Positions 1 through 64,000 of a stretch of DNA of 64,000 nucleotides are shown piece by piece. The notes below the pieces were generated by a model. That model made no database searches and was not told the DNA's origin. It was given only the letters and a program-made list of their open reading frames with translations. A program made the translations under genes and the position numbers. This DNA comes from Candidatus Bathyarchaeota archaeon (GTDB taxonomy: Archaea; Thermoproteota; Bathyarchaeia; Bathyarchaeales; Bathycorpusculaceae). Where the stretch lies: assembly GCA_963733095.1 (NCBI GenBank), contig CAVTBV010000008.1, forward strand, positions 1 through 64,000, given 5' to 3'. Within the stretch, counting starts at the first letter, position 1. The number at the start of each line of letters is the position of its first letter.

Positions 1-1323
1 ATAATGCAAAGTAGGCACAACTTTTTCGTGAAGGTACGCATCAAAATAAATGAGCATGTTGCGGCAGCTGATAATATCCATGTTCGAGAATGGGGGGTCT
101 GCAGTTATGTCTTGCTTGGCGAAAACACACATGTCTCGAATATTTTTTGCGATTAGATAGTTGCCGTTGAAACTTTTGAAGAAATGTTTTAGTTGTTTTT
201 CTGGAACGTCAGTTTCTATGGTTTTTGGGTAGCTTCCTTTTCTTGCTTTTTCAATGTTTTTTTCGTTCACATCGGTGCCGAAAATTTGAATTTGAATATT
301 TGTTAGGTCGTTTTCTTCGATGTATTCTTGTATTGCCATTGCGAAAGAATATGCTTCTTCTCCTGTTGAGCAACCTGGAATCCAAATTCTGATGGGTTCT
401 TTGGGTGAACGATTTTTAACGATTTCAGGTAAGACTTTTTCTTTCAAAGCGGCGAAAGTTTCAGGCTCCCTGAAAAAGCCGGTGACTCCAATTAACATAT
501 CATTGTATAGAGCTTCCAACTCGCTTGGATGCGTCCGAAGAAACTCTACATAATTTGCAGTTCTTTTTATGTGGTTAATTACCATTCGACGTGTGATACG
601 TCGGTTTACAACTGTTTCTTTGAAATGTGAGAAATCGACATTGCAATTAAATTTGAGCATAGCAAATATTGCGTTTAAACCTGTTTCCTTCTTGGGCTTT
701 CCTTCTTTTGCTACTTCTTCTTCTCTTGATGCTATTTCACTTCGCGCTAGTTGAGGGTTCATAGCGATTTTTTGTATTTCTGCTGCTATCTTGTCTGGAG
801 TCAGAATGAAATCTGCTGCTTCCGCCGAAATGGCACTTTGGGGCATATCGCCGTACTGAGCTGAATTTGGAGTCTGAGCGAAAGTGATTCCGCCCTGTGC
901 TTTGATAGCCTTTAGACCTTCGGTACCGTCGGAGCCTGTTCCCGAAAGAACAACTCCTATGCTTTGATTTTTCGAGTCTTCAGCTAAGGAAACAAAAAAA
1001 GTATCAATTGGTTTAAACGATTTAACCTTGGAATTAAGGATGAGGGTTTTGTTTTCCATGGTCATGGTGTTTCCTGGAGGAATTACATAAACGTGGTCTG
1101 GTTCAACAGCCATTTTATTCTTGACAGCTTGGACGGGCATTTTGGTAAATCTTGAAAGAATATCGGTTAGCATGCTTTCCTGACCAGCTGCCAGATGTTG
1201 AATAACGACAAATGACAGCCCTGTATCTACTGGTAAACATTCAAGCAAAACTTTGAACGCTTCTAAGCCGCCCGCGGAAGCGCCAATTCCCACCGTGATG
1301 ACTGATTGTTTAACTTTGGACAT
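1..1323 (-). CDS. CheB methylesterase-CheR methyltransferase fusion, C-terminus runs off the window
   Basis: Not in the ORF track because no stop lies in the window. Manual translation from ATG at 1323 gives MSKVKQSVITVGIGASAGGLEAFKVLLECLPVDTGLSFVVIQH (CheB GASAGG motif). Further downstream are GVVLSGTGSDG and the CheR motif RIWIPGCSTGEEAYS. Confidence 0.9.
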   Translation of the reverse strand, partial: MSKVKQSVITVGIGASAGGLEAFKVLLECLPVDTGLSFVVIQHLAAGQESMLTDILSRFTKMPVQAVKNKMAVEPDHVYVIPPGNTMTMENKTLILNSKVKSFKPIDTFFVSLAEDSKNQSIGVVLSGTGSDGTEGLKAIKAQGGITFAQTPNSAQYGDMPQSAISAEAADFILTPDKIAAEIQKIAMNPQLARSEIASREEEVAKEGKPKKETGLNAIFAMLKFNCNVDFSHFKETVVNRRITRRMVINHIKRTANYVEFLRTHPSELEALYNDMLIGVTGFFREPETFAALKEKVLPEIVKNRSPKEPIRIWIPGCSTGEEAYSFAMAIQEYIEENDLTNIQIQIFGTDVNEKNIEKARKGSYPKTIETDVPEKQLKHFFKSFNGNYLIAKNIRDMCVFAKQDITADPPFSNMDIISCRNMLIYFDAYLHEKVVPTLHY

Positions 1324-1975
1324 ATTTTGAACTCCATTTGCACATTTAATTCGCTTTTTCTCCTTTTACAACAATTTGCTACTCCAAAGAGACTTGTTTA
1401 ATTTGTTCCAATTCATTAAGCTCTTGATTTCTAATTATTTATTCTTAAGCTGACTAACTAGTACTTATTCTAGTACGCATTAAGAGAAAAAGTATTTCTC
1501 ATATTGTCTATTGATGAATTTACTAGCTTGAAATCAACTTTATGAAAGGCATAATTTTAAGAAATTTGCAGTCGATAACTTGAGTCCAAATTAGCCATAC
1601 AGAATCAGTAGTTAAATTTGAGATAGAGACGCAATCTCCGTTCTGAGCTAATCCCAGTTTGACTCAATCCTATTTTGGCGATCTTACATTAATTAATTGG
1701 TCAATGAAAAGATAACATAATTGTTTTCAGCCAAACCATCCACTGGAGATACATCTTATCTTTTCACAAAAATGAATAAGAATCGATACAAAGCGATTAT
1801 AAGGGAGCATAAGCTCCTCTCTTTTGGTGAACTAAATGACCGACTTAAAATGTGAAGTAGCGGTCGGGGGACAAGTAAAATATACTATATCGCTGTAGAG
1901 AAACGAAGCCTAACCCATTGTAGAGCGGGATAGGCTTTGTTATTATCATAGGGTGATAATTTTCGCGCTTGAAAG

Positions 1976-2356
1976 TCACTCTAATACAGAATCAGCAAGT
2001 ACCAAAAGCAAAAAAGCTCTCTTTTTCTCGGAAGCTTTGTCAAAGATTTCCTGCATGTTGTTTGAATCCAAAAAAACCGCTAACAACGCTTTGTTGGTTA
2101 ATTGATAGGTTGCAGCTTCACTGCCCACCTTCTTTTCTTTAAGGTATTGCTCATTTACTAAGCAATGCAGCCGTTTTGTTAAGCTAGCATAATAAGTGCC
2201 GCTAAACTCTCTTTGCTTGCTCAAGAGTTTTAGCAATTCAGTTATTTTCAGCGGATAATCCGACACGGCAAGAATTAAGAAAATGGCGAGGTTCAGCTTT
2301 GCTTCCACACCCATGAAAACGCTAAGCTCACTGCCCATGCATTTCTTGCGTGTCAT
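1976..2356 (-). CDS. winged-helix-like hypothetical protein
   Basis: 126-aa ORF with a helix pattern followed by a wing (LHCLVNEQYLKEKKVGSEAATYQLTNKA). Confidence 0.55.
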   Translation of the reverse strand: MTRKKCMGSELSVFMGVEAKLNLAIFLILAVSDYPLKITELLKLLSKQREFSGTYYASLTKRLHCLVNEQYLKEKKVGSEAATYQLTNKALLAVFLDSNNMQEIFDKASEKKRAFLLLVLADSVLE

Positions 2357-2665
2357 CTGTGCTTAACCTTCCTCCCCACTGCAGAAGCCCAAATGGAGGG
2401 TTGCTGCATATCACATTAGCCTAACAAAAATCGGTCGCTACGCTCGAGGAAAAATTTTTCTTTCTAAAGAAATGACTGGGGTGAAATTTTCTTATAGTGC
2501 TAACTTGTTAAAAATTGCTGATTTTACAGCAAAAACATGGGTTTACGAGGGCTTAATGAGAGAAATGTTATGTGTTTTTTGGGGGTGTTTTCTTTAGTAA
2601 GAAATTTTTTGCCCAACACCCAAAATATGTTTTGGGTTCAAGTTTTCAACATGCGGCGGGCACTG

Positions 2666-2995
2666 CTAAACCTTTTTCTTGGCAGCTTTTCTTTTTTTAT
2701 TTTTGGTTACTCCGTTTTGTTGCTGGGTTAGTGCTAAGTACATCGTTTTACCGAATATGCAGATCTTCTGTTCCAAGGGTCTGCGCAAAAAATCCACAAT
2801 CAACTCATTGTACCTGGCGCTTACAGGAACCAAATGCTTCGGATAACCATAGGGATCTCTTCTCTTGTATTTCGTGTAAATTATATTGGAGTAGATTCTG
2901 ATTATAGATGGTTCTTCTATGTCATCAAGCCTATCGAGAATATTGCTATCAGTAAATTCAGCCATGGGCAATCTCTCCGTTTTTCTCTGATGCAT
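2666..2995 (-). CDS. hypothetical protein, probable start MAEFT at ~2963, basic C-tail
   Basis: ORF overlapping the stop of the upstream 92-aa gene; no recognised motif. Confidence 0.4.
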   Translation of the reverse strand: MHQRKTERLPMAEFTDSNILDRLDDIEEPSIIRIYSNIIYTKYKRRDPYGYPKHLVPVSARYNELIVDFLRRPLEQKICIFGKTMYLALTQQQNGVTKNKKRKAAKKKV

Positions 2996-3236
2996 CTTTT
3001 AGTTGGCTTTCAAGCTTCTGTATCCTAACTTGCTGCCCCAACAGGATTGACATCACCATAGGTTCAAACACTATAGGGTTAGTTGCGCAGCTACTTTCCG
3101 AAGCATAATTCCTGCACATATCCATGAGTTCGTCAAAAGCTTCCCGGTCAGACCTACGCAAAGCCCTCGCAAACCCACTCCACCGGCTAATCTCTTCCTC
3201 CAAAGCCATACGATAGGCTGGAACAGTCTTACCCAT
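2958..3236 (-). CDS. small alpha-helical protein of the PolB2-associated arCOG07300-like family
   Basis: MGKTVPAYR...WSGFARALRRSDREAFDELM...YASESSCATNP matches the MGRTxPxYR..W..FRRALR..D...FD.L pattern of this family as I recall it. Confidence 0.7.
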   Translation of the reverse strand: MGKTVPAYRMALEEEISRWSGFARALRRSDREAFDELMDMCRNYASESSCATNPIVFEPMVMSILLGQQVRIQKLESQLKDASEKNGEIAHG

Positions 3237-3385
3237 AACCCACTAAGCCTCCAAACAATCTGAATTCTGTTTCATAGGAAAACACTCGGGGGACAAGCAT
3301 CAGCTCAAACTCTTAATAAAGAAAACTTACAAACTCCTTTTTTCAACAGTAGAGGGCTGACTGAAAATGAATTTTGGCAGTATAT

Positions 3386-3649
3386 TTATGGATGATTTCT
3401 GCTTTTCATCTTAGTTGGCCATTGAGAATCTCGCTTATTAGCAACGTAAATATAACCTAGAACATGGACCAAAAAGAAAATCGCAGAACTCGCCAATAAA
3501 ATTATCATAAAGGTTATTTGATCAGCTGAACGGGCGAAAACGTTGACTATCGCAGAACTAAAATATGCTGCATTTAGTAAGCCCATCAGGACAACTTCGA
3601 GAAAGGAAGCTCCTGTACCAAAATGCCATTTCCGAAGGACAAGGCACAA
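3386..3649 (-). CDS. small membrane protein or fragment
   Basis: Two hydrophobic segments; overlaps the 3' end of the ABC-GNAT gene. Confidence 0.3.
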   Translation of the reverse strand: MCLVLRKWHFGTGASFLEVVLMGLLNAAYFSSAIVNVFARSADQITFMIILLASSAIFFLVHVLGYIYVANKRDSQWPTKMKSRNHP

Positions 3650-5120
3650 ACACGTTCAATAGAGAGCAAAGGTCCTCCACTCTTTCGTTTCTGCTCCAAA
3701 ATAGGTAAACCTTTGTTTGAAGTAGCAGCGCAACAGTTTTAATTAATTTGGCTAATTTCTCAGAGTCTGCAGCTTGAACGTATTTTACATAATCTGCGGT
3801 TATTCCATAAGGCATATGTCTACTAGAGGTCACTTCTTTTTTCAATCGCGGTTGCGGATTCTTAATTAAAACCTCTCGAACGCTACAAAGTTGTTTAGGA
3901 TCCAAAGTCTCTAGCCTTTGTTTAACGTAATGTTGGCTTCCCAGGAGCTGTATATCAAACCCCAAAGAAGATAGAGTCTGCGAGATCCTACAAACAGACT
4001 TCACCTCTGTTTGTTGAATAATGCGTTTCATACCTGCTTTCTCTGCAAAAGGCGAATACTTAGCCATAACCGCAATTAACTCAACAAAGTCCGTGCCAAC
4101 CAAAGGCAGCGACTCACGAATTAACTTCGCACCTAAACCAACAGTTCGATATTTTGGATGAATAACTACACGGTTAACGGTGCTTAGTTGCTGGTTGATT
4201 TCCTGCATTGACATGCGAGGAAGAACCATACGTCTCCCAAAACACGCTGGAGGCGGATAAGTGTAAACTATAACTCCGCAAAGCTCCAAGCCTCGGGTTA
4301 AGCGGAAGAATTTTCGAACAACAGATGTTTTGTGGCCTCGATAGTGGAAACTGCAGAGTTTTTGCCAATCTTCTCGGGTGCCTTCTTCAACTTTCATCTC
4401 TCGAATTAAGCTGCATTCATCTACGTGATTATTTGGGAAATATTCAATCTGAATTTCTTCCCCAAATCGTTTAAACACAATTACAGAAGGCGAAAGGTCC
4501 TCAACCAAGTCACTATGCGTGGTTGCAACAATAACAGCTTTGCCAAGTGACCGGGCGATCTTTTGCAGATTAAAAGAAATAATCTTGGCAGTGTCCCGAT
4601 CAAGGCAAGCGGCGAATTCATCCATAAGCCACCACTGCTTTCCAGATTCGATGAGTTTGGCGATTCGATAGCGGTATTTTTGGCCGTCACTAAGTTGGCT
4701 ATAGCTGCGTAGGAAAAGGAAGGCATCGTTTAACCCTACTTTGCTGAGGAGCTCTAAGCCTTGCTCAACTGTGGCGCCAACAGTTTCGATCAAGGGTTTG
4801 TCTGGATCCACTGCAACTTCTGAGAGGTCGATGGCTTCATCACCGAGGTCTGCCCTGATGGCTCGAAGCAACACGCTTTTGCCGCTGCCACTGTCCCCCG
4901 TAATATAGACAATATCTTTGGGTCCAATTTTGAGTTCTGCATCTAAAACCTTGAACTTCTGAGCTTCATCAATTCCCAAGCCGAACGCTTCAGCTACAAC
5001 TAGGCTTCTGGGAGTTATCTTTGTGTGGGTTTCGTAGCTTATGTTAAAGCTGAATTTTCCAGCCACCCTGTCATAGGTACGCTTGAACGCTCGGATCCTA
5101 AAACCTCTGCGATGTCTCAT
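3558..5120 (-). CDS. ABC-type ATPase fused to GNAT acetyltransferase (COG2401-like)
   Basis: Walker A GDSGSGKS, signature LSDGQKYR, Walker B WLMDEFAACLD, H-loop TTH; C-terminal acetyl-CoA motif RVVIHPKYRTVGLG; no permease alongside. Confidence 0.85.
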   Translation of the reverse strand: MRHRRGFRIRAFKRTYDRVAGKFSFNISYETHTKITPRSLVVAEAFGLGIDEAQKFKVLDAELKIGPKDIVYITGDSGSGKSVLLRAIRADLGDEAIDLSEVAVDPDKPLIETVGATVEQGLELLSKVGLNDAFLFLRSYSQLSDGQKYRYRIAKLIESGKQWWLMDEFAACLDRDTAKIISFNLQKIARSLGKAVIVATTHSDLVEDLSPSVIVFKRFGEEIQIEYFPNNHVDECSLIREMKVEEGTREDWQKLCSFHYRGHKTSVVRKFFRLTRGLELCGVIVYTYPPPACFGRRMVLPRMSMQEINQQLSTVNRVVIHPKYRTVGLGAKLIRESLPLVGTDFVELIAVMAKYSPFAEKAGMKRIIQQTEVKSVCRISQTLSSLGFDIQLLGSQHYVKQRLETLDPKQLCSVREVLIKNPQPRLKKEVTSSRHMPYGITADYVKYVQAADSEKLAKLIKTVALLLQTKVYLFWSRNERVEDLCSLLNVFVPCPSEMAFWYRSFLSRSCPDGLTKCSIF

Positions 5121-5407
5121 TGCTCCAAACTTCCCAGGACATTGTAGACAGAACGATAGCTACGCAAAACTACCAGCCCTTGTGGGGTCAGTTTATAAAA
5201 CATGCGCTCTTTGCCTGGCGCCTTTAGATGCATTTTATGAACTTTATGCGACTTAATCAAGTCCTTTCCTTCAAGAACAATGAGTTTTTTCTTCAAGACA
5301 TTGGCGTTCAAATTTGCTTTATACATGATGTGAGTCAGCTTCAACGGCTTAGAACCTGTAAGAGCCTGCAAAATAGCAACATCCATCTCCAAAGAAGACC
5401 GCTTCAC
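5117..5407 (-). CDS. archaeal winged-helix transcriptional regulator
   Basis: MKRSSLE..ILQAL...LTHIMYKANLN...YKLTPQG pattern; 4-bp overlaps with both neighbours. Confidence 0.8.
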   Translation of the reverse strand: MKRSSLEMDVAILQALTGSKPLKLTHIMYKANLNANVLKKKLIVLEGKDLIKSHKVHKMHLKAPGKERMFYKLTPQGLVVLRSYRSVYNVLGSLEQ

Positions 5408-6849
5408 TTCTGCACCACCGCCAAAAACGGCTCGGGAGACATCTCACATGTTGCATAAACAGCTAAAGCAGTAGCCCAAAAAACATCGTCATGGGTACCA
5501 TTCGGATGCGAAAAGCCTATGGCGCCATCCTTGCGCAAATCATAGCGCTCAACGTTTAGTTCGCTGCAGACGTCGCCTCGGTAGGGTCGCTCCCAATTTA
5601 GTAGCGGATAATAGAATTTGCTGTTAGTCATGCGTTGTTTGAGCAGGCTTGCCATCTCGCTTTTTCTGGGTACGCTAAAGTTTACTCCTTCAGCATTCTC
5701 GATGCCAGCCGTTTGCATGTCGGCGATTATGCTTGGGCCTTCACGGGTGAAGTCTACTCTGATTTTCTGGAATCCACCCCAACGATCCTGCAATGCCTTC
5801 AGATAACCCATAACTTGAGCATAGAGAGTCGGCTGCTGGAAAATCTTCAAGTGACGAAGCAACAGCTTATCATTCAGCCGCTCGATAATCGCGAGCACAC
5901 AATAGTCTCTGGTTTGAGCTAGGTCGAGTCCGGCAAAGAACTCCCCTTCGTAAGTAGCTTCTGGGTTGAACTCTTGCAGGTCCTCTCCACAATTCTTAAC
6001 GGTGCCAACGCAAGCAACAATCAAGCTTTGAGCAAGCCAAACATCTTCGTCTTCAGCCCACTCCGCTTCCATCTCCCGGCGCCAACGTGCAGGGTCGTCA
6101 CCAAACTGGCGTTTAATCTTCTCTATAATTGCAGGCTTTAGCGGACCATTAGGATCCAAAGCCTTTTCCCAAGAGAAATGCAGACGTCCAAAATCGGAGT
6201 AGTCTTTGTGGTTGCACATCTTCCAAAAAAGCGCATCAGTATTGAAGGGTGTGCTGCTAGCTGTTAGTTTTCCGTTTGTTGTGCCAAGGGTAAAGAGGAT
6301 TGCATCGTAGAGATCCTCATCGTTAGCGGTGAAGTTGACTTCATCCCACCAAATTCGGTGGAAGGTGTTGCCTCTGATTGTGTCGGGGTTGTTTGGGAAA
6401 GCTTCAATGACGCTGCCGTTTGGAAAAGTTATCTTTGTTTTCTGTACATGCAGGCCTTGTTGGGGAAGATTTCGGCAGAAGCTTGCGACTCGTCTAATGT
6501 TGAGTTTGGTTTGGCGCCAGCTTGGACCTACAAATCCAATGTTTAAATCAGGTGTATTCCATGCATCTGCGAGGTGTAGCGCTCCAATATCGGTGCTTTT
6601 TCCTGTTTGCCGTGGCCAGCGGACAGCATTGAACTGAAATTTCTCAAATGACTGGATAAGATCAAGCATGTACCAGTAGGGTTTGAGTTTGCAGTACTGC
6701 TCAAGGAACTTTACAGTGTCTTTAGAGACTTCAGCAACTGCAGCTGTCTCCTGGATCCGCTGAGCATTCGCATGACCCTCCAAAGAGTCACGGAGCGCTT
6801 GCAGGTCAGGTAGGCGCATTCGCCTGTGGCTTTTTGACAAGTGACTCAT
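5404..6849 (-). CDS. terL: phage terminase large subunit (likely start MRLPD ~6819)
   Basis: Walker A WPRQTGKST, IRG..FHRIWWDEVNF Walker B, coupling motif SSTP, RNase H-like nuclease GLDLAQTRDY ... HDDVFWATALA. Confidence 0.9.
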   Translation of the reverse strand: MSHLSKSHRRMRLPDLQALRDSLEGHANAQRIQETAAVAEVSKDTVKFLEQYCKLKPYWYMLDLIQSFEKFQFNAVRWPRQTGKSTDIGALHLADAWNTPDLNIGFVGPSWRQTKLNIRRVASFCRNLPQQGLHVQKTKITFPNGSVIEAFPNNPDTIRGNTFHRIWWDEVNFTANDEDLYDAILFTLGTTNGKLTASSTPFNTDALFWKMCNHKDYSDFGRLHFSWEKALDPNGPLKPAIIEKIKRQFGDDPARWRREMEAEWAEDEDVWLAQSLIVACVGTVKNCGEDLQEFNPEATYEGEFFAGLDLAQTRDYCVLAIIERLNDKLLLRHLKIFQQPTLYAQVMGYLKALQDRWGGFQKIRVDFTREGPSIIADMQTAGIENAEGVNFSVPRKSEMASLLKQRMTNSKFYYPLLNWERPYRGDVCSELNVERYDLRKDGAIGFSHPNGTHDDVFWATALAVYATCEMSPEPFLAVVQK

Positions 6850-7249
6850 ATTTCCCCTCTAACTCAACTAAACGCTCCTCGAGCCCACGATAATCCAAAT
6901 AGTCAGCGAAAATTTCCTTGTAGATTTTAACCCCAGCAATAATGCCTCGAAGTCTAAGCACTTCGGATTGGTCAACGCCAGGCGTTTCAAGCGCTGTTAA
7001 AGCGGCACTGAGTTTTTTGAGAGACTGCTCTACGCTTGGCAGCTCTTCTGGTAGCTTCAGAGAAGAAGAAAAAACAGATGTGCCACCGTCAACTCTTTTT
7101 TCTTTCAGCTTAAGATCAAACATTTTCTGCTTGATAGAATCCAGCGTCTTAACCATTAACCGAGAAATCTCATCAACACTTTTGCCCTCGTCAACCAGTT
7201 GCCTTAGCTGCCGAATTTCGTTGATTTCCCATGGTCTGCCCTTTACCAA
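6806..7249 (-). CDS. putative terminase small subunit / HTH DNA-binding protein
   Basis: N-terminal HTH (W...EIRQLRQLVDEGKSVDEISRLM), C-terminal coiled coil, immediately upstream of and overlapping terL. Confidence 0.55.
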   Translation of the reverse strand: MVKGRPWEINEIRQLRQLVDEGKSVDEISRLMVKTLDSIKQKMFDLKLKEKRVDGGTSVFSSSLKLPEELPSVEQSLKKLSAALTALETPGVDQSEVLRLRGIIAGVKIYKEIFADYLDYRGLEERLVELEGKYESLVKKPQANAPT

Positions 7250-7521
7250 TCTAAGGCCTCCAAATCAATAGTGAAAACAGCCTTGCGATTTCGGCGTTCT
7301 TTACGCACGATTTGCATTACAACTAGCTGGTTTAGGTAGGCGCTTTCAACTGCACGCTCCTTTCTGGTTACGTCTGAAACCTCTTGAGCAGTCGCCGACT
7401 CTGTTTTAACGAGAGTTAGCAGTGTAACTTGTAGATGCTTTGGAAAATCCAAAATCTTGTAGAGGCGCTTTTGGGTCATCATGACTTTTGCCCCACAAAA
7501 ATCCCCATAACTGTCCCGCAC
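7243..7521 (-). CDS. small HTH protein
   Basis: ATAQEVSDVTRKERAVESAYLNQLV...RKERRNRKAVF wHTH pattern. Confidence 0.6.
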   Translation of the reverse strand: MRDSYGDFCGAKVMMTQKRLYKILDFPKHLQVTLLTLVKTESATAQEVSDVTRKERAVESAYLNQLVVMQIVRKERRNRKAVFTIDLEALDW

Positions 7522-7775
7522 AACCCTGTAATTGCAGCAAAAACCTCACTATTCCAAGAATGGAGGAGCGCTATGTTTGTGATCTCAACTGCTGTCAAAC
7601 AAGCCATCATGCCTAAGCTGAACTTTACTACGTACACCAGTTTCTCGTTTGGTTCTTCCTCTATCCAGTGCCCACGTTGCATTCGCCTTCTAGTCAAGGC
7701 ACGCTTAATGCGGTCGACCATGAGTGCTAAGCCTCCGCTGAAAAATTCGCACCTGATTAAACGCTCTGTGCCCAC
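7479..7775 (-). CDS. small two-TM membrane protein (probable start MVDRIK)
   Basis: Basic N-terminus followed by two hydrophobic helices. Confidence 0.55.
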   Translation of the reverse strand: MGTERLIRCEFFSGGLALMVDRIKRALTRRRMQRGHWIEEEPNEKLVYVVKFSLGMMACLTAVEITNIALLHSWNSEVFAAITGLCGTVMGIFVGQKS

Positions 7776-8148
7776 CCATCAGAAAACTGTTAACAAGCTT
7801 GCACGCGGCATCTTTTGGAATATGCTCCTTTACAAGGACTACTACGTCGACTGCCCAGCCGATCGGTACAGCAGTATAATCTAAGTCAAAAAGACCATCA
7901 GCATAGCGGAAGCTGTTTTGAGCGAGAACAATATGTTTGACTCGATCGCCGATAAGTCCAACAAAGATGCCCCAACTCTTAACGGGTACATCAATGGCCA
8001 TGCCAGAGCCTGAACTTTTGCCAACAGAAGCGTCACACCACTCAACAACTATTAGGTCTCCAGGTGAAACATTTTCTAAAGCTTTGAGGACTTGTTTTGC
8101 CTGTTTGGACACAATAACATCTCGCATGTAGTAAGAGACCAGTATCAA
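7705..8148 (-). CDS. hypothetical protein of the virus-derived element
   Basis: 147-aa ORF with VEWCDAS and beta-rich pattern; first gene of a chain of overlapping ORFs. Confidence 0.6.
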   Translation of the reverse strand: MILVSYYMRDVIVSKQAKQVLKALENVSPGDLIVVEWCDASVGKSSGSGMAIDVPVKSWGIFVGLIGDRVKHIVLAQNSFRYADGLFDLDYTAVPIGWAVDVVVLVKEHIPKDAACKLVNSFLMGGHRAFNQVRIFQRRLSTHGRPH

Positions 8149-8676
8149 ACCTTCTGCATAAAAAAGATTCTACCGATAAACAACACCTAAAAACAGCAAG
8201 AAGAAGCATAATGAGACGAGGGAATTAGTCAAGAAACTTTTGACTTTTTTTTATTTTTGCTTTTCTTGATAGTTAAAAAAGGGAGGCAAGCAAAGTGGAT
8301 AAGATGACGGGTAAATAGTTTGAGAAGAGCACGCGCGAAAATAGTCTTAGAGCTGCTTCGGCCATCTATGCCGCAGTAGATATAGCTTTTTAACTATCGC
8401 GGTCAAATCAAAATCCCACAGCATACTAGTTCTTATGTGTACAATTATCCAACAATAAAATAGCAAAAATAAGCTCAAATAAAGAAATAGGTGCGCGCCT
8501 AAGGTGAATTGTGATGACGAAAAGCGGTGAGATATCAGGGTTCGTTAAGCAGGGGTTTGCAGTCTCTGTTCGCGCTCCGTGTTCCGGCAGATTTTGGCGC
8601 CTTACAAAAAAGACAGCGCCTGAATTTGGTAAAATTTATATAATATTTAACTCGTAAAGAGTATGAGTTACTAGCG

Positions 8677-10635
8677 TTGACGGCTTTTCCAAAATCCAGA
8701 AAACTAATTAGTCCATATGAGGAAGCAGAACAGCAGCAAGAAGATAAAAAAACTCAACTTAACCCGAAAGACGACCTTTTTTATTCTTTGTTTGAAAACA
8801 GTTTTGACCCAATATTGGTAACCAAGCCCGATGGCAGCATTCTTTCCGCCAATCCAGCAGCATGCAACATGTTTGGCATGACTGAAGCCGAGCTCAAAAA
8901 GGTTGGTCGAGAAGGTGTGGTTGTGCTGGACGAGAAAGCCAAAGCAGCACTTAGCCAACGAGAACGTGCAGGCAAAGCAAAAGCTGAACTAACCCTAAAA
9001 CGCAAAGACGGCTCAATTTTCAATGCAGAAGTGTCCTCCCGCCTCTTCACCGATGTCGAAGGCACAGTCAAAACAAGCATGATAATAAGGGATATAACCG
9101 AACACAAAAAAATGGAAGAGATACTTAGGCAAAGTGAGGAACACTTTCGTGCAGTTTTTGAAAAAACAGCACTTGGCATCGCAATAGGCGACCCAACGGG
9201 GCACCTAATCAAATGCAACGGCGCGTTCCAACGGATGCTAGGTTATAGTGAAAAAGAACTGTGCGACAAAGTTTTCTCGGAATTCACTCATCCGATAGAT
9301 GCAAAAAAAGAATGGCGTCTAGTCGAAGAAATAGTTGCGGGAAAGAGAGACTATTACAAAATTGAAAAGCGATATATACGCAAAGATGGGCAGATATTTT
9401 GGGGGCAAACAATAAGTAACCCAATATATGGACCGGACAAAAAAACAGTTATGGCCATTGCCACTATCGAGGATATTTCGGAACGTAAGAAGGCTGAGGA
9501 AGGACTTCGTCAAGCTAAACAGCGATTGGAGGCTCATATGAAAAATGCACCTGAAGCGATTATTGAATTTGACCCGCAATATCGTGTCATACGTTGGTCT
9601 GATGAAGCCCAGCGAATTTTTGGTTGGTCAAAAGACGAAATTCTAGGAAAAGGTATTGCTGAGATGCCTTGGGTTTATGAAGATGATTTTGAATTAGTTC
9701 AGCAATTATCACTAGACATGCTTGATGGAAAACGCCCCAGAAACGTTAGTTCAAATCGCAATTACCGAAAAGATGGGGCTGTCATATATTGCGAATGGTA
9801 TAACTCTGCGCTCTATGACCCTGATGGAAAGTTGACTTCGGTTTTGTCGTTTGTTCTTGATGTAACCGAGCGTAGAAAAATGCAAGAAAAGCTTGAAGAA
9901 TATGCTAAGAATCTGGAAGGACTTGTTGAAGAGCGAACGAATTCTTTGCGCGACGCAGAGCGTTTAGCTGCTATTGGTGCAACAGCTGGAATGGTTGGGC
10001 ATGACATACGTAATCCGTTGCAAGCTATAATTAGTGAAGTCTACATAGCCGAGTCTGATTTGACTTCACTGCCTGATAGCGAAGCAAAGCAGAGTTTGAT
10101 GAATAGCCTTCGCGAGATTAATATGAGTACTGATTATATCAATAAAATTGTTGCTGACCTTCAAGACTTTGTCAGACCGCTCAATCCTTCGATTAGTGAG
10201 GTGGATTTGGAAGAGCTGATTGAAGGGTTGCTAATTAAGGCAACGTTTCCCGAGAATATTCACGCTTCATCTCAAGTGGAACAGACTGTCAAGGCAGTTC
10301 AGTCCGATGGGGTTTTCTTGAAGAGGGTTCTGGGAAATTTGATTTCTAATGCTGTTCAGGCTATGCCGAACGGGGGAGAACTTTATATTCGTGCTTATGC
10401 AGACGCTGACGATGTGGTTATCGCGGTTGAGGACACAGGTGTAGGCGTACCTAACTCGTTGAAAAGTAAGTTGTTTACACCCTTGTTTACGACAAAGAGT
10501 AAGGGTCAAGGTTTTGGGTTGGCGGTTACTAAAAGGCTAATTGAGTCGTTGGGTGGTTCGGTGAGTTTTGAAAGCAAAGAGGGCAGAGGCTCGACATTTA
10601 GCTTACATATTCCCAGAAATATACAGGTTGAATAA
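8677..10635 (+). CDS. multi-PAS sensor histidine kinase
   Basis: Three PAS/PAC repeats, H-box GHDIRNPL, N-box NLISNAVQAM, G boxes DTGVG and GQGFGL. Confidence 0.95.
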   Translation: MTAFPKSRKLISPYEEAEQQQEDKKTQLNPKDDLFYSLFENSFDPILVTKPDGSILSANPAACNMFGMTEAELKKVGREGVVVLDEKAKAALSQRERAGKAKAELTLKRKDGSIFNAEVSSRLFTDVEGTVKTSMIIRDITEHKKMEEILRQSEEHFRAVFEKTALGIAIGDPTGHLIKCNGAFQRMLGYSEKELCDKVFSEFTHPIDAKKEWRLVEEIVAGKRDYYKIEKRYIRKDGQIFWGQTISNPIYGPDKKTVMAIATIEDISERKKAEEGLRQAKQRLEAHMKNAPEAIIEFDPQYRVIRWSDEAQRIFGWSKDEILGKGIAEMPWVYEDDFELVQQLSLDMLDGKRPRNVSSNRNYRKDGAVIYCEWYNSALYDPDGKLTSVLSFVLDVTERRKMQEKLEEYAKNLEGLVEERTNSLRDAERLAAIGATAGMVGHDIRNPLQAIISEVYIAESDLTSLPDSEAKQSLMNSLREINMSTDYINKIVADLQDFVRPLNPSISEVDLEELIEGLLIKATFPENIHASSQVEQTVKAVQSDGVFLKRVLGNLISNAVQAMPNGGELYIRAYADADDVVIAVEDTGVGVPNSLKSKLFTPLFTTKSKGQGFGLAVTKRLIESLGGSVSFESKEGRGSTFSLHIPRNIQVE

Positions 10636-10849
10636 TTACTTCTTTTTAATAATCAAGCAATACTCAGCTTTGTTACTCACAGACTTTTCCCGATTGGGGT
10701 CTAGCAGGTTATCCTTTTAGCATTTTCCACTATCCCTTCGCCTGCTAAAAAAAGGGAGCGATTGCTTCTCAATTTAACACAATTTTAGGCGGTCACAGAT
10801 GTCGCTATCGCTTTTGACCCTGACAGCAGAGCCTACGCGATGGATGAGT

Positions 10850-10981
10850 TCTATAAACATATCTGAATTGTTGGAGTATCGGGAAGACATCGAGGAAAAC
10901 GAGTATGCGACTGATGCTTTGCGGTATAGTTCGCCGCTTGAGCAGGAAGAGAAACCGTTTCTTTGTATGGTTACGCGTTGA
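10850..10981 (+). pseudogene. possible C-terminal remnant of a second terminase large subunit
   Basis: SINISELLEYREDIEENEYATDALRYSSPLEQEEKPFLCMVTR resembles the ND-H-xx-DALRY end of terminase nuclease domains and ends like terL here (PEPFLAVVQK). Confidence 0.45.
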
Positions 10982-11044
10982 TGCCTTCAAATAATGAGGA
11001 TATAAGCTACTTAGCAAGCTGTTGGTTCAAATTGAGGCACCCCA

Positions 11045-11437
11045 TCAAAACAAGCGACATTTATTCTGAATAAAAGCATTTAGAGCTAACTTTCCAGCCG
11101 ACCGTTGGATCCAGCGTATTTTTGACTTAACCATATTCAAGAAAGACCCAGTTATTAAATAATGTATTATGAAGCCAATGATAGCGAGCACTATAATGAT
11201 GCCTACAAACCACCACCATTTTCTGCCGCCAACCCTGCGCTCTTCCTCAACTCTATGAGTGGGAAGTGAGGGGTCGGAGCCAGAATTGCTGATGTCAAAT
11301 CTATGAAGTTCTTTGCAGTTTGGGCACTTGAAAAGGCGTTTTTTGCCGACCTGCATAGAATAGTTTAATGCTCCAGGAACGTATTCATAATTGAATCTGT
11401 AATGGCAATGTGGGCATTCTACAATTGAGACTGTCAT
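11045..11437 (-). CDS. zinc-ribbon membrane protein
   Basis: CPHC...CPNC followed by one TM helix. Confidence 0.65.
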   Translation of the reverse strand: MTVSIVECPHCHYRFNYEYVPGALNYSMQVGKKRLFKCPNCKELHRFDISNSGSDPSLPTHRVEEERRVGGRKWWWFVGIIIVLAIIGFIIHYLITGSFLNMVKSKIRWIQRSAGKLALNAFIQNKCRLF

Positions 11438-11738
11438 AAAATAAGCCTTCTTTCTTTAAAATAATGCAGCAAATTATATAAAAAGTTCGAAAATATTATC
11501 CAGAGGCAAAAATTTGTGCGTTCACCAAGCAAACTTACGATGGAAAAACGAGTTTTTTCCGTCTTTAGTTCAGCGTGATTTTAATTCTTATAAAGCAACT
11601 TTAATGATAGGCTATTTTGTGTAGGCAGCTCTGGGGAAAGCTGTAAGCTTAACCTAACCCCACCCAAGACTGGCGCTGCCGTTTTTCCAAACTTACTGCT
11701 TGTTGACTTTGTTTTTCCAGTAAAGCAGGAGGTTCGTT

Positions 11739-12539
11739 TTGAGTAAAGCTCCAGCAAGAATATACTTTATCGTACTGATAGCTGTAATTGCTTTTGCCGT
11801 CGTACTAGTAGGGGGGTACTACATCTCTCAAGTATTTCTAACCTCATCCCCGCAATCTTCCACTATGCCCATACCAGTAGTCGAAACTGCTAGAAACTGG
11901 GCAGGCTACATCTCCGCCTCAGACCTCCAAAATCCACAACCGGAAGTCATAGGTGTAAGCGCTTCGTGGACCGTTCCAACAATCACAGATATTGGAATAG
12001 ATGCGTTTTCAGCGATTTGGATTGGCATAGGCGGAGAGTTTGATCAAACACTAATCCAGACAGGAACAGAGCAGGATTGGGTGAATGGGCAAGCGCAGTA
12101 TTCTGCTTGGTACGAATTACTTCCTGGCGACTCAATCACAATAGAAACAATGGATATTTCTTCTGGAGACCAGATCGAGGCTTCAATCAACCTCATTCAA
12201 TCCGACACAAATCGGTGGTCTATTTCAATCACAGATATAACATCTGGTCAGATTTACCAAAACAACTTCACGTATATCTCAGGGAAATTATCGGCTGACT
12301 GGATAGTGGAAAGACCTGAAGTAAATAGTGTTCTCCCTGCCCTGGCTGATTTTGACACAATTACCTTTGCCAACTGTCAGACAGTTTTTTTAAACAGAAG
12401 TGGAGCCATCAGTGGTTTTCCCAACAGTGAAGTCTTAATGGACGCGCAATTAAGACACAATAAAATGGTTCAGTTGGTTGATGTTTCAGAACTAAACCCT
12501 CAGGGTAACCAGTTTACAGTTAGCTACTTGACAGACTAG
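11739..12539 (+). CDS. membrane-anchored glutamic peptidase, family G1 (peptidase A4)
   Basis: NWAGY, WIGIGG, catalytic Q in LIQTGTEQD, AWYELLP, catalytic E in SADWIVERP; N-terminal TM/signal. Confidence 0.9.
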   Translation: MSKAPARIYFIVLIAVIAFAVVLVGGYYISQVFLTSSPQSSTMPIPVVETARNWAGYISASDLQNPQPEVIGVSASWTVPTITDIGIDAFSAIWIGIGGEFDQTLIQTGTEQDWVNGQAQYSAWYELLPGDSITIETMDISSGDQIEASINLIQSDTNRWSISITDITSGQIYQNNFTYISGKLSADWIVERPEVNSVLPALADFDTITFANCQTVFLNRSGAISGFPNSEVLMDAQLRHNKMVQLVDVSELNPQGNQFTVSYLTD

Positions 12540-12648
12540 AGGTATGACCCGCCAATGATTTTTAGCATCTGTTTGGCTATGACTGCGTTTAGAACAACGC
12601 GGATCAAAGATCTCTCCTTGATTTAGAAGTGACTGCTGGCTTTTCGAG

Positions 12649-12957
12649 TTACTGGTTTACTGCAAAATAAATGGTTATTGCGAATAGGCTTACAAATATT
12701 GCTTCGATTAGTAATATTAGTATAAATGTTGTCTGGTGGCTTTGGCTAACCTGATCAGAAGTGGGGATGCTACCACTTGTTTCCATTCCGGGATTCTCTT
12801 GTGCAATGATGTTATTCAAGTCTGAATTCGCTTGATTGGTCAAAAGTATAGTGGGTCCTGCTAAAGCGATAGCCAGAAAAATTCCTGCGAGAAAAAACAA
12901 GGCTTTTTTACGCATAAAAATACCTGTAAAAATATCCTTTTTCAGATTTATAAGCAT
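12649..12957 (-). CDS. small two-TM membrane protein (probable start MRKK)
   Basis: N- and C-terminal hydrophobic helices. Confidence 0.55.
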   Translation of the reverse strand: MLINLKKDIFTGIFMRKKALFFLAGIFLAIALAGPTILLTNQANSDLNNIIAQENPGMETSGSIPTSDQVSQSHQTTFILILLIEAIFVSLFAITIYFAVNQ

Positions 12958-13554
12958 TCAAGGGGCACTTTCTCTCTCATTTGTTTCGAAAATTTAACGT
13001 GCGTTCAAAATCAAAAAGCTTAAAGACTGGGAGGTAACGATACCACGAAGGTTGCTCCAGACGTCAAGAGAACTGCCTTGCTTAGATCAACATGAATTTA
13101 GGCAAATAGGCATCGAAGTCAGTAAATCTAACTTGGCATAGTGTAGTATATGACTGCGCCTAATGCAATACTCACTATCCAAAGGGCAGCTATGGGCTAA
13201 TTACCAGGACTTTTTCTACACTTATTAAGAATTACGTTAGAAAATTTCCAGGATATTTATAGTTAAACGTGTATTAATTAAATTCTATGCTCAGAGCATT
13301 ATTAAACTATTTTGAAAAAGCATGTTGCTACAAATGGCTGTTGAGCGAAACAGGATTTGCGGAACTCTGTTTTCAAAAGTTCGGGGCTTGAGATGATTCC
13401 GACGTTTTAACTTTAGGTTTAGCGCGCTAGGGGTTTTGAACCCCAATATATCTTGTAGCTCGATTATTACTCATTTAAAACTTAAGTACTTGGTTGTACT
13501 AAAAATAATTAAACAGTTTTGAGTTTAATCATCACATTTTAGAAAGCGCGTTAT

Positions 13555-16005
13555 ATGGAAAATAAATCAGTAACGACTGAAAACGCAAAAAACGAGTCTA
13601 CAGAAGAATTATTCAAAAAATTAAATACTGAAAAGGCTGGCCTCACCTCTTCGGAAGCAAAAAAGCGACTAGAAACGTTCGGACCCAATGAGATTTCAGA
13701 AAAGAAAGTCAATCCATTATTGAAGTTCTTTAGGTATTTTTGGGGTCCAATTCCATTCATGATCGAAGCAGCCGTAATCCTGTCAGCTGTCATTCAGCAC
13801 TGGGAGGACTTCGGAATCATATTTGCTCTGCTAATGCTAAACGCCGTGGTCGGCTTCTGGCAGGAACGCAAAGCAGACAACGCAATAGCGCTTCTAAAGC
13901 AGAGATTAGCACTTGAAGCACGAGTGCTTCGAGACGGCAAATGGGTACAGATACCTGCCAAAGACCTTGTCCCAGGAGATGTGGTACGGGTTCGACTAGG
14001 CGACATTGCACCCGCAGACATCAAGCTTCTTGAAGGCGATTACATACTGGTTGACCAGTCAGCATTAACTGGCGAATCGCTGCCTGTGGAAAAACATGTA
14101 TCCGATGTCGGCTACTCCGGTTCCATCATTAGGCAGGGCGAAATGGATGCTTTAGTTGTTACTACAGGTATGAACACTTATTTTGGGAAAACGGCAAAGC
14201 TTGTGGAAGAAGCCCACACCAAAAGTCACTTCCAAAAAGCAGTCGTAAAAATAGGCGATTACCTGATTGTTTTGGCGGTAGTTTTAGTTGCAGTCATTTT
14301 CATGGTTGCATTGTTCCGCCAAGAAAGTTTCGTTGACACCCTTGAGTTTGCGTTAATCTTAATCGTTGCAGCAATTCCAGCAGCCCTCCCCGCTGTCCTA
14401 TCTGTTACTATGGCAGTAGGAGCTATCGCACTAGCTAAAAAAGAAGCGATTGTCAGCAAACTTTCCAGTATTGAAGAGATGTCAGGCGTAGATATTTTAT
14501 GCGCAGACAAAACTGGAACCATAACAAAAAACCAGCTTACAGTAGCTGAAGTGAAACCGGATGACGGATTCAAAGATACTGACGTGTTACTGTTGGGTGC
14601 CTTAGCATCAAGAGAAGAAGATAAGGACCCTATCGACAGCGCAATAATCACTCAAGCTAATGCCAATTCATCAATTGCTTTAACCTGCAAAAGCTTCGAA
14701 GAGATGGGATTCAAACCCTTTGACCCTGTTGTGAAACGCACTGAAGCCACAGTCAAGAATCCCCGAGGAACTACCTTTAAAGTATCGAAAGGGGCACCGC
14801 AGGTAATTCTCAAACTTGTTTCAGCTCAAAAAAAACTCGAAGACAAGGTTAATCAAGACATAGATGAATTTGCGTTAAAAGGGCAACGCTCCCTTGGAGT
14901 AGCAAAGACTGATGAAAACGGAAAGTGGCAGTATGTTGGTTTAATAGCTTTGTATGATCCGCCACGTGAAGATAGCGCTGAAACCATCAAGACAGCCCAG
15001 TCAATGGGAGTCCAAGTTAAGATGGTCACTGGCGACCACATAGCGATTGCAAAAGAAATATCTCGGGAAGTACACTTGGGAACAAAAATTATGCTTCCCT
15101 CAGCCATTTTGGGTCCACATGAAAAAGATGCACAGCGCGCAGTTGAGGAAGCTGAAGGATTCGCCGAAGTGTTTCCTGAACACAAATATCATATTGTCGA
15201 ACTTCTCCAAAACTCCGGGCATATAGTTGGTATGACCGGCGACGGAGTCAACGACGCTCCAGCACTTAAAGAGGCAGACGCAGGAATAGCGGTTGCCGGC
15301 GCAACAGATGCCGCAAAATCTGCTGCTGATATTGTTCTGACTAAGCCTGGTTTATCCGTAATTATCGATGCTATCAAGGAAAGCCGAAAGATTTTCCAAC
15401 GTATGAACAACTATGCACTCTATCGTATAGCTGAAACTATTCGTGTGTTATTCTTCATTGTCGCATCTATTCTTGTGTTCAATTTCTATCCGGTAACTGC
15501 AGTGATGATAGTTCTAATTGCATTGTTTAATGATGTGCCGATAATGGCGATTGCGTATGACAACGTGAAGAGCTCAAATAAACCTGAAAGATGGAACATG
15601 AGAAGTGTTCTGACTATGTCGTCGTTTTTGGGAATAATCGGAGTATTCTCTTCATTTGGAATATTCTATATTGGCGATGTAGTATTGAAACTCCCCTTGG
15701 GCGTTCTTCAAGCGTTCATATTCCTCAAGTTGGCGGTTGCTGGACACTTAACTATCTTCGTAACTCGCACACGAGGGCACTTCTGGTCCATTAGACCAGG
15801 AGGTCTTCTCTTTTGGTCTGCTGTTGTAACCAAGGTTGCAGCGACTTTAATCGTAGTTTACGGAGTATTCGTGTCACCTATTGGCTGGGGGCTAGCAGCA
15901 TTTATCTGGGGATACGCATTTATAGCGTTCGTTGCAACTGATTTCCTGAAAGTTCGTTTCTACAAATTGCTCGATCATGGCGACACCGTTTTTCACAGAC
16001 CATAA
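13555..16005 (+). CDS. plasma-membrane proton-efflux P-type ATPase (P3A)
   Basis: TGES, DKTGT, KGAP, TGD, MTGDGVNDAP; P3A-typical DQSALTGESLPV and ND..IMAIAYD. Confidence 0.95.
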   Translation: MENKSVTTENAKNESTEELFKKLNTEKAGLTSSEAKKRLETFGPNEISEKKVNPLLKFFRYFWGPIPFMIEAAVILSAVIQHWEDFGIIFALLMLNAVVGFWQERKADNAIALLKQRLALEARVLRDGKWVQIPAKDLVPGDVVRVRLGDIAPADIKLLEGDYILVDQSALTGESLPVEKHVSDVGYSGSIIRQGEMDALVVTTGMNTYFGKTAKLVEEAHTKSHFQKAVVKIGDYLIVLAVVLVAVIFMVALFRQESFVDTLEFALILIVAAIPAALPAVLSVTMAVGAIALAKKEAIVSKLSSIEEMSGVDILCADKTGTITKNQLTVAEVKPDDGFKDTDVLLLGALASREEDKDPIDSAIITQANANSSIALTCKSFEEMGFKPFDPVVKRTEATVKNPRGTTFKVSKGAPQVILKLVSAQKKLEDKVNQDIDEFALKGQRSLGVAKTDENGKWQYVGLIALYDPPREDSAETIKTAQSMGVQVKMVTGDHIAIAKEISREVHLGTKIMLPSAILGPHEKDAQRAVEEAEGFAEVFPEHKYHIVELLQNSGHIVGMTGDGVNDAPALKEADAGIAVAGATDAAKSAADIVLTKPGLSVIIDAIKESRKIFQRMNNYALYRIAETIRVLFFIVASILVFNFYPVTAVMIVLIALFNDVPIMAIAYDNVKSSNKPERWNMRSVLTMSSFLGIIGVFSSFGIFYIGDVVLKLPLGVLQAFIFLKLAVAGHLTIFVTRTRGHFWSIRPGGLLFWSAVVTKVAATLIVVYGVFVSPIGWGLAAFIWGYAFIAFVATDFLKVRFYKLLDHGDTVFHRP

Positions 16006-16322
16006 AAGATTGCCTCAACGTTTTTTCAACGAAAAACACGCAAGTATCGCGCATACCCCTCGTTTGGTTCGCTGAAAAACTGCAAGTAGTAGTAAGGATA
16101 AGTATGTTTGGGATTTACTGCGACGAATTTAGGAGCGCGCCAGCTTGTTGCTAATTTGATTTGTTTGTGTTAATTTCTGCTATCTTTCTAACATAGTTAT
16201 AGATCGGGATTTTTCCAGTCTGTCCAGTCCACAGGGCACCACTACAAGGTCGGGAACTCCAAAAATCAATCTGTTCAGCATGAAAATGTCAATACAAATA
16301 ATTTAGCAACAAACTCGCGCGT

Positions 16323-16376
16323 CAAGAAGGCAAAGGAATAACCTTCACAGTACGTTTGCCGTCAAAGAAACAGTAA
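16323..16376 (+). pseudogene. histidine kinase C-terminal micro-remnant
   Basis: Translates QEGKGITFTVRLPSKKQ*, matching SQEGKGTTFTVCLPP of the intact kinase. Confidence 0.6.
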
Positions 16377-16423
16377 AAAAACAACTTAAGAGCTAACATA
16401 ATCTTGAGCCAAATACCCATATA

Positions 16424-16816
16424 GTGGCTGGTACTGATAGAGTAATTAAGTTGTGTTTTATGTCAAAGACCCTGCCTAATAAAAAGAAGCACCAAGCAGT
16501 TCAAAGAATTTTGAGGACGGTGCCATACGAAGATGGTTTCAATTTCTATATTGATATTGGTCAACCAACCAAAAACACTGCAACAAGTCTAGAACAATTC
16601 GCCAAGGAACTTGAAGAGGTAGACCTAAAGTCAGTTGACTTTCATTTTGAGAGAGCAGACTTTCAAAAATGGATCAGCAAAATATTGGAAGATAGTGTAT
16701 TATCCCGTAGATTGGACAAAATTCCAAAAGACATTGTTGGAGAACCGCTGAGAAAAAAGATTGTGGAAATTGTAAAAGCACGAAACGATGAACTAATGAA
16801 GTTTCAACTTTCATAA
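16424..16816 (+). CDS. DUF5752-like protein (likely start MSKT ~16460)
   Basis: F.FY..IG..T...A.SL..F...L..V...S..FH..R.DF..WI pattern. Confidence 0.75.
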   Translation: MAGTDRVIKLCFMSKTLPNKKKHQAVQRILRTVPYEDGFNFYIDIGQPTKNTATSLEQFAKELEEVDLKSVDFHFERADFQKWISKILEDSVLSRRLDKIPKDIVGEPLRKKIVEIVKARNDELMKFQLS

Positions 16817-17361
16817 CTCCAAGCCCGTGCTTTTCAACTTTGACAGTTGAATTAAAAAATAACACCAGCTGCCAAAACTGAAGGATAAATAATATGAAAA
16901 AATATCCACTGCTAAAAACGCTAATAAAAATATGTGACTACTTCAACACTAAGCAAATTTATGGGTTGCTCTTTTTTCTGTTTATTCTTATCTAATTAGG
17001 AATAATGGTTTTTTTTGCTTCTTTGTGTCGCTCCTTAAGGGAAACTTCTTAAAGAAACGGGCATAAGTTGTTGACTTAAGGATCCTCATTTAACTTTGCT
17101 AAAATTCTTTTGTGGATTGCCGGATTCCTCATTTGGATAATCCATTAATCTTCACCAAACAAAATCACTTAATGTAGTGAAATAAAAAAATTTTTCATTG
17201 TCAGCAAGCAACAACAAAGTATCTGGTCTTGCGTAACCAACTCATTTTCTTATTCAGTTGAAAGGTTAAATCATTTTTCTTTTTCAGGCATCAAGAATAT
17301 TCGAGTAAGGATAAACTTAAATTGACATAGTCAAGTTGAAATAAATCTCGAGGATTATCCA

Positions 17362-17586
17362 TTGAAGTTCCAAATTGAAGTTAACAGAGAAGATTGCATA
17401 GCATGCGCATCATGCTATACGCTGGACTCTAACCATTTCGAAGCTGATGATGAGGGTAAGTCGAAAGTGAGAGGCGGAATAAGTAACGGCAAATCAACTG
17501 GCAGTTTTGACGATGACAAAATAACTATTGCAGAAGATGCAGAAAGCACTTGTCCTGTGAGCGCTATCAAAGTCACTAAAACTTAA
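17362..17586 (+). CDS. monocluster ferredoxin
   Basis: CIACASC ... CPVSAI. Confidence 0.9.
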   Translation: MKFQIEVNREDCIACASCYTLDSNHFEADDEGKSKVRGGISNGKSTGSFDDDKITIAEDAESTCPVSAIKVTKT

Positions 17587-17622
17587 AGCCAAGCGATGCT
17601 CACCCTTTACTGGACGAGCAGT

Positions 17623-17970
17623 TCACTTTAGGGTTGTTTTGCATATGAAGGCATAAAAGACTGCAGGTTCATTTCCGACGACCCAGCCGTCATGTCCTGG
17701 CGGAATGTCGGATACATCTCCGGGACCGAACTCGATTTCTTGACCATCATCCGCTCTAACACGCAACCTACCTGAAACCCAGACCCCAAAATGATGCACT
17801 TGACAAGAATCAGTTTTAGCAATGGATTTTATGTCTTGTGACCATTTCCATCCAGGTTGATAGGTCTGCTTTGATATTGTCATGTTATCCATTCTGATGT
17901 TCTCAACCTTTAGATTTGGTGGAGTCTGAATCTCATCTGGTTTCTGAAAATTCTTTTTCTGTAAAACCAA
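17623..17970 (-). CDS. cupin domain protein
   Basis: PGWKWS...CQVHHFG...G...IPPGHDGWVVG cupin motifs. Confidence 0.85.
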   Translation of the reverse strand: MVLQKKNFQKPDEIQTPPNLKVENIRMDNMTISKQTYQPGWKWSQDIKSIAKTDSCQVHHFGVWVSGRLRVRADDGQEIEFGPGDVSDIPPGHDGWVVGNEPAVFYAFICKTTLK

Positions 17971-18078
17971 CTATTTCACCGTTAGTTTTAGTGGTTATTC
18001 TTGGTATTAATCAATTGTGTTAGAATTATCGCGCGTGAATTTCGAATTATCTTTGCTTGACGGTATTAGAAACCTGAC

Positions 18079-18540
18079 TTATTTGAAGCTCCATTTACCG
18101 TTTAGCTCTTTGGGGGGTAAACTTACAATGAAAGTGGTTCCTTTGCCTTCTTGGCTCTCGAAAGCTACATTGCCGCCGAACGCTTCACTCATGCGCTTAA
18201 CAACCGCTAATCCAAACCCTTGACCTTTCGCCTTAGTCGTAAACATTGGAGTAAACAATTTTCCTTTCACGTCTTCAGGAATACCTACGCCAGTATCTTT
18301 GACTGCTATGACAGTGTCATTTGCTTCCTTGTAAGCATGTATAGTCAGTTTTCCGCCTTTAGGCATTGCTTGAACCGTGTTATTCACCAAATTGTCCATA
18401 ATGCGATTTATGAAAGTGGAGTCAGCGACAACTTTCCGCGCGTCTATTTCAACTTTAACGCTAACTATAATATTCTCTGGCAAACCGTTCTTCTTCAATA
18501 ATTGCTCAATAATGAGTTCCAAATAACGCGCAGTAAACAT
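18079..18540 (-). pseudogene. truncated histidine kinase, HATPase_c domain only
   Basis: N, G1, F and G2 boxes are present but there is no H-box or sensor; homology starts abruptly. Confidence 0.75.
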
Positions 18541-18653
18541 AGTCTCTAACTTAATTACCGATTCTGCTAAAAGAATAAAAAATAAGAAAAAAATAGGTCA
18601 TTAGGGGAACTGACACCCAGCGGTCGAGGTCGTGCTCAGGGTGTGCCGCTAGT

Positions 18654-18845
18654 TTAGTTCTCTGATTTCTTCTGCCGCGGATTATAAATAATGCCGGCAA
18701 TAAGCAACACCAATCCAAAGACGGGTAATACGAGCGCATCTTGGATGCCTTTTGCAAAAAAGAGGACGATGCCCAAAACTATTAGTACGGTTCCAAACGC
18801 AAGGAGTCTCCCCTTATTTGTCTGATAATATTTACTCGGATCCAA
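18654..18845 (-). CDS. small two-TM membrane protein
   Basis: SD-like ggaggtg upstream; two TM helices; follows the ABC permease. Confidence 0.65.
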   Translation of the reverse strand: MDPSKYYQTNKGRLLAFGTVLIVLGIVLFFAKGIQDALVLPVFGLVLLIAGIIYNPRQKKSEN

Positions 18846-18879
18846 TGTTCCACCTCCGCCCTCTTCGCTTCCAACTTCG

Positions 18880-19623
18880 CTACTTCCACTTTGTTAGTAT
18901 TTCCTCCCTTCGGAAAGTCTTGGTGCTGACAAAAAACAGCGCCACACCAACAGCTAAGATAACCCCTGAAATTACGAGCAAAGTGTTTACGTCAAGAGTT
19001 ATTACGCTTGTCTCGCTGAGAAGGTATATGCCAAGGAGGGGAAAGAGAATAAAAATTCCAAAACTGTTAGCGCTACGCACATCATTAACTCTTGAAGAAA
19101 CCATCACACTGAACAGAACACTCATAACAATGGCGACCGGCATCAAAACTAACAGCAAAGTGGCGATATTCCAGTTTGGAAAATAATAATAGCCAAGCGT
19201 ACTGAAAGTAACCTCATCAATGCCCACCATGAAGACTGCTGCAGCCGCATACATCGCCACTAAAGTTGGAATAACTGCGGAAATGGCTTTTCCAAGCAAA
19301 ATCTCTCCATCAGTAAGAGGTGTTGCTAGAAGCGGTTCCAGACTCTTCTCAACTTTCTCCCCCACTATACTGTAGGAGGCAATTCCCAAGGGAACGTACG
19401 CTGCTCCTATAACTAAAAAGAAAGAAAAAGAGTTAAGCAAATTTGGAAGCACACCAGGCGCTGCAAGTCCATGGCTCCCCCTAATCGCTAAATACTCCAG
19501 TATCACCGGAAACAAGACCGAGATAACAACAGGGAAGACTATGATTGAATACCAGACATTTTTTACTCGCCTAAATATCTTGAAGTCCCTAGCTGCTACG
19601 ATCCACGCCTTTGAGAGCCTCAT
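18880..19623 (-). CDS. ABC-2 type exporter permease
   Basis: Six TM helices, GEKVEKSLEPLLATP motif. Confidence 0.9.
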   Translation of the reverse strand: MRLSKAWIVAARDFKIFRRVKNVWYSIIVFPVVISVLFPVILEYLAIRGSHGLAAPGVLPNLLNSFSFFLVIGAAYVPLGIASYSIVGEKVEKSLEPLLATPLTDGEILLGKAISAVIPTLVAMYAAAAVFMVGIDEVTFSTLGYYYFPNWNIATLLLVLMPVAIVMSVLFSVMVSSRVNDVRSANSFGIFILFPLLGIYLLSETSVITLDVNTLLVISGVILAVGVALFFVSTKTFRREEILTKWK

Positions 19624-19625
19624 AT

Positions 19626-20543
19626 TTATTTCCTCACAAGTTTTAGATAGGTATCTTCTAAAGTTGAGCCCACCACATTAATTGATTTGACATGACCGCC
19701 CGCTAGCACTATAGACTCTATAACAGGCGAATTTTCCTTGTCTGGGTTTTCCACACTAAATGTTACTGTGTCGCCGTCGGTGACCAGGTTTTTGAGCGGC
19801 ATTTTTTTCAGTGCCCCCAAAACGGCATCGTTGATTTGCTGTTCTAATCCGATAACTGTCTTTTTGCCGCTAACGGACCTTTCAAGTTCCTGCGGAGTCC
19901 CGATTGCCCTAATACTTGTATTCATTATTGCTACCCTGTCGCAGATTCTTTGTGCCTCGTCGAGGTTGTGGGTGTTTAGAAAGATTGTCTTCTTCTCTTT
20001 TTTTAGTTGAAGAATGAAATCCCGGACTGTTTTCGAAGCCTCAGGATCTAGATTCGCAGTAGGCTCGTCCATGAAAAGTACTTGTGGGTCATGGATGAGG
20101 GCGCGGGCTATGGCGAGTTTTTGTTTCATGCCCTTGGAAAAGGTCCCAGCTAAAATGTTTCTCTTATCCCAAAGCCCCAACATATCGAGGAAACGTTGGA
20201 TATTTTCTTTCCTTTGAGCGGTAGAGCAATCGTATATTTTTCCGTAGAAATCGAGGTTATCGTAAGCGGTCAAATTTTCGGATAACCCCACATTATCAGG
20301 AACCAATCCGATGATTTTGCGTATCTTGAGTAAATCTTCCTTGTTGCCTATTTGGTATCCACCCACAGTAGCGTTTCCGCTGGTTTTTGAGATTAGGCAA
20401 CAAAGCATTCTGACCGTCGTAGTTTTTCCTGCGCCATTCGGGCCCAGAAAACCGAAAACTTCACCGTCGTCAACATGAAAAGTAAGATTGTCTACGGCTG
20501 TTAGATCCCCAAACTTTTTTGTAATGCCCTCAGAATCTATCAA
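19626..20543 (-). CDS. ABC exporter ATP-binding protein
   Basis: GPNGAGKTT, FSKGMKQK, FMDEPT. Confidence 0.95.
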   Translation of the reverse strand: MIDSEGITKKFGDLTAVDNLTFHVDDGEVFGFLGPNGAGKTTTVRMLCCLISKTSGNATVGGYQIGNKEDLLKIRKIIGLVPDNVGLSENLTAYDNLDFYGKIYDCSTAQRKENIQRFLDMLGLWDKRNILAGTFSKGMKQKLAIARALIHDPQVLFMDEPTANLDPEASKTVRDFILQLKKEKKTIFLNTHNLDEAQRICDRVAIMNTSIRAIGTPQELERSVSGKKTVIGLEQQINDAVLGALKKMPLKNLVTDGDTVTFSVENPDKENSPVIESIVLAGGHVKSINVVGSTLEDTYLKLVRK

Positions 20544-20695
20544 TGCGATTACCCTTTGGACTAAACGAAGCCCATTGCTTGTTAGTAAAAGGTTAGTGTT
20601 TTATAAATAACGTTCCACAGGTACAAAATTTGTACCAGGAAGATAAAAGCCAAAAGAGCCGTAGCACTCAGATATAGAAATTAAGGAGCTAAAGT

Positions 20696-21367
20696 ATGGT
20701 CGAAGAGGTTTCACCAGAGCAAATTAAGCGGGTCGCAGAAAAAGCCCTAGTTATAGAACGGTACATACTAGAGAGAGCTTGGGGACTCTGTTATGCTGCA
20801 GTCGCCGCTGAAATTGTCCTCATACCTTTTCTGCCCTTGATTGTCCTAATCCTCGGGCTTTCAGCTGGCTATTTTCTTGTTGTTGCGCTAGTGGTTAACA
20901 CAGCGGTGAGCATTGTGGGCGCTGCTATGATTGCTTGGATTTTGAAGAAGGCTTATAACTCCATGCTTGTACGCAGAGAAATTGTGGATTCAATATGGAC
21001 AAAATTGCTACGGCCTTCGTGGATAGCATTAGTTTGGACGACCTACTATTCGCTGATTCTTGCCGCAATTTTCTTGCTGGGCCACGAATTTTTGGTGTTT
21101 AGATTCGGACTTTTGGCCACAACAGTGTTTCCGTTATTCTTTGCTCTTAAAGGTTCGTTCCCTGAGCGGCTACCACGAGAAAGTATAGCCGTCATGTCGG
21201 CATTAACTATTTACACGTTAGGGGGTTTTGTTGTCTCTCTCCTAAAAGCCAATGCGGGCTTTTACCTTATTCTTTGGGTAATTTTTCTTGTCGTTCTTAT
21301 CATAGCTTCTGCACATGCACGCAGACGGAAACCGCCCATCTCTATGGAGGACCCCCAGAATTGGTAA
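20696..21367 (+). CDS. multi-TM membrane protein
   Basis: About six hydrophobic helices; divergent from the ABC operon. Confidence 0.7.
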   Translation: MVEEVSPEQIKRVAEKALVIERYILERAWGLCYAAVAAEIVLIPFLPLIVLILGLSAGYFLVVALVVNTAVSIVGAAMIAWILKKAYNSMLVRREIVDSIWTKLLRPSWIALVWTTYYSLILAAIFLLGHEFLVFRFGLLATTVFPLFFALKGSFPERLPRESIAVMSALTIYTLGGFVVSLLKANAGFYLILWVIFLVVLIIASAHARRRKPPISMEDPQNW

Positions 21368-21702
21368 AGGACCGACAACCCAACTTCAAATTGCCCAGCA
21401 CAGACATAATTAAATCATTAAACAAACAGCTAAACGACCCTACCTTCAAATCATCAACCAGAATACTGATTTTGATTCTGCTTGCCATGAACAAGAAGTT
21501 GACTTCTGTGGAGTTGCGTTCTTTCGTGGGGTTGGGAAAGGGTAGTTTGGAGAATCACTTGGTGAAGATGGAAGCTTCTGGTCTGATTGGAGTCCGCTCT
21601 ATTAGGTCGTGGGGCGGCGTGCATCAGGTTGTGGAGATAACTGAGAAGGGACTGGAAGATTGCAGATCATTGCTTAAAAAGATTCATAGCCTAGATGTTT
21701 AA
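21361..21702 (+). CDS. wHTH transcriptional regulator (ArsR/MarR-like); start placed at TTG 21361
   Basis: RILILILL...KGSLENHL.KME.SG.I....ITEKG; SD-like ggagga upstream. Confidence 0.75.
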   Translation: MVKDRQPNFKLPSTDIIKSLNKQLNDPTFKSSTRILILILLAMNKKLTSVELRSFVGLGKGSLENHLVKMEASGLIGVRSIRSWGGVHQVVEITEKGLEDCRSLLKKIHSLDV

Positions 21703-21881
21703 TGGATTCTTAGGAAGATGACTATTAGTCCAATTGAAAAATTAATCTTAGCTTCATAAGAACCGATTTGAAGTCATGCAAAACGCAGCCTACTCGATAT
21801 AACTCTGAGCTTATCGCAAAAAGCTACAAACCTGATGGTTATTTCAGTGGCGACGCATATAATCAGCTATGGTAATGGAAA

Positions 21882-22379
21882 CTAAAGGGCTTTGATCTCT
21901 TCCTGTTTGCCCCATATTTCCATAGCAAAACGTGTTAGTGCCCAATGCCAACCACGTTTCTCGGCGAGGCGTTCTCCAAACTCTTTTTCTAATCGTTTAT
22001 TCATTCTCAGGATTCTTCTGCTGATCTGATGACGAGTAACTTTGAATCGGTCAAGCCGTGCTTGCAAGTCTTTTGGTAACAAACCCAGATTGCCCACTTC
22101 AAAGAGTAATTGCAGAATTTCTCGGTCAACCTCATCAACACAAGCAATACGTTCCATAAGTGATTGCTCAAAATTGAAAGAGCCCTTCAACCCTGCAAAG
22201 ATAGTGCGTAGCATAAGCTTGACCTCTTCAACCTCAGCCAATGTCTGCTTGAGCAGCTGCTGATTATATTTCAAGCGGCCTATCTTATCACTTTGGCTGC
22301 GCTTTTTTTTCTGGTTTTGAACAGGGTTTTCCGTTTCTTCCATATCAGAATGCACACTCCAAGAATTCTTCTCCATCAA
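21882..22379 (-). CDS. hypothetical wHTH-like protein of an integrative element
   Basis: Coiled coil then DEVDREILQLL...LLPKDL...RHQISRRI...GWHW. Confidence 0.6.
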   Translation of the reverse strand: MMEKNSWSVHSDMEETENPVQNQKKKRSQSDKIGRLKYNQQLLKQTLAEVEEVKLMLRTIFAGLKGSFNFEQSLMERIACVDEVDREILQLLFEVGNLGLLPKDLQARLDRFKVTRHQISRRILRMNKRLEKEFGERLAEKRGWHWALTRFAMEIWGKQEEIKAL

Positions 22380-22546
22380 CGCATGGCAAAATTAACAGTG
22401 GGTAATCAGGACTAACCAACCGCAGAAAAGTGACTTGTGAAAAGCATGGACTTTTCCCATACCTAAGGATATGTTCCAAAATACCCTTTGAACATGTTTT
22501 TACTGCCTTTACTGTTATTCTAAACTCAGGATTTTCTGCAACTATG

Positions 22547-23542
22547 CTAAGACACGTAGCCGTTTCCTCCCTCAACTGAACCTTTAGCGATGTCTTGGGT
22601 GGCCTCAGAAACCACATGTTTACCCAAAATATCAGCAACTCTTCCCAAGTCACAACCCATCTTCTCCAGCTGGGCAAGGCTACCTGAAATCTTCTCTAAA
22701 TCGCAAAGAACATTGTCGAATTGACCTTCAAGTTTCTTTATACGTTCAGGCATTAGCAAATATTCAACTGCAGCGTCACGGCCAAGGTGATCGAGCTCGC
22801 CTTCGTCTTCTCCGGGACTGTCATCAATTACCCGTTTGGGAGTGCTTACTGTGAAGTAGCGGTTGAGAAGATTAGCGACAGGATCATCAACGCCTAACTC
22901 GTGGCGTTTGTTAATTTTGCCATCGCCTAAAACGCAGCCATACTTGCTCATCAAACCTTTAGCGACTCGGTCAGCCAAGGTTTTAGCAGTTGTCACTAAC
23001 TCTCCGGGACTGCGACCATACAACGTTTCCACGTGAATAATCCAAGACGTCGTCGTATGCCTAACCTTAACACCCTGCTCTAACCCCAAAAGAGCCGTCC
23101 AATTCTGCATCTCAATTCGCTTGAAATCGCCAGATGGATAAACTCCCTCACGCAGAACTGGGAACTTGAAAAAACATCGATGAAGACGAAAAACCCCGCT
23201 GCTAAATAGTACGCCCTCACATGATATGAGAAAGTTTTGACCTCGCTCTGTCAGCTCGTAATCTACAAAGTTGCTCCGCTTTAGCCTTCGAATTAAGCCT
23301 GCCTTTTCCAGCTTCTTTACGTAGTAATCGACGTGTTGTTTGCTCCACCCACGGACGCGACCTATCTTGGCAGGATACATTCCGCTCTCGATACCCTTGA
23401 GAATTGGGATGACTCGGGTGCGAACAGTACAGAAGTCAAATTTGACTTTGGACTTTGGAAGCGAAATATTTTGACTTCTATCAACAGCTTGCTTATCCAA
23501 AAAAATTAGTCCCCTTTCGCTTTCAAAGAAATGCTTTCGCAT
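22547..23542 (-). CDS. MarR-like wHTH protein with uncharacterised C-terminal domain
   Basis: N-terminal PAKIGRVRGWSKQHVDYYVKKLEKAGLIRR...YELTERG; C-terminal acidic DDSPGEDEGELD and coiled coil. Confidence 0.7.
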   Translation of the reverse strand: MRKHFFESERGLIFLDKQAVDRSQNISLPKSKVKFDFCTVRTRVIPILKGIESGMYPAKIGRVRGWSKQHVDYYVKKLEKAGLIRRLKRSNFVDYELTERGQNFLISCEGVLFSSGVFRLHRCFFKFPVLREGVYPSGDFKRIEMQNWTALLGLEQGVKVRHTTTSWIIHVETLYGRSPGELVTTAKTLADRVAKGLMSKYGCVLGDGKINKRHELGVDDPVANLLNRYFTVSTPKRVIDDSPGEDEGELDHLGRDAAVEYLLMPERIKKLEGQFDNVLCDLEKISGSLAQLEKMGCDLGRVADILGKHVVSEATQDIAKGSVEGGNGYVS

Positions 23543-23881
23543 GCAACCGAAGATGCCAGAAGATTAATTCGTGCCTTGCCTTGATGGTTTGGCTCAATAC
23601 ATCGACCACACCAAAAGGAACAATCTAAACAATGGAGCTCAAAATGAAGTGTTGCCATTGCCGTCTACTCCGGTAAGTACTTCACCAAAACGGGTGAGTT
23701 GTTCTCTATGCCACGAAAGACCTTCATGCAATTATACGAGTTAACTTCAACCGTGCCAACATGCAACTGCCCACGGTAGATGAAAACGTAAAGCTGTCCG
23801 TCGTTTCCTCGGCGATAGACAACGTTTAAGGATTGGTCTATCACCCGGACGCCTCCTTGAGAAAGAAAAAAAGAAGTGGAA

Positions 23882-24169
23882 CTAAACTGGTATATAATTT
23901 TTTTCGGAAAATCGGTGCCCACAGTTGGAACAAAGCCAGCGTTGAATTTTGATGGTCTCGTCGAACGGCAAGTATCTGCTGCCGTCTCTCCACAATCTTT
24001 GGTAACCACATTTGGGACATTTCAGTCCATCTTTGGGTGGAACGTAAGGTCCAGTGTAGTGACATGCGCAGTTTTTGCAAACATAACCTGTGGCATTCTT
24101 GTTTTCTGTTCCGTATTTCCAGGCACTTTGACAGCCGCATTCCGGGCATTTCGGTATTTCTAAGCTCAT
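23882..24169 (-). CDS. double zinc-ribbon protein
   Basis: CPEC..CKNC and CPKC...QRWLCSNC; resembles IS1 InsA-type ribbons. Confidence 0.65.
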   Translation of the reverse strand: MSLEIPKCPECGCQSAWKYGTENKNATGYVCKNCACHYTGPYVPPKDGLKCPKCGYQRLWRDGSRYLPFDETIKIQRWLCSNCGHRFSEKNYIPV

Positions 24170-24278
24170 CTTCTTTATTTCCTGCCAAACTTACGACGAA
24201 TTGGAGATCCCCAAAAAAGAAAAAAGGGAAAGTTGCCGCAAAGAAACGATTTTGTGGAGTTTTCTCCAATAGTGGGGA

Positions 24279-24368
24279 GGAACAAATCCCAGCGGCCTCA
24301 CCAATGCTCACGTTAAAAAGTACTGGTACATTTTAACGTGTGCACAATTGAAACCCAGCGGCCCCACC
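24279..24368 (+). repeat. two degenerate tRNA 3'-end copies (att-like)
   Basis: ggaacaaatcccagcggcctcacca (24279-24303) and ttgaaacccagcggccccacc (24348-24368) read as T-loop + T-stem + acceptor strand + A-CCA. Confidence 0.6.
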
Positions 24369-24455
24369 TTAGAAACTTTTGTTTAGATACATACTCGAAT
24401 TCTTTATTTAATTAAGAAAAAAGCTTTTAGTATTAACAGTATAAGGATAACGGCA

Positions 24456-26807
24456 TTGAGGAACTTGGATTCTTTGCCTGAAAGTAAAGAAAATAATCCT
24501 ACAAGCATTAAAAACAACATAACAAAGCTAGAACTTGACCTGTTTTTCAACTACTCTTTGGATTTACTAGTTCTTGTCGGATTTGACAACTGCTTCAAGC
24601 AAGTTAGTCCCTCCTTCGAGAGAATTTTAGGTTGGAAAAAAGAAGAGGTAATCTCAAAGCCTTTTTATGAATTTCTTCATCCCGATGACTATGAGAGAAC
24701 TTTGGTTGAAGTTAGAGCTCACGAAACAGGCAAAAACTCAATTCTCTTCGTAAACAGATACAGATGCAAAGACGGATCATACAAATGGATATCATGGAAC
24801 TCCCATCCATTACCAGAAAAACAAATAATCGTCGGCATCGGACGAGACATAACCGACCGCAAGAAAGTTGAGGAAGCGTTAACGGAAAGCGAGGAGCGCT
24901 TCTTCAAAGCATTTAATTTAAGCCCATTTGCAGTGATCATGACTCGTCTTAGTGATGGAACCTACGTCGATGTAAATGATACTTTCCTGAAAATGTTTGA
25001 GTTTTCGCGAAGTGAAGTGATAGGACATACTGCAATGGAAATTGGAATTTATGCAAAACCCAATGGAAGAGCAGACTACATAGTTGCTTTTAAAAATGGG
25101 CGTGTGACCGATTTTGAAGTAGATTTGAAGACAAAAACGGGTAAACCGCTAAAGGCATTGGGTTACGCAGAAATAATTAACATTAACAGTCAAGACCTCA
25201 CCATTGGCACACTTATTGATATTACTGAACGCAAGAAAGCAGAGGAAGAATTAAACCAGAGCCTGCAAACGTTTCGTGAACTGATTGAGCGTGCGCCTTT
25301 TGGTATTTATGTTCTCAATTCTGAGTTCCGTATAGCACATATGAACAAAGGTTCACAGAATGGAGCCTTCCGCAATGTGCGACCGCTAATCGGACGTAAC
25401 TTTTCCGAGGCTATGCATATTCTCTGGCCTGAGCCAACCGCATCAGAAATTATCTCCCATTTCCGTCATACTCTCGAAACAGGTGAACCATACTATTCGC
25501 CTCAATTTATTAGTCCACGTCATGATGTTGAAATCGTTGAATCTTACGAGTGGGAGCTCCAACGCATTCGGCTTCCAGATGGGCAGTACGGTGTCATTTG
25601 CTATTACTTCGATTCCACAAAATTGCGAGAGACAGAAAGAGTACTCTACGAAGCACAGCTTAAACTAAAGGAGTACTCAGCAAATCTTGAACGGCTTGTT
25701 GAGGAGCGAACTAAAAAACTTGAACCTAGCTTGTTGTATGCTAGAACTCTTATTGAAGCAAGTCTTGACCCTCTGGTGACAATTAGCGCTGAAGGCAAAA
25801 TTACCGACGTTAACGTAGCCACTGAACAAGTCACAGGAACTTCGAGAGAAGAATTGATTGGCAACGACTTCTCGGATTACTTTACGGAACCTGAAAAAGC
25901 TAAGATAGGGTACAGGAGAGTTTTCTCTGAAGGATTCATAACAGATTATCCTTTGGCGATCAAGCATAAGTCTGGAAAAGTCACTGAAGTGCTGTATAAT
26001 GCTACCGTTTATAGAAATGACGCCGGAGAAATACAGGGTGTTTTTGCAGCTGCAAGAGACGTCACCGAATTAAAGAAGGCTGAAGCGCAAGCTCAGGATG
26101 CAGCAAAGAAACTAAAAGATTCAGAGCGGTTAGCCGCTATCGGTGCCACTTTGGGTATGGTTGGGCATGACATTCGCAATCCGCTACAGGCTATAACGGG
26201 TGATCTTTTCTTAGCTAAATCCGAGCTATCTGAGCTCCCAGAAAACGAGAATAAAACTAGCGCACTCGAAAGCCTAGACGAAATCCAAAACAACATAGAT
26301 TACATCAATAAGATTGTAGCCGACCTTCTAGACTATGCTAGGCCTCTTAATCCGCGAGCACAAGAAACAGACGTAGAATCAGTCTTCAATGACGTAATAG
26401 GCAAAAACGGTATTCCTAAAAACATCAAGGTTTCTGTTGACATAGAGAATAAAGCAAAAACAATCAAGACTGACCCTGACTATCTTAAGCGCATAGCTGC
26501 CAATTTAACTTTGAATGCAGTTCAAGCTATGCCCGATGGCGGTGAACTTATAATTCGTGCATTTGCCGATAATAAGACTAATGATGTTTTAATTACTGTT
26601 AAGGACACTGGAGTTGGCATCCCTGAAGACATCAAGCCTAAGCTATTTACGCCTATGATGACAACAAAATCTAAAGGTCAAGGTTTCGGATTAGCAGTGA
26701 TTAAACGCATGACTGAAGGTTTAGGGGGAACAGTAACTTTTGAAAGCCAAGAAGGGAAGGGCACAACTTTTACGGTATGTTTGCCCCCCCCAAGAGCTAA
26801 ACGGTAA
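24456..26807 (+). CDS. multi-PAS sensor histidine kinase
   Basis: Four PAS-like repeats, GHDIRNPL, NAVQAM, DTGVG, GQGFGL. Confidence 0.95.
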   Translation: MRNLDSLPESKENNPTSIKNNITKLELDLFFNYSLDLLVLVGFDNCFKQVSPSFERILGWKKEEVISKPFYEFLHPDDYERTLVEVRAHETGKNSILFVNRYRCKDGSYKWISWNSHPLPEKQIIVGIGRDITDRKKVEEALTESEERFFKAFNLSPFAVIMTRLSDGTYVDVNDTFLKMFEFSRSEVIGHTAMEIGIYAKPNGRADYIVAFKNGRVTDFEVDLKTKTGKPLKALGYAEIININSQDLTIGTLIDITERKKAEEELNQSLQTFRELIERAPFGIYVLNSEFRIAHMNKGSQNGAFRNVRPLIGRNFSEAMHILWPEPTASEIISHFRHTLETGEPYYSPQFISPRHDVEIVESYEWELQRIRLPDGQYGVICYYFDSTKLRETERVLYEAQLKLKEYSANLERLVEERTKKLEPSLLYARTLIEASLDPLVTISAEGKITDVNVATEQVTGTSREELIGNDFSDYFTEPEKAKIGYRRVFSEGFITDYPLAIKHKSGKVTEVLYNATVYRNDAGEIQGVFAAARDVTELKKAEAQAQDAAKKLKDSERLAAIGATLGMVGHDIRNPLQAITGDLFLAKSELSELPENENKTSALESLDEIQNNIDYINKIVADLLDYARPLNPRAQETDVESVFNDVIGKNGIPKNIKVSVDIENKAKTIKTDPDYLKRIAANLTLNAVQAMPDGGELIIRAFADNKTNDVLITVKDTGVGIPEDIKPKLFTPMMTTKSKGQGFGLAVIKRMTEGLGGTVTFESQEGKGTTFTVCLPPPRAKR

Positions 26808-26939
26808 ATGGAAGTACAAGTAAACATACTTAACTGCGCTCGATATTTGGGCGAGCGATAGCTCAAAAGCTGTTCTGTTCGCCCCTTCACCCAAAAGCGG
26901 GGACTGCGTTTTTCTTCGTCTAAATCAATGTGTGGTGGA

Positions 26940-27001
26940 TGGTTCCGAACACATTTGGGTTCAAGACCCCGCGACCCCACCAACCTTTGGGTTCGGAACC
27001 A
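26940..27001 (+). repeat. tRNA 3'-end remnant enclosed by an 11-bp perfect inverted repeat
   Basis: tggttccgaac ... gggttcaagaccccgcgaccccacca (26957-26982) ... gttcggaacca. Confidence 0.65.
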
Positions 27002-27434
27002 CCGCTAATTTTACTAGAACATATAGCCTAACTGTATTTCATTTAGCGCCTCGCAAAATACGCTTATTTGCTTGAAGATGAAGACGCCAGACGATGGTAT
27101 GAGAATACAGCACGGGGTTAATTAGTATCCGCTGATTTATGTTTACGTAGACTCGACAGTTTCTGTGAACAATTAAAACTTAGTCCAAATTTAGACTTGC
27201 ATGAAGAGCAAGCACCGCTCGTTGCACAAGCGATAAGAAAATGGCTTTTATCAGCTGGTGGACTTTTAGAAATACTTGGCCTTTAGTTCAATAGCTTTTT
27301 AAGATAAATGGATGTGCACTAGAAGAACGCTGTATAGAGCATAAAAGGGCTTTTCTGAGTACCACCCATAGCGTCTTTTCACTGGTAAATTGGTGCCAGG
27401 ATCCCCCACCGACTAGGAACAGCTTAAGAGAAAG

Positions 27435-27462
27435 GACTTAGCCCCCAGTTCGGGGGTAAGTC
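27435..27462. terminator. GC-rich hairpin downstream of pirin
   Basis: gactta-g-ccccc agttc ggggg-taagtc. Confidence 0.35.
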
Positions 27463-27512
27463 TGGTCTGACTTCAATTGGAAATTCTGGGAGACAAATGC
27501 CCCTAACTTTTG

Positions 27513-28367
27513 TCAAGTTAATTTTGTGGGTTTGTGGCTCTTGATGAATGTTCCCTCGTCGAGTTCTTCGAACGCTTTGTCCAATTCTTCTTGTGTGTTC
27601 ATCACAATCGGTCCTCTCCACGCAACTGGCTCGTTTAATGGTTCACTTGCCACAAAAAGAAATCGAGCACCGTTTAAGCTTGATATTCTAACCAAATCGC
27701 CTCGACTGAAAACCGCGCATTGTCCGCTTTCAATTTTCTGATCATGAACTTCGACAGATCCGTTTATGATGTAACTAAAAACCGTAAGATTTTTGTGCGT
27801 TAAGTGCTGAAATTCTTTTCCAACAGCTAATTCAACGTCAAAATATTGTGTTTCAGTAGATAGGTCTCGAACTGGTCCCTCAATTCCCTCTATTTTACCC
27901 GCTATGACTTTAATTGTTTGACCCCCTTTCTCGAGTGTAGGTATTTGGTCTTTTGTTATCCCTCGATACTTTGGGTCAATCATCTTCTTTTTAGCCGGCA
28001 GATTCACCCAGAGCTGAAATCCCTGCATTAAGCCCTCGTATTTTTGGGGCATTTCTTGATGGATAATGCCTGACCCGGCAGTCATCCACTGCACGTCGCC
28101 AGATTTGATTACGCCTTTATTGCCCATACTATCGCCATGTTCAACTTCGCCTGTCCACATGTATGTGACAGTTTCCATTCCTCTATGTGGATGCCAAGGA
28201 AAACCTTTGATGTAGTCTTTAGGGTTTTCCGAGCCAAAATGATCTAGGAGCAGAAACGGATCAAGCGTGGAGTCATCATCATTGCCCAAAACGCGTCTTA
28301 GTTTCACTCCCGCGCCTTCAAGAGTTAATCTTCGTTCCAAAATTTTTTCGACTTTTCTTTCCAACAA
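27513..28367 (-). CDS. pirin family protein
   Basis: DPFLLLDHF, FPWHPHRGMETVTY, QWMTAGSGIIHQE, FQLWVNLP. Confidence 0.95.
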   Translation of the reverse strand: MLERKVEKILERRLTLEGAGVKLRRVLGNDDDSTLDPFLLLDHFGSENPKDYIKGFPWHPHRGMETVTYMWTGEVEHGDSMGNKGVIKSGDVQWMTAGSGIIHQEMPQKYEGLMQGFQLWVNLPAKKKMIDPKYRGITKDQIPTLEKGGQTIKVIAGKIEGIEGPVRDLSTETQYFDVELAVGKEFQHLTHKNLTVFSYIINGSVEVHDQKIESGQCAVFSRGDLVRISSLNGARFLFVASEPLNEPVAWRGPIVMNTQEELDKAFEELDEGTFIKSHKPTKLT

Positions 28368-29046
28368 AAACCGCTCCCATAAAATACTACTGCTAAGCAG
28401 TAAATAACGATTCTCAAAAACATTTTAAAAAAGGCTCAAAAAAGGAAAAGTGGGTGCGTAGAAAGAAGAGTGCCAATTGTTTTCGTAAACATCGCCAATG
28501 AGTCTAGGTCAAAATCCCAGCGGCCATTAAGGATTCAATATTCGAAAACAGGACATGCTTTTGCAAATGAGTTTACGGGTCAAATATCTCAAATACTGAG
28601 TGCCAAGGATGTGAGATAGAATCACAGGATTTAGAGATTATTTCAAGCACTATCTGGTCTAAATTAGTCAAGCAAGGAAAAGTACTATCACAATACTAAG
28701 CTTGCGCTTTTTTACTAATAGACTCCTAATCCGATGGGTTTAACATGCGCAAATTTCCGACCAACTAACAAGAATGAAGTTGTTGGAGGATCCAGTTCAG
28801 GCTGTTCATTTAGCACAGGTTAATCTGATCTTAATTCTAATGGCTTCAAACCCAAAGCAAAACAAGGCTCTATGGATTTGAACCTAAATTCGATTTCTTT
28901 GGCACTTGAGCTGAAAAAGTTCAATGTTTTTAACTGGTTCCTCCTCATACTCAAACGGGTTCAAAACATTAAACTCAGACCGTGATGAGACTGGGATTTG
29001 TTAAACAAAAATTGTTTTTTCTTGACTATTTTTAATATAGCTTTAA

Positions 29047-30420
29047 TTGGTTTGGATTAGATTCAGTGTTATGCTTCGTTTGTGGTTTGATAGAGGCACA
29101 CTGCTTTTAAAGGGCGAAGTGGGAACGCCTTACGGAAAATGGGATCCAAGAGTAGACTGCTACAGAATTAAGTCATACCATTACAGAGACGTTTTGGAGT
29201 ATTTGGCAGAAAGCAGACTTCAGCTACAAGATGATGTTCCAATGCTTCCACCACTTGAGCAGCTCAAATGTAGCGTTGAGCTTAGAGATTACCAAAATGA
29301 GGCTTTAGGCAAATGGTACCAAACATGCAATCGAGGAGTTCTGGTATTGCCTACGGCAGCCGGAAAAACATACATCGCACTAAAAGCAATTGAACACTTG
29401 AAAGTGCAGACATTGATTGTGGTTCCAACATTGGATCTAATTGATCAGTGGAGAAAACGTGTTAAAGACTGCCTTAACTTGGAAGCGGGTGTTGTCGGAG
29501 GGGGCGAAAATACTCTGCGAATGGTAACTGTTGCAACTTATGATTCAGCCTACATACACGCGGAACAGCTTGGCAACAAGTTCACACTACTAGTTTTTGA
29601 TGAGGTACATCATTTAGCTGCCCCAGGTTATATGCAAATAGCTGAAATGTACACTGCACCATACCGTATGGGCTTAACGGCCACATACGAAAGAAGTGAT
29701 ATGAGGCACTCTTTGCTTTCTCAACTCATTGGAGACCAAGTTTTTTCTGTTGATGTGGAAAAAATTGCAGGAGAACACCTCTCACCCTACACTTATGAGA
29801 AAATATCAGTTGAACTAACACCTCAAGAACAGAAAACCTACGACGCCCAGATGGAGATTTATAGAAGTTTTCTTCGACAGCGAAGAATCACCCTGAAGAG
29901 TCCGGCGGACTTCCAAAAATTCATAATGAGTACTGGAAGAGACCCTAAAGCCCGTGAAGCGCTACTTGCGAGAAACAAAGCCATACGAGTTGCAGTCAAC
30001 TCAGAGGCAAAACTAGACGTACTAGCCCTTCAGCTCGACACTTACAAAGATGAGAGAATATTGATTTTCACCCTATACAACGACCTAGTTTACACTATTA
30101 GTCAGCGCTTCTTAATTCCAGCGATAACACATCAGACTCCAAGGGAAGAACGGCGAGAAATACTATCAAACTTTGGGAACGGCAAATACCCTGTGGTTGT
30201 TACTTCTCAGGTCTTGGACGAGGGTGTAGATGTGCCCGATGCCTCAGTAGGTTTAGTTTTGGGTGGAACAGGCAGCAACAGAGAATATATTCAAAGACTC
30301 GGACGACTGCTCAGAAAGAAAGAAGGCAAAATGGCTCGACTAATAGAATTAATCTCCAAAGAAACTATGGAAGTGGGGACAAGCCGAAGACGTCACCAAA
30401 AAATTGGAGGAGCCGCGTAG
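29047..30420 (+). CDS. xpb: XPB/Rad25-like SF2 helicase (likely start ATG 29071)
   Basis: LRDYQ, PTAAGKT, DEVHH, GLTAT, QRLGRLLR. Confidence 0.9.
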   Translation: MVWIRFSVMLRLWFDRGTLLLKGEVGTPYGKWDPRVDCYRIKSYHYRDVLEYLAESRLQLQDDVPMLPPLEQLKCSVELRDYQNEALGKWYQTCNRGVLVLPTAAGKTYIALKAIEHLKVQTLIVVPTLDLIDQWRKRVKDCLNLEAGVVGGGENTLRMVTVATYDSAYIHAEQLGNKFTLLVFDEVHHLAAPGYMQIAEMYTAPYRMGLTATYERSDMRHSLLSQLIGDQVFSVDVEKIAGEHLSPYTYEKISVELTPQEQKTYDAQMEIYRSFLRQRRITLKSPADFQKFIMSTGRDPKAREALLARNKAIRVAVNSEAKLDVLALQLDTYKDERILIFTLYNDLVYTISQRFLIPAITHQTPREERREILSNFGNGKYPVVVTSQVLDEGVDVPDASVGLVLGGTGSNREYIQRLGRLLRKKEGKMARLIELISKETMEVGTSRRRHQKIGGAA

Positions 30421-31971
30421 TTGCTTCCAAGTGACTTGCTTTCAGTCTGGAAGAAGAAAGGCGAGATTTTGCCACGCTACGCTAAACCCACTCGCGGTAA
30501 CGAAGAGGTAGCCATCCTCCTTATTGAAGCGTATAAGTCGCATGTTGGAGAAAAGAAAAAAATCCTGAAAGCTTTGGTGGCTGAGCTTGAAGAAAAAGGC
30601 TACGAGTACCGATTTGTTAGAGCTTTATCTTTGCTACTTGATCGAAAAAGCACCTTCATCTGCCAAAGCAAAGCTGACCCGGTTGAGTTAAGGAGAAGAA
30701 TATTTCAAGCTACGAAACGGTTTGGTTTGCCTACGACTTCTGAGAAGCGACAAGAAATAGTGGAGTTTGTAGCTTCGGAGTTGGCTCTGTCGGTGAAGGA
30801 TGTTGAGAAGGATTTTTATTCTGATTTGGACGGCGAATTGGTTCTTGAAAAGTTTACTGTACCTTCAGCTTCTGAGTTGTTAGGAGAGTACAATTTGGGT
30901 TTAACTCAAACGCTACTTTTTAATGCCACAGAATTAAGCTTTACAGCCTCTGGCAACTGGCAAGACATCTTCCATGCTGTAAAGAAGTTTGGGTTAATCT
31001 ATGAAGTCAGTAAAGATGATGGTGTGTGGGTGAAAATAGATGGCCCAGCTAGCTTATTCAAGCTGACAAGACGGTATGGAGTGGGTATAGCCAAGCTCAT
31101 ACCAGTCATCGTTGCAAACTCTGAATGGATTATCAAAGCGAAAGTTCTTTGGCAATTCACAAATGAAATCTGCGACTTTAAAATTGAAAATCAAAAACAT
31201 GCTTCACTGCTAAAAAAACCTTGCATTTCGAATATAACTTATGATAGCTCCATTGAAGCAGATTTTGCCTCACAGTTTCAAGCTATAGCTTCAGGCTGGA
31301 CGTTGAAGAGGGAACCTGAACCTGTAGCTGCCGGAAAACAATTAATAATCCCCGATTTCTCTCTTGAAAGAACTGGCATCAGGATTTACTTGGAAATTGT
31401 TGGTTTTTGGACAGAAGAATACCTGCTAAGAAAGATTGAGAAGCTAAAGCAGGTGGATGAAAAAATGCTTCTGTTGGTCAATGAGGCTTTGGCATGTGAA
31501 AAACTCTCTGCTTTGGAAAAACGCCCGCAGCTCTACTTGATTTATTATTGCCACAAAATTCCTTTAGCTCCGATTCTTAGGTATTTAGAAGCAAAGTTTG
31601 AGGAAGTCAAATCACAGGAAATAAAGTTTCTGGAGGAATTGCCCATTAAATTTACTGAACCGATAATTGCTTTCGATGAATTCGCAGAGAGAATTGGCGT
31701 CTCTGAAGAAGCTGCCCGCGCTTTCTTAGTTGCTAAACCTCCTTTTGGATATGTCTTGTTAGCTGATGCTTTGGTTAGTGATGAAAAGCTATTCGATATT
31801 GGAAGAAGAATTAAAGAAGCTTTTGGCAAAATGAATAAGCTATCTCTACGGGAAGCAGCAAGAATTATTGAGGAAGAAGGAATAGCTGATTCAGCCAATG
31901 TGCTGGTGGCTCTCAATTATAAGATTAAATGGCGAGGAATCAGCATTGATCAAGCTGAAGTGATAAATTGA
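30421..31971 (+). CDS. bax1: Bax1 (DUF790) endonuclease
   Basis: MLPSDLL start, GPASLFKLTRRYG, DSSIE, REPEP, IPDF..EIVGFWT; abuts xpb. Confidence 0.88.
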   Translation: MLPSDLLSVWKKKGEILPRYAKPTRGNEEVAILLIEAYKSHVGEKKKILKALVAELEEKGYEYRFVRALSLLLDRKSTFICQSKADPVELRRRIFQATKRFGLPTTSEKRQEIVEFVASELALSVKDVEKDFYSDLDGELVLEKFTVPSASELLGEYNLGLTQTLLFNATELSFTASGNWQDIFHAVKKFGLIYEVSKDDGVWVKIDGPASLFKLTRRYGVGIAKLIPVIVANSEWIIKAKVLWQFTNEICDFKIENQKHASLLKKPCISNITYDSSIEADFASQFQAIASGWTLKREPEPVAAGKQLIIPDFSLERTGIRIYLEIVGFWTEEYLLRKIEKLKQVDEKMLLLVNEALACEKLSALEKRPQLYLIYYCHKIPLAPILRYLEAKFEEVKSQEIKFLEELPIKFTEPIIAFDEFAERIGVSEEAARAFLVAKPPFGYVLLADALVSDEKLFDIGRRIKEAFGKMNKLSLREAARIIEEEGIADSANVLVALNYKIKWRGISIDQAEVIN

Positions 31972-32140
31972 ATTGAGATTGAACTCTTTGTGCAGAAAAG
32001 ATCTCACCCGCACAACCTTGATTTAAGAATTAATTTGGGTCCGAAACAAAGGAGTAATTAAACAAGAATATACACACGCTAAAGACTGAGTAACGTATTC
32101 TTTCAGCTTGAAAATAAGATCGCCGAGTTGCAAATGAACC

Positions 32141-32540
32141 AGACTGTGTAAAAAGTCTCTTTCTTTGCTTGCCATATCCGCTAACCTTAAATCTAGACAG
32201 CTTTTAAAGCAACTAAAAGAGCCGCTGGAAGCCACGAGCGAACATGTAAACGGAACAAACCGAAACCAAACAGTGCTTTTCCCTGACACTATCGACAAAT
32301 ATGTTGACAGAGAAAACCCTGTTCGGTTCATCGGCGCTTCTGTGGACAGCCTCAACTTATAGAAGCTTGGATTTAAGCACTCAGTACTCGCAGACACCGG
32401 CGGACCGTCTTATAATCCCTCAGACCTTCTCAAACTCTATGTTTATGGCTACCTCAACCAAGTTAGATCAAGCCGCAAACTCAAGAAAGAATGCCACCGA
32501 AACGTCGAAGTCATGTGGCTCATGAAAAAGCTTGCTGAAA
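32141..32540 (+). mobile_element. IS1182-family transposase relic (5' part only)
   Basis: IR-like agactgtgtaaaaagtc at 32141. The frame reads RNQTVLFPDTIDKYVDRENPVRFI...NL*KLGF...GRPSYNPSDLLKLYVYGYLNQVRSSRKL...NVEVMWL, with an in-frame TAG at 32360, an ACG in place of the start codon, and truncation. Confidence 0.85.
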
Positions 32541-32901
32541 AAACATCATAATTGGCGTTGTAGTCCTAGTCATCGAAGTAATGGTTTCGGCAATCATTAT
32601 CTCGGCACCTCGGCTTGAATCTAACGTTTAAGGTCCCAGCAACAACTTTCTGCACATGACACAAAAATAGAATCGCCAACATTCTCCCACATTCACGCTG
32701 ACACTGCACAACATAGAATCCATGTTGACTGTGTGCACGAATTCAACTTCCCACACTCAAACCACAAATAAAAAACAACCCAAACCAAAAAAGCAACCAG
32801 TTCCAAAGCCACAAGTGTGGTGTGCACTTTTACAGCGCCACACCCACACAAAGAAAACAAAAAAATTATGCGGGTGATACCCTAAAAAAGGTGTTGCTGA
32901 T

Positions 32902-33267
32902 TTAACCTAGCTGTGTTTCAAGCAGCGATTTTAAGGATAAGTATTCTTCGTTAAGGTCTTGACTGGCTCTTGTGGCTTCGCATTGAATATAATTGTCATC
33001 CTCGTAGGTAAGAGAGTATTTTCTTGTCTGCAGCATTCTTAGGAATCTCAGGATCTTTTCGAGTTGGGTCAAATCAACTTTTTTGGATTCATCTGACAAG
33101 TTAACTATGACTTCGATGAAAAAAGATGGGTCGGCCGGGGTTGCCCTTGCTCCGACCCCAATACGGTAGCCTTGCGTTTTGTACAATACTTGGTAGGATT
33201 CTTTATCAGCGGATTTTTGTGCTATTTCCAAGAGTTCGTCAGCATCTATAGGGTTTTTTTGGGTCAT
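32902..33267 (-). CDS. hypothetical protein
   Basis: 121-aa ORF co-oriented downstream of the ABC permease. Confidence 0.6.
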   Translation of the reverse strand: MTQKNPIDADELLEIAQKSADKESYQVLYKTQGYRIGVGARATPADPSFFIEVIVNLSDESKKVDLTQLEKILRFLRMLQTRKYSLTYEDDNYIQCEATRASQDLNEEYLSLKSLLETQLG

Positions 33268-33290
33268 TAGTGTTCACGGTTCAAGGTGTC

Positions 33291-34442
33291 TTATATTTTG
33301 AATTTTTTCGAGTACAGTGCTATACCGGCTGCTAAGATGGCTATGCAAGATACTGACAATATTGCTAGGTCAAATATGATGGCTTGGCTCGTGATGGATG
33401 CGCCTCGTAGAAATAGCGAGGTCAAGGCGTCTGTGACGTAATAGCTGGGGACAAATTGGCCTGCTGTCTGTGCGGCTGAGCTAAGTGACGCTCCTACAAA
33501 GGTTCCAAGGAACATCTGTGGAATTACGAAGAGGAAAGCTATACCAGTGGCTGCACCTGGTGATTTAGCTATGGTTGCAGTGATTAATCCGAATCCAACG
33601 TTTGAGACCGAGAACACTAACACAAGTATGAAGGCAAATGCGTATGTGGGTATTCCGACTGCCGGGTGGAAGCCTAACGCGTAAGTTAGGGCGAACACTA
33701 ACGCTGCTTGGATCAATGCAATGCCCATGTATGATGCAACTTGGCTGGCAATGAATTCGGTTGATGATGTGGGTGTGATGCGTATACGTTTCATCATGCC
33801 GTTCTCGCGATCCTGAGCGAATGATTGTCCCACCATCATGATGAGGAATATCGATGCGAAAGTGAACATGCCTGGTGCTATGAAGTCAAGTGCTGAAACG
33901 GTTTTAACTTCAACTAGAGTGCCTGTGCTTAGGCTGACTGAACTTTGGGTTGGCGCACCTTGTCGTGTTAGAGTTAGCAGTCCCTGCTGTAGGATGGGTG
34001 GAATCGCTTGGGTGGCAACAAGTGAGCCCTTATCGAGGTAGAGGGAGACTGAGGCGTTTGTCCATTGATCTGGGTTGTTTGGTGCTGCTTGGTATGAGGC
34101 AAGGCTTTGGCTGAAGTCTTGAGGAATAAACATAACCGCTTGAATTTTGCCCTGGGACAGGTCCGTTTGGGCGCTCTGGTTGTCAGCGAACATTTGGAGG
34201 TTGAGGATTTTTGTGGCTGTCAGGGTATTGAGGAACTGCTGTGAGTACTCAGTGTTGGAGCCTGCGTCGGTGTTAACTACGCCTATGTTGTAAACGGCGT
34301 TGCCGCTTGTGCCGCCAAAAGCTGTTCCGAATGCGATTACAAAGATTATTGGGAACAGGAAAATCATGAATAATACTGCGGGTTCGCGTACGGTCTTCTT
34401 CATCTCTTTCTTGGTTAAAGCTAAGACACGTTGAATCTTCAT
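33291..34442 (-). CDS. ABC-2 type exporter permease
   Basis: N-terminal TM, extracellular domain, DRENGMMKRIRITP, five C-terminal TMs. Confidence 0.9.
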   Translation of the reverse strand: MKIQRVLALTKKEMKKTVREPAVLFMIFLFPIIFVIAFGTAFGGTSGNAVYNIGVVNTDAGSNTEYSQQFLNTLTATKILNLQMFADNQSAQTDLSQGKIQAVMFIPQDFSQSLASYQAAPNNPDQWTNASVSLYLDKGSLVATQAIPPILQQGLLTLTRQGAPTQSSVSLSTGTLVEVKTVSALDFIAPGMFTFASIFLIMMVGQSFAQDRENGMMKRIRITPTSSTEFIASQVASYMGIALIQAALVFALTYALGFHPAVGIPTYAFAFILVLVFSVSNVGFGLITATIAKSPGAATGIAFLFVIPQMFLGTFVGASLSSAAQTAGQFVPSYYVTDALTSLFLRGASITSQAIIFDLAILSVSCIAILAAGIALYSKKFKI

Positions 34443-35189
34443 CTAAGATTCCTCCCGCATTTTTCTACCCGTTAGTTTAATGAAAACCTCTTCCAGGTTC
34501 TTGACTTTGTTTTTCTCGATAAGGTCTTTTGGAGTGCCAAGTGCGATGAGTTTGCCGTGGTCGATTATGCCTACTCTGTCGCAGAGTTCCTCGGCTTCCT
34601 CCATGTAGTGGGTGGTTAAGATGATTGTTTTGTTTTGGGTTTTTAGTTCTTGGATGAAGTCCCAGACTGCGTGTCGCGATTGTGGGTCCATGGCGACCGT
34701 TGGCTCGTCTAAGAAGATAACTTGTGGGTCATGAATTAAAGCTAATATAAGGCTGAGTCGTCTTTTCATTCCTCCGCTGTACTTGGCGGCTTTCCGCTTG
34801 GCATCTTCGGTCAGACCCATCTTGCTGAGCAGCATGTTTTGGCGAGTTTTTAGAGAGGCTTTTTCCATTGTGTGGAGGTTTCCGAATAGGTCTATGTTCT
34901 CGGCACCTGTTAGGTATGGGTAGATGGCGGTTTCTTGAATGCAAACTCCTATGAGCTCCTTAACTTTTGAGGCGTCTTTTTGAACGTTGTAGCCGCATAT
35001 CGATGCTTCACCGCTTGAAGGTTTTAGGAGTCCACAGAGGATGTTTATAGTGGTCGTTTTGCCTGCTCCATTTGGACCTAATAGGCCAAAGAGTTCTCCT
35101 TTGCCAACCTGCAGGCTTAGGTCATCAAGGGCTGAAACATCTTGGTATTTTTTTGCCAGATGCTCCATTTCTATTGCGGGTTCACACAT
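34443..35189 (-). CDS. ABC exporter ATP-binding protein
   Basis: GPNGAGKTT, YSGGMKRR, FLDEPT. Confidence 0.95.
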   Translation of the reverse strand: MCEPAIEMEHLAKKYQDVSALDDLSLQVGKGELFGLLGPNGAGKTTTINILCGLLKPSSGEASICGYNVQKDASKVKELIGVCIQETAIYPYLTGAENIDLFGNLHTMEKASLKTRQNMLLSKMGLTEDAKRKAAKYSGGMKRRLSLILALIHDPQVIFLDEPTVAMDPQSRHAVWDFIQELKTQNKTIILTTHYMEEAEELCDRVGIIDHGKLIALGTPKDLIEKNKVKNLEEVFIKLTGRKMREES

Positions 35190-35310
35190 TTTTTATCACT
35201 TCATTATTTATCTTTGACTTCAAGTTGGCGTGCGAGAATTTAGTTTCATGTCAACGGCGCGATGGATAAAGGAGCAAAAAAGAACCCTTCTATGACCGTT
35301 TTATCAACTG

Positions 35311-36303
35311 CTAAGTTGAAGAATTGGAATGCATGGTTTGAGCTAACTTATCACGCCAGGTTTCAAAGAGGTAGCCTGAACAGAGAATGTAGGGCACTGC
35401 TGAGATAACGTCTGGTTCTTTTTCTATTCTTTCGCGGAGCTTGTCCAATTCACCCATACTATTGGTCCACATGACGAGTGTTGTTGAGTTGGGTATGTTG
35501 GCGAAACTCCAGTAAAACAAGACGTTCGTAGAGTATTTTTTTAAAATCTGGTATGCTATCATGGCTTGCTTGGAATCAGGTTTTAATCGTAGATCCATAA
35601 GGGTGGTTATGTCGTCTGACTTGTCAGGGTACCATTCTAAAGAGAGTTCTATGAGGAAATTATTTATCATACGGTTTAGCCTGCGGCGAACTGTCTTGGA
35701 AGATACCCCTAATTCGTTTGCTACATCGGCAATAGCTTTGCGTGCATCATCCTTAAGTGAACTGATGATTTGATAATCCAAGTCGCATAAGGTCAATTCG
35801 GAGAGTTTTAACCTCTTTGGCGGCATCTGATCTGGCTGCATTATACCTACGGTTGGTTCGGGGAGCACCGCTTCTTTTTTGATGAAGGATATTAGTGGTT
35901 CAAGCTCGGATAGATTTCTGATATAGGCGCCGATGTAGAGGAATTTTCCACTACCGATTGCTAACCAGTAGATTGAGCCATTAAGCTTTATTCGTTCGGG
36001 TAAATCTTTGAAGCTTGTTAGTTGTGACGTCCCAAAAATGTAGACTGGAATGGCTTGTGAAGCAAATATGCTGACTTTTGCTGTAAACTTGTGGATGACG
36101 TCTGTTTCGATTAATTGTTGGATGCGCTTATGGACGGCATTGACTGAAAGGTTAAGCTTGTCGGCCAATTCTGCGTAGGAGAGTCTTGAGTTCTGCAGGA
36201 GAAGCAGGATTAGGCTCATGTCTGTTTTGTCCATTATGCACCAGTACTCCATTATGCAGCTAACATGCTTAAAGATTTTAATACTGAATAACCCATCAAT
36301 CAC
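35311..36303 (-). CDS. tandem-domain Lrp/AsnC regulator (likely start MDKTD)
   Basis: Two AsnC HTH units: MDKTD...NSRLSYAELA and LDYQII..LKDDARK.IADVA. Confidence 0.88.
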   Translation of the reverse strand: MIDGLFSIKIFKHVSCIMEYWCIMDKTDMSLILLLLQNSRLSYAELADKLNLSVNAVHKRIQQLIETDVIHKFTAKVSIFASQAIPVYIFGTSQLTSFKDLPERIKLNGSIYWLAIGSGKFLYIGAYIRNLSELEPLISFIKKEAVLPEPTVGIMQPDQMPPKRLKLSELTLCDLDYQIISSLKDDARKAIADVANELGVSSKTVRRRLNRMINNFLIELSLEWYPDKSDDITTLMDLRLKPDSKQAMIAYQILKKYSTNVLFYWSFANIPNSTTLVMWTNSMGELDKLRERIEKEPDVISAVPYILCSGYLFETWRDKLAQTMHSNSST

Positions 36304-36466
36304 TTCTGTCTTTAAACAACAGATTACGCGTTTTTAAGCGGTTTTTGGATATAGTTGTTTTAATGCCCGGTTTTTGTGGTTTTTGCCTAAAGCTTTAATT
36401 CAGGGAAAATATGTTAAGGTTTTGTAGAAGTTAAGTTTACTTGCCAACGGTTTTGGTGGGTAGCGT

Positions 36467-39058
36467 ATGAGCCTGAATAATTTTACGGTTAAATCACAGG
36501 AAGCCATCCAGAAGGCTGTAGAGATTGCCTCAGCAGGGCGCAATCAAGCAGTCGAACCGCTTCATCTGCTAAAGGGAATATTGCTTGTTGATGAGAATGT
36601 GGTTCCTTTCTTGTTTGGGAAACTTGGAGTCAGTTCTGAAGCTTTCTCGGGTTTGCTGGATAAGGAAATTGATTCTTTGCCGAAGGTTAGCGGTGGAGAG
36701 CCTTATCTCTCTTCAAATGCTAACAAAGCGCTTCATAAGGCTCAAGAGTTGGCTTCTGCCGCTAAGGATGAGTTTGTTTCTGTAGAGCAGCTGCTATTAG
36801 CTATACTGTCTTTGGATGATTCAGCTTCGCGTTTGCTTAAAAGTTGCAAGGTTAATGAAAAAGACCTTAAGTCAGCAATTAGCCAACTTCGAAAGGGATC
36901 TTCCGTTAATTCGCCCACTGCAGAAGAAACCTACAATGCCCTAAATAAGTACGCCATAAACCTAAACAGCATGGCTCGGGCGGGGAAATTGGATCCAGTT
37001 ATTGGCCGTGAAAGCGAAATTCGGCGGGTTCTCCAGATTTTGTCGCGAAGGACCAAGAATAATCCTCTGTTGATCGGGGAGCCGGGTGTGGGTAAAACTG
37101 CTATAGTTGAGGGTCTTGCGAATCGCATAATTAATGGTGATGTGCCCGAGAATTTGAGGTCAAAGCAGGTTTTTTCTCTCGATATGGGTGCTTTGATTGC
37201 TGGTGCCAAGTACAAGGGGGAGTTTGAGGAGCGTCTTAAGAGTGTAATTAAGGAAGTTGTCGGAGCAGAGGGTGATATTTTGCTTTTCATCGACGAGATT
37301 CATACGCTTGTAGGGGCAGGCGGCGGTGAAGGTGCGATGGATGCGGCTAATATTCTTAAGCCTGCGTTGGCGCGGGGTGAGTTGCGTGCAATTGGCGCAA
37401 CGACTTTGAAGGAATACCAGAAGTACTTTGAGAAAGATAAGGCGTTAGAGAGACGTTTCCAGCCGGTTATGGTTAATGAGCCCAATGTTTTAGACACCAT
37501 CTCTATCCTTCGAGGTCTAAAAGAGCGCTACGAAGTGTACCATCATGTTCGAATTAGAGATGATGCCATAATTGCAGCTGCAGAGTTATCTCAACGATAT
37601 ATTACTGAGCGTTTTCTGCCCGACAAGGCGATTGATTTGATTGATGAAGCGGCTTCCAAGTTGGAGCTTGAAATCAATTCTGAGCCACAAGAACTCGAAG
37701 ATGTTGATCGCAAGATTCGGCAATTAGAGATTGAACGCGAAGCCATCAAGCACGAAAAAAATGACGTCAAACTAAAGTCGCTAAATCAAGAAATTGCAAA
37801 TTTAACTGAACAACGCAATAGTCTGAGGGCAAAGTGGCATGCAGAGAAGGAAATTGTTGATCAAATCCAAGCGAAGAAGAATGAGATTGAACAGCTAAAG
37901 TTTGAAGAGGAAAATGCTAACCGACGAGGCGATCTTGGAAAGATTGCCGAGATTCGTTATGGCAAAATTCCCGAAGCTACCATAGCGATCGACAGTTTGA
38001 AGAAGAAATTGACCGAGTTACAGAAGGATTCAGCATTGGTAAATGAAGAAGTCGGGGCAGAGGAGATTGCTGAGGTTGTCTGCAGTTGGACGGGAATTCC
38101 GGTTAACCGTATGTTGCAGACTGAGAAGGAAAAGCTGTTAAACATAGAAACTGAGCTCCACATGAGAGTTGTTGGGCAGGATGAGGCGATCCAAGCTGTT
38201 TCTGATGCATTGCGACGGAGTCGCGCTGGTCTGCAAGATCCAAAGCGTCCAATTGGATCTTTCATTTTTCTGGGAACAACCGGAGTTGGAAAAACCGAAT
38301 TAGTCAAAGCCTTAGCGGAGTTCTTGTTCAACAACGAAAACAACATGGTTCGCATCGACATGTCAGAGTACCAGGAGCGGCATACCGTTTCCAGGCTTGT
38401 GGGTGCTCCGCCGGGTTACGTTGGTTACGAAGAGAGTGGACAGTTAACTGAAGCGGTGAGAAGAAAGCCTTACTCGGTTGTTTTGCTTGATGAGATCGAG
38501 AAGGCGCATCCGGATGTATTCAACATTCTGCTGCAGGTCCTCGATGATGGCCGATTGACCGACAATAAAGGTCGAACCGTCGATTTCAAGAATACCATAA
38601 TCATTATGACCTCAAACATTGGCTCTCACCTCATCCAAGAAAACCTCGAAAAAATTAACCCTGAAAACCGAGAACAAATCCTAAACCAAACCAGAGAGCT
38701 TGTCTTCGAATTACTCAAAAAAAGCATCAAACCAGAATTCCTAAACCGCATCGACGAAATAATAATGTTCCAACCGCTCACAATGGAGGAAGTTCGAAGA
38801 ATAGTGGAGCTTCAACTGAAAAAAGTGGAGCAGATGCTGGCAAAAAATAACATAAAACTTTCAGCCACAAACAAAGCCATAGACCACATCGCCAAAGTTG
38901 GGTTTGATCCTCAATTCGGTGCCAGACCAATAAAACGTGTCATCCAAAAAGACATCCTGAATGAACTCTCAAAGATGTTACTATCAGAAAAAGTCAACAA
39001 AGACACAACCATCATCGTCGATGAAAAAAATGGGCAACTGATATTTAAAAATAAATAG
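36467..39058 (+). CDS. clpB: ATP-dependent disaggregase ClpB
   Basis: Clp N-domain, GEPGVGKT and GTTGVGKT Walker A motifs, middle coiled coil, RIDMSEY, GARP. Confidence 0.97.
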   Translation: MSLNNFTVKSQEAIQKAVEIASAGRNQAVEPLHLLKGILLVDENVVPFLFGKLGVSSEAFSGLLDKEIDSLPKVSGGEPYLSSNANKALHKAQELASAAKDEFVSVEQLLLAILSLDDSASRLLKSCKVNEKDLKSAISQLRKGSSVNSPTAEETYNALNKYAINLNSMARAGKLDPVIGRESEIRRVLQILSRRTKNNPLLIGEPGVGKTAIVEGLANRIINGDVPENLRSKQVFSLDMGALIAGAKYKGEFEERLKSVIKEVVGAEGDILLFIDEIHTLVGAGGGEGAMDAANILKPALARGELRAIGATTLKEYQKYFEKDKALERRFQPVMVNEPNVLDTISILRGLKERYEVYHHVRIRDDAIIAAAELSQRYITERFLPDKAIDLIDEAASKLELEINSEPQELEDVDRKIRQLEIEREAIKHEKNDVKLKSLNQEIANLTEQRNSLRAKWHAEKEIVDQIQAKKNEIEQLKFEEENANRRGDLGKIAEIRYGKIPEATIAIDSLKKKLTELQKDSALVNEEVGAEEIAEVVCSWTGIPVNRMLQTEKEKLLNIETELHMRVVGQDEAIQAVSDALRRSRAGLQDPKRPIGSFIFLGTTGVGKTELVKALAEFLFNNENNMVRIDMSEYQERHTVSRLVGAPPGYVGYEESGQLTEAVRRKPYSVVLLDEIEKAHPDVFNILLQVLDDGRLTDNKGRTVDFKNTIIIMTSNIGSHLIQENLEKINPENREQILNQTRELVFELLKKSIKPEFLNRIDEIIMFQPLTMEEVRRIVELQLKKVEQMLAKNNIKLSATNKAIDHIAKVGFDPQFGARPIKRVIQKDILNELSKMLLSEKVNKDTTIIVDEKNGQLIFKNK

Positions 39059-39202
39059 ACACCAGTTGTTCCATTCCTTCAATCCATTTCCTAAGAAGAA
39101 AAGACACCCTGCATCAACCTTCTTCTTTCAGTAAAGCCCCAATAATTGAAAGAACATTAACAAACAAATAAAAAATAGTTGAAAAAACTAGCTTGTTTTA
39201 GG

Positions 39203-39619
39203 CTAGATGACTAGTTCTATTAGCTTTCGAGGACTGTTTATTTCGATAGCTTTTGTTCTTGTTGCGGCGCTCGACAGTTTAGGCTTTGCTTGAGAACCTA
39301 TCGTAACAACAACATTACCGTCATACGAGAGCGTAACAGTGATGCCTGCGTCAGATAGTTCTTCAGCAACCCCTTTGAGTTGACCAAGTTTGCTTCGGGC
39401 GGTTTTAATTTGGCCAATGGTTCCGTTTATGCGTTTAAGGCCTTTGCTCTTTTTTTTACCGCTTGCAGCTGCAAGGGCTTTTTTCATAATTTCCTTGTCG
39501 ATGGCGTTGATTTCGATTTTCTTATCGGCAACTTTGATTTCTATTGCTTTGACGTTATTTGCGGATAATGTGACTTTTCCTGATTCTATCATCTCGCCTA
39601 TTGCAGTTGCGAAGGACAT
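39203..39619 (-). CDS. hypothetical protein
   Basis: 138-aa ORF paired with the upstream 76-aa gene. Confidence 0.65.
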   Translation of the reverse strand: MSFATAIGEMIESGKVTLSANNVKAIEIKVADKKIEINAIDKEIMKKALAAASGKKKSKGLKRINGTIGQIKTARSKLGQLKGVAEELSDAGITVTLSYDGNVVVTIGSQAKPKLSSAATRTKAIEINSPRKLIELVI

Positions 39620-39640
39620 CCTTTGTTGCTCTTACAATAG

Positions 39641-39871
39641 CTAAGTTTTTGCTTCTTTGGCATAAACTATGTCTAAAACAACTGCGCCGTTAAGTTTTGT
39701 CTTAAACATGCCCATATCAAGAGTTAAGTCCTCGAAGCTAAGTTTAAGGTCAGATTCTTTTCCGGCAAGTTTATCCATTATTGCCAGAACTGTGTCAGCC
39801 ATACTTTGAGCAGTTTTTTCCATGGATTTAGAATGATCTGCATTTTTTCTTTCATTTTCCAATAAAAACAC
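39641..39871 (-). CDS. small hypothetical protein
   Basis: 76-aa ORF, co-oriented pair. Confidence 0.6.
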   Translation of the reverse strand: MFLLENERKNADHSKSMEKTAQSMADTVLAIMDKLAGKESDLKLSFEDLTLDMGMFKTKLNGAVVLDIVYAKEAKT

Positions 39872-40012
39872 CGAGATAGAATTCAGGGCGGATAACTTAA
39901 ATAGTTATCGATAAGAGCAAGGCAAGTTTACGATAGATTGCTATTTTGTAACCAGGCAGCATGTAGTTCAAACCTGCGGGGTTTAGAATTCGGTTAAGGA
40001 ATAAATAATTGT

Positions 40013-40498
40013 GTGGTCTTTTCTTGTAATAGGTTGTTTTTTATGGCGGTTCCTAATGATTTAACAAACATTCTTGACCCAAACGAAACTGTTGAACTCT
40101 ACATTAAACAGAAGTTTTACCATCTCACAATTGACATCAACTCCGTGGTCATAACCAACAAAAGAGTAATCTTACGGCACCCCCACGTGCTTGGGCTAAA
40201 AAAAGACTACACCGACTACAACTACATAGACTTTGAAGACGCAATCATAGACAAAGGAATACTGCGTTCAACAATTAGATGCAAATTCAAATCCAATATT
40301 CCACCACTTATACTAAATGACATACCCAACGCCGATGCAGAGAAAGCCTACAGAATAGTCAGAGACAAAGTAATCAAAGCTCAAACACAGTTTTTAACGG
40401 AAGTTACAGGTACGGAAATGATAATTTGCTCATATTGCGGTACCAAAAACAAACCCACCGCTTCCAGGTGCATTAACTGTGGCGCAACCTTAACATAG
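40013..40498 (+). CDS. bacterial PH-like domain protein with C-terminal zinc ribbon
   Basis: LDPNE..., VITNKRVI, C-terminal CSYCG.KN.....CINCG. Confidence 0.75.
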   Translation: MVFSCNRLFFMAVPNDLTNILDPNETVELYIKQKFYHLTIDINSVVITNKRVILRHPHVLGLKKDYTDYNYIDFEDAIIDKGILRSTIRCKFKSNIPPLILNDIPNADAEKAYRIVRDKVIKAQTQFLTEVTGTEMIICSYCGTKNKPTASRCINCGATLT

Positions 40499-41325
40499 AA
40501 ATTCTAATCCAGGCGCTCTCTTGACACAATAGGTCTGCAAGAATTACTCAATTATGAGTGGTCCTAAACAAAGGTGCTTTTTGCTTGATGGCTACTTCTT
40601 TGGCGATTTTGTAGTATTGGTTGTCCACGCAAGAAACTGAAACATAGTTCATCGCTTTGGCTAAGACTTTGATTTTTCGGTGCAGTAGACGAGGATGCAT
40701 GGTTCGAGGAAGCTGACGTCTTGGATGAGGTCAAAACGGCCATGCGAAACAAAGACTCCGTCAACTAAGGTTGCTCGGGATGACTTTTTCCAAGCGGCAG
40801 TTAACATGTAAGCTGCTTTAATAATTCATCCATTGGCACCAGGACCAGACCCTCAGTAGGAACGTTAGAAGTTGTTGTTGCTGCTGCAACTGAATTCTGC
40901 AGACCAGTTGCAACAACAATCAAAGTTAAACTTAAATTATCCAGCTCCAGTCACATAACCGTTAGCTTCGCAGTCATTCCTTACTCCAAATGCCAAGTTA
41001 CCCAGCGACGTGCTTTAACAATTTACCGATAAGTGCACCAAAAAACTGATTTCTTTCATCTTTTCGAATAAATTCGACTATCACACAAAAAAACCGACAA
41101 AGTATAAACAAAAAAACCGCAAAAACCATAAAACAAACGACCCGAAACGAAGAAAGAAACATCGTTTCTGAAACACTAAAAAACTAAACAACAAAACGCC
41201 ACAACAAAATTACCGCCACAGCCTAGCTACCATCGTATTCTTTGAGCGCTAAATTTCTTTAAACCCCGAAGTACAAAAAAACCAACAAAAAACCCTTTAT
41301 CAAAAAATAACCGTAGGTTAAAACA

Positions 41326-41470
41326 GGGAAGTATATTCCCGTTGAGGAAACGTTTAGCTGGGTCAACTTTGGGAGGACTCGGCGGCTCAGAGCCCACCTG
41401 GAATTGCCCTTGCGGGTCTATACCAAAACGTGCTTTGATCTGCTAAACGTTCGACCCTTATTTTTTTATT
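41326..41470. ncRNA. candidate structured RNA (family unknown)
   Basis: GC-rich island in AT-rich spacer. Closing stem aacgtttagc/gctaaacgtt, inner stems ggtcaa/ttgatc and tttgg/ccaaa, hairpins; T-tract follows. Confidence 0.4.
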
Positions 41471-41769
41471 CAATCAGATACCGGAACAATATGGCAAGAC
41501 CACTAAACTGACCAGCAATGATAATTGATTTGAAGGATTCCAGCTACTGCTTAGTTGTTATTGTTTATTCGGTGTGACAACATTTGTTTATTAATGATAT
41601 GCTGACTTGAGTAATCAGATAGAACTCTTTTGAAATAGAGGTTGCTTATTATGCTTGATTTTTCAGTTAGGAACTTTATTGATCTTTCCAGGAATACCGA
41701 TCGAGAAACATGGCTGAGTTTGAAATTTGGGGTTTTTCCAAGTGGTTTTCTGAGTAGGAGTGGCTGTTT

Positions 41770-43626
41770 GTGGCGTTAACCAGCAACTCTGATTTTTACG
41801 TCTCGATTCAAGACGCTGGCATCAATCGGCTTGTTCGGCATGTTATGTGGAAAAGGCCTTCTCTTTTTAACTATGGAACTTCGTTTGTTGCTTCTAACCC
41901 TCATCTTCTATGCCAAAATATCGATGTCGCGCCAGAGGTTCTGCAGGCTGGAAACCCCCTTGTTACAGTTATAGATTCTTTACCGATCATTGGAACATCG
42001 TTAGCACTAAACTACGCAATACAGCTCACAAAGGGAGAACTTGATTTTCATCCAGGAAATATCTTTACTCTTCCAAACGAATTAAATCCGCCATTAGGAA
42101 AACAGCGTCTTGGCGTTCATTTCCAAGTTTGCGCAGGCTTAGGCTGCCCCCCAGCCATTGGTCTTCCCACACCAGGCAAACCTTCTGTAAGAGTTCCCTC
42201 AATCGCCAATTTAACCAGGTTATCTGCAAACGACATATCCGTTTCTAAGACGGGCGGAATTTTTAATCCAAATGGCGGAGAAGTCGTTTTGCCATCACAA
42301 CAATTAGACTGTTTTTGCCTTGACTTATACGCTACGGGGGGCTCAAAAACAACGGGGTCTGTGGGAAATCAACAGATTCAGCCATTTGTGGACGGCATAG
42401 ACATCGTAGATATCGAGCCAGATCCAATAGAAAACATGATAGAATGCTACGCACTACTTGCTTTGAACCAAGGAATCCTCCCAAGTATCGGTCAGCTTAT
42501 TTCAAAATTCGCCTTTAACAATCCACTCCCGCCAGAATTGGGGACCCTTATTTTTTCTGCATCAACAACTGTTCCTAATAATCCCGCGATTGAAGACAAT
42601 CAACTCAAAGCCTTCATCAATTTAGACAACATAGTCCTTAACCTCAACATTCCCCCAACGATTTGCCAATCAAGCGGAGGGGGAAGCGGGGGTGGCGGCG
42701 GAGGCGGAGGAACCGTAACAAGGACCACTCGAAGCAGAACACGAACAGATACATTCGATTTAACCGCAGCTATTTCTGCCAAAGCATTTGGAAAAATCTT
42801 TGGGGCAATAGTTAAAGGCTTTCACTTTTCCTGCGCTGACCAAGGTAGTTATGGACCGTTTTCTGCGAATTACGATGTAGAGGCACATCTAGAAGGCGGA
42901 TCAATTCAATTGCGAAATAACGAAACCATCGAAGTCTCCGACTTAGAAGTGAAATGGGATACTTTGAGCCTAAATCTTTGCGTCGACATTCCTGAACAAT
43001 GTGTGGGCGGCGGCTGCCTTATTCCAAACCCATTTGATGGTTGCGTTCTTAGTGTGCCCAAAATATGCGTTTTCAGTGGCAACCCCGATTTCTGTTTACC
43101 GATAAATCTAAGCGGTCTGATTACTTCAGAGGTAACTTTTACTGCTGGTTTTAGGGTTTTCTACGGCATTGGCTCAGGTGTAACAAACAGATGGCAAATT
43201 GTAATAGTGCCCGAAATGCCTATTGATCTGCAAATAATCGACGTGGCTGATACGGTAGGTGACCTTTTCAAAAATCTTTTTGATTCAGCAATTGATGGAC
43301 TATTAGGCGGTCTCCCCGATTGGGCAAAAGACTTGTTGAAGGGCATTTTTGGTTCAATCGATGACATGATCCGATTCGTTCTTGACATTCCTGACGATAT
43401 AGCTGGCTGGCTTATGGATATCCTTACAAGCCTAGGGGTATTCGACGTTTTGCTATCGGGAGTCTATGATTTCTTAGCAAACAACTTACCCGCACTCGAA
43501 ATAGATGACCCCTTCAAAGCTTTAGACCAAGCCGGTCCGCTAATTCCGGTAATGGTTCCTATAGAGTTTATTGGAATTAAAATCAACTCAAACGAAATGA
43601 TTATTGAAGGAGATGTGGGGAACTAA
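41770..43626 (+). CDS. large Cys-containing two-domain hypothetical protein with poly-Gly linker
   Basis: 618-aa ORF with SD ggag; beta-rich halves joined by SSGGGSGGGGGGG. Confidence 0.8.
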   Translation: MALTSNSDFYVSIQDAGINRLVRHVMWKRPSLFNYGTSFVASNPHLLCQNIDVAPEVLQAGNPLVTVIDSLPIIGTSLALNYAIQLTKGELDFHPGNIFTLPNELNPPLGKQRLGVHFQVCAGLGCPPAIGLPTPGKPSVRVPSIANLTRLSANDISVSKTGGIFNPNGGEVVLPSQQLDCFCLDLYATGGSKTTGSVGNQQIQPFVDGIDIVDIEPDPIENMIECYALLALNQGILPSIGQLISKFAFNNPLPPELGTLIFSASTTVPNNPAIEDNQLKAFINLDNIVLNLNIPPTICQSSGGGSGGGGGGGGTVTRTTRSRTRTDTFDLTAAISAKAFGKIFGAIVKGFHFSCADQGSYGPFSANYDVEAHLEGGSIQLRNNETIEVSDLEVKWDTLSLNLCVDIPEQCVGGGCLIPNPFDGCVLSVPKICVFSGNPDFCLPINLSGLITSEVTFTAGFRVFYGIGSGVTNRWQIVIVPEMPIDLQIIDVADTVGDLFKNLFDSAIDGLLGGLPDWAKDLLKGIFGSIDDMIRFVLDIPDDIAGWLMDILTSLGVFDVLLSGVYDFLANNLPALEIDDPFKALDQAGPLIPVMVPIEFIGIKINSNEMIIEGDVGN

Positions 43627-43628
43627 AA

Positions 43629-44399
43629 ATGAAAGCCATACTTAATCCATTTGTTTTTTCTCAAGTAAACTTAGACAGCGCATCACTCACCATGCTGACT
43701 TCGGTCGTCCATAAGATCGCAGAGTCAGGAACATACGATGGCACAATTCAACGAGGATCAGACACGGTAGGCCGATTTAGATTGGCTGCTTCAGATTTAC
43801 CACCGGAAAAATGCGCAGACGAATCCAAAAATCAAGTCAATATCGACTTGAAAAGTTTGGATCTACCGGTAGCGGACCATATTGAAAGTCAATTGAAGAA
43901 TTGTTTCCAAGTCAAAACTGGAGGATACGTCGTATTTCATCTGTCAAATGGCGCTGGCGGCTACTCCGTCGAACTTCGAAAAACTGGAACCGAATGCGGG
44001 GGAAAAATAGTTTTTGACAGCCGAAAACTTAATGAAAACGACTATTTTGTTGCCACACCACTACGCCCAGGAATCTACAACATCTTAAACGTGGAAACAA
44101 AGGCAAAAGCAGAGTTAATTGTTGCTTATCCAGAAATCGGAAAAATACCTAAACAACCACAAGCAACAAAAGTTGAATGCAGCCAAAACGCAATAACGCC
44201 TGGAAAAACTAAAATCAACCCAACTGAGTCCTTATTGTTTAGTTTTATGGCATCTTCAAGAATAAAAATAGAGCTAGTCAAACCAGAAGATCGCCCTCGA
44301 GTGAACACACAAAAAAAGGAAACACAGCAATCTAAAAAACCATCGAAGAGTTTGGCTCCAAACCAGAAACCAATACGCCACCTGCGCATAAACGTCTGA
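43629..44399 (+). CDS. hypothetical beta-rich protein
   Basis: 256-aa ORF 2 bp after the 618-aa gene. Confidence 0.75.
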   Translation: MKAILNPFVFSQVNLDSASLTMLTSVVHKIAESGTYDGTIQRGSDTVGRFRLAASDLPPEKCADESKNQVNIDLKSLDLPVADHIESQLKNCFQVKTGGYVVFHLSNGAGGYSVELRKTGTECGGKIVFDSRKLNENDYFVATPLRPGIYNILNVETKAKAELIVAYPEIGKIPKQPQATKVECSQNAITPGKTKINPTESLLFSFMASSRIKIELVKPEDRPRVNTQKKETQQSKKPSKSLAPNQKPIRHLRINV

Positions 44400-44402
44400 A
44401 GC

Positions 44403-45494
44403 TTAACCACTTGGGGCTTTTCGGCCCACTTTACCTATTTCATACACAATCAAATGTGGATACTTCAGTAAAAATTTGTATAATTGAGCGTTCTCTTTTT
44501 TCAATTCAACACTTGGATCTGGCTCGTAGATATGTAATATTGCCATTTGGTTTTCGCTGAGCGCATTGGTCATTTCGCTAAGGGTAAACCAATGGTTAGG
44601 ATTATCCTTGTGCTTATGTTCTATCTTGTAACGTGGTAAACATCCGCGAAAATGGCCTCCATTTGAGAGGGCTATTCCTTTAGCAAGTTGACCAAAAAAG
44701 GGATGCGCCTCGATTATAAAGAATCTGCCTTGGTCTTTCAAAATTCTGTTAATTTTACTCAATGCTTGGCTGAATTCTTCATGGTTATGTTCCTTTCTGG
44801 AAAAGTCAAAACTCACAATGGTGTCTATCGCAACAACATAGTCAAACTCTTTAGGACGCAAATTTTCTGCAAATTCAAGAAAATCACGATGAAAAAACTC
44901 TACGTTACTAAGGCCTAACTTCTCCTTGAGTTCCTGTGCCTTAGAAATTAAAAATTTACTTTTATCTATTCCAATTACCTGTGCTCCACGTTGGGCCAAA
45001 ATGGCAGAATAAAATCCTGGTCCACATCCAAAGTCAAGGATTTTTTTTCCAGCTACATATTCTTTAGAAAAGAAATGGGTTACAAAATTGTGTACGTAAT
45101 GCTTGTAGTAGACTCTGTTTTTAGGTCGAATGTCAGAAACATCATCATAAAATTTCTTTTCAAACCAGTTTTCCATAATTGGTGGTTGCTCATTTTCTTC
45201 CAAAGCTTTACGAACTGCCTCGTTCATAGCTTTGTTGACTGCCTCAACGGCAATCTGATCAATGTTCTCGTCTATGCTTTTTTCGCCGATTACAGAAATT
45301 AACCATTCTTTGTACTCAGGTATCAATCTTTTTGCAGCTTCATACATTGTTGTTTGCAATTTCGCTAGAATTTCAAGATCCAAATTCGCAGCATTCAGAT
45401 TCTCCTTCGAGAATAGAGCAATAATTTTCCTCTTAGAAACAGTCTCTAGTGGCTTTTTGGAGGAAGTTTTGGGTGCTGATTTATTGTTTGACAA
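44403..45494 (-). CDS. class I SAM-dependent methyltransferase with N-terminal precursor-like domain
   Basis: ILDFGCGPG motif I, GIDKS, RILKDQG; residues ~1-101 align with the neighbouring precursor. Confidence 0.9.
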   Translation of the reverse strand: MSNNKSAPKTSSKKPLETVSKRKIIALFSKENLNAANLDLEILAKLQTTMYEAAKRLIPEYKEWLISVIGEKSIDENIDQIAVEAVNKAMNEAVRKALEENEQPPIMENWFEKKFYDDVSDIRPKNRVYYKHYVHNFVTHFFSKEYVAGKKILDFGCGPGFYSAILAQRGAQVIGIDKSKFLISKAQELKEKLGLSNVEFFHRDFLEFAENLRPKEFDYVVAIDTIVSFDFSRKEHNHEEFSQALSKINRILKDQGRFFIIEAHPFFGQLAKGIALSNGGHFRGCLPRYKIEHKHKDNPNHWFTLSEMTNALSENQMAILHIYEPDPSVELKKENAQLYKFLLKYPHLIVYEIGKVGRKAPSG

Positions 45495-45607
45495 AACAAT
45501 CGCTACTCCATTTTCATGAATTGGGAACTATTTATGTTTGTGAGGCATTGCAGATTTTAATTGAAGGAAATCCATATTGCGGATCGTACTGAAAAGTTCA
45601 GTAATGT

Positions 45608-47188
45608 TTAGTAAAACGGAACAATTATTTTTAAGGGATTATTTCTGGCTGTTTTTAACTTTCTTAGTCGTGCCCAGACTGAAGTTAAGATTTCATAACG
45701 ATTACTCTCTGGTCTGGGTGAATACACATAACTGTGGTTTAAGCCCATATTTCGCCTGATTGCTTCAATTCCATATTTTTGTGGATTTTGAGATATTTCT
45801 GAATCATGATAGACCCCAAAACGTGAAACATGTACCTGATCAATAAACTCATAATTCCGCTCTAAGAAATCAACAGACTGTTTGAAATCGCTTACAGTTT
45901 CTCCTGGAAAATCTACGATCATAAATGTTAGAACCCGAATTCCGCTTCTTGCAGTATTCCGAATCACCTTCTTAGCAGTGTCCAAATCATACCCTTTTTT
46001 CATTTTCTGCAATATTCTTTGAGACCCTGATTCTATGCCATACCACAAACCTATGCAACCTGCATTGCACATCTTTTCCAGCAACTTATTAGTCATTTCA
46101 GGGCGAACCCGAGCATTACCCATCCATTTTATTCCCATATCTTCTTCGATTAATAAATCACAGAATGTTTCTAGCGATTTTATATTACAATTTATAAAAC
46201 TGTCGTTGAAGCGAATGACAGACGTTCCATACTTTCCTTGCATACTTTTAATCTCGGATACAATGTCTTCGGGGGTTCGCATACGGCAAGTGTTACCCCA
46301 TAACCGTTTTTCAACACAAAAAACACAATTCCCAACACACCCTCTAGAGCCAACAACTGGCATTATAGGCATACCAAACTTATTCTGAGGATACTCACTC
46401 AATGGCAAATCATCATAAGAGGGAAAAGGCAAAGAATCAAGAGATTCCACTAATGGACGAGCCTCATTGGTAATGATTATATCTTCCGTGTTCCTGTAAG
46501 AGATTCCTTTGATTTCTTCAATTGACTCTAAACTACCGTCATACGAATTCGCAAGCTCAGAAATTGTGACCTCGCCTTCACCATGAACTACTGCATTAAT
46601 TTCGGGATAAAAAGAGAGAACTTCTTTCCAAGAGACGAATGCAGGTCCACCCAACACCGTCAAGATTCTGGGCAGACGTTTCTTCAATTTACGTGCAAGA
46701 AGAATACTCCACAACAATCCAATATGACTAATCACATGAAATCCCACAATACTTTGTTCTTTGAAAGCATGGGCAACTTCCAAAAACCAACTGTTACAAA
46801 TTTTCCAAACATCAGAGACAACTTCTAACCTTAATTCTTCATTAATCACGTGGCCGTACCCTAAATTTGAATAAGGATAACTTAATTGATCAGAGGCCTC
46901 TTTTAACATAATTTCTTCAAAAGTATCCTTGCTCTCGAACATAACAGAGCAAAGATGCGATTCAGGAATTTTTTCCTCTTTCACACTTACTCCACGATTG
47001 CTATGGCGTAAAATTTCTCTGGGCTTAATGCTTAATCCTTGGTGAAAAAGAGCTAAATTAAAAGATTTAATGTTCAAATCGAAGGTACTTACATTTTGAT
47101 TATTTGCCTTTAGGATACCTGTCAGGTAAGGGATTGCAGGATAAGGCACTAAGGAAGATACAGGGGGGATGCAAAAAAACACGGGCAT
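45608..47188 (-). CDS. B12-binding radical SAM enzyme (class B methylase-like)
   Basis: N-terminal cobalamin-binding domain (PP...P.AIPYL..IL, LGGP, GEGE), SRGCVGNCVFC, GIESGSQRIL..MKK. Confidence 0.9.
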   Translation of the reverse strand: MPVFFCIPPVSSLVPYPAIPYLTGILKANNQNVSTFDLNIKSFNLALFHQGLSIKPREILRHSNRGVSVKEEKIPESHLCSVMFESKDTFEEIMLKEASDQLSYPYSNLGYGHVINEELRLEVVSDVWKICNSWFLEVAHAFKEQSIVGFHVISHIGLLWSILLARKLKKRLPRILTVLGGPAFVSWKEVLSFYPEINAVVHGEGEVTISELANSYDGSLESIEEIKGISYRNTEDIIITNEARPLVESLDSLPFPSYDDLPLSEYPQNKFGMPIMPVVGSRGCVGNCVFCVEKRLWGNTCRMRTPEDIVSEIKSMQGKYGTSVIRFNDSFINCNIKSLETFCDLLIEEDMGIKWMGNARVRPEMTNKLLEKMCNAGCIGLWYGIESGSQRILQKMKKGYDLDTAKKVIRNTARSGIRVLTFMIVDFPGETVSDFKQSVDFLERNYEFIDQVHVSRFGVYHDSEISQNPQKYGIEAIRRNMGLNHSYVYSPRPESNRYEILTSVWARLRKLKTARNNPLKIIVPFY

Positions 47189-47351
47189 TTTGTAAATCCT
47201 TTAAATCATGTTTTGACGAAGCTTTCTGGTAACCCACTTTGGATAAGCGTGATGCTACATAATGAAACTAAGAATCATGATGCATTAATGTTATGACAAC
47301 AACTCTTATGGTCAATTACGCCCTTTTATTTGAGGGTTGAATTAAAGAACC

Positions 47352-47858
47352 TCAAACTCTACCTTGTTTCAAATTTTCTTTCAAAGCTTCACGAATTGCA
47401 ACATTCATAGCTTTGTTAACTGCCTGAGCAACCATGTCATCAATGTTCCTATTTGGTTGAGGACAATCGTTTCCACAAGAACTACATAAGGGCGTTGGAC
47501 AATCGTTTCCACAAGAACTACATAAGGGCGTTGGACAATCGTTTCCACAAGAACTACATAAGGGCGTTGGACAATCTTCAGCCACAACTCTTTCACCAAA
47601 AGAAGAATTCACCCACTGTTTGTATTCGGGCACCGTTTTTTCCACGACTTCATGAATTGTTGATTGTAGTTTCGCATATATTTCTGGATCTATTTTTTCA
47701 ATAGGGGGCATTTTTGCTAAAAGCGCATTTAGTCGTCTACTTTGCGCCCCAGTGAGTTTACTTTTTGAAACAACGGTGGTTAATTTCTTAGAAGCTATTT
47801 TAGCGGGTTTTTTATAATTAGCTTTTGTCCTTACTTTATTCTTTGGCAAAAAAATCAC
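47352..47858 (-). CDS. putative multi-core RiPP precursor, (CPTPLCSSCGND)x3
   Basis: 168-aa ORF between two radical SAM genes; all 10 Cys fall in the central repeat block. Confidence 0.8.
   Translation of the reverse strand: MIFLPKNKVRTKANYKKPAKIASKKLTTVVSKSKLTGAQSRRLNALLAKMPPIEKIDPEIYAKLQSTIHEVVEKTVPEYKQWVNSSFGERVVAEDCPTPLCSSCGNDCPTPLCSSCGNDCPTPLCSSCGNDCPQPNRNIDDMVAQAVNKAMNVAIREALKENLKQGRV
47461..47576. repeat. perfect 36-bp tandem repeat, 3.2 copies, in frame within the precursor
   Basis: ggacaatcgtttccacaagaactacataagggcgtt x3 + ggacaatc. Confidence 0.97.
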
Positions 47859-47998
47859 TAACTATTTATGATTTACCAATTATTTATGTTTATTGCACGG
47901 AACTGATTTAAGACTTATTTTTAAATAAGCCTGAGTCGATTCTACACTTTTATCAAAGATCAGCGTTGTTTGTCCATAGAGCTTTCGGTAATGGAAAT

Positions 47999-49456
47999 TT
48001 AGGTTGGTTTCTTTGCTCTCTTTTTCACCCGTCTTCGCAACTTTTTCGATTTTAGGTTTGTAGATTGCATCAGGAAATTATAAGTTAGCAAAAGTTTGAG
48101 GATTTCATTTTGAAAAGTGCAAAAATAGTTCTCTTTTATTCCAATTTTACCGGTCTTAATGTAGACATCATAGGCACAAGCTCCGCCGCAGATCCCAAGG
48201 GCAGGACAAAGCATACAATCTTTATTCTTCAGGGTGCCAAGTTCTAGCCACTCGTAAAACAATGGTTCTTCTTGAACATTCAAATCGTCTTTTACTGGAA
48301 TTTGATGTTTTCCGGAAGGATAAAACGCTTGGCAAGGCCCAACAGTTCCAGCAGGTGAAAAGAATATTTGCTGACCAAATGCAGGACAATCATACACATG
48401 AAATGCTTCCTTGAAAAAATAGCTTGCTCTTCGCACATCTATGCGATCTTCAAACATCTGAAGTTCTTTAGCTTTTAAGTATGCTCTAAAAAGATGCTGA
48501 GCTAGTTGTTTTGGGTCGGGAACTTCATATTCGGTCGGTTCCTTTAGTCTGGTTAACAAATTGAAACTTAGGCTTCTAACTCCCAATTTATGGACAAATT
48601 CAACTATTTCCTCCGCGTATTCGTAGTTCTGTTTCGTAATTGTACATGATATCCCAACATTTACTCCAAGTTCTTTCAAGAGAGCCAACGCTTTAAGTGC
48701 TGAATAAAATGTTTCTTTTCCGCCAGTAAAAACACGGTTTTTGTCTATGCTGGCCCATCCGTCTAGTGATAAACCAACACCAACATTGTGTTGCTTGAGT
48801 TTTCTAGCCAAGTCATCTGTTAATAAACTCCCGTTAGTAACGCAAGAAAACACGAATTTGTTTTTGGATGCTTGCTCCAGTTTTTCAATAATGTAGAAAA
48901 CGATTTCGCTGTTGCTAAGTGGTTCTCCTCCATAAAATGTGACTCTGTATTCTTGAACTTGTCTTGCTGCGTTAATTAGAACTTTTATGACTTTGTCCGC
49001 CAAATCCTTTGACATTGAAATGCTCGGTCCTTCAAGAGAGTTTTCAATGAAGCAGTAACCGCATCTGAAGTTGCAGTAGTCAGTCACTAAAATGTACGAC
49101 AGATTTGGCACGGGTTTTTTTCTGAGTACGCTATCTGCAATGTTATTAAACACTTTTTCTTGATCAAAGCCGCGAGGCACTATGAATTTCAACTTAATTA
49201 GCTTCTTGACGTAGCCACTTTGGTGCCCCTTGCTTAGATCTGTTAAAACCTTAACATACTCATCATTGGACAAGTATACTTTTTTCAGAGTTAAAGAATT
49301 AAAAAGACACTTCGTCGTTTCATCTATGTTAAACAGATGGATGAACGGCGAAAGAATTAACTGGGATGGTTCTTCACAGCTCGATTGTTTACCGGGATTA
49401 CTTTTGTTCAAAAGAGCATTAACCTTCGCGACTTGTTTTTTGCTAAATTTATGCAA
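47999..49456 (-). CDS. radical SAM/SPASM peptide maturase
   Basis: CNFRCGYC, FYGGEP, TNG, SLDG; SPASM C-x17-C...CMLC-x5-C-x3-C...C; RRE-like N-domain (LFNSLT...LIKLKFIV). Confidence 0.9.
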   Translation of the reverse strand: MHKFSKKQVAKVNALLNKSNPGKQSSCEEPSQLILSPFIHLFNIDETTKCLFNSLTLKKVYLSNDEYVKVLTDLSKGHQSGYVKKLIKLKFIVPRGFDQEKVFNNIADSVLRKKPVPNLSYILVTDYCNFRCGYCFIENSLEGPSISMSKDLADKVIKVLINAARQVQEYRVTFYGGEPLSNSEIVFYIIEKLEQASKNKFVFSCVTNGSLLTDDLARKLKQHNVGVGLSLDGWASIDKNRVFTGGKETFYSALKALALLKELGVNVGISCTITKQNYEYAEEIVEFVHKLGVRSLSFNLLTRLKEPTEYEVPDPKQLAQHLFRAYLKAKELQMFEDRIDVRRASYFFKEAFHVYDCPAFGQQIFFSPAGTVGPCQAFYPSGKHQIPVKDDLNVQEEPLFYEWLELGTLKNKDCMLCPALGICGGACAYDVYIKTGKIGIKENYFCTFQNEILKLLLTYNFLMQSTNLKSKKLRRRVKKRAKKPT

Positions 49457-49971
49457 CTAAAAAACCCACCTTAAGTGTTCTTAACTTATAAATCAAAGTT
49501 TTCCTTAAACTTGTAATTGCAGTTAATTTATAAATAGATTACATTCTGGAACGCAGATCAAGCAAATTGACTTCTTGGATATGATCAAAATGGGGATCCA
49601 AAACAGGCGTAAACATGTTGTCAACTCAACATAGCACCTGATGGTAAGCCTCTGTCATTTTCTGCTTGAATCTTTTAAATAATAGTTGTCTATTTCACCA
49701 AAAATTTCCAAAGTAAAACTGGTATGTGCCCAATCAAATCCGACTTCCACTAAATATTAAACAAGCTGCAAATACTAAGAGGCACAGGTTACAGTGTGCG
49801 TACACCCAGTAAGCATAGCCATCTCCAATCGCAGATTAGAGAAAATTAGATTAAGAAGCCTCAAAACAAAAAAGGTCAAGAAGCGAATTTGTGGAGCAAC
49901 ATTTTGAAGACGTATTCTTTAAACAAAGGAATTAAAATGCTTACCTACTTGCAGGTTTTTTTACCGGTTAG

Positions 49972-50400
49972 CTATTTGGGGGGCAAACATACCGTAAAAG
50001 TTGTGCTCTTCCCTTCTTGGCTTTCAAAAGTTACTGTTCCCCCTAAACCTTCAGTCATGCGTTTAATCACTGCTAATCCGAAACCTTGACCTTTAGCTTT
50101 GGTTGTGAACATTGGCGTAAACATCTTACCTTAAATGGCTTTGATATGCCTCCTCCGGTATCCTTGACATCTATCACGACATCACTTGCTTTTTTGTAAG
50201 CCTTTATGACAATTTCACCGCCATTAGGCATCGCTTGAACAGCGTTATTAACCAAATTGACCATAATGCGTTTTATGAAAGCAGAGTCAGTATAACCTTT
50301 TCAGCCGCAACTTCAACTTTAACGTTTACTTTAACATTTTCGGGCAAACCGTTCTTTGCCAATAAGTCTTCAACTAAGAGTTTCAGATCAACTTCTTCTT
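49972..50400 (-). pseudogene. frameshifted histidine kinase HATPase_c remnant
   Basis: NNAVQAMPNGG, DTGGGI and GQGFGLAVIKRM lie in different frames. Confidence 0.85.
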
Positions 50401-50401
50401 A

Positions 50402-50501
50402 CATCTGTTTGAAAGTTGCTGGTTGTACTTCAAGCTGCCTAGCAACCAGCGGCTAACCCAGAAATTCCTGCGCCAATTACTATGATACGTTGTTGCATCA
50501 T
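50402..50501 (-). pseudogene. N-terminal stub of an FAD-dependent oxidoreductase
   Basis: MMQQRIIVIGAGISGLAAGC* (GxGxxG dinucleotide-binding motif), then stops; joined directly to the kinase remnant. Confidence 0.6.
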
Positions 50502-50654
50502 TGATTCAAATTGCCAAATATTAGAGCATTTCACACAACAATTGGCCACATCTCAATTAGAAAGACGGTACCCGCTCAAATCAACTCTACAGTCAAGAAA
50601 AAAATGAAAAACGGAAAATTCATCTAGAACGCGTTGACTTTTAGTTCTGAGTTA

Positions 50655-50978
50655 CTATCGCGGAGTATTGACTGCTGTTTTTCTTTTTGATTTTTCTATT
50701 ATCTCACAGATGCGGCAGGCGGCGTCATCGAGTGTCTTTTTGAGCTGCTTCATGTCCTCTTCGACTGCGTCGCGGTTTTCCAAAAGTGGGTAGACACTGA
50801 GATGGATCAAGTCGAAAGTTGCCTTAATGTCAATTTTTCCTGTTCTTTTTTGATCCATGACTGATTTCATTATTTTTTCTCTTTTGGCAATTTCCTCAAT
50901 CTTTAACCTTGGTTTATCGCTACTTAGACTTCTGCTCATTACATTACCACCTCTATCTCTGGAATTTTCATCCCACAC
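50655..50978 (-). CDS. small helical hypothetical protein (likely start MSRS at 50939)
   Basis: Start overlaps the stop of the 398-aa gene. Confidence 0.6.
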   Translation of the reverse strand: MWDENSRDRGGNVMSRSLSSDKPRLKIEEIAKREKIMKSVMDQKRTGKIDIKATFDLIHLSVYPLLENRDAVEEDMKQLKKTLDDAACRICEIIEKSKRKTAVNTPR

Positions 50979-52135
50979 AGGTTTAATCCCTTAATTTTAA
51001 TACCTTTTAATACCAAGCTTAGGTCAAGCTTGTCGGTGATTGCTGAGTCAGTTGTAACTGTGCCGGATAAGTTTGAAAACTCCAAGCCGCCCTTGACCCT
51101 CATCACCATTTTGCTGACGTTGAGAGTTAATACGCCGGTTATATGGGCTCTATCTGCGTCACCAATGAGGGTAACACCTGGTCCATACATCTGTTTTGAG
51201 GTGGATATGGTTAGAGCAGTCTTAGATTCTGCTTCAAAGGGCTGGGTAGTGACAGATGGAATTGTTACGTTTAAGGCTTTTATGTCTTTCATGGAAGCTT
51301 GAGGACTCGAAATTCCGTTTGAGTCCATTTCATCAATTGTTGTTTGGTCTGTTGCGATGTCGTTGGGTCCCGTTGGATTAGGGATTGGAAGGCACAGTCC
51401 AATGTTAATTCCAAGGGGAGTATCGATGGGGATGCTTGTACATTTCATCTGTATGTTGTCGGCTGAAACTTGGTCTATTGTGGTTTCCTTTATCGGGTCA
51501 GCAGTCATAGAGAATGGACCGATAGAGGTTAGAGTTGAAAACATGGAAAATTGACCAGCGCCGAACACGACGTCTCCAAGCGTATGTTTCTCCACATAAG
51601 AGTTAAAGTTGACTCCGCCCGATACGCCATAACAAAAGTCAGACCAACAGAGCGGCCATGGCAAGTCAATGTTTCCCGAAAACGTTGTGCTTATGGATAA
51701 TGTGATTTCTAGCTCTACGTTTTTGGCTTTGCATGATTCGTACTTGAATGTTCCGCTAAAATCTCTCAGCCGAAGGTTTGGAATGGATACTTCACCGATT
51801 TCTATCTCCGCAATCGAGAGCGGTCCCCCGATGCTGGAGGCGATTTTGGATTGGGGTATAACTGCTCGAGCTATCACCTTTTGTTCTCTTGGGCGACATC
51901 GCATTTGGGGCGGAGGGCAATCACAACCCTTTATCGGGATTTTGGGTAAATCGAAACATACTTTTTGTGTTTCTACCTCTATTTTAGGCAAGTTTAAGCA
52001 GACTTTTTGCGTTTCCACCTTCGGCAGTGGAATGCATATTTTCCCTTCTTGCGATGCAGTAGTTGCGTTAGTTGTTTCTACGGAAGTTACTTCTTTTACA
52101 TCTAAAACTTTTTTTGTTCTCGAGCTCTTGCTCAA
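50939..52135 (-). CDS. beta-rich Cys-containing hypothetical protein
   Basis: 398 aa; N-terminal triple repeat KICIPLPKV/KVCLNLPKI/KVCFDLPKI. Confidence 0.75.
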   Translation of the reverse strand: MSKSSRTKKVLDVKEVTSVETTNATTASQEGKICIPLPKVETQKVCLNLPKIEVETQKVCFDLPKIPIKGCDCPPPQMRCRPREQKVIARAVIPQSKIASSIGGPLSIAEIEIGEVSIPNLRLRDFSGTFKYESCKAKNVELEITLSISTTFSGNIDLPWPLCWSDFCYGVSGGVNFNSYVEKHTLGDVVFGAGQFSMFSTLTSIGPFSMTADPIKETTIDQVSADNIQMKCTSIPIDTPLGINIGLCLPIPNPTGPNDIATDQTTIDEMDSNGISSPQASMKDIKALNVTIPSVTTQPFEAESKTALTISTSKQMYGPGVTLIGDADRAHITGVLTLNVSKMVMRVKGGLEFSNLSGTVTTDSAITDKLDLSLVLKGIKIKGLNLCGMKIPEIEVVM

Positions 52136-52238
52136 TTGCTTGGCCCCATTTCTATTTGGGAATATTGTTATTTATCGTTTGTGTTGAGTCTGATTAGTCG
52201 ACTCAATTTAAGAACGTACACACCACCCTATGACTTTT

Positions 52239-52637
52239 CTATTGCAATCTATATGTCAAGAAGTAGAAACGTGGTGACAATCTGGAGAGCAACAAGATTT
52301 GTTCAAAAATCCTATAGCACTTTAACAGTGTTGCAGGTTCTCCAAATGCTTCAAGCTTGTTTGTTTGGAGTGCTTTGTTGAGAGTTATTCTACCTTCAAG
52401 AAGGTCAAAGAGGCATTTTCTTGAAAAGTTTATTCTCACATCAATGGTCTTAGGCATTTTTTCCCCTCCGATAATAACATCGTCGGCTGTAACGCGAATC
52501 AGGGTTTTCTCTTCATCGAGAGTCTGAAGCCAGTTTAAGCCCTCAGTTTCAGCAATCATTCTCCTAAGATGTTGAGGGTAATCTTGTTTCATTAACGCGA
52601 TCAGCTCTTTCATGAATTGTTCAAGTGTCAATTGCAT
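52239..52637 (-). CDS. SCP2 (sterol carrier)-like lipid-binding protein
   Basis: DVRINFSRKCLFDLLEGRITLNKALQTNKLEAFG matches the SCP2 C-terminal pattern. Confidence 0.6.
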   Translation of the reverse strand: MQLTLEQFMKELIALMKQDYPQHLRRMIAETEGLNWLQTLDEEKTLIRVTADDVIIGGEKMPKTIDVRINFSRKCLFDLLEGRITLNKALQTNKLEAFGEPATLLKCYRIFEQILLLSRLSPRFYFLTYRLQ

Positions 52638-52642
52638 AGGTT

Positions 52643-53749
52643 CTAAACCCTCTTTCGCGGACGAACCGATTCAAACCAGCAGGGAAGAACACACTCATAG
52701 GTATTGCCTCCAACTTTCGCGCGCAAGTTGGCTTCACAGAACATTTCATTGAACACAACCTCTGACGAATTGATAATACTATTGTTGACTATGCTACATA
52801 CCGCCTTAGGGGTAAAAACAATTTCAAGTTTATCGACGTCTTTAAAGGCGGTAAACGTTCTGTTTTTTGGAATAGACGGGCGGTAACTCGGATACAGTAA
52901 CTGCGTGATTCCAGGCATAACGCTTAGGTTGCCATCGTAGTCTCCTGAGGAAGCTATCTTCATTTTAGTGTTGTCGAAGAATTGTCTTTTTCCATCTTTT
53001 GTTTCAAGGAAGACTCCGCCGTATGATAAATCGTTGGAAGAGCCATAGCGGTAAATCAGAAAATCCACTCGTCCAGGCTCATCGGCAGCTAGAGGGTCAC
53101 AAAAGATAACGCCAGTATCCCAACCCCAAGTCATCCCTATGTCGAAGCATCCGCCTTCATGGTCCTGATAGCCCTGATTAGTCTTAATTGCGTAGTTCTT
53201 CTTGCATATTGTTAGGTTGCCTTCAACAAATAGTCTCGGCAGCTCAACCCAACTTTCCCATTGGTGATTCATTTCTTGGGCTGCCAAAAGCATCTTTGCG
53301 TTAGGATTCTGCTCTTTTAGGACTTCCATGAAGATATCTTTGTCTGTCACAGGTGGCGATACAACTTTAAAATTTAGGTCAAAAGAAGTCTGTTCCATCT
53401 GTCCCACAACATCAAAAGAATTGTTCGCCAACAAAGCTACTGAGAAATTATCGCCGGTAAAGTTGGGGCTGTATGATGTAACCTCGAGTTGACCCATCTG
53501 TATTAACTTTAATTCGGAAAATATTTTTTGAGATGAATCCACAATGTATGAAAGAACAGAGCCCCAGCCGCGTTTTGAATCATATGGATTTCCATGAACA
53601 CCAAAGTTTAGCAGACCGAATATCCCTGTTTTTCGGTCGAAAAAAACGAAGTCATGCCATTCTTGATAGAGCCGAGCCTTCGCATCGAAAAGGGAGGGCA
53701 GAGTGAAAGCATCGACGCTAGCCGTGTCTTCTACACGGTATAGAGTCAT
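52643..53749 (-). CDS. AttH/CrtC/tocopherol-cyclase-like beta-barrel protein
   Basis: YQEWHDF near the N-terminus and GYQDHEGG...WGWD resemble the EWWYF and G-Y-x-DH-x-WG..W-x-W motifs. Confidence 0.55.
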   Translation of the reverse strand: MTLYRVEDTASVDAFTLPSLFDAKARLYQEWHDFVFFDRKTGIFGLLNFGVHGNPYDSKRGWGSVLSYIVDSSQKIFSELKLIQMGQLEVTSYSPNFTGDNFSVALLANNSFDVVGQMEQTSFDLNFKVVSPPVTDKDIFMEVLKEQNPNAKMLLAAQEMNHQWESWVELPRLFVEGNLTICKKNYAIKTNQGYQDHEGGCFDIGMTWGWDTGVIFCDPLAADEPGRVDFLIYRYGSSNDLSYGGVFLETKDGKRQFFDNTKMKIASSGDYDGNLSVMPGITQLLYPSYRPSIPKNRTFTAFKDVDKLEIVFTPKAVCSIVNNSIINSSEVVFNEMFCEANLRAKVGGNTYECVLPCWFESVRPRKRV

Positions 53750-54180
53750 TGAACAGACTGCTCAGGGGTAGTTTCTTCAGTGGCTGGTGTTGCCTTTTCT
53801 ATTATGTCAACTGCGCGATTGGATACTTTTTGTACAAGGGTTAAGAGTTCTGTGTTAAATTGGATGTAGAGGCGCATCATGTCGCTGACAGAGTTGCTGA
53901 CGAGTTCAGTCATTTCTTCATTGTTTAGTTTGCTCATACGTGAAGACACTTTGCTTAGTCTTTGAGCTGTCTGAACAGTGTTATTTACTGAAGCTTGGGT
54001 TAACTTGGTTAATTGGTCTTTGTATTCTGGATTGTTAAGCGTGGATGCGATTTGGTCTATGGCTTTCTGCACAGTCTTCGGGTTAGGCATAACTGTTTTA
54101 GGGTTTGCCTCAGCTGTGCTTTTGGCCCTTGTGCTTGTTTTTTTGGTTGTTTGATTGCTCACCGTTATCTCCTCTCTCAT
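53746..54180 (-). CDS. alpha-helical hypothetical protein
   Basis: 144 aa, amphipathic helices, overlaps the next gene by 4 bp. Confidence 0.65.
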   Translation of the reverse strand: MREEITVSNQTTKKTSTRAKSTAEANPKTVMPNPKTVQKAIDQIASTLNNPEYKDQLTKLTQASVNNTVQTAQRLSKVSSRMSKLNNEEMTELVSNSVSDMMRLYIQFNTELLTLVQKVSNRAVDIIEKATPATEETTPEQSVQ

Positions 54181-54197
54181 GTTATTGGTTAACGTAT

Positions 54198-55223
54198 TTA
54201 TTTTTTCCGATGGATAAGGTAATCGGTCTGTTCAAGGAAGAAGTCTTTCCACCTCTTCTCAACCATCCAGTCACATTCATTCAGCAAAACGTCTCGGGCT
54301 TTACTGGCAAACTGCTTCGCAATTTTCACAGAGTACTCTATGGCGTCATATTTCTGCATAAGACCTCTAACATATGCCACATCGGCATCTGTCTTAACTT
54401 CACGAGGTTTCCCTAGAATCTTTCGTACATGATCCTTCTCCTTGGCACCACATGAGCTAAGGGTATGTATTAGCATTAGAGTCCTTTTTCCTTCCAAGAT
54501 GTCACCATCGATCTCTTTCCCGTAGAGGCTCTGTGAAGAAGTAAGGTTGAGTGTGTCGTCGGTTATCTGGAAGGCTATCCCAGTGAATAGAGCATACCTG
54601 GTGATGGCATCTAACTGTTCAGGACTCGCCACATCCAAACCTATGATGATTCCCGCTCGGCAGGGTGTAATAATCGTATACCAACAAGTTTTATTCTCAC
54701 AAATGCTGAAATAATCTTCAGGAGTCAAATCAACCCGGTTATCCTTGACAAAGGTTAACTCCTTTATCTGCCCCTCAACACTTCGCCGGGCAGTCTCCTG
54801 TATCTCCATAATAATCTGCAGTGATTTACGCACGCCTATCGAGGACAAATTGTCTATAAGCGGAGACATTGCGAGAATTTTCACAGCATCCCCAGCGTTT
54901 GCTGCTAACGCAAGACCGTATTTTCTGTTTAATGTAAAGTCGCCACGTCGGTAGATTGACTGATCGACAATGTCATCTTTTATTAGGAAAGAATTATGCA
55001 AAAGCTCAATAGAAGTCGCTGTGTCAACAGCGTTATTGTAGTCGCCGCCCACTGAAGCCGCCGCCGCCAGACAAAAAAGAGGACGAATCCCTTTTCCAGG
55101 TCTAGTTGGATAGTCAGCCAAAAGATCGTAAGCTAACGTTTTGGACCCAAAATTATGTTTAAGGTAATACTGCATCCGAACGGCGACTTTTTTCTTCATC
55201 GCTGACAGGGTTATTTCGCTCAA
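54198..55223 (-). CDS. polyprenyl diphosphate synthase family protein
   Basis: GKGIRP, DDIVD..YRRG, GQ..E, KT, FQITDDTLN, GDILEGKRT. Confidence 0.9.
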   Translation of the reverse strand: MSEITLSAMKKKVAVRMQYYLKHNFGSKTLAYDLLADYPTRPGKGIRPLFCLAAAASVGGDYNNAVDTATSIELLHNSFLIKDDIVDQSIYRRGDFTLNRKYGLALAANAGDAVKILAMSPLIDNLSSIGVRKSLQIIMEIQETARRSVEGQIKELTFVKDNRVDLTPEDYFSICENKTCWYTIITPCRAGIIIGLDVASPEQLDAITRYALFTGIAFQITDDTLNLTSSQSLYGKEIDGDILEGKRTLMLIHTLSSCGAKEKDHVRKILGKPREVKTDADVAYVRGLMQKYDAIEYSVKIAKQFASKARDVLLNECDWMVEKRWKDFFLEQTDYLIHRKK

Positions 55224-55305
55224 GCCTTGACCATCAGCCCCTAATACCCAGAAATCATAGATAACCTTTCTCTATTCAGTCTTAAGGGACCTTTCAAGCT
55301 CAAAG

Positions 55306-56781
55306 TTAGGTATGTGTTGCTTTCCGAGGGATTTGTGTATAAATTGAGGAGATACCTGCGACATCGATTGCACTCGTTACTGATTTGATGGCCCAATCCA
55401 AGAGGGCGGAGGGATTCTGTGTCGCTTGGGCAGCTACCGCAAAACCTGTTTGGAGAGCATCCAAAGCAGATTTTGCCATGGCATTAGGATCCTGCACCAT
55501 CTCAAGCAAGTTATTCAACCCCGTCGAAAACATTGCCTGCTCGATTGTTCCTTGAACCACTTCCAAGTTGGTCGCTTCGGTTTGAGTAATAGTTCCCATT
55601 AATATGCCCCCAACGATATCAGCATACCTTGGGTCTATTTGTGAACGTGCGGCCATGAGCTCCATTGAACGCAACCAAAGTGGGTTAAAACTTCGATTTC
55701 TAATCAATTGAACAATGAAACGTGCAAGCGACATCCCGTACTGAAGTTCCCGCTCAACAATGTTCTGGTATGTAACCATGGCTTCTTTGGATAAATTATT
55801 GGCAATTAAAGAGGAGATGGCAACTTCAGAGGCCCATCTACCACTAAGAAGTGCATATTGGATGCCCTCGCCATTTATCGGATTTACTAACCCAGCAGCG
55901 TCGCCGACAAGCATAACTCGGTCACTAACCAATGGCTGGCTTGGATTGTAGGTTGTTAATGTCCAGCCCCCAATTTTCCCCACCAATTTAGCATTCTTAA
56001 GTCTTTCACCCAATGCTGCATCAGTTTTGATGAGGTGGTTTAGAAGCTCCTTCAAGAGGTTGCCCGGGGGTATTGTGTCTAAGACAACCCCTACGCCTAC
56101 GTTAGCTCGATTGCCACCGGTAGGAAAAAGCCAGGAGTAACCAGGAAAACTCTCTTTATTGAAGTGCAAGTCAGCCTGATTTGACGGACCTTCAACACCC
56201 TCAAAGTATCCACGTATGGCAATGATTCTATCGGCACTATACACGGGCTGACCCCTCACGATTCTGGCTATAATTGAATTACTGCCATCCGCACCGATCA
56301 ACAGACGCGTCTTCAAAGTTTTTTTCCCATCAGACCCCTCCACATCCAACTCAACTCCTCCACGCTTTACCCGCACACCTACCGCTCTCAAGCCCTCCAA
56401 AAAAACAGCCCCTTCTCTACACGCCGAATCCAATACCAACTTATCCAAGATAACGCGGGGAACTACGCGACCGTATCGAGGTAGTCCTTGGAGCTTAGGG
56501 ACGACTCTGGAAACTAATTTGTTGCCATCTAGAAAAACCGCGGCTTTGCTTATCCGGTTTGCACTCTTAAATTCAGGAGTACGAGTGACACCCAGTCGAG
56601 CAAGCTCAATCTGTGAAACCGGACTAACAAAGTCGCCGCAGATTTTATCGCGGGGAAATTTACATCTATCGATCAGAATTACGTTATAACCAGCAATTGT
56701 AAGATAGCTGGCAGCAGCGGAACCTGCGGGTCCAGCGCCCACCACTATCACGTCGCTGTCGTATTCTTTTTTGTTATTCAA
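55306..56781 (-). CDS. geranylgeranyl reductase family flavoprotein with C-terminal helical extension
   Basis: GAGPAGS, FPRDKICGD, GADG, GYSWLFP, VGDAAGLVNPINGEGI. Confidence 0.9.
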   Translation of the reverse strand: MNNKKEYDSDVIVVGAGPAGSAAASYLTIAGYNVILIDRCKFPRDKICGDFVSPVSQIELARLGVTRTPEFKSANRISKAAVFLDGNKLVSRVVPKLQGLPRYGRVVPRVILDKLVLDSACREGAVFLEGLRAVGVRVKRGGVELDVEGSDGKKTLKTRLLIGADGSNSIIARIVRGQPVYSADRIIAIRGYFEGVEGPSNQADLHFNKESFPGYSWLFPTGGNRANVGVGVVLDTIPPGNLLKELLNHLIKTDAALGERLKNAKLVGKIGGWTLTTYNPSQPLVSDRVMLVGDAAGLVNPINGEGIQYALLSGRWASEVAISSLIANNLSKEAMVTYQNIVERELQYGMSLARFIVQLIRNRSFNPLWLRSMELMAARSQIDPRYADIVGGILMGTITQTEATNLEVVQGTIEQAMFSTGLNNLLEMVQDPNAMAKSALDALQTGFAVAAQATQNPSALLDWAIKSVTSAIDVAGISSIYTQIPRKATHT

Positions 56782-57225
56782 TGAAATGATTAGTCACTCC
56801 TGACAAGATGAAAGAGAATATTGGCTTTATTAAGTGGCTGCGGGCTTTGGCAAGCAAAGCCACTTTAATCTCCTGTTCCATCGTGTTAGCTATGACTCAT
56901 TAGACGGGATCTTGTTAATAACTTTGCTTTGACCCCACAAACGCCCTAAAGGAGAAGAAATAGTGAATTGTCCGCCAAGCTAGTTTTTGTCACTGGCAAC
57001 AGACCATTTCTTGACTTCCGAACTTTTCATTTTCAACCAACTATTTGCCCTTCACCAGGTTTCATCATTCAAAAAAGAGGCGAAGAGGTTAACTTTAGAT
57101 TAATCATGCAGAATTGTGCAAGGAATTTTAAATTTCTTAACGTTGGTTTTTTTGGAGCTGACGAGAAATTCCTCAATAGTGCAAAATACCTTTGATGTAT
57201 ATTTGAAGAGAGCTGACAAGGGTAG

Positions 57226-58362
57226 TTAGGAGCTTAATTCTTGAATTTCGTATTCTTTAACTTCCCTAGTTTTTGTGTTAACCTGTACTTTTGCCAGTTT
57301 ATCTTGAAGACTCAGCTCAACCATAAAGGAGTCACCTTCGGGGGACACTTTTAGGGGTTGTATCTTATTTTTGATGCCTAAACGCTTCATTGAGTCGACC
57401 GCCAACAAAATTGCTTTTTCAACATCAAACATTGAGTCTGTTTCTGGAATTGAAGGCGGATTTGTTTCTGCTTCCAAGTTGTTGGTTTGGCTTAAATTGG
57501 CTACAGGTTTTTCTGTATCAAGCAGGTCATTAACTAAAGTTTCTTTTTTGTAATTTTCCTTGAAAAATTTTGATTTCAAGTTAAAAAAAGTTTTTTGGTC
57601 TTCGTTTTTTGTTTTCACTTTTTTTTCTGAAACTTCAGTAAAGTTAGCTATCGTTAATCTGCCCGTGATGCCGTCAATTAATGTGGTTACGATTTTTGAC
57701 TCTTTAACATTTCGAAAAGAAAGCTCATAAACTGGACTATAAATTATCAGGCGATCGGTTATTTCAAAAATTTCTCTCACTATTACGTCTGCGTCTGATG
57801 GACGCTTCACTATTTTGGATCTAATAAAATCTATTTCTTCATCCAAAGAGATGCAGGGTTTTCTATGATCAATATCGAAATTTTCATGATTTTCAGCCTC
57901 AGCCTCAAAAGGCCCCATTGATATTTTTTCTGGTGCAACTTCTCGAAACAGCCTATCCATTACAAAATAGGTTTCATTCTCATAATGGGAATGCTCCTCA
58001 CCTATGAGTCTTAATACTTTAGATCCCGTTCCGTCGCTTGAGGGTTCAAATCTAAACGGTGCTCCACCAACAAAAACTTTTTCCACTTTACTGTCCGCTT
58101 TGAGCTCAAATACATGTTTCTTGCAATAATCAATCGAGTATTTTCCGCCAATTACTATGAAGGGTTCATAGTATTTGGAAAAACCTACAAGTGAAATGTC
58201 TTCAACTCTCGACTTCAAAAATCCTCGATTAGCGAAAAGACTAGCTTTTTGGGTTTCTCCGACCTGTCTCGCTCTATTTGGGTCTAGGCGAGCTTTTAGA
58301 ATAGCAGTCTTTCTGTCGACTACTTTCTGAGGGAGGGCTTCGCTATTTTCCATCGATTTCAC
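57226..58362 (-). CDS. hypothetical protein
   Basis: 378-aa ORF; IDGITG motif and PepSY-like C-terminal pattern. Confidence 0.7.
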   Translation of the reverse strand: MKSMENSEALPQKVVDRKTAILKARLDPNRARQVGETQKASLFANRGFLKSRVEDISLVGFSKYYEPFIVIGGKYSIDYCKKHVFELKADSKVEKVFVGGAPFRFEPSSDGTGSKVLRLIGEEHSHYENETYFVMDRLFREVAPEKISMGPFEAEAENHENFDIDHRKPCISLDEEIDFIRSKIVKRPSDADVIVREIFEITDRLIIYSPVYELSFRNVKESKIVTTLIDGITGRLTIANFTEVSEKKVKTKNEDQKTFFNLKSKFFKENYKKETLVNDLLDTEKPVANLSQTNNLEAETNPPSIPETDSMFDVEKAILLAVDSMKRLGIKNKIQPLKVSPEGDSFMVELSLQDKLAKVQVNTKTREVKEYEIQELSS

Positions 58363-58545
58363 TTGTTTCTTGCTGCTTAAACTTTAGCTTTTATTAATTG
58401 AACCCGATATTTTTCTTGACTTTATGTTGCTGCTTATTTGCTAAACAGGAACCCTGAACGGGTTTTTTGAATATCTTTAAAACTAAAAATGTTGGGAGTT
58501 TGTGTTTGGGAAGCTACGGGACCCTTTTTATTTTTTTAGTTTTTT

Positions 58546-58869
58546 TTAAATCTCTAAAGGGCGCTTCTGTTCTTCGGAAGTTTTCCCGTTGCCGTTTCCA
58601 TTTTTGAGTCCGTTTCCATGTGGGAATGTTGGCAAAGTGTATACGTCTGTTACGCCGTTAAGTCCCTTCATCTTTTTCTGGACAAAATCGACGGCTTGGC
58701 CACTTTCTTCAGCGTTTATCCACATTCCTACGTCCCAGGAGCCAAAAATGTTCATGCTGTAGAGCAGGTCTACTCCTGATACTGGTTTGTCGTCCATGGT
58801 TCTTATTGCGCCTAAGGTTTCCATTAGTTTTGTTGGGTTTAGTTTCAATAGGACTAAATATTCTGGCAT
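58546..58869 (-). CDS. stand-alone Lrp/AsnC ligand-binding-like domain protein
   Basis: IFGSWDV...GVTDVYTL ferredoxin-like pattern; SD ggaggt. Confidence 0.65.
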   Translation of the reverse strand: MPEYLVLLKLNPTKLMETLGAIRTMDDKPVSGVDLLYSMNIFGSWDVGMWINAEESGQAVDFVQKKMKGLNGVTDVYTLPTFPHGNGLKNGNGNGKTSEEQKRPLEI

Positions 58870-59065
58870 ATTTCTTTTACCTCCAATTTTTTATTTAAAA
58901 AAAAGATATACACTGAGCATATTAACTCTTACGAATCGATAATATGTATTTGTTCTAAGACCACAAAAAAACTAACAAAAAGCAAATCTCAAAAATAAGG
59001 CCAAACAAAACAAATCAAAAGATATAAAAACTTATTTAAATTTTAAATCAAAAGATCAGTTAGAA

Positions 59066-59659
59066 TTATAAAGAATACCACTTCTTGATTTCTTTTACGC
59101 TATCCTCGGATTTGTTGTATTCCTGCAACATACATTCTATTGATTTAGAACATACAAAACAGGTTACAGGCACCCCTTCAGATTTATCTCTCTGACTAAG
59201 ATAGCCAAAAAAATACAAACATTCAGAGTCGGACGATTGCGTTTGCTTCTCAGGTACATCCTGTGAGTTTTGTAAATTGTAATCGCTGTCTAAAGTATCG
59301 AGGACTTCAATTGGAGCCGGCATCATTTTTTCGGGTTCCTCGTCCACTTCAAGCTTCTCCGCAGAAACCAATTCATCATTGATTGGTGCCGGGTCGCTTT
59401 GAGGAAGTTCTACTGCCTGCGGATCCGAGACAATTTCTTGTTTGTTCCCTTTTAGCCGTCTCGTTTGCTTTTTTTTCTGCACAGCCGTTTCTTGAGTAGG
59501 TGAGTGAAAACCGTAAGAATCTTCGTCAACCAATGTTTGACAGCTAGGGCACACGTAATACTTAATTATTTTAGGTTTAGAGAAAACTTTGTTGCAATTA
59601 GGATTAGAACAGCAATATCGCTTAATCTTATTGCTTTTACTTTGGTCAACTGGCTCCAT
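59066..59659 (-). CDS. hypothetical protein with N- and C-terminal Cys clusters
   Basis: CSNPNC..CPSC; CLYFFGYL...C..C...IEC. Confidence 0.7.
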   Translation of the reverse strand: MEPVDQSKSNKIKRYCCSNPNCNKVFSKPKIIKYYVCPSCQTLVDEDSYGFHSPTQETAVQKKKQTRRLKGNKQEIVSDPQAVELPQSDPAPINDELVSAEKLEVDEEPEKMMPAPIEVLDTLDSDYNLQNSQDVPEKQTQSSDSECLYFFGYLSQRDKSEGVPVTCFVCSKSIECMLQEYNKSEDSVKEIKKWYSL

Positions 59660-59921
59660 AATATGTGCCTGGTCGGTACAGTTTCCTCTTTTAGCTCTAA
59701 TTTATGGAACACGCAGAAAAAAAGGTTTCCGATTAACAAGACTCCAAAAACCAAGATTAACTAACCCGCTAACCCCTCAGCTTCCTAATTTTCGGCAATC
59801 CAAGTCTACGTGACTCAAAGCGTTTTTTCAGGCTACGCATTGGTTTGGGGTTGATTGTGGCAAAACCTTCTAATTTGAGTTTGATTTCCAGATAGAGAAA
59901 AAGCAGCAGCTACTATGGAGT

Positions 59922-62900
59922 TTGGTTACAGTGTCGAGAAACCTTTTCGATTCCTTGAATAGATTTATTGTTAAGCGGCATCGCTTGATAATTATTGCGT
60001 GGGTTATTGCTCTTGTCGTTTCACTTAGCCTTGTGCCCAGTTTCTTCTCGTCGGTCTCCTACGACCTCGCGGGAGGTTTTAGTGCCCCTTCAAACAGTCA
60101 ATCGGAGAAAGCCTCCAACATACTGCAAGCGCAGTTTCCAAACGCTTCCGATCAAAGCTCCAACAGCATCCTGCTTGTTGTTCAGGGAACAGAGCCATAT
60201 TCTGGCGCTTTAAAAAAAGCCATAATTGACTTAAACCAAACCATCAGTCAAGACCAGAGCATCGTGAATTTTACGGGCGAATCAAGCCTTTATTCCACCG
60301 AATATAGTTTACTTAATTCATCGATTCCAAGCATCCTTCCCCAAGTAGACGCCCTTGAAGCCAATATAAGCTCCATCAACGCCGGCGCATATTCTTTGGC
60401 GGCAAACTTGGCGTCGCTAAACACGAACTTGTTCCAGACAATCGATGGAATCAACCAGACCGCTCAACTGGTGTTTGGGATTCCAGCGGCTTTTGCAGGT
60501 GCATACCAGGGGATAACTATCCAAGGAGTAACTGACCCATACATTGCAAACCTCCAAGCAAACGCAACTGCCTATCAAATCACAAATAATTTTGGAGGCG
60601 ACCCAAACTCCATCGGGTACTACACCGCCTTCTTTAACGTCTGGAACTCCAGCTTTCTGAGCCTTCCAGCCAACGCAAGCTCTGTTGCTGACAGAGAAAC
60701 TCTAGCTATTAACCAGTCAGTTGCTCTGTTTTTGAGCTCTCCACAGTTGGATGACCAAACTAAACAAATCGTAACCGCTGTCGTTTCGGGCTTGACAGTT
60801 TCAAATTGGAGCCAAAGCGATGCCATAACCAACCTATCTGATGTAATAATAGCTGAAAACCTCCCCTTGGACCTATCAACTCAACTGGGCATCAACCCTC
60901 AAACTCTAATCAATCAACTCTATAAATTAGGAGCCACACCTTCCAACGCGACAATTTTAGATTATGCTGTGAATTTAACGATAAACACAATGGGAAACCT
61001 CACAGATGTAGATGTGGGTTTTTCGCCAACTCAACTGGTGAATGAAGCAATCAACTTGGGTTCATCACCGAGTTTCACACAAAAATGGACATTGGCTTCA
61101 GAGCTCATTGCGAACGCCACCCAAAGTGCATTTGCGGATTCTCCGCTTTTCTCAATCAACAGCCCAGCGCTGGCGAATCTGCTTTCAAACCTATCACAAA
61201 ACTCCACAGCTGCTGATATTGATAGGGCAATCCAAAACGCAATCTCAACCCAAAGCTTCACCGACTATCCCTATCAACCAACCAGTGCAATAACCCAAAA
61301 CTTTGTAGGCACCGACAACAGCACAATACTTGTTATTTTGGGGTTCTCCTCAACACCCGATGTTAACGCAATAGCTCAAGTAAAGTCAGCTGTAGAGAAT
61401 TCAGCACTCCAAACACTCGGCACAACCTATGTTACGGGGTCGCCTGTTCTGGTTCGTGATATCGAAAACACATTCATACCGGCGCTGGAAATCACTGTTG
61501 GACCTGCCATTGCGGTTTCTCTTTTAATCGTTGGGATTCTATTCTTTGCGCCCTTGGCTGCTATTATCCCTATAATTTTAGGTGGTGTTTCAACGGTTAT
61601 TTCTCTTGCTTCAATCTATTTTGCTGTAGTTACGGTAGGTAAAAGCGAAATAACATTCCTTACACCCACACTTACCATACTGTTGCTTCTTGGACTGGCT
61701 GTTGACTACGCGGTTTTGCAGCTTAGAAGAACCAAAGAAGAGCGACAGCAAGGCAAGTCTATTGAAGAAAGCGTAGGGCTCTCCGTGCGTTGGGCTGGGC
61801 AGGCGGTGCTCACTGCAGGAATCACTGTTATCGTAGCTTACATTGTTATGGCTGTGGTTAACGTGCCCATTTTCAGTGATGTGGGAACCGCCATCTCAAT
61901 CAGCGTCACCATACTGCTCGCTGCCTCGCTCACCCTTCTACCAGCCCTCGAAATCGCGTTGAAAGACAAAATCTTCTGGCCGGGACTGGGCAGAAACAAA
62001 AACGGCTCCAATTCACCTCGATTAAGAAACTTGGCAAAGAACATATTGAAACGCAAAAAGGTAATAGCAGTTCTAATCAGTGTACTTGCCTTGGGTGCCT
62101 TCTACGTTGAATACACCATGCCTACAGGCTCGGATTTTCTAAAACTCATTCCAAACTTCCCCAGCAACCATGGCTTAACGGTTATTTCAAACAGTTTTGG
62201 AAGCGCATTCGTAAGCCCAACAACAATTGTTGTGACAACTCCGACACCAATCATCTACGGCGACAACCAGTTCAACATAACCCTCATGGACCAACTTGAA
62301 ACAATCACCCAAACAGCCGCCAACTCGCCCGACGTCGTGACCGTAACCAGCCCCACCCGACCGTTCGGATCCATTTTCAACTATGCAGGGCTCTCAAACA
62401 TGTCTGAGACACTTCAACCCCAATACGAGAGCCAAATTTACTCCATGATAGGGCAAGATAACCAAACCGTAAAGGTTACCGTCGGTCTCTCAGTGGAAGC
62501 TCAAAGCCAAGCAGCCATGACCGCTGTGCGTCAAGCACAGAAAAACGTTAACGCACTTCCATTAATCGATGGCGTCAGTGTTTCTTTTGCTGGGGAAACA
62601 CAATCGTCCATCGACAGCCAAGCCTTCATGACGAATCTGCTTCCCCAAGTCGTTATAATCTTAGCAGCTGCCGTTTACGTAATCTTGTTTGTACAACTCC
62701 GATCTGCTTTCACACCTCTACGACTTATATTCACAATACTCTGCAGCGTCGCATTTGCTTTAGCTATACTTGCCGCAGTCTTCTACTACGGTAGCAACTT
62801 GCCAATCCTTGACTTTGCACCCCTCTTCGTGGTGGTAACAATGCTTGGCGTCGGAATAGACTACGACATATTCTTTGTAACTCGGATCCGTGAAGAAGCC

Positions 62901-63194
62901 CTCAAAGGCAACTCAGACGACGAAGCCATAAAAACAGCTGTAGAAAAAGTCTGGGTAACCATTCTTGGATTAGGTTTGGTTCTCGCAACGGTCTTTGCAT
63001 CACTGCTTATAACAGGGATAGCCATCCTTCAGGAAATCGCTTTAGCTGTATCAGCCGCAATAATAATCGATGTGTTAATCGTGATACTCTTCTTTGTGCC
63101 CTCACTAATGGGATTAGCTCAAAGACTAAACTGGTGGCCGCATAAAACCTCAAAGAACCCTCAAATGCAACAAGAAAACACAGAGAAATCCTAA
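59922..63194 (+). CDS. MMPL/RND family transporter
   Basis: Two repeats of TM blocks with GLAVDYA and GVGIDYDIF..RIREE; large N/S/T-rich extracellular domain. Confidence 0.92.
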   Translation: MVTVSRNLFDSLNRFIVKRHRLIIIAWVIALVVSLSLVPSFFSSVSYDLAGGFSAPSNSQSEKASNILQAQFPNASDQSSNSILLVVQGTEPYSGALKKAIIDLNQTISQDQSIVNFTGESSLYSTEYSLLNSSIPSILPQVDALEANISSINAGAYSLAANLASLNTNLFQTIDGINQTAQLVFGIPAAFAGAYQGITIQGVTDPYIANLQANATAYQITNNFGGDPNSIGYYTAFFNVWNSSFLSLPANASSVADRETLAINQSVALFLSSPQLDDQTKQIVTAVVSGLTVSNWSQSDAITNLSDVIIAENLPLDLSTQLGINPQTLINQLYKLGATPSNATILDYAVNLTINTMGNLTDVDVGFSPTQLVNEAINLGSSPSFTQKWTLASELIANATQSAFADSPLFSINSPALANLLSNLSQNSTAADIDRAIQNAISTQSFTDYPYQPTSAITQNFVGTDNSTILVILGFSSTPDVNAIAQVKSAVENSALQTLGTTYVTGSPVLVRDIENTFIPALEITVGPAIAVSLLIVGILFFAPLAAIIPIILGGVSTVISLASIYFAVVTVGKSEITFLTPTLTILLLLGLAVDYAVLQLRRTKEERQQGKSIEESVGLSVRWAGQAVLTAGITVIVAYIVMAVVNVPIFSDVGTAISISVTILLAASLTLLPALEIALKDKIFWPGLGRNKNGSNSPRLRNLAKNILKRKKVIAVLISVLALGAFYVEYTMPTGSDFLKLIPNFPSNHGLTVISNSFGSAFVSPTTIVVTTPTPIIYGDNQFNITLMDQLETITQTAANSPDVVTVTSPTRPFGSIFNYAGLSNMSETLQPQYESQIYSMIGQDNQTVKVTVGLSVEAQSQAAMTAVRQAQKNVNALPLIDGVSVSFAGETQSSIDSQAFMTNLLPQVVIILAAAVYVILFVQLRSAFTPLRLIFTILCSVAFALAILAAVFYYGSNLPILDFAPLFVVVTMLGVGIDYDIFFVTRIREEALKGNSDDEAIKTAVEKVWVTILGLGLVLATVFASLLITGIAILQEIALAVSAAIIIDVLIVILFFVPSLMGLAQRLNWWPHKTSKNPQMQQENTEKS

Positions 63195-63296
63195 AACCAA
63201 AACCTCTTTCTTTCACTTTTAAAAATGAAAATTACTTAGAAAAAGACGGATTAAAAAGAAATAAATTGTTTCTGTTACCAAATTGGGAGAGCTTGT

Positions 63297-63473
63297 TTAG
63301 GGAACAACTTCGGCGTCTGCACAGCCGCTAACCAGGTTTGTTATCCTGATCTTTACGTGTTCGTTGGCTTTGGCATTTTTAATGAACACTGGGAACCCTT
63401 TGATTTTGGCAACGCCCTCCCCGTTTGGACTCATATCAATAATGTCCACTTCAAGTTCTTCTCCAATTTCCAT
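63297..63473 (-). CDS. single TRAM domain protein (missed by the ORF track)
   Basis: Manual translation MEIGEELEVDIIDMSPNGEGVAKIKGFPVFIKNAKANEHVKIRITNLVSGCADAEVVP*. Confidence 0.85.
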   Translation of the reverse strand: MEIGEELEVDIIDMSPNGEGVAKIKGFPVFIKNAKANEHVKIRITNLVSGCADAEVVP

Positions 63474-63600
63474 GGGGTATGCTATGCCTCTTCCTCGGTT
63501 TTTAGCGTTTCTTGGGGCTCTTTTTTTAGGGCTAAAAGCGCATCATCCTCTTTTCAAAATTAGATACTATGTTCCTAAGCATAAGGGTTTTGTTATACAA

Positions 63601-64000
63601 CTACGAATCGATGCCTGCTTTGGGGCTTTTCAGTGTGTCTATGGCTTTTTCCGCCCACTGAGCATCTGTCCAAAACGCCCTGCCCACAGCAACCAAATCA
63701 ACTTTTCCATCCCTCACCAGCTTATCCGCAAATTCTGTTTCAGTAATTCCGCCTACCCCGATAACTGGAACACTGACTACTTTCTTAATCGCCTCTGCTT
63801 GCGGAACGAAGTAACCTTTAACTTGCCGCAGTTGCCTTGGTTCACTTCCACACATACCCCCAGATATGTCGAGTATATCTACGCCTGCCGCTTCAAGGCG
63901 CTTGGCAAAGACAACCGAATCCTCAATGTGGGTTCCATAGGGCGCTAAATCATCGGAGCCTAACCTGTAGAGCAAAAGCCTACTGCCGAGGCATCTGCGC
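63601..64000 (-). CDS. NADH:flavin oxidoreductase (Old Yellow Enzyme family), C-terminal part
   Basis: GVDILDISGG, PVIGVGGI, DLVAVGRA; frame open to the window end. Confidence 0.88.
   Translation of the reverse strand, partial: RRCLGSRLLLYRLGSDDLAPYGTHIEDSVVFAKRLEAAGVDILDISGGMCGSEPRQLRQVKGYFVPQAEAIKKVVSVPVIGVGGITETEFADKLVRDGKVDLVAVGRAFWTDAQWAEKAIDTLKSPKAGIDS

Follow-up and report, generated by a model that had tools for sequence, protein, structure and literature searches.

In this work, we describe a cassette of four genes, found in a 64,000-nucleotide window (the whole stretch of DNA analysed), which probably turns a small Cys-repeat protein into a methylated small protein or RiPP with thioether staples. 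This reading is drawn by analogy with known maturation systems, from which we also infer the thioether type, the linked sites and the methylation targets. The genes, all co-oriented, encode in this order a radical-SAM/SPASM enzyme, a 168-aa Cys-repeat protein (the precursor), a B12-type radical-SAM enzyme and a class I methyltransferase (MT). In the ORF list of the window, four minus-strand ORFs (Table 1) coincide exactly with the genes proposed in a previous sequence-only reading, and both ORF coordinates and domain matches agree with the order and orientation it gave. The (CPTPLCSSCGND)x3-CPQP motif it attributed to the 168-aa protein was also recovered, the translation being ...AED-(CPTPLCSSCGND)x3-CPQP..., and a 36-bp tandem array of 3.2 copies, with 100% matches and no indels, is found at positions 47461-47576. 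Its assignment of the host to the archaea is in keeping with the titles of 29 out of 30 related loci, which name Candidatus Bathyarchaeota.

Table 1. Features of the cassette within the window
Feature	Coordinates	Strand	Size or detail
Radical-SAM/SPASM enzyme, predicted cross-linking maturase	47999..49456	-	485 aa
Cys-repeat precursor, running from a basic tail through helices and the Cys block to a C-terminal helix	47352..47858	-	168 aa
Precursor residues 34-94	47577..47759	-	K-L-T-x-A-Q-x-x-R-L segment and, from the module shared with the MT, the first long helix
Cys block, predicted modified core, precursor residues 95-136	47451..47576	-	D-(CPTPLCSSCGND)x3-CPQPN
Precursor residues 137-168, C-terminal helix ("follower")	47355..47450	-	remaining half of the helical module shared with the MT
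Class B (B12-type) radical-SAM enzyme, predicted to act as a C-methylase or in another tailoring step	45608..47188	-	526 aa
MT, whole ORF	44403..45494	-	363 aa
MT N-terminal module, residues 1-102, core-less precursor paralogue ("fossil precursor")	45189..45494	-	
MT catalytic domain, residues ~103-363	44403..45188	-	class I SAM-methyltransferase

The arrangement is far beyond chance, since the family and its neighbourhood recur in 30 loci and co-occur phyletically. In 26 of the 30 fetched loci, a SPASM orthologue, or a remnant of it, lies directly upstream of the precursor on the same strand, and the order SPASM-precursor-B12-(second precursor)-MT is found in 20. Both B12 and MT genes are present in 20 of the 30, the MT only in 2, and other radical-SAM genes instead in 3; many related loci belong to assemblies with numerous frameshifts, and some "missing" genes may therefore be assembly errors. 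Five loci, four without a SPASM gene and one in which just a remnant of it is left (L007, L011, L015, L016 and L028), come from assemblies which hold a full cassette elsewhere. Within the genus, the precursor was detected in 22 of 120 genomes and the SPASM orthologue in the same 22; the MT domain (20 genomes) and the B12 enzyme (18 genomes) are all nested within this set. A class-wide sample yielded the cassette precursor in 3 of 401 genomes, all of this genus. The cassette is accessory and, in the searched genomes, confined to part of one Bathyarchaeia genus. Some genomes feature extra, unlinked precursor genes, and additional precursor copies come without extra enzymes. Inspection by eye suggested PIN-domain and transposase genes among the ORFs of the variable regions around the cassettes.

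The proximity of a Cys-rich ORF to homologues of the enzymes, which the sequence-only reading had proposed to look for, was thus found at the level of both loci and genomes. Its four-gene unit holds as a conserved set, strongly supported by the recurrence of these genes, but not as an obligatory one: the B12 radical-SAM and MT genes are dispensable or replaceable tailoring genes.

The precursor family includes at least 128 proteins (E<=0.01), 100-208 aa long, each containing 1-5 repeat units; no relative was found at a significant score in Pfam and PDB searches. Alignment of 71 units resulted in the consensus C-P-x-x-[LIV]-C-S-[SA]-C-x-N-[DQE], where P2 is kept in 70 units, N11 in 68 and D, Q or E at position 12 in 68; the invariance of the Cys residues is partly circular, as units were picked by a pattern requiring all three. 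Codon differences indicate that the units are under purifying selection: unit pairs identical in protein (loci L004, L005, L006, L008, L009 and L026) feature 93 synonymous vs 0 replacement differences, and the whole set of 52 pairs 257 vs 91. Outside the units, residues K34, T36, Q39, R42, P51, I53, E54, K55, P58, Y61, K63 and L64 are invariant or nearly so, conservation being 0.70-0.76 over residues 34-94 and 0.62 over residues 137-168. The K-L-T-x-A-Q-x-x-R-L segment is a candidate recognition sequence; its K-L-T-x-A-Q part is precursor-specific, being missing from the N-terminal domains of the MTs. AF2 modelling places helices at residues 37-49, 58-87 and 137-164 and leaves residues 95-136 disordered; because of the low confidence of the model (mean pLDDT 52.8, pTM 0.27), the resulting "hairpin" is suggested rather than demonstrated.

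The same module is found at the N-terminus of the MT. The 363-aa protein matches Pfam Methyltransf_31 (1.5e-22), and its AF2 model features a Rossmann core (pLDDT about 90) preceded by an N-terminal module with helices at 40-69 and 78-101; Foldseek retrieved generic class I MTases, RiPP N-MTases CypM and BpumL among them. BLASTP aligns precursor and MT at 3e-16; the alignment leaves a gap of 43 residues at the position of the Cys block and brings the C-terminal helix region of the precursor onto MT residues 77-101. At the sequence level, the N-terminal ~100 residues of the MT are paralogous to the precursor. The module is kept in all 17 MT orthologues shown, 7 of which retain a N-D-C vestige at the insertion point. 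It occurs in two copies only, precursor and MT, in its own genome, and a profile search of 1.84 billion representatives gave 18 hits, the sole long one being a 367-aa MT. The long leader and the follower of the sequence-only reading do exist as flanks of the Cys block but not as independent parts; judging from the alignment, each makes up one half of a single helical module, paralogous to that of the MT, in which the Cys block is a loop insertion.

Precursor leaders derived from protein domains are known in the NHLP and Nif11 families, and in engineered leader-fused RiPP enzymes a leader in cis can substitute for leader binding. As in these cases, a larger protein here contains a domain homologous to a precursor region; in contrast to them, a natural tailoring enzyme bears the entire core-less precursor scaffold, an arrangement of which no described example was found in literature searches aimed at other subjects. 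When the precursor and the MT N-module were modelled as a complex, the median score was 0.41 (runs 0.02, 0.41 and 0.45; best of 3 controls 0.01), with at least 9% of contacts shared between runs and a partner pLDDT of at least 41. In the calibration set, 58 of 80 solved complexes reached the mark applied, as did 2 of 110 mismatched pairs; at scores up to 0.60, it was reached by just 7 of those 80 and by both mismatches, a calibration by which such predictions are more often wrong than right unless pairing is likely beforehand. The prediction lends weak support to this pairing.

The two conserved flanks bear on the fate of the product. In a canonical multi-core RiPP pathway, the units would be cross-linked, methylated, cut out by unlinked peptidases and exported as bioactive (antimicrobial or signalling) peptides. 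Near-identical units in copy numbers from 1 to 5 would fit this scheme, as would the patchy, accessory distribution of the cassette, its GC content (0.37, below the 0.40-0.44 of the surroundings), its location in variable regions with putative PIN-domain and transposase ORFs and the extra unlinked precursor genes, as in multi-precursor systems. Moreover, distant relatives of the SPASM enzyme (~30% identity) adjoin classical short, Cys-rich precursor peptides in L038, L039, L045, L046 and L047, among the 15 top-scoring loci examined. However, the flanks of the 30 loci show no recurrent protease, exporter or transporter, which leaves room for unlinked ones; the units follow one another directly, neither a spacer nor a recognisable cleavage motif lying between them, and the precursor has a Lys-rich N-terminus and no signal peptide. 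Conservation of the C-terminal helix, part of the same module as the N-terminal one, would be unexplained if the flanks were discarded. We consider this scheme unlikely as a whole, and a retained modified protein, judged from these sequence features, no less likely than the release of a peptide.

The 485-aa enzyme matches Pfam Radical_SAM (1.8e-22) and Fer4_12, and SPASM peptide-maturase models cover it nearly full length, although the Pfam SPASM model gave no match at E<=0.01. Both the CX3CX2C motif (C128/132/135) and the seven-Cys SPASM pattern (C357, C375, C414, C417, C423, C427 and C446) are invariant in 19 out of 19 aligned sequences; as far as sequence conservation tells, all the radical-SAM/SPASM catalytic cluster motifs are intact. 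The RRE assumed in the sequence-only reading was not recognized: residues 1-120 have no Pfam match even at E<=10. The search against known maturase families, which the same reading had suggested, was run on NCBIfam and placed maturases that form thioethers or other cross-links in RiPPs (FibroRumin, PapB, CefB, QhpD, SCIFF and TIGR04463) on top, all scores falling far short of the curated cutoffs; function is therefore not transferable from any of them. Along with these matches, the short Cys-rich peptides next to distant SPASM relatives, mentioned above, speak for a maturase. The best-scoring model, the FibroRumin maturase (TIGR04136, 186.2 bits vs a cutoff of 400), aligns residues 36-454, N-terminal domain included, but no paper found in a literature search mentions this family, so that no chemistry can be transferred from it. 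CefB follows PapB in score, with 126 bits.

PapB (NF047865) links Cys to the Asp beta-carbon in C-x3-D motifs. It shares with our enzyme (138.8 bits vs a cutoff of 340) the radical-SAM/SPASM architecture and a substrate where an acidic acceptor follows the Cys by a few residues; its substrate PapA, however, is a short leader-core peptide, in contrast to a 168-aa protein with internal core and conserved C-terminal helix, and methylating enzymes are added here. The closest solved structure, 5wgg/5why (8.7e-22), belongs to CteB, which we take to be the SCIFF maturase; SCIFF (TIGR03974, 98.7 bits vs 425) also acts on a Cys-rich substrate, of a different precursor family. The name CteB for 5WHY is that used in the Crp paper (PMC13692751).

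The closest precedent, described in 2026, is the Crp system of Methanococcus voltae (CrpA/CrpB/CrpC; PMC13692751). There, CrpC (TIGR04463) installs ranthionines in the CAVD, PCAGD, ACAGM and CPLVL motifs of CrpA, a Cys-repeat protein for which a C-X-X-Q/D motif is pointed out, and CrpA and CrpB have a common N-terminal module (PMC13692751). Both systems are archaeal and combine a seven-Cys SPASM enzyme with a protein substrate (a predicted one in ours) of at least 100 aa carrying tandem Cys motifs; C-x-N-[D/Q/E] and C-P-x-x-[L/I] recur here as counterparts of C-x-x-D/Q and CPLVL, a second protein (CrpB there, the MT here) carries the module of the substrate, and no protease or exporter is identified in either. 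In contrast, our SPASM enzyme scores 98.7 bits vs the TIGR04463 cutoff of 525, the repeat is 12 residues long, in 1-5 copies inside a helical module, instead of 17 residues in ten C-terminal copies, a B12 radical-SAM enzyme belongs to the cassette, and the host is a member of Bathyarchaeia rather than a methanogen. The statement of the sequence-only reading that it recognised neither core motif nor gene combination from a described class stands as to curated cutoffs and to the literature, where a search for the cassette or its core motif found nothing; as to its kind, the Crp system sets a precedent.

The SPASM enzyme might instead perform non-thioether chemistry (Cys-to-formylglycine conversion, C-C or C-O cross-links, epimerisation), with Cys residues acting in part as metal or cluster ligands. 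Anaerobic sulfatase maturases oxidise Cys to formylglycine in a C/S-x-P-x-R motif; their model (anSME) scores 108 bits and those of cyclophane and other cross-link maturases 84-98, not far below the thioether families, anSME structures are third and fourth among PDB matches, and no family cutoff decides the matter. This is nevertheless rather improbable, the top models being Cys-peptide maturases and the substrate having as its hallmark invariant Cys with D/Q/E further downstream, as does CrpA (PMC13692751), with neither the sulfatase motif nor, within the units, any of the aromatic residues needed for cyclophanes. We regard it as very improbable that the Cys-repeat protein stays unmodified and serves the two radical-SAM enzymes, acting on another molecule, as an accessory that binds metal or Fe-S clusters (a metallothionein- or ferredoxin-like chaperone). 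For such a role, three regularly spaced Cys per 12 residues, two Fe-S enzymes in the cassette, a Cys block predicted disordered when metal-free and the mention of metal binding as a possible role of modified CrpA (PMC13692751) would be suitable, but not the strict adjacency and co-occurrence with a maturase-type enzyme, constraint on P2, N11 and D/Q/E12 as expected of a recognition or acceptor motif, precursor copies without additional enzymes, or a substrate-like module on the MT.

The 526-aa enzyme matches Pfam Radical_SAM (6.3e-18) and falls below the cutoff for B12-binding (20.8 vs 32.1 bits), all of its best NCBIfam matches being B12-radical-SAM families; C284/288/291 are invariant in 15 out of 15 aligned sequences. 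It shares class B architecture with RiPP C-methyltransferases such as ApyD (NF050148, 168 bits vs a cutoff of 750) and TIGR03975 (137 vs 282), both sub-cutoff. ApyD beta-methylates a Tyr of a RiPP precursor, Tyr being absent from our units, in a cluster which includes a class I MT, and B12 radical-SAM enzymes also perform non-methylation chemistry (PMC10635010).

In the stapled-protein reading, the substrate would consist of a Lys-rich tail, the K-L-T-x-A-Q-x-x-R-L segment and a helical hairpin with 1-5 tandem 12-residue units in its loop. The SPASM enzyme, with one radical-SAM and two auxiliary [4Fe-4S] clusters, would bind it through its N-terminal domain and convert the Cys thiols of each unit to intramolecular thioethers (-2 Da each), most likely ranthionine-type side-chain links that join a Cys to a residue 3-4 positions further on: from C9 to D/Q/E12 and possibly from C1 to L/I5. 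The B12 enzyme would then place methyl group(s) onto unactivated carbon and the MT would methylate O, N or S. For this, the MT would be recruited through its fossil-precursor domain, which may pair with the substrate helices or occupy the same docking site on the radical-SAM enzymes. As the cassette brings no peptidase or exporter with it and the helices on both sides of the Cys block are conserved, the product would probably be kept as a small stapled protein, in the manner of CrpA, and not be released as a peptide. In its hosts, uncultured soil and sediment archaea of one genus, such a protein might, as a guess, serve in metal handling or as a stabilised structural or redox element.

The four-gene cassette of the window is real, well supported and undescribed. 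Its minus-strand ORFs, collected in the feature table below, end exactly where the sequence-only reading had placed them, and the labels it gave to the three enzymes (SPASM radical SAM, B12-type radical SAM and class I methyltransferase, here MT) agree with the domain searches. The comparison of the SPASM protein with maturase families, proposed at the same time, showed that all NCBIfam scores of the radical-SAM proteins fall below the curated cutoffs, and therefore no named family can be assigned.

Features of the window and of related loci (L-numbered, on other contigs) discussed in the text
Feature	Location	Strand	Basis
SPASM radical-SAM enzyme, 485 aa	window 47999-49456	minus	ORF list, Pfam, NCBIfam
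Cys-repeat precursor, 168 aa	window 47352-47858	minus	ORF list
36-bp tandem repeat (in the Cys block)	window 47461-47576		
B12-type radical-SAM enzyme, 526 aa	window 45608-47188	minus	ORF list, Pfam, NCBIfam
Class I SAM methyltransferase (MT), 363 aa	window 44403-45494	minus	ORF list, Pfam
Two adjoining proteins, 618 and 256 aa	window 41770-44399	plus	
Gene remnants directly upstream of the cassette	window 49972-50398	minus	
Gene remnants directly upstream of the cassette	window 50439-50552	minus	
107-aa ORF	window 50655-50978	minus	
398-aa protein	window 50939-52135	minus	
Variant cassette	L013:1344-5088		
Variant cassette	L030:8266-14395		
Variant cassette	L033:6095-11912		
Split MT N-terminal module	L008:12291-13485		
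Split MT N-terminal module	L009:12538-13723		

The SPASM enzyme matches Pfam Radical_SAM (E 1.8e-22), and the NCBIfam models of SPASM peptide maturases align over nearly its full length, with scores of 186.2 bits for the FibroRumin maturase (TIGR04136; cutoff 400), 138.8 for PapB (NF047865; cutoff 340), and 98.7 for both the Crp-type TIGR04463 (cutoff 525) and the SCIFF maturase (TIGR03974; cutoff 425); CefB (126 bits), anSME (108) and QhpD (106) are also below their cutoffs. The nearest curated relatives are thus maturases that cross-link Cys peptides, a homology from which we infer the probable role of the enzyme. Its CX3CX2C motif (C128/C132/C135) is kept in 19 out of 19 aligned sequences, in all of which seven SPASM cysteines (C357, C375, C414, C417, C423, C427 and C446) are also invariant; the Pfam SPASM model itself gave no match in the protein at E<=0.01. 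The best solved relative is 5wgg/5why, the latter named CteB in the Crp paper (PMC13692751). Pfam searches at E<=10 for an RRE/PqqD domain in residues 1-120, and for an RRE in residues 1-153 of the B12 enzyme, returned no match; an RRE in the SPASM enzyme is suggested only by the alignment of the maturase models, which runs from residue 36-46 (model positions 2-9) onward. A resemblance of the SPASM N-terminus to a conserved segment of the precursor, K-L-T-x-A-Q-x-x-R-L, was discarded as loose, orthologues keeping only a basic S-K-K-Q stretch.

In the B12 enzyme, Pfam recognizes the Radical_SAM domain (6.3e-18), along with a B12-binding domain at 20.8 bits, below the cutoff of 32.1. Its top NCBIfam matches are all B12 radical-SAM families, such as ApyD (168 bits, below cutoff), and the RiPP C-methyltransferase model TIGR03975 scores 137.3 bits against a cutoff of 281.85; the CX3CX2C motif (C284/288/291) is present in 15 out of 15 aligned sequences. 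The MT exceeds the Methyltransf_31 cutoff of 27 with 80.3 bits, and its Rossmann core is predicted by AlphaFold2 at a pLDDT of about 90; Foldseek relates the catalytic domain, at a probability of 1.00, to many generic class I MTases, among them CypM and BpumL, which are RiPP N-methyltransferases. A function in anti-phage defence was set aside, the PADLOC matches being generic only (the radical-SAM core to pVip, 73 bits, and the MT domain) and the precursor matchless.

The 168-aa precursor contains the array D-(CPTPLCSSCGND)x3-CPQP, encoded by a perfectly matching (100%) 36-bp tandem repeat of 3.2 copies. The protein is a member of an unannotated family of at least 128 proteins (E<=0.01), 100-208 aa long and carrying 1-5 units; the only two source-given names that include a taxon are both Candidatus Bathyarchaeia. 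No significant relative was found in Pfam or PDB, a Protein Atlas search gave nothing usable, and an exhaustive comparison of the family profile with 1.84 billion cluster representatives produced 18 matches only. Family members share four parts: a Lys-rich tail, the K-L-T-x-A-Q-x-x-R-L segment, a long helix with the pattern …P-x-x-Y-A-K-L-Q…P-E-Y-x-x-W, and the Cys block (1-5 units) with another conserved helix after it. Conservation is 0.76 and 0.62 in the helices versus 0.82 in the Cys block. AlphaFold2, run on the family alignment, predicts helices at 37-49, 58-87 and 137-164, with pLDDT values of about 60-72, and leaves the Cys block disordered; the overall confidence is low (pLDDT 52.8, pTM 0.27).

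The 71 units from the fetched loci follow the consensus C-P-[TV]-[EPQ]-[LIV]-C-S-[SA]-C-[GS]-N-[DQE], with P2 in 70, N11 in 68 and D, Q or E at position 12 in 68, where a D-to-Q swap is tolerated; the invariance of the cysteines is circular, the units having been picked by a pattern requiring three of them. Codon comparisons indicate that the units are under purifying selection: six genes with protein-identical units (L004, L005, L006, L008, L009 and L026) show 93 synonymous versus 0 replacement differences, and the 52 within-gene unit pairs of all genes show 257 versus 91. Units identical also in DNA are found in the window's array, so that this array was expanded or homogenised recently, and otherwise in L019 only. 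A look-up of public sequencing data listed four DNA metagenome runs, from wetland and freshwater sediment, and no RNA run; the DNA runs gave short contigs of about 2-6 depth, none of which spans the 36-bp repeat.

The organization of the precursor is clarified by the MT. By BLASTP, precursor residues 13-162 align with MT residues 2-101 (E 3e-16) with one 43-residue gap, which falls exactly at the Cys block; the N-terminal module of the MT is, in other words, a core-less "fossil" copy of the precursor, devoid of the precursor-specific K-L-T-x-A-Q segment. These two are the only copies of the module in the window's genome. It is kept in 17 out of 17 MT orthologues shown, and in 7 of them the insertion point still reads N-D-C, as does the junction before the first unit in precursors. 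AlphaFold2 predicts it as a helical hairpin (40-69 and 78-101, pLDDT 55-63), followed by a low-confidence linker. The alignment, the conservation of the MT module and the predicted hairpin therefore replace the earlier picture of a core between a separate leader and follower: these form a single module in two halves, with the Cys units inserted in its loop.

Complex prediction for the MT module and the precursor gave a median score of 0.41 (runs 0.02, 0.41 and 0.45), the best of three controls being 0.01; in the calibration, 58 of 80 solved complexes reached the mark, as did 2 of 110 mismatched pairs; both mismatches, but only 7 of the 80 solved complexes, did so with a score <=0.60. The runs agreed on at least 9% of contacts, with a partner pLDDT of at least 41. 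Such a score may be taken as no more than a hint that the module pairs with the precursor. In two loci, L008 and L009, a frameshift located precisely at the vestigial core breaks the module into a "leader-half" ORF of 115-137 aa and an MT starting at the second helix; the split could be genuine or a common assembly error, many frameshifts being present in both assemblies.

The scan of genome contigs identified 30 loci in 20 assemblies, whose architectures are reported in the table below.

Gene order at the 30 loci carrying the precursor family
Architecture	Loci	Number
SPASM-precursor-B12-MT	L004, L005, L006, L008, L009, L012, L014, L020, L025, L026, L027, L029	12
SPASM-precursor-B12-precursor-MT	L017, L018, L019, L021, L022, L023, L024, L032	8
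SPASM-precursor-MT	L010, L031	2
SPASM-precursor, other radical-SAM genes nearby	L013, L030, L033	3
SPASM remnant and precursor	L007	1
Precursor alone	L011, L015, L016, L028	4

The proposal of a RiPP-like system depended on a Cys-rich ORF next to the SPASM homologues, and this is what is found in 26 of the 30 loci. An intact SPASM gene is absent at five loci, the assemblies of which all hold a full cassette elsewhere (L007 with L019, L011 with L009, L015 with L019, L016 with L008 and L028 with L020). Within the class, the precursor occurs in 3 of 401 sampled genomes, all of one genus; within this genus it occurs in 22 of 120 genomes, and the SPASM orthologue in the same 22. The MT catalytic domain (20 of 120) and the B12 enzyme (18 of 120, one of the four "absences" being a heavily frameshifted gene, in L006) are confined to subsets of the 22. 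SPASM enzyme and precursor are the invariant core of the cassette, and B12 enzyme and MT form one tailoring set out of two or more.

In the three variant cassettes, one or two extra radical-SAM/SPASM-like genes replace B12 enzyme and MT, and the precursor, of a longer subtype, is extended C-terminally by a Lys-rich stretch and has divergent units, for instance CPQPACWSCGTG. One of them, L013, lies on a 10.4-kb contig entitled Candidatus Sulfotelmatobacter, while the other 29 loci are entitled Candidatus Bathyarchaeota; its SPASM gene is 77% identical to that of the window, and the contig is probably a mis-binned archaeal one rather than a bacterial copy. Some genomes are multi-copy, as many as three complete cassettes, or four precursor loci, occurring in a single assembly (those behind L024/L025/L027 and behind L007/L015/L019/L030).

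Outside the cassette family, the SPASM enzyme has a sister group of at least 11 proteins, 36-48% identical to it, which was not found in 401 genomes of the class or 401 of the phylum; a cluster look-up supplied no names either. P0175, P0178, P0179, P0184 and P0185 of this group carry GNAT domains. Among relatives of 34-48% identity (these five and P0186) there are fusions with a C-terminal GNAT acetyltransferase domain (550-596 aa), for which neither hosts nor substrates were found in the searched genomes and contigs. A metagenome scan with the sister group recovered generic SPASM relatives only, <=35% identical to the query, with a precursor-like gene in 0 of 80 loci; among the 15 best-scoring loci inspected, several have a relative of about 30% identity adjoining short Cys-rich peptides.

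The cassette is an accessory, probably mobile unit. Its GC content is 0.37 (44-50 kb of the window) versus 0.40-0.44 around it, and gene remnants lie directly upstream: a histidine kinase in three out-of-frame ATPase-domain fragments (HATPase_c 4.5e-10 and 8.4e-07) and a short frame resembling the dinucleotide-binding motif at the N-terminus of an FAD enzyme. Remnants and low GC together suggest an insertion or rearrangement of the cassette at this site, and the lower GC with the variable context hints at mobility. Genes beyond the cassette are not conserved: ClpB adjoins it in two loci, the two genes that lie downstream in the window do so in one, and no protease or transporter family recurs in the flanks of the 30 loci. 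Recurrent flanking ORFs, as judged by eye, encode PIN-domain and transposase proteins; large proteins with a hydrophobic N-terminus also recur.

The two downstream proteins, Pfam-less and convergent with the MT gene, are a 618-aa protein containing a poly-Gly stretch and a 256-aa one; the pair recurs beside the cassette only in L029, where it lies at the SPASM end, and L018 has a distant relative of the larger protein. On the other side lies a Pfam-less 398-aa protein with an N-terminal triple repeat of the motif L-P-K-[IV]-E…T-Q-K-V-C; the 3' end of its gene overlaps the beginning of a 107-aa ORF. To the extent examined, the protein has no link with the cassette and is not conserved beside it at the 30 loci. 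Scans for tRNAs and Rfam families across the window gave no match, and a promoter and terminator scan found fewer sites than in shuffles, its models being bacterial and not applicable to archaea.

PapB-family ranthipeptide maturases form a thioether from the Cys sulfur to a side-chain (beta or gamma) carbon. By analogy, the cassette may act like the Crp, PapB and SCIFF SPASM thioether systems, though it lies outside every curated family because all cutoffs are missed. Closest in substrate is the Crp system of Methanococcus voltae, whose archaeal SPASM enzyme, CrpC, forms ranthionine thioethers on CrpA, a 28.8-kDa Cys-repeat protein, in the motifs CAVD, PCAGD, ACAGM and CPLVL; a C-X-X-Q/D motif and the position of the Cys before the acceptor are noted in the same paper (PMC13692751). 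Common to both are a protein-sized substrate (here 100-208 aa) and tandem Cys motifs, here C-x-N-[D/Q/E] in 68 of 71 units. Peculiar to the cassette are the internal repeat core within a helical module, with a variable number of units, the fusion of a tailoring MT to a core-less precursor copy, the B12 radical-SAM partner and the confinement to part of one Bathyarchaeia genus. The literature search, which covered article texts, found no paper on radical SAM RiPPs of Bathyarchaeia, on this cassette or on the motif CSSCGND, nor any mentioning FibroRumin. In a survey of RiPPs from archaea (PMC12144867), ranthipeptide and sactipeptide clusters are mentioned in bulk only, and relatives may be listed among the RS-associated Cys-rich proteins of Supplemental Data set 1 of the Crp paper (PMC13692751).

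The SPASM enzyme would link C9 to residue 12, and perhaps C1 to residue 5, by side-chain thioethers, with a loss of 2 Da each. This is predicted because the unit, with C-x-N-[D/Q/E] at positions 9-12 and C-P-x-x-[L/I/V] at positions 1-5, offers motifs of the CrpA type, and because of the maturase homology. The B12 enzyme would probably C-methylate, as does its best model, ApyD, which makes beta-methyl-tyrosine, other chemistry being also reported for the class in the same source (PMC10635010). The fossil module of the MT would probably bring it to the substrate or the enzyme complex, either pairing helix-to-helix with the precursor hairpin or docking on the radical-SAM enzymes where the precursor would. 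A folded scaffold would present the Cys units on its loop and would stay in the final mini-protein. A retained stapled small protein is favoured, not strongly, over a released peptide, because no peptidase or exporter is linked to the cassette and both helices are conserved. The full proposal, an MT that finds its substrate through the fossil copy, by paralogue pairing or docking and not by RRE-leader contact, and a scaffold kept in the stapled, methylated product, is advanced tentatively and is on balance rather unlikely.

Bathyarchaeia are abundant, uncultured archaea of sediment and soil, for which, to our knowledge, essentially no post-translational chemistry has been characterised. With four genes in about 5 kb and good support from comparative genomics, the cassette is open to a direct co-expression test, and it would widen the new field of radical-SAM thioethers on proteins rather than peptides (Crp, 2026). 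Two traits are unusual: a repeat core inserted in a folded helical module, with a copy number differing between genomes, and a tailoring enzyme carrying a decayed copy of its substrate, a natural experiment on substrate recognition by RiPP enzymes. Were the product a released peptide only, the cassette would still define a new archaeal RiPP family; if paralogue recognition is true, it would represent a new recognition principle for RiPP-like pathways, together with a new class of modified proteins in archaea.

What the first reader, a model, noticed from the sequence alone, without database searches (positions are those of the whole stretch)
45192..47858. The methyltransferase N-terminus is a core-less copy of the precursor scaffold
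Seen by manual ungapped alignment. Precursor DPEIYAKLQSTIHEVVEKTVPEYKQWVNSSFGE vs MTase DLEILAKLQTTMYEAAKRLIPEYKEWLISVIGE: 17/33 identical. Precursor NIDDMVAQAVNKAMNVAIREALKEN vs MTase NIDQIAVEAVNKAMNEAVRKALEEN: 16/25 identical. KIASKKLTTVVSKSK also matches KTSSKKPLETVSKRK. Between the two blocks the MTase has 5 residues and the precursor has 48, containing all the Cys cores. Inference: leader and follower fold together as one helical domain that displays the cores as a loop. The enzyme may dock by hetero-oligomerising through its own copy of that domain, so recognition would be by self-similarity instead of a classical RRE. This is conceptually reminiscent of split borosins but apparently a different architecture. 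Alternatively the precursor arose by duplication of the enzyme's N-terminus.
Basis: partly seen in the sequence, partly recalled or inferred. Interest (0 to 1): 0.95.

Follow-up and report, generated by a model that had tools for sequence, protein, structure and literature searches.

The report
Methyltransferase carries core-less precursor copy
In an uncultured archaeon, one enzyme of a peptide-modifying gene cluster begins with a copy of its own substrate protein that lacks the cysteine-rich part, and this copy may be how the enzyme finds its substrate.

Summary
The first ~105 residues of the class I methyltransferase (44403-45494, minus strand) are homologous to the leader plus follower of the neighbouring 168-aa precursor (BLASTP E 3e-16). 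All reader counts were reproduced.

The fusion is a conserved architecture. 22 of 28 related loci, nearly all from Bathyarchaeota MAGs, carry it, as do 48 of 53 close methyltransferase clusters. The N-domains form a single clade under purifying selection (dN/dS 0.34). The domain occurs almost nowhere else: 19 hits among 1.84 billion representatives.

The direction is precursor to enzyme. Evidence: core relics in the enzyme loop, a homologous 5' flank with a shared TTG start, and 0 of 45 more distant methyltransferases carrying the domain.

The function is not shown. Both models predict long helices but with low confidence. A complex prediction gave only weak support (0.41 against 0.00 for controls). 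No cognate-specific co-variation was found.

Docking by pairing with the precursor scaffold is my best guess (~0.4). Mimicry towards the radical SAM enzymes is a serious rival.

I found no described precedent. The nearest are borosin fusions and the archaeal CrpA/CrpB pair.

The parts
47999..49456 (-). Radical SAM/SPASM-type peptide maturase, 485 aa, with a ~110-aa N-terminal extension ahead of the CxxxCxxC motif
   Evidence: Pfam Radical_SAM E 1.8e-22 and Fer4_12. Best NCBIfam matches are TIGR04136 (186 bits, cut-off 400) and PapB family (138.8, cut-off 340), all below cut-off. Best solved relative is CteB 5wgg, E 8.7e-22, residues 103-433. Homologues at 74-80% identity stand first in the related loci.
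47352..47858 (-). Precursor ORF, 168 aa from the GTG. The start shared with relatives is more likely the TTG at 47849, giving M-P-K-N-K.
   Evidence: ORF. 128 relatives at E<=0.01 among 301 candidates. 5'-end comparison.
47577..47858 (-). Leader, residues 1-94: a Lys-rich tail, a precursor-specific helix (37-49), and a long helix (58-83) shared with the enzyme
   Evidence: Alignments. AlphaFold2 helices 37-49, 58-83 and 86-94, with block pLDDT 67-81.
47454..47576 (-). Core, residues 95-135: three exact 12-residue repeats (DCPTPLCSSCGN) plus a partial fourth, holding all 10 Cys
   Evidence: Tandem Repeats Finder: 47461-47576, period 36, 3.2 copies, 100% matches. Cys count. Relatives have 1 to 5 repeats. 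Modelled as disordered, pLDDT about 36.
47355..47453 (-). Follower, residues 136-168: one long amphipathic helix
   Evidence: Helix 138-164. Shared conserved residues lie on its hydrophobic face.
45608..47188 (-). B12-binding-type (class B) radical SAM enzyme, 526 aa, a probable C-methyltransferase
   Evidence: Pfam Radical_SAM E 6.3e-18; B12-binding 20.8 bits, below the cut-off of 32.1. NCBIfam ApyD 168 bits and TIGR03975 137 bits, both below cut-off. Present between precursor and methyltransferase in 20 of the 22 loci that have the methyltransferase.
45180..45494 (-). Methyltransferase N-domain, residues 1-105: the core-less copy of the precursor scaffold. Tail, helix 1 (39-71), 5-residue loop (72-76), helix 2 (77-101).
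   Evidence: AlphaFold2 helices 40-69 and 78-101 with block pLDDT 53-63, followed by a low-confidence linker at 97-126.
44403..45179 (-). Class I SAM-dependent methyltransferase catalytic domain, residues 106-363
   Evidence: Pfam Methyltransf_31 E 1.5e-22, plus Methyltransf_25/11/12/23. Best solved relative is PH0226 1ve3, E 1.2e-12. 98 relatives at E<=1e-10.
47859..47890 (-). 5' flank of the precursor gene, with a TATA-like CATAAATA 32-39 nt upstream of the TTG
   Evidence: Sequence. Conserved across precursor genes and similar to the methyltransferase 5' flank. Judged by eye from anchored sequences, not scored statistically.
45495..45536 (-). 5' flank of the methyltransferase gene, with the same kind of CATAAATA motif 35-42 nt upstream of its TTG start

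Best explanation
SHOWN
- The first ~105 residues of the methyltransferase are a core-less paralogue of the precursor's whole scaffold: Lys-rich tail, leader helix and follower helix.
- The fusion is a conserved, single-origin architecture of a RiPP-like cluster found almost only in Bathyarchaeota MAGs. The gene order is SPASM radical SAM, precursor, B12 radical SAM, an optional second precursor, then the methyltransferase.
- The domain is kept under purifying selection.

INFERRED, origin
- A precursor gene standing directly upstream of a SPASM-associated class I methyltransferase lost its tandem-repeat core and its stop codon. It fused in frame and kept its own promoter-proximal region and TTG start.

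INFERRED, mechanism (my commitment)
- The two long helices form a hairpin that is not stable alone and pairs with a second hairpin.
- The enzyme's copy pairs with the scaffold of a precursor molecule.
- This tethers the catalytic domain, through a flexible ~25-residue linker, next to the Cys/Asp-rich loop that the two radical SAM enzymes cross-link and C-methylate.
- Recognition by the methyltransferase would then rest on self-similar helix-helix association.
- The radical SAM enzymes would read the precursor-specific helix (residues 37-49), which the enzyme's copy has lost.
For: Homology
- E 3e-16; all reader counts reproduced; E values down to about 1e-32 in other loci.

Conservation of the fusion
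- 22 of 28 related genomic loci have the methyltransferase, each with the precursor-like segment directly upstream of the catalytic domain.
- 48 of 53 protein clusters at >=65% identity in the catalytic domain match the domain HMM at E<=1e-3. The other 5 are short gene calls that start inside or just after the follower helix.

Single origin
- 18 enzyme domains against 30 precursors are separated by one starred branch, 96/84.

Selection (Nei-Gojobori, 15 genes, 105 pairs)
- dN/dS is 0.34 for the N-domain: helix 1 0.21, helix 2 0.50, tail 0.34.
- The catalytic domain is 0.13.

Shared surface
- 35 of 105 shared columns are >=80% conserved with the same residue in both groups.
- On helix 1 the 16 shared conserved positions surround the helix. 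9 polar ones point about 175 degrees away from the hydrophobic face. That is more constraint than intramolecular packing alone needs.

Structure
- Two long helices flank a short loop, followed by a low-confidence linker. The precursor has the same helices with a disordered core.

Complex prediction, enzyme residues 1-105 with the precursor
- Verdict: weak support. Score 0.41 (runs 0.47, 0.20, 0.41); best of 3 controls 0.00.
- The mark was reached by 58 of 80 solved complexes and 2 of 110 mismatched pairs. At 0.60 or under it was reached by only 7 of those 80 and by both mismatches that passed.
- Runs agree in at least 24% of contacts. Partner pLDDT is at least 50.

What the enzyme copy lacks
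- The precursor-specific helix motif is replaced by an unrelated Pro/Ser-containing stretch.

Restricted distribution
-.
Against: - No binding is shown. The complex score is in the band that the tool calls more often wrong than right unless the guess was likely beforehand.
- Model confidence is low: enzyme N-domain pLDDT 53-63, precursor pTM 0.28. A hairpin is inferred from the short loop and was not reported by any tool.
- The enzyme domain is not more similar to the precursor of its own locus than to those of other loci. Its rank is 3 to 23 among 28-29 foreign precursors in 17 loci. So there is no cognate-specific co-variation.
- The conserved helix-1 surface is also kept in precursors whose loci lack the methyltransferase: L014, which has two SPASM enzymes only, and the orphan loci. 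That surface therefore serves something other than methyltransferase docking. This fits a common-receptor model at least as well.
- The window's own N-domain is the most diverged copy: branch length 1.06, loop cut to 5 residues.
- In 3 loci the reading frame breaks inside the loop.
Confidence: 0.4

Rival explanations
1. Leader mimicry towards a common receptor. The precursor scaffold and the enzyme's copy both bind the same site on the SPASM and/or B12 radical SAM enzyme. The methyltransferase is thereby recruited into a maturase complex, or takes the precursor's place after cross-linking, and does not bind the precursor scaffold itself.
For: - The stretch most conserved in the precursor family, the start of helix 1, is the stretch best conserved in the enzyme copy. 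In RiPP systems the most conserved leader stretch is usually the maturase recognition sequence (general knowledge, recalled).
- This surface is kept in precursors from loci without the methyltransferase.
- There is no cognate-specific co-variation between enzyme copy and precursor.
- In the archaeal Crp system the authors propose domain-domain contacts between the substrate's N-terminal domain and the SPASM enzyme. A paralogue with the same N-terminus (CrpB) raised the extent of processing (PMC13692751, sections 8 and 13 and discussion passages).
Against: - It would compete with the substrate for the same site unless the maturase is oligomeric.
- The precursor-specific helix 37-49 is the part the enzyme copy has lost, and it is an equally good candidate for the maturase recognition sequence.
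- No RRE-type Pfam match was found in the SPASM N-terminus.
Confidence: 0.25
2. Cis-acting pseudo-substrate or built-in leader. The N-domain binds the methyltransferase's own catalytic domain at the site that normally holds the precursor scaffold. It either blocks the enzyme until a real substrate displaces it, or holds it in an active state as engineered leader-enzyme fusions do.
For: - The loop of the enzyme copy keeps a conserved remnant of the core: the Asp of the first core unit is >=90% conserved in both groups, and loops of the N-D-x-S-N-G-S or D-D-C-S-N-x-C-P-T type occur.
- A flexible linker would allow back-folding.
- Engineered leader-enzyme fusions that activate lanthipeptide synthetases and cyanobactin heterocyclases are known (recalled, not looked up).
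Against: - The loop is not conserved in the window's own enzyme, where it is 5 residues with no remnant.
- The loop Cys varies among C, S, G, Y and A.
- No tool output shows contact between the N-domain and the catalytic domain.
Confidence: 0.13
3. The domain was co-opted only as a dimerisation or stability module of the methyltransferase and makes no contact with the precursor or the radical SAM enzymes.
For: - Two-helix hairpins commonly dimerise (general knowledge).
- Purifying selection is present but is weaker than in the catalytic domain.
- There is no cognate co-variation.
Against: - The whole scaffold is retained, including the Lys-rich tail (dN/dS 0.34) and the polar face of helix 1. 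That is more than a dimerisation helix pair needs.
- The 45 more distant methyltransferases of the family do without it.
Confidence: 0.12
4. Evolutionary relic. A decayed precursor copy happens to be read in frame with the methyltransferase and has no function.
For: - A second precursor gene often stands exactly at this position, in 8 loci.
- The window's copy is strongly diverged.
- 3 loci have a frame break in the loop.
Against: - dN/dS is 0.34 overall and 0.21 in helix 1 over 105 gene pairs.
- The frame is intact in 15 full-length genomic genes and 48 protein clusters.
- The domain has a single old origin.
- Even in the broken loci, helix 1 (0.11-0.31) and the follower part (0.22) stay constrained, though from few codons and 3 loci.
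Confidence: 0.05
5. One reading: the precursor arose by duplication of the enzyme's N-terminus, followed by insertion of cores.
For: The tree is unrooted, so sister-clade status cannot be excluded by topology alone.
Against: - Enzyme loops hold decayed core units, for example D-D-C-S-N-N-C-P-T-P in the ~390-aa forms.
- The enzyme gene carries a precursor-type 5' flank and TTG start.
- 0 of 45 more distant methyltransferases of the same family have the domain, and those seen in their genomic context sit beside other SPASM enzymes with unrelated precursors.
- Precursors occur without the enzyme.
- Enzyme domains group with 5 precursors of the window's subtype against the other 25, support 100/98.
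Confidence: 0.05

Closest known systems
Crp system of Methanococcus voltae: CrpA/CrpB/CrpC, a SPASM radical SAM enzyme that installs ranthionine cross-links in a Cys-rich repeat protein (PMC13692751; I read the abstract, sections 8 and 13, and passages)
   Same: - Archaeal.
- A SPASM radical SAM enzyme sits next to a protein with tandem Cys-containing repeats.
- The substrate has a structured N-terminal domain that contributes to enzyme engagement beyond a short RRE motif.
- A second gene product (CrpB) shares the substrate's N-terminal 47 residues, and its presence raised processing.
- No protease or exporter lies in the immediate cluster.
   Different: - CrpC belongs to TIGR04463. The window's enzyme scores 98.7 bits against a cut-off of 525.
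- CrpB is a stand-alone paralogue with its own repeats, not an enzyme fusion.
- Crp has no follower helix, no B12 enzyme and no methyltransferase.
- The precursor families are unrelated by sequence (none appeared).
Borosins: OphMA-type fused and SonM/SonA-type split (PMC11285071 passages; PMC8429565 listing and abstract only)
   Same: - A methyltransferase and precursor-derived sequence sit in one polypeptide.
- Fused and split forms exist in evolution.
- A helical precursor domain mediates the enzyme-substrate assembly.
   Different: - In borosins the enzyme is fused to a real core and methylates it (backbone N-methylation). The enzyme is a different fold class (recalled).
- Here a class I Rossmann methyltransferase carries a copy without the core at its N-terminus, and the substrate is a separate gene.
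Proteusin (NHLP) and Nif11-type long structured leaders (PMC10858898 passages)
   Same: A long leader that folds into a helical domain and is homologous to a domain of another protein family.
   Different: - The homologue there is an unrelated housekeeping-type protein, not a domain of the pathway's own tailoring enzyme.
- The structured part was dispensable for binding the brominase SrpI.
- The window's precursor has no NHLP or Nif11 match.
Engineered leader-enzyme fusions of lanthipeptide synthetases and cyanobactin heterocyclases
   Same: A leader sequence is covalently attached to the modifying enzyme.
   Different: Those fusions are artificial, use short leaders and serve to activate the enzyme towards leaderless cores. 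Nothing shows that this natural case works that way.
Ranthipeptide and sactipeptide maturases with repeated Cys motifs: PapB family, CteB
   Same: - Best profile and structure matches of the SPASM enzyme: PapB family E 2.4e-40; CteB E 8.7e-22.
- The substrate has repeated Cys-containing units.
   Different: - All family scores are below cut-off.
- The precursor is far longer and has a conserved follower.
- The chemistry is untested.

Membership tests
Radical SAM/SPASM RiPP maturase systems (generic) | A radical SAM domain with CxxxCxxC plus a C-terminal Cys-rich auxiliary-cluster region, encoded next to a Cys-containing substrate | tested here: met
   - Radical_SAM E 1.8e-22.
- The alignment to CteB runs through the C-terminal CxxC...C region to residue 433.
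- The precursor lies directly downstream.
- The Pfam SPASM model itself was not among the hits at E<=0.01.
TIGR04463 (CrpC-type) maturases | Score at or above the curated cut-off of 525 bits | tested here: not met
   98.7 bits, E 3.1e-28
TIGR04136 FibroRumin maturase and PapB-family ranthipeptide maturase | Score at or above the curated cut-offs (400 and 340 bits) | tested here: not met
   186.2 and 138.8 bits
Thioether-cross-linked peptides (sacti- and ranthipeptides) | A Cys sulfur to carbon thioether in the product | not testable with these tools
   Needs mass spectrometry of the modified precursor.
Borosins | A methyltransferase fused to, or paired with, a core that it N-methylates on the backbone, using the borosin-type methyltransferase fold | tested here: not met
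   - The enzyme is class I: Methyltransf_31/25/11.
- Solved relatives are small-molecule or protein class I methyltransferases.
- The fused copy has no core.
NHLP / Nif11 leader families | A profile match of the leader | tested here: not met
   No family for the precursor in NCBIfam. Only sub-threshold chance-level Pfam hits.
RRE (PqqD-like) dependent recognition | A PqqD-like winged-helix domain in a pathway protein | tested here: inconclusive
   - No Pfam hit in SPASM residues 1-120 even at E<=10.
- The extension does align with the N-terminal parts of the TIGR04136 and NF038107 profiles.
- The methyltransferase N-domain has no such hit.
Class B (B12-dependent) radical SAM methyltransferases | An N-terminal cobalamin-binding domain plus a radical SAM domain, and family score cut-offs | tested here: inconclusive
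   - B12-binding 20.8 bits against a cut-off of 32.1; Radical_SAM E 6.3e-18.
- TIGR03975 137.3 against 281.85; ApyD 168.4 against 750.

The most novel reading that the evidence does not exclude
A substrate-recognition principle not described for RiPP-like pathways. A tailoring enzyme finds its substrate because it carries a core-less copy of the substrate's own folded scaffold, which co-assembles with the substrate helix to helix. The 'precursor' is really a small protein whose cross-linked, methylated Cys/Asp loops stay displayed on that scaffold and are never released as a peptide. No protease or exporter is conserved in the cluster.
Probability: 0.3. Interest if true: 0.85.

Novelty: new variant of a known kind. 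Interest (0 to 1): 0.66.

Why it matters
How tailoring enzyme finds its substrate is a central question in RiPP biosynthesis. The known answers are the RRE, leader helices bound by the enzyme, or covalent fusion to the core as in borosins.

This case is a natural, conserved and selected arrangement in which the enzyme carries the substrate's scaffold without the substrate. If that copy is the docking device, three things follow:
- It is a portable recognition module for engineering: graft the scaffold onto any enzyme and put any loop into the precursor.
- It shows how new recognition can arise from one gene duplication plus loss of a tandem repeat.
- It defines an undescribed family of rSAM-modified Cys-repeat proteins in Bathyarchaeota, a phylum with almost no characterised natural products.

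The hypothesis can be tested directly with four genes in E. coli.

Tried and rejected
Searches and tests that led nowhere or were rejected:

1. The word-indexed search with enzyme residues 1-105 found only the window's own protein, 1 of 123 candidates. This was a sensitivity miss, not uniqueness. tblastn on fetched loci and the catalytic-domain search found the fusion many times.
2. I checked whether the SPASM enzyme's N-terminus also carries a copy of a leader motif, because a short resemblance caught my eye. The domain HMM gave only E 5-7 on 2 SPASM ORFs, so I rejected it.
3. I checked for co-variation or gene conversion between the enzyme domain and its cognate precursor. None was found.
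4. I checked whether the ~45-residue N-extension of the more distant methyltransferases mimics their own precursors' leaders. Local alignment scores were no better than shuffles: the fraction of shuffles reaching the score was 0.95, 0.85 and 0.40. Rejected.
5. Neighbours of precursors that lack nearby enzymes are unrelated genes: peptidase-like, beta-propeller, hydrogenase subunit, amylase.
6. The window's flanking ORFs at 50939-54180 have no homologues in any of the 28 loci. They were not counted as part of the system.
7. The ESM Atlas search with the precursor gave no usable hit.
8. Sequencing runs: no RNA holder was listed.
9. Pfam at E<=10 on the SPASM N-terminus, the enzyme N-domain and the precursor gave nothing above chance.
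10. Literature. I found no paper describing this precursor family or an enzyme with a core-less precursor copy. The searches were (0 papers). These cover only the held open-access library.
11. I did not run complex predictions of the N-domain with the SPASM or B12 enzyme, or of precursor homo-oligomers.

Full report
**1. The observation.**
On the minus strand the window holds four consecutive genes:
- a radical SAM/SPASM-type enzyme (47999-49456);
- a 168-aa ORF (47352-47858);
- a B12-type radical SAM enzyme (45608-47188);
- a class I SAM methyltransferase (44403-45494).

BLASTP of the 168-aa protein against the methyltransferase gives E 3e-16. The alignment covers enzyme residues 2-101, and one long gap in the enzyme lies opposite the Cys-rich middle of the small protein.

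The Cys region is a perfect 36-bp tandem array of 3.2 copies.

**2. The precursor family.**
The small protein has 128 relatives at E<=0.01 among 301 candidates in the word-indexed protein collection. All listed members share three features:
- a Lys-rich N-terminus;
- a conserved leader and a conserved C-terminal helix (the follower);
- between them, 1 to 5 copies of a 12-residue unit of the type D-C-P-x-x-x-C-S-S-C-G-N.

A scan of one genome per prokaryotic species returned 28 loci. 27 come from records titled Candidatus Bathyarchaeota, and one (L014) from a bin titled Sulfotelmatobacter. Some genomes hold three loci. The window's own genome holds only this one.

**3. The fusion is a conserved architecture.**
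tblastn of the window's proteins against the 28 loci shows a recurrent gene order: SPASM enzyme, precursor, B12 enzyme, methyltransferase.
- 8 loci have a second precursor between the B12 enzyme and the methyltransferase.
- 22 of the 28 loci have the methyltransferase. In each, the catalytic domain is preceded by a segment that matches both the window's enzyme N-domain and the window's precursor, with E values down to about 1e-32.
- 20 of those 22 have the B12 enzyme in between.
- 6 loci (L008, L012, L014, L016, L017, L029) have a precursor without the methyltransferase in the fetched range. Their neighbours are unrelated genes, or in L014 two SPASM enzymes.

An earlier word-limited search for the N-domain had found only the window's own protein. 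That was a miss of the method.

The catalytic domain has 98 relatives at E<=1e-10.
- Of the 53 clusters with >=65% identity, 48 match a domain HMM at E<=1e-3. The other 5 are short gene calls that begin inside or just after the follower helix.
- Of the 45 clusters with <=63% identity, none has the domain.

**4. What is shared and what is not.**
An alignment of 18 enzyme N-domains and 30 precursors shows that the correspondence starts at the first residues, M/L-F-L-(S/P)-K-N-K, and runs to the end of the follower helix.
- In place of the cores the enzyme has a loop of about 9 residues, 5 in the window.
- 35 of 105 shared columns are >=80% conserved with the same residue in both groups.
- The precursors have a strongly conserved helix just before the shared helix: residues 37-49 in the window, pLDDT 67-78. 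The enzyme copies replace it with an unrelated stretch containing Pro and Ser.
- On the shared helix 1 the conserved positions go all round the helix. This includes nine polar ones on the side opposite the hydrophobic face.
- On helix 2 the conserved positions lie on the hydrophobic face.

**5. Evolution.**
- In a maximum-likelihood tree of the 105 shared columns, the 18 enzyme domains and 30 precursors are separated by one starred branch (96/84). The enzyme domains group with the five precursors of the window's subtype against the other 25 (100/98).
- Pairwise Nei-Gojobori estimates over 15 full-length genes (105 pairs) give dN/dS 0.34 for the N-domain. Helix 1 is 0.21, helix 2 0.50, and tail and loop 0.34. 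The catalytic domain is 0.13. The domain is therefore constrained, though less than the catalytic part.
- The enzyme domain is not more like its own locus's precursor than like others. I see neither gene conversion nor cognate-specific co-variation.

Four things indicate that the enzyme acquired a precursor, and not the reverse:
- In the ~390-aa forms closest to the window's catalytic domain, the loop holds a recognisable collapsed core unit, for example D-D-C-S-N-N-C-P-T-P.
- The methyltransferase genes have the same kind of 5' flank as the precursor genes: a CATAAATA-like motif 32-42 nt upstream, a conserved GATT-T-rich stretch, and the same TTG start followed by (S/P)-K-N-K codons (judged by eye).
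- The more distant methyltransferases lack the domain. On metagenome contigs they sit directly downstream of other SPASM enzymes (about 30% identical). Their precursors are unrelated and much more Cys-rich, yet also have a leader and a helical follower.
- Precursors exist without the enzyme.

Copy-number change of a perfect tandem repeat gives an easy route to losing the core.

**6. Structure and binding predictions.**
- AlphaFold2 on a 16-sequence alignment of the enzyme: mean pLDDT 62.7; helices 40-69 and 78-101 with block pLDDT 53-63; a low-confidence linker at 97-126; and a confident Rossmann core.
- AlphaFold2 on a 35-sequence alignment of the precursor: mean pLDDT 55.6; pTM 0.28; helices 37-49, 58-83, 86-94 and 138-164; and a disordered core at 95-137.

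The helices are credible. That they pack as one hairpin is my inference from the short loop in the enzyme, not a tool result.

The one complex job paired enzyme residues 1-105 with the precursor, using my own alignments. It returned 'weak support':
- Score 0.41 (runs 0.47, 0.20, 0.41); best of 3 controls 0.00.
- The mark was reached by 58 of 80 solved complexes and 2 of 110 mismatched pairs. At 0.60 or under it was reached by only 7 of the 80 and by both mismatches that passed.
- The runs agree in at least 24% of contacts, and the partner's pLDDT is at least 50.

**7. Distribution of the domain.**
A profile of 16 enzyme domains and 8 precursors was scored against 1.84 billion representative proteins. 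It found 19 proteins at E<=1e-3, 15 of them at <=1e-10.
- They are precursors, some with different cores such as C-P-T-P-I-C-D-C-N-x-C units or a C-rich C-x-C run, fragments, and one 367-aa methyltransferase representative.
- The one other long protein is 649 aa, at E 3.8e-4 in five short stretches. It is a leucine-rich-repeat-like sequence that I regard as spurious.

I saw no fusion to any other enzyme.

**8. How it most likely works.**
The shown facts are homology, conservation, a single origin, selection and restricted distribution. They establish that the enzyme's N-domain is a functional derivative of the precursor scaffold. What it does is inferred.

My preferred reading, with confidence about 0.4, is this. 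The scaffold is a helical hairpin that pairs with another hairpin. The enzyme's copy pairs with a precursor's scaffold and so holds the catalytic domain, on a flexible linker, beside the core loop. The precursor-only helix 37-49 serves the radical SAM enzymes.

The main rival, at about 0.25, is that scaffold and copy bind the same site on a radical SAM enzyme. It is favoured by two things. The shared helix-1 surface is retained in loci without the methyltransferase. And the Crp precedent has a paralogue sharing the substrate's N-terminus that raised processing, where the authors suggest domain-domain contacts with the SPASM enzyme (PMC13692751).

The remaining readings are less likely: cis pseudo-substrate or built-in leader (0.13), mere dimerisation (0.12), and relic (0.05).

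The target atom of the methyltransferase is unknown. An Asp-Cys dyad is the element common to the cores of this family and of the sister systems.

**9. Comparison with what is known.**
- The SPASM enzyme is related to CteB, PapB, FibroRumin and CrpC-type maturases but is below every curated cut-off.
- The system is not a borosin. The enzyme is class I and carries no core.
- The leader is not NHLP or Nif11.
- A 2024 review of RiPP methyltransferases mentions only borosins as enzyme-precursor fusions, in the passages I searched (PMC11285071).
- Structured helical leaders are known in proteusins (PMC10858898).
- Seven literature searches found no description of this family or of a tailoring enzyme carrying a core-less copy of its precursor. 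They cover only the held library, and supplements were closed.

**10. Verdict.**
The finding is real and the homology claim is solid. The fusion is a family trait and not a peculiarity of this window. In fact the window holds its most eroded example. The mechanistic claim is attractive and testable but rests on weak computational support. I rate it a new variant of a known kind (RiPP-like rSAM pathway, enzyme-precursor fusion), with interest 0.66.

**Limits.**
- The genomes are uncultured MAGs, several of them long-read assemblies with evident frameshifts.
- No expression data were found.
- The dN/dS figures are pairwise means from non-independent pairs.
- The 5'-flank similarity was not scored statistically.

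Noticed in passing
L009:12297-13485, L010:12544-13723, L031:10600-11790: In 3 of the 22 loci with the methyltransferase, the reading frame breaks inside the loop between the leader-like and follower-like halves. An ATG ORF starting M-I-V-P overlaps the D-D-C codons and carries the follower helix plus the catalytic domain. Both halves still look constrained (dN/dS 0.11-0.31 and 0.22, from few codons). Ten database clusters of the same ~390-aa subgroup are in frame. This could be a real split gene, a frameshift site or an assembly error.
   Followed up: partly
L033:5736-8894, L037:4365-8258, L041:5819-8756 (metagenome contigs): These are sister systems in high-GC contigs. A SPASM enzyme (~30% identical) is followed directly by a methyltransferase 57-61% identical in the catalytic domain. 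Upstream lie precursors of 179-258 aa with 13-44 Cys in repeats, a conserved leader and a helical follower. This points to a wider, apparently undescribed superfamily of leader-core-follower Cys-repeat proteins. Here the methyltransferase has a ~45-aa N-extension that is not similar to the leader.
   Followed up: partly
window 47859-47890 and 45495-45536; first ~20 coding bases of both genes: The precursor and methyltransferase genes share a conserved 5' region: a CATAAATA-like box, a GATT-T-rich stretch and the TTG start with A-rich codons. It is nearly invariant at the nucleotide level across species. Synonymous divergence is also lower in the N-domain (0.38) than in the catalytic domain (0.60). 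This may be a shared promoter or translation-start element, possibly leaderless mRNAs.
   Followed up: partly
window 41770-43626 (+) and 43629-44399 (+): Two ORFs of 618 and 256 aa have no Pfam or NCBIfam family; the first has a Gly-rich linker. They lie convergent to the cluster. Homologues sit next to the cluster in L030 (~68-70% identity, but upstream and divergent), and the 618-aa one also in L019 (~27-31% identity). The association may be loose. Function unknown.
   Followed up: no
L012:9932-10432, L014:4558-5085, L016:9935-10450; P0002, P0009, P0014 and others: A precursor subtype has an extra Lys-rich C-terminal helix after the follower. It occurs in loci without the methyltransferase. 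L014 has two different SPASM enzymes instead.
   Followed up: no
L014 (record titled Candidatus Sulfotelmatobacter): This is the only locus from a bacterial-titled bin. Its SPASM enzyme is 77% identical to the window's, and the contig is only 10.4 kb. Mis-binning seems more likely than transfer.
   Followed up: no
P0131, P0124, P0133: These are scaffold relatives with quite different cores: a dense C-x-C run, or C-P-T-P-I-C-D-C-N-x-C units. The scaffold is therefore used to display more than one kind of Cys-rich loop.
   Followed up: no
window 47858 vs 47849: The mechanical ORF starts at a GTG. Comparison with relatives suggests the real start is the TTG three codons downstream, which would make the precursor 165 aa.
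   Followed up: partly
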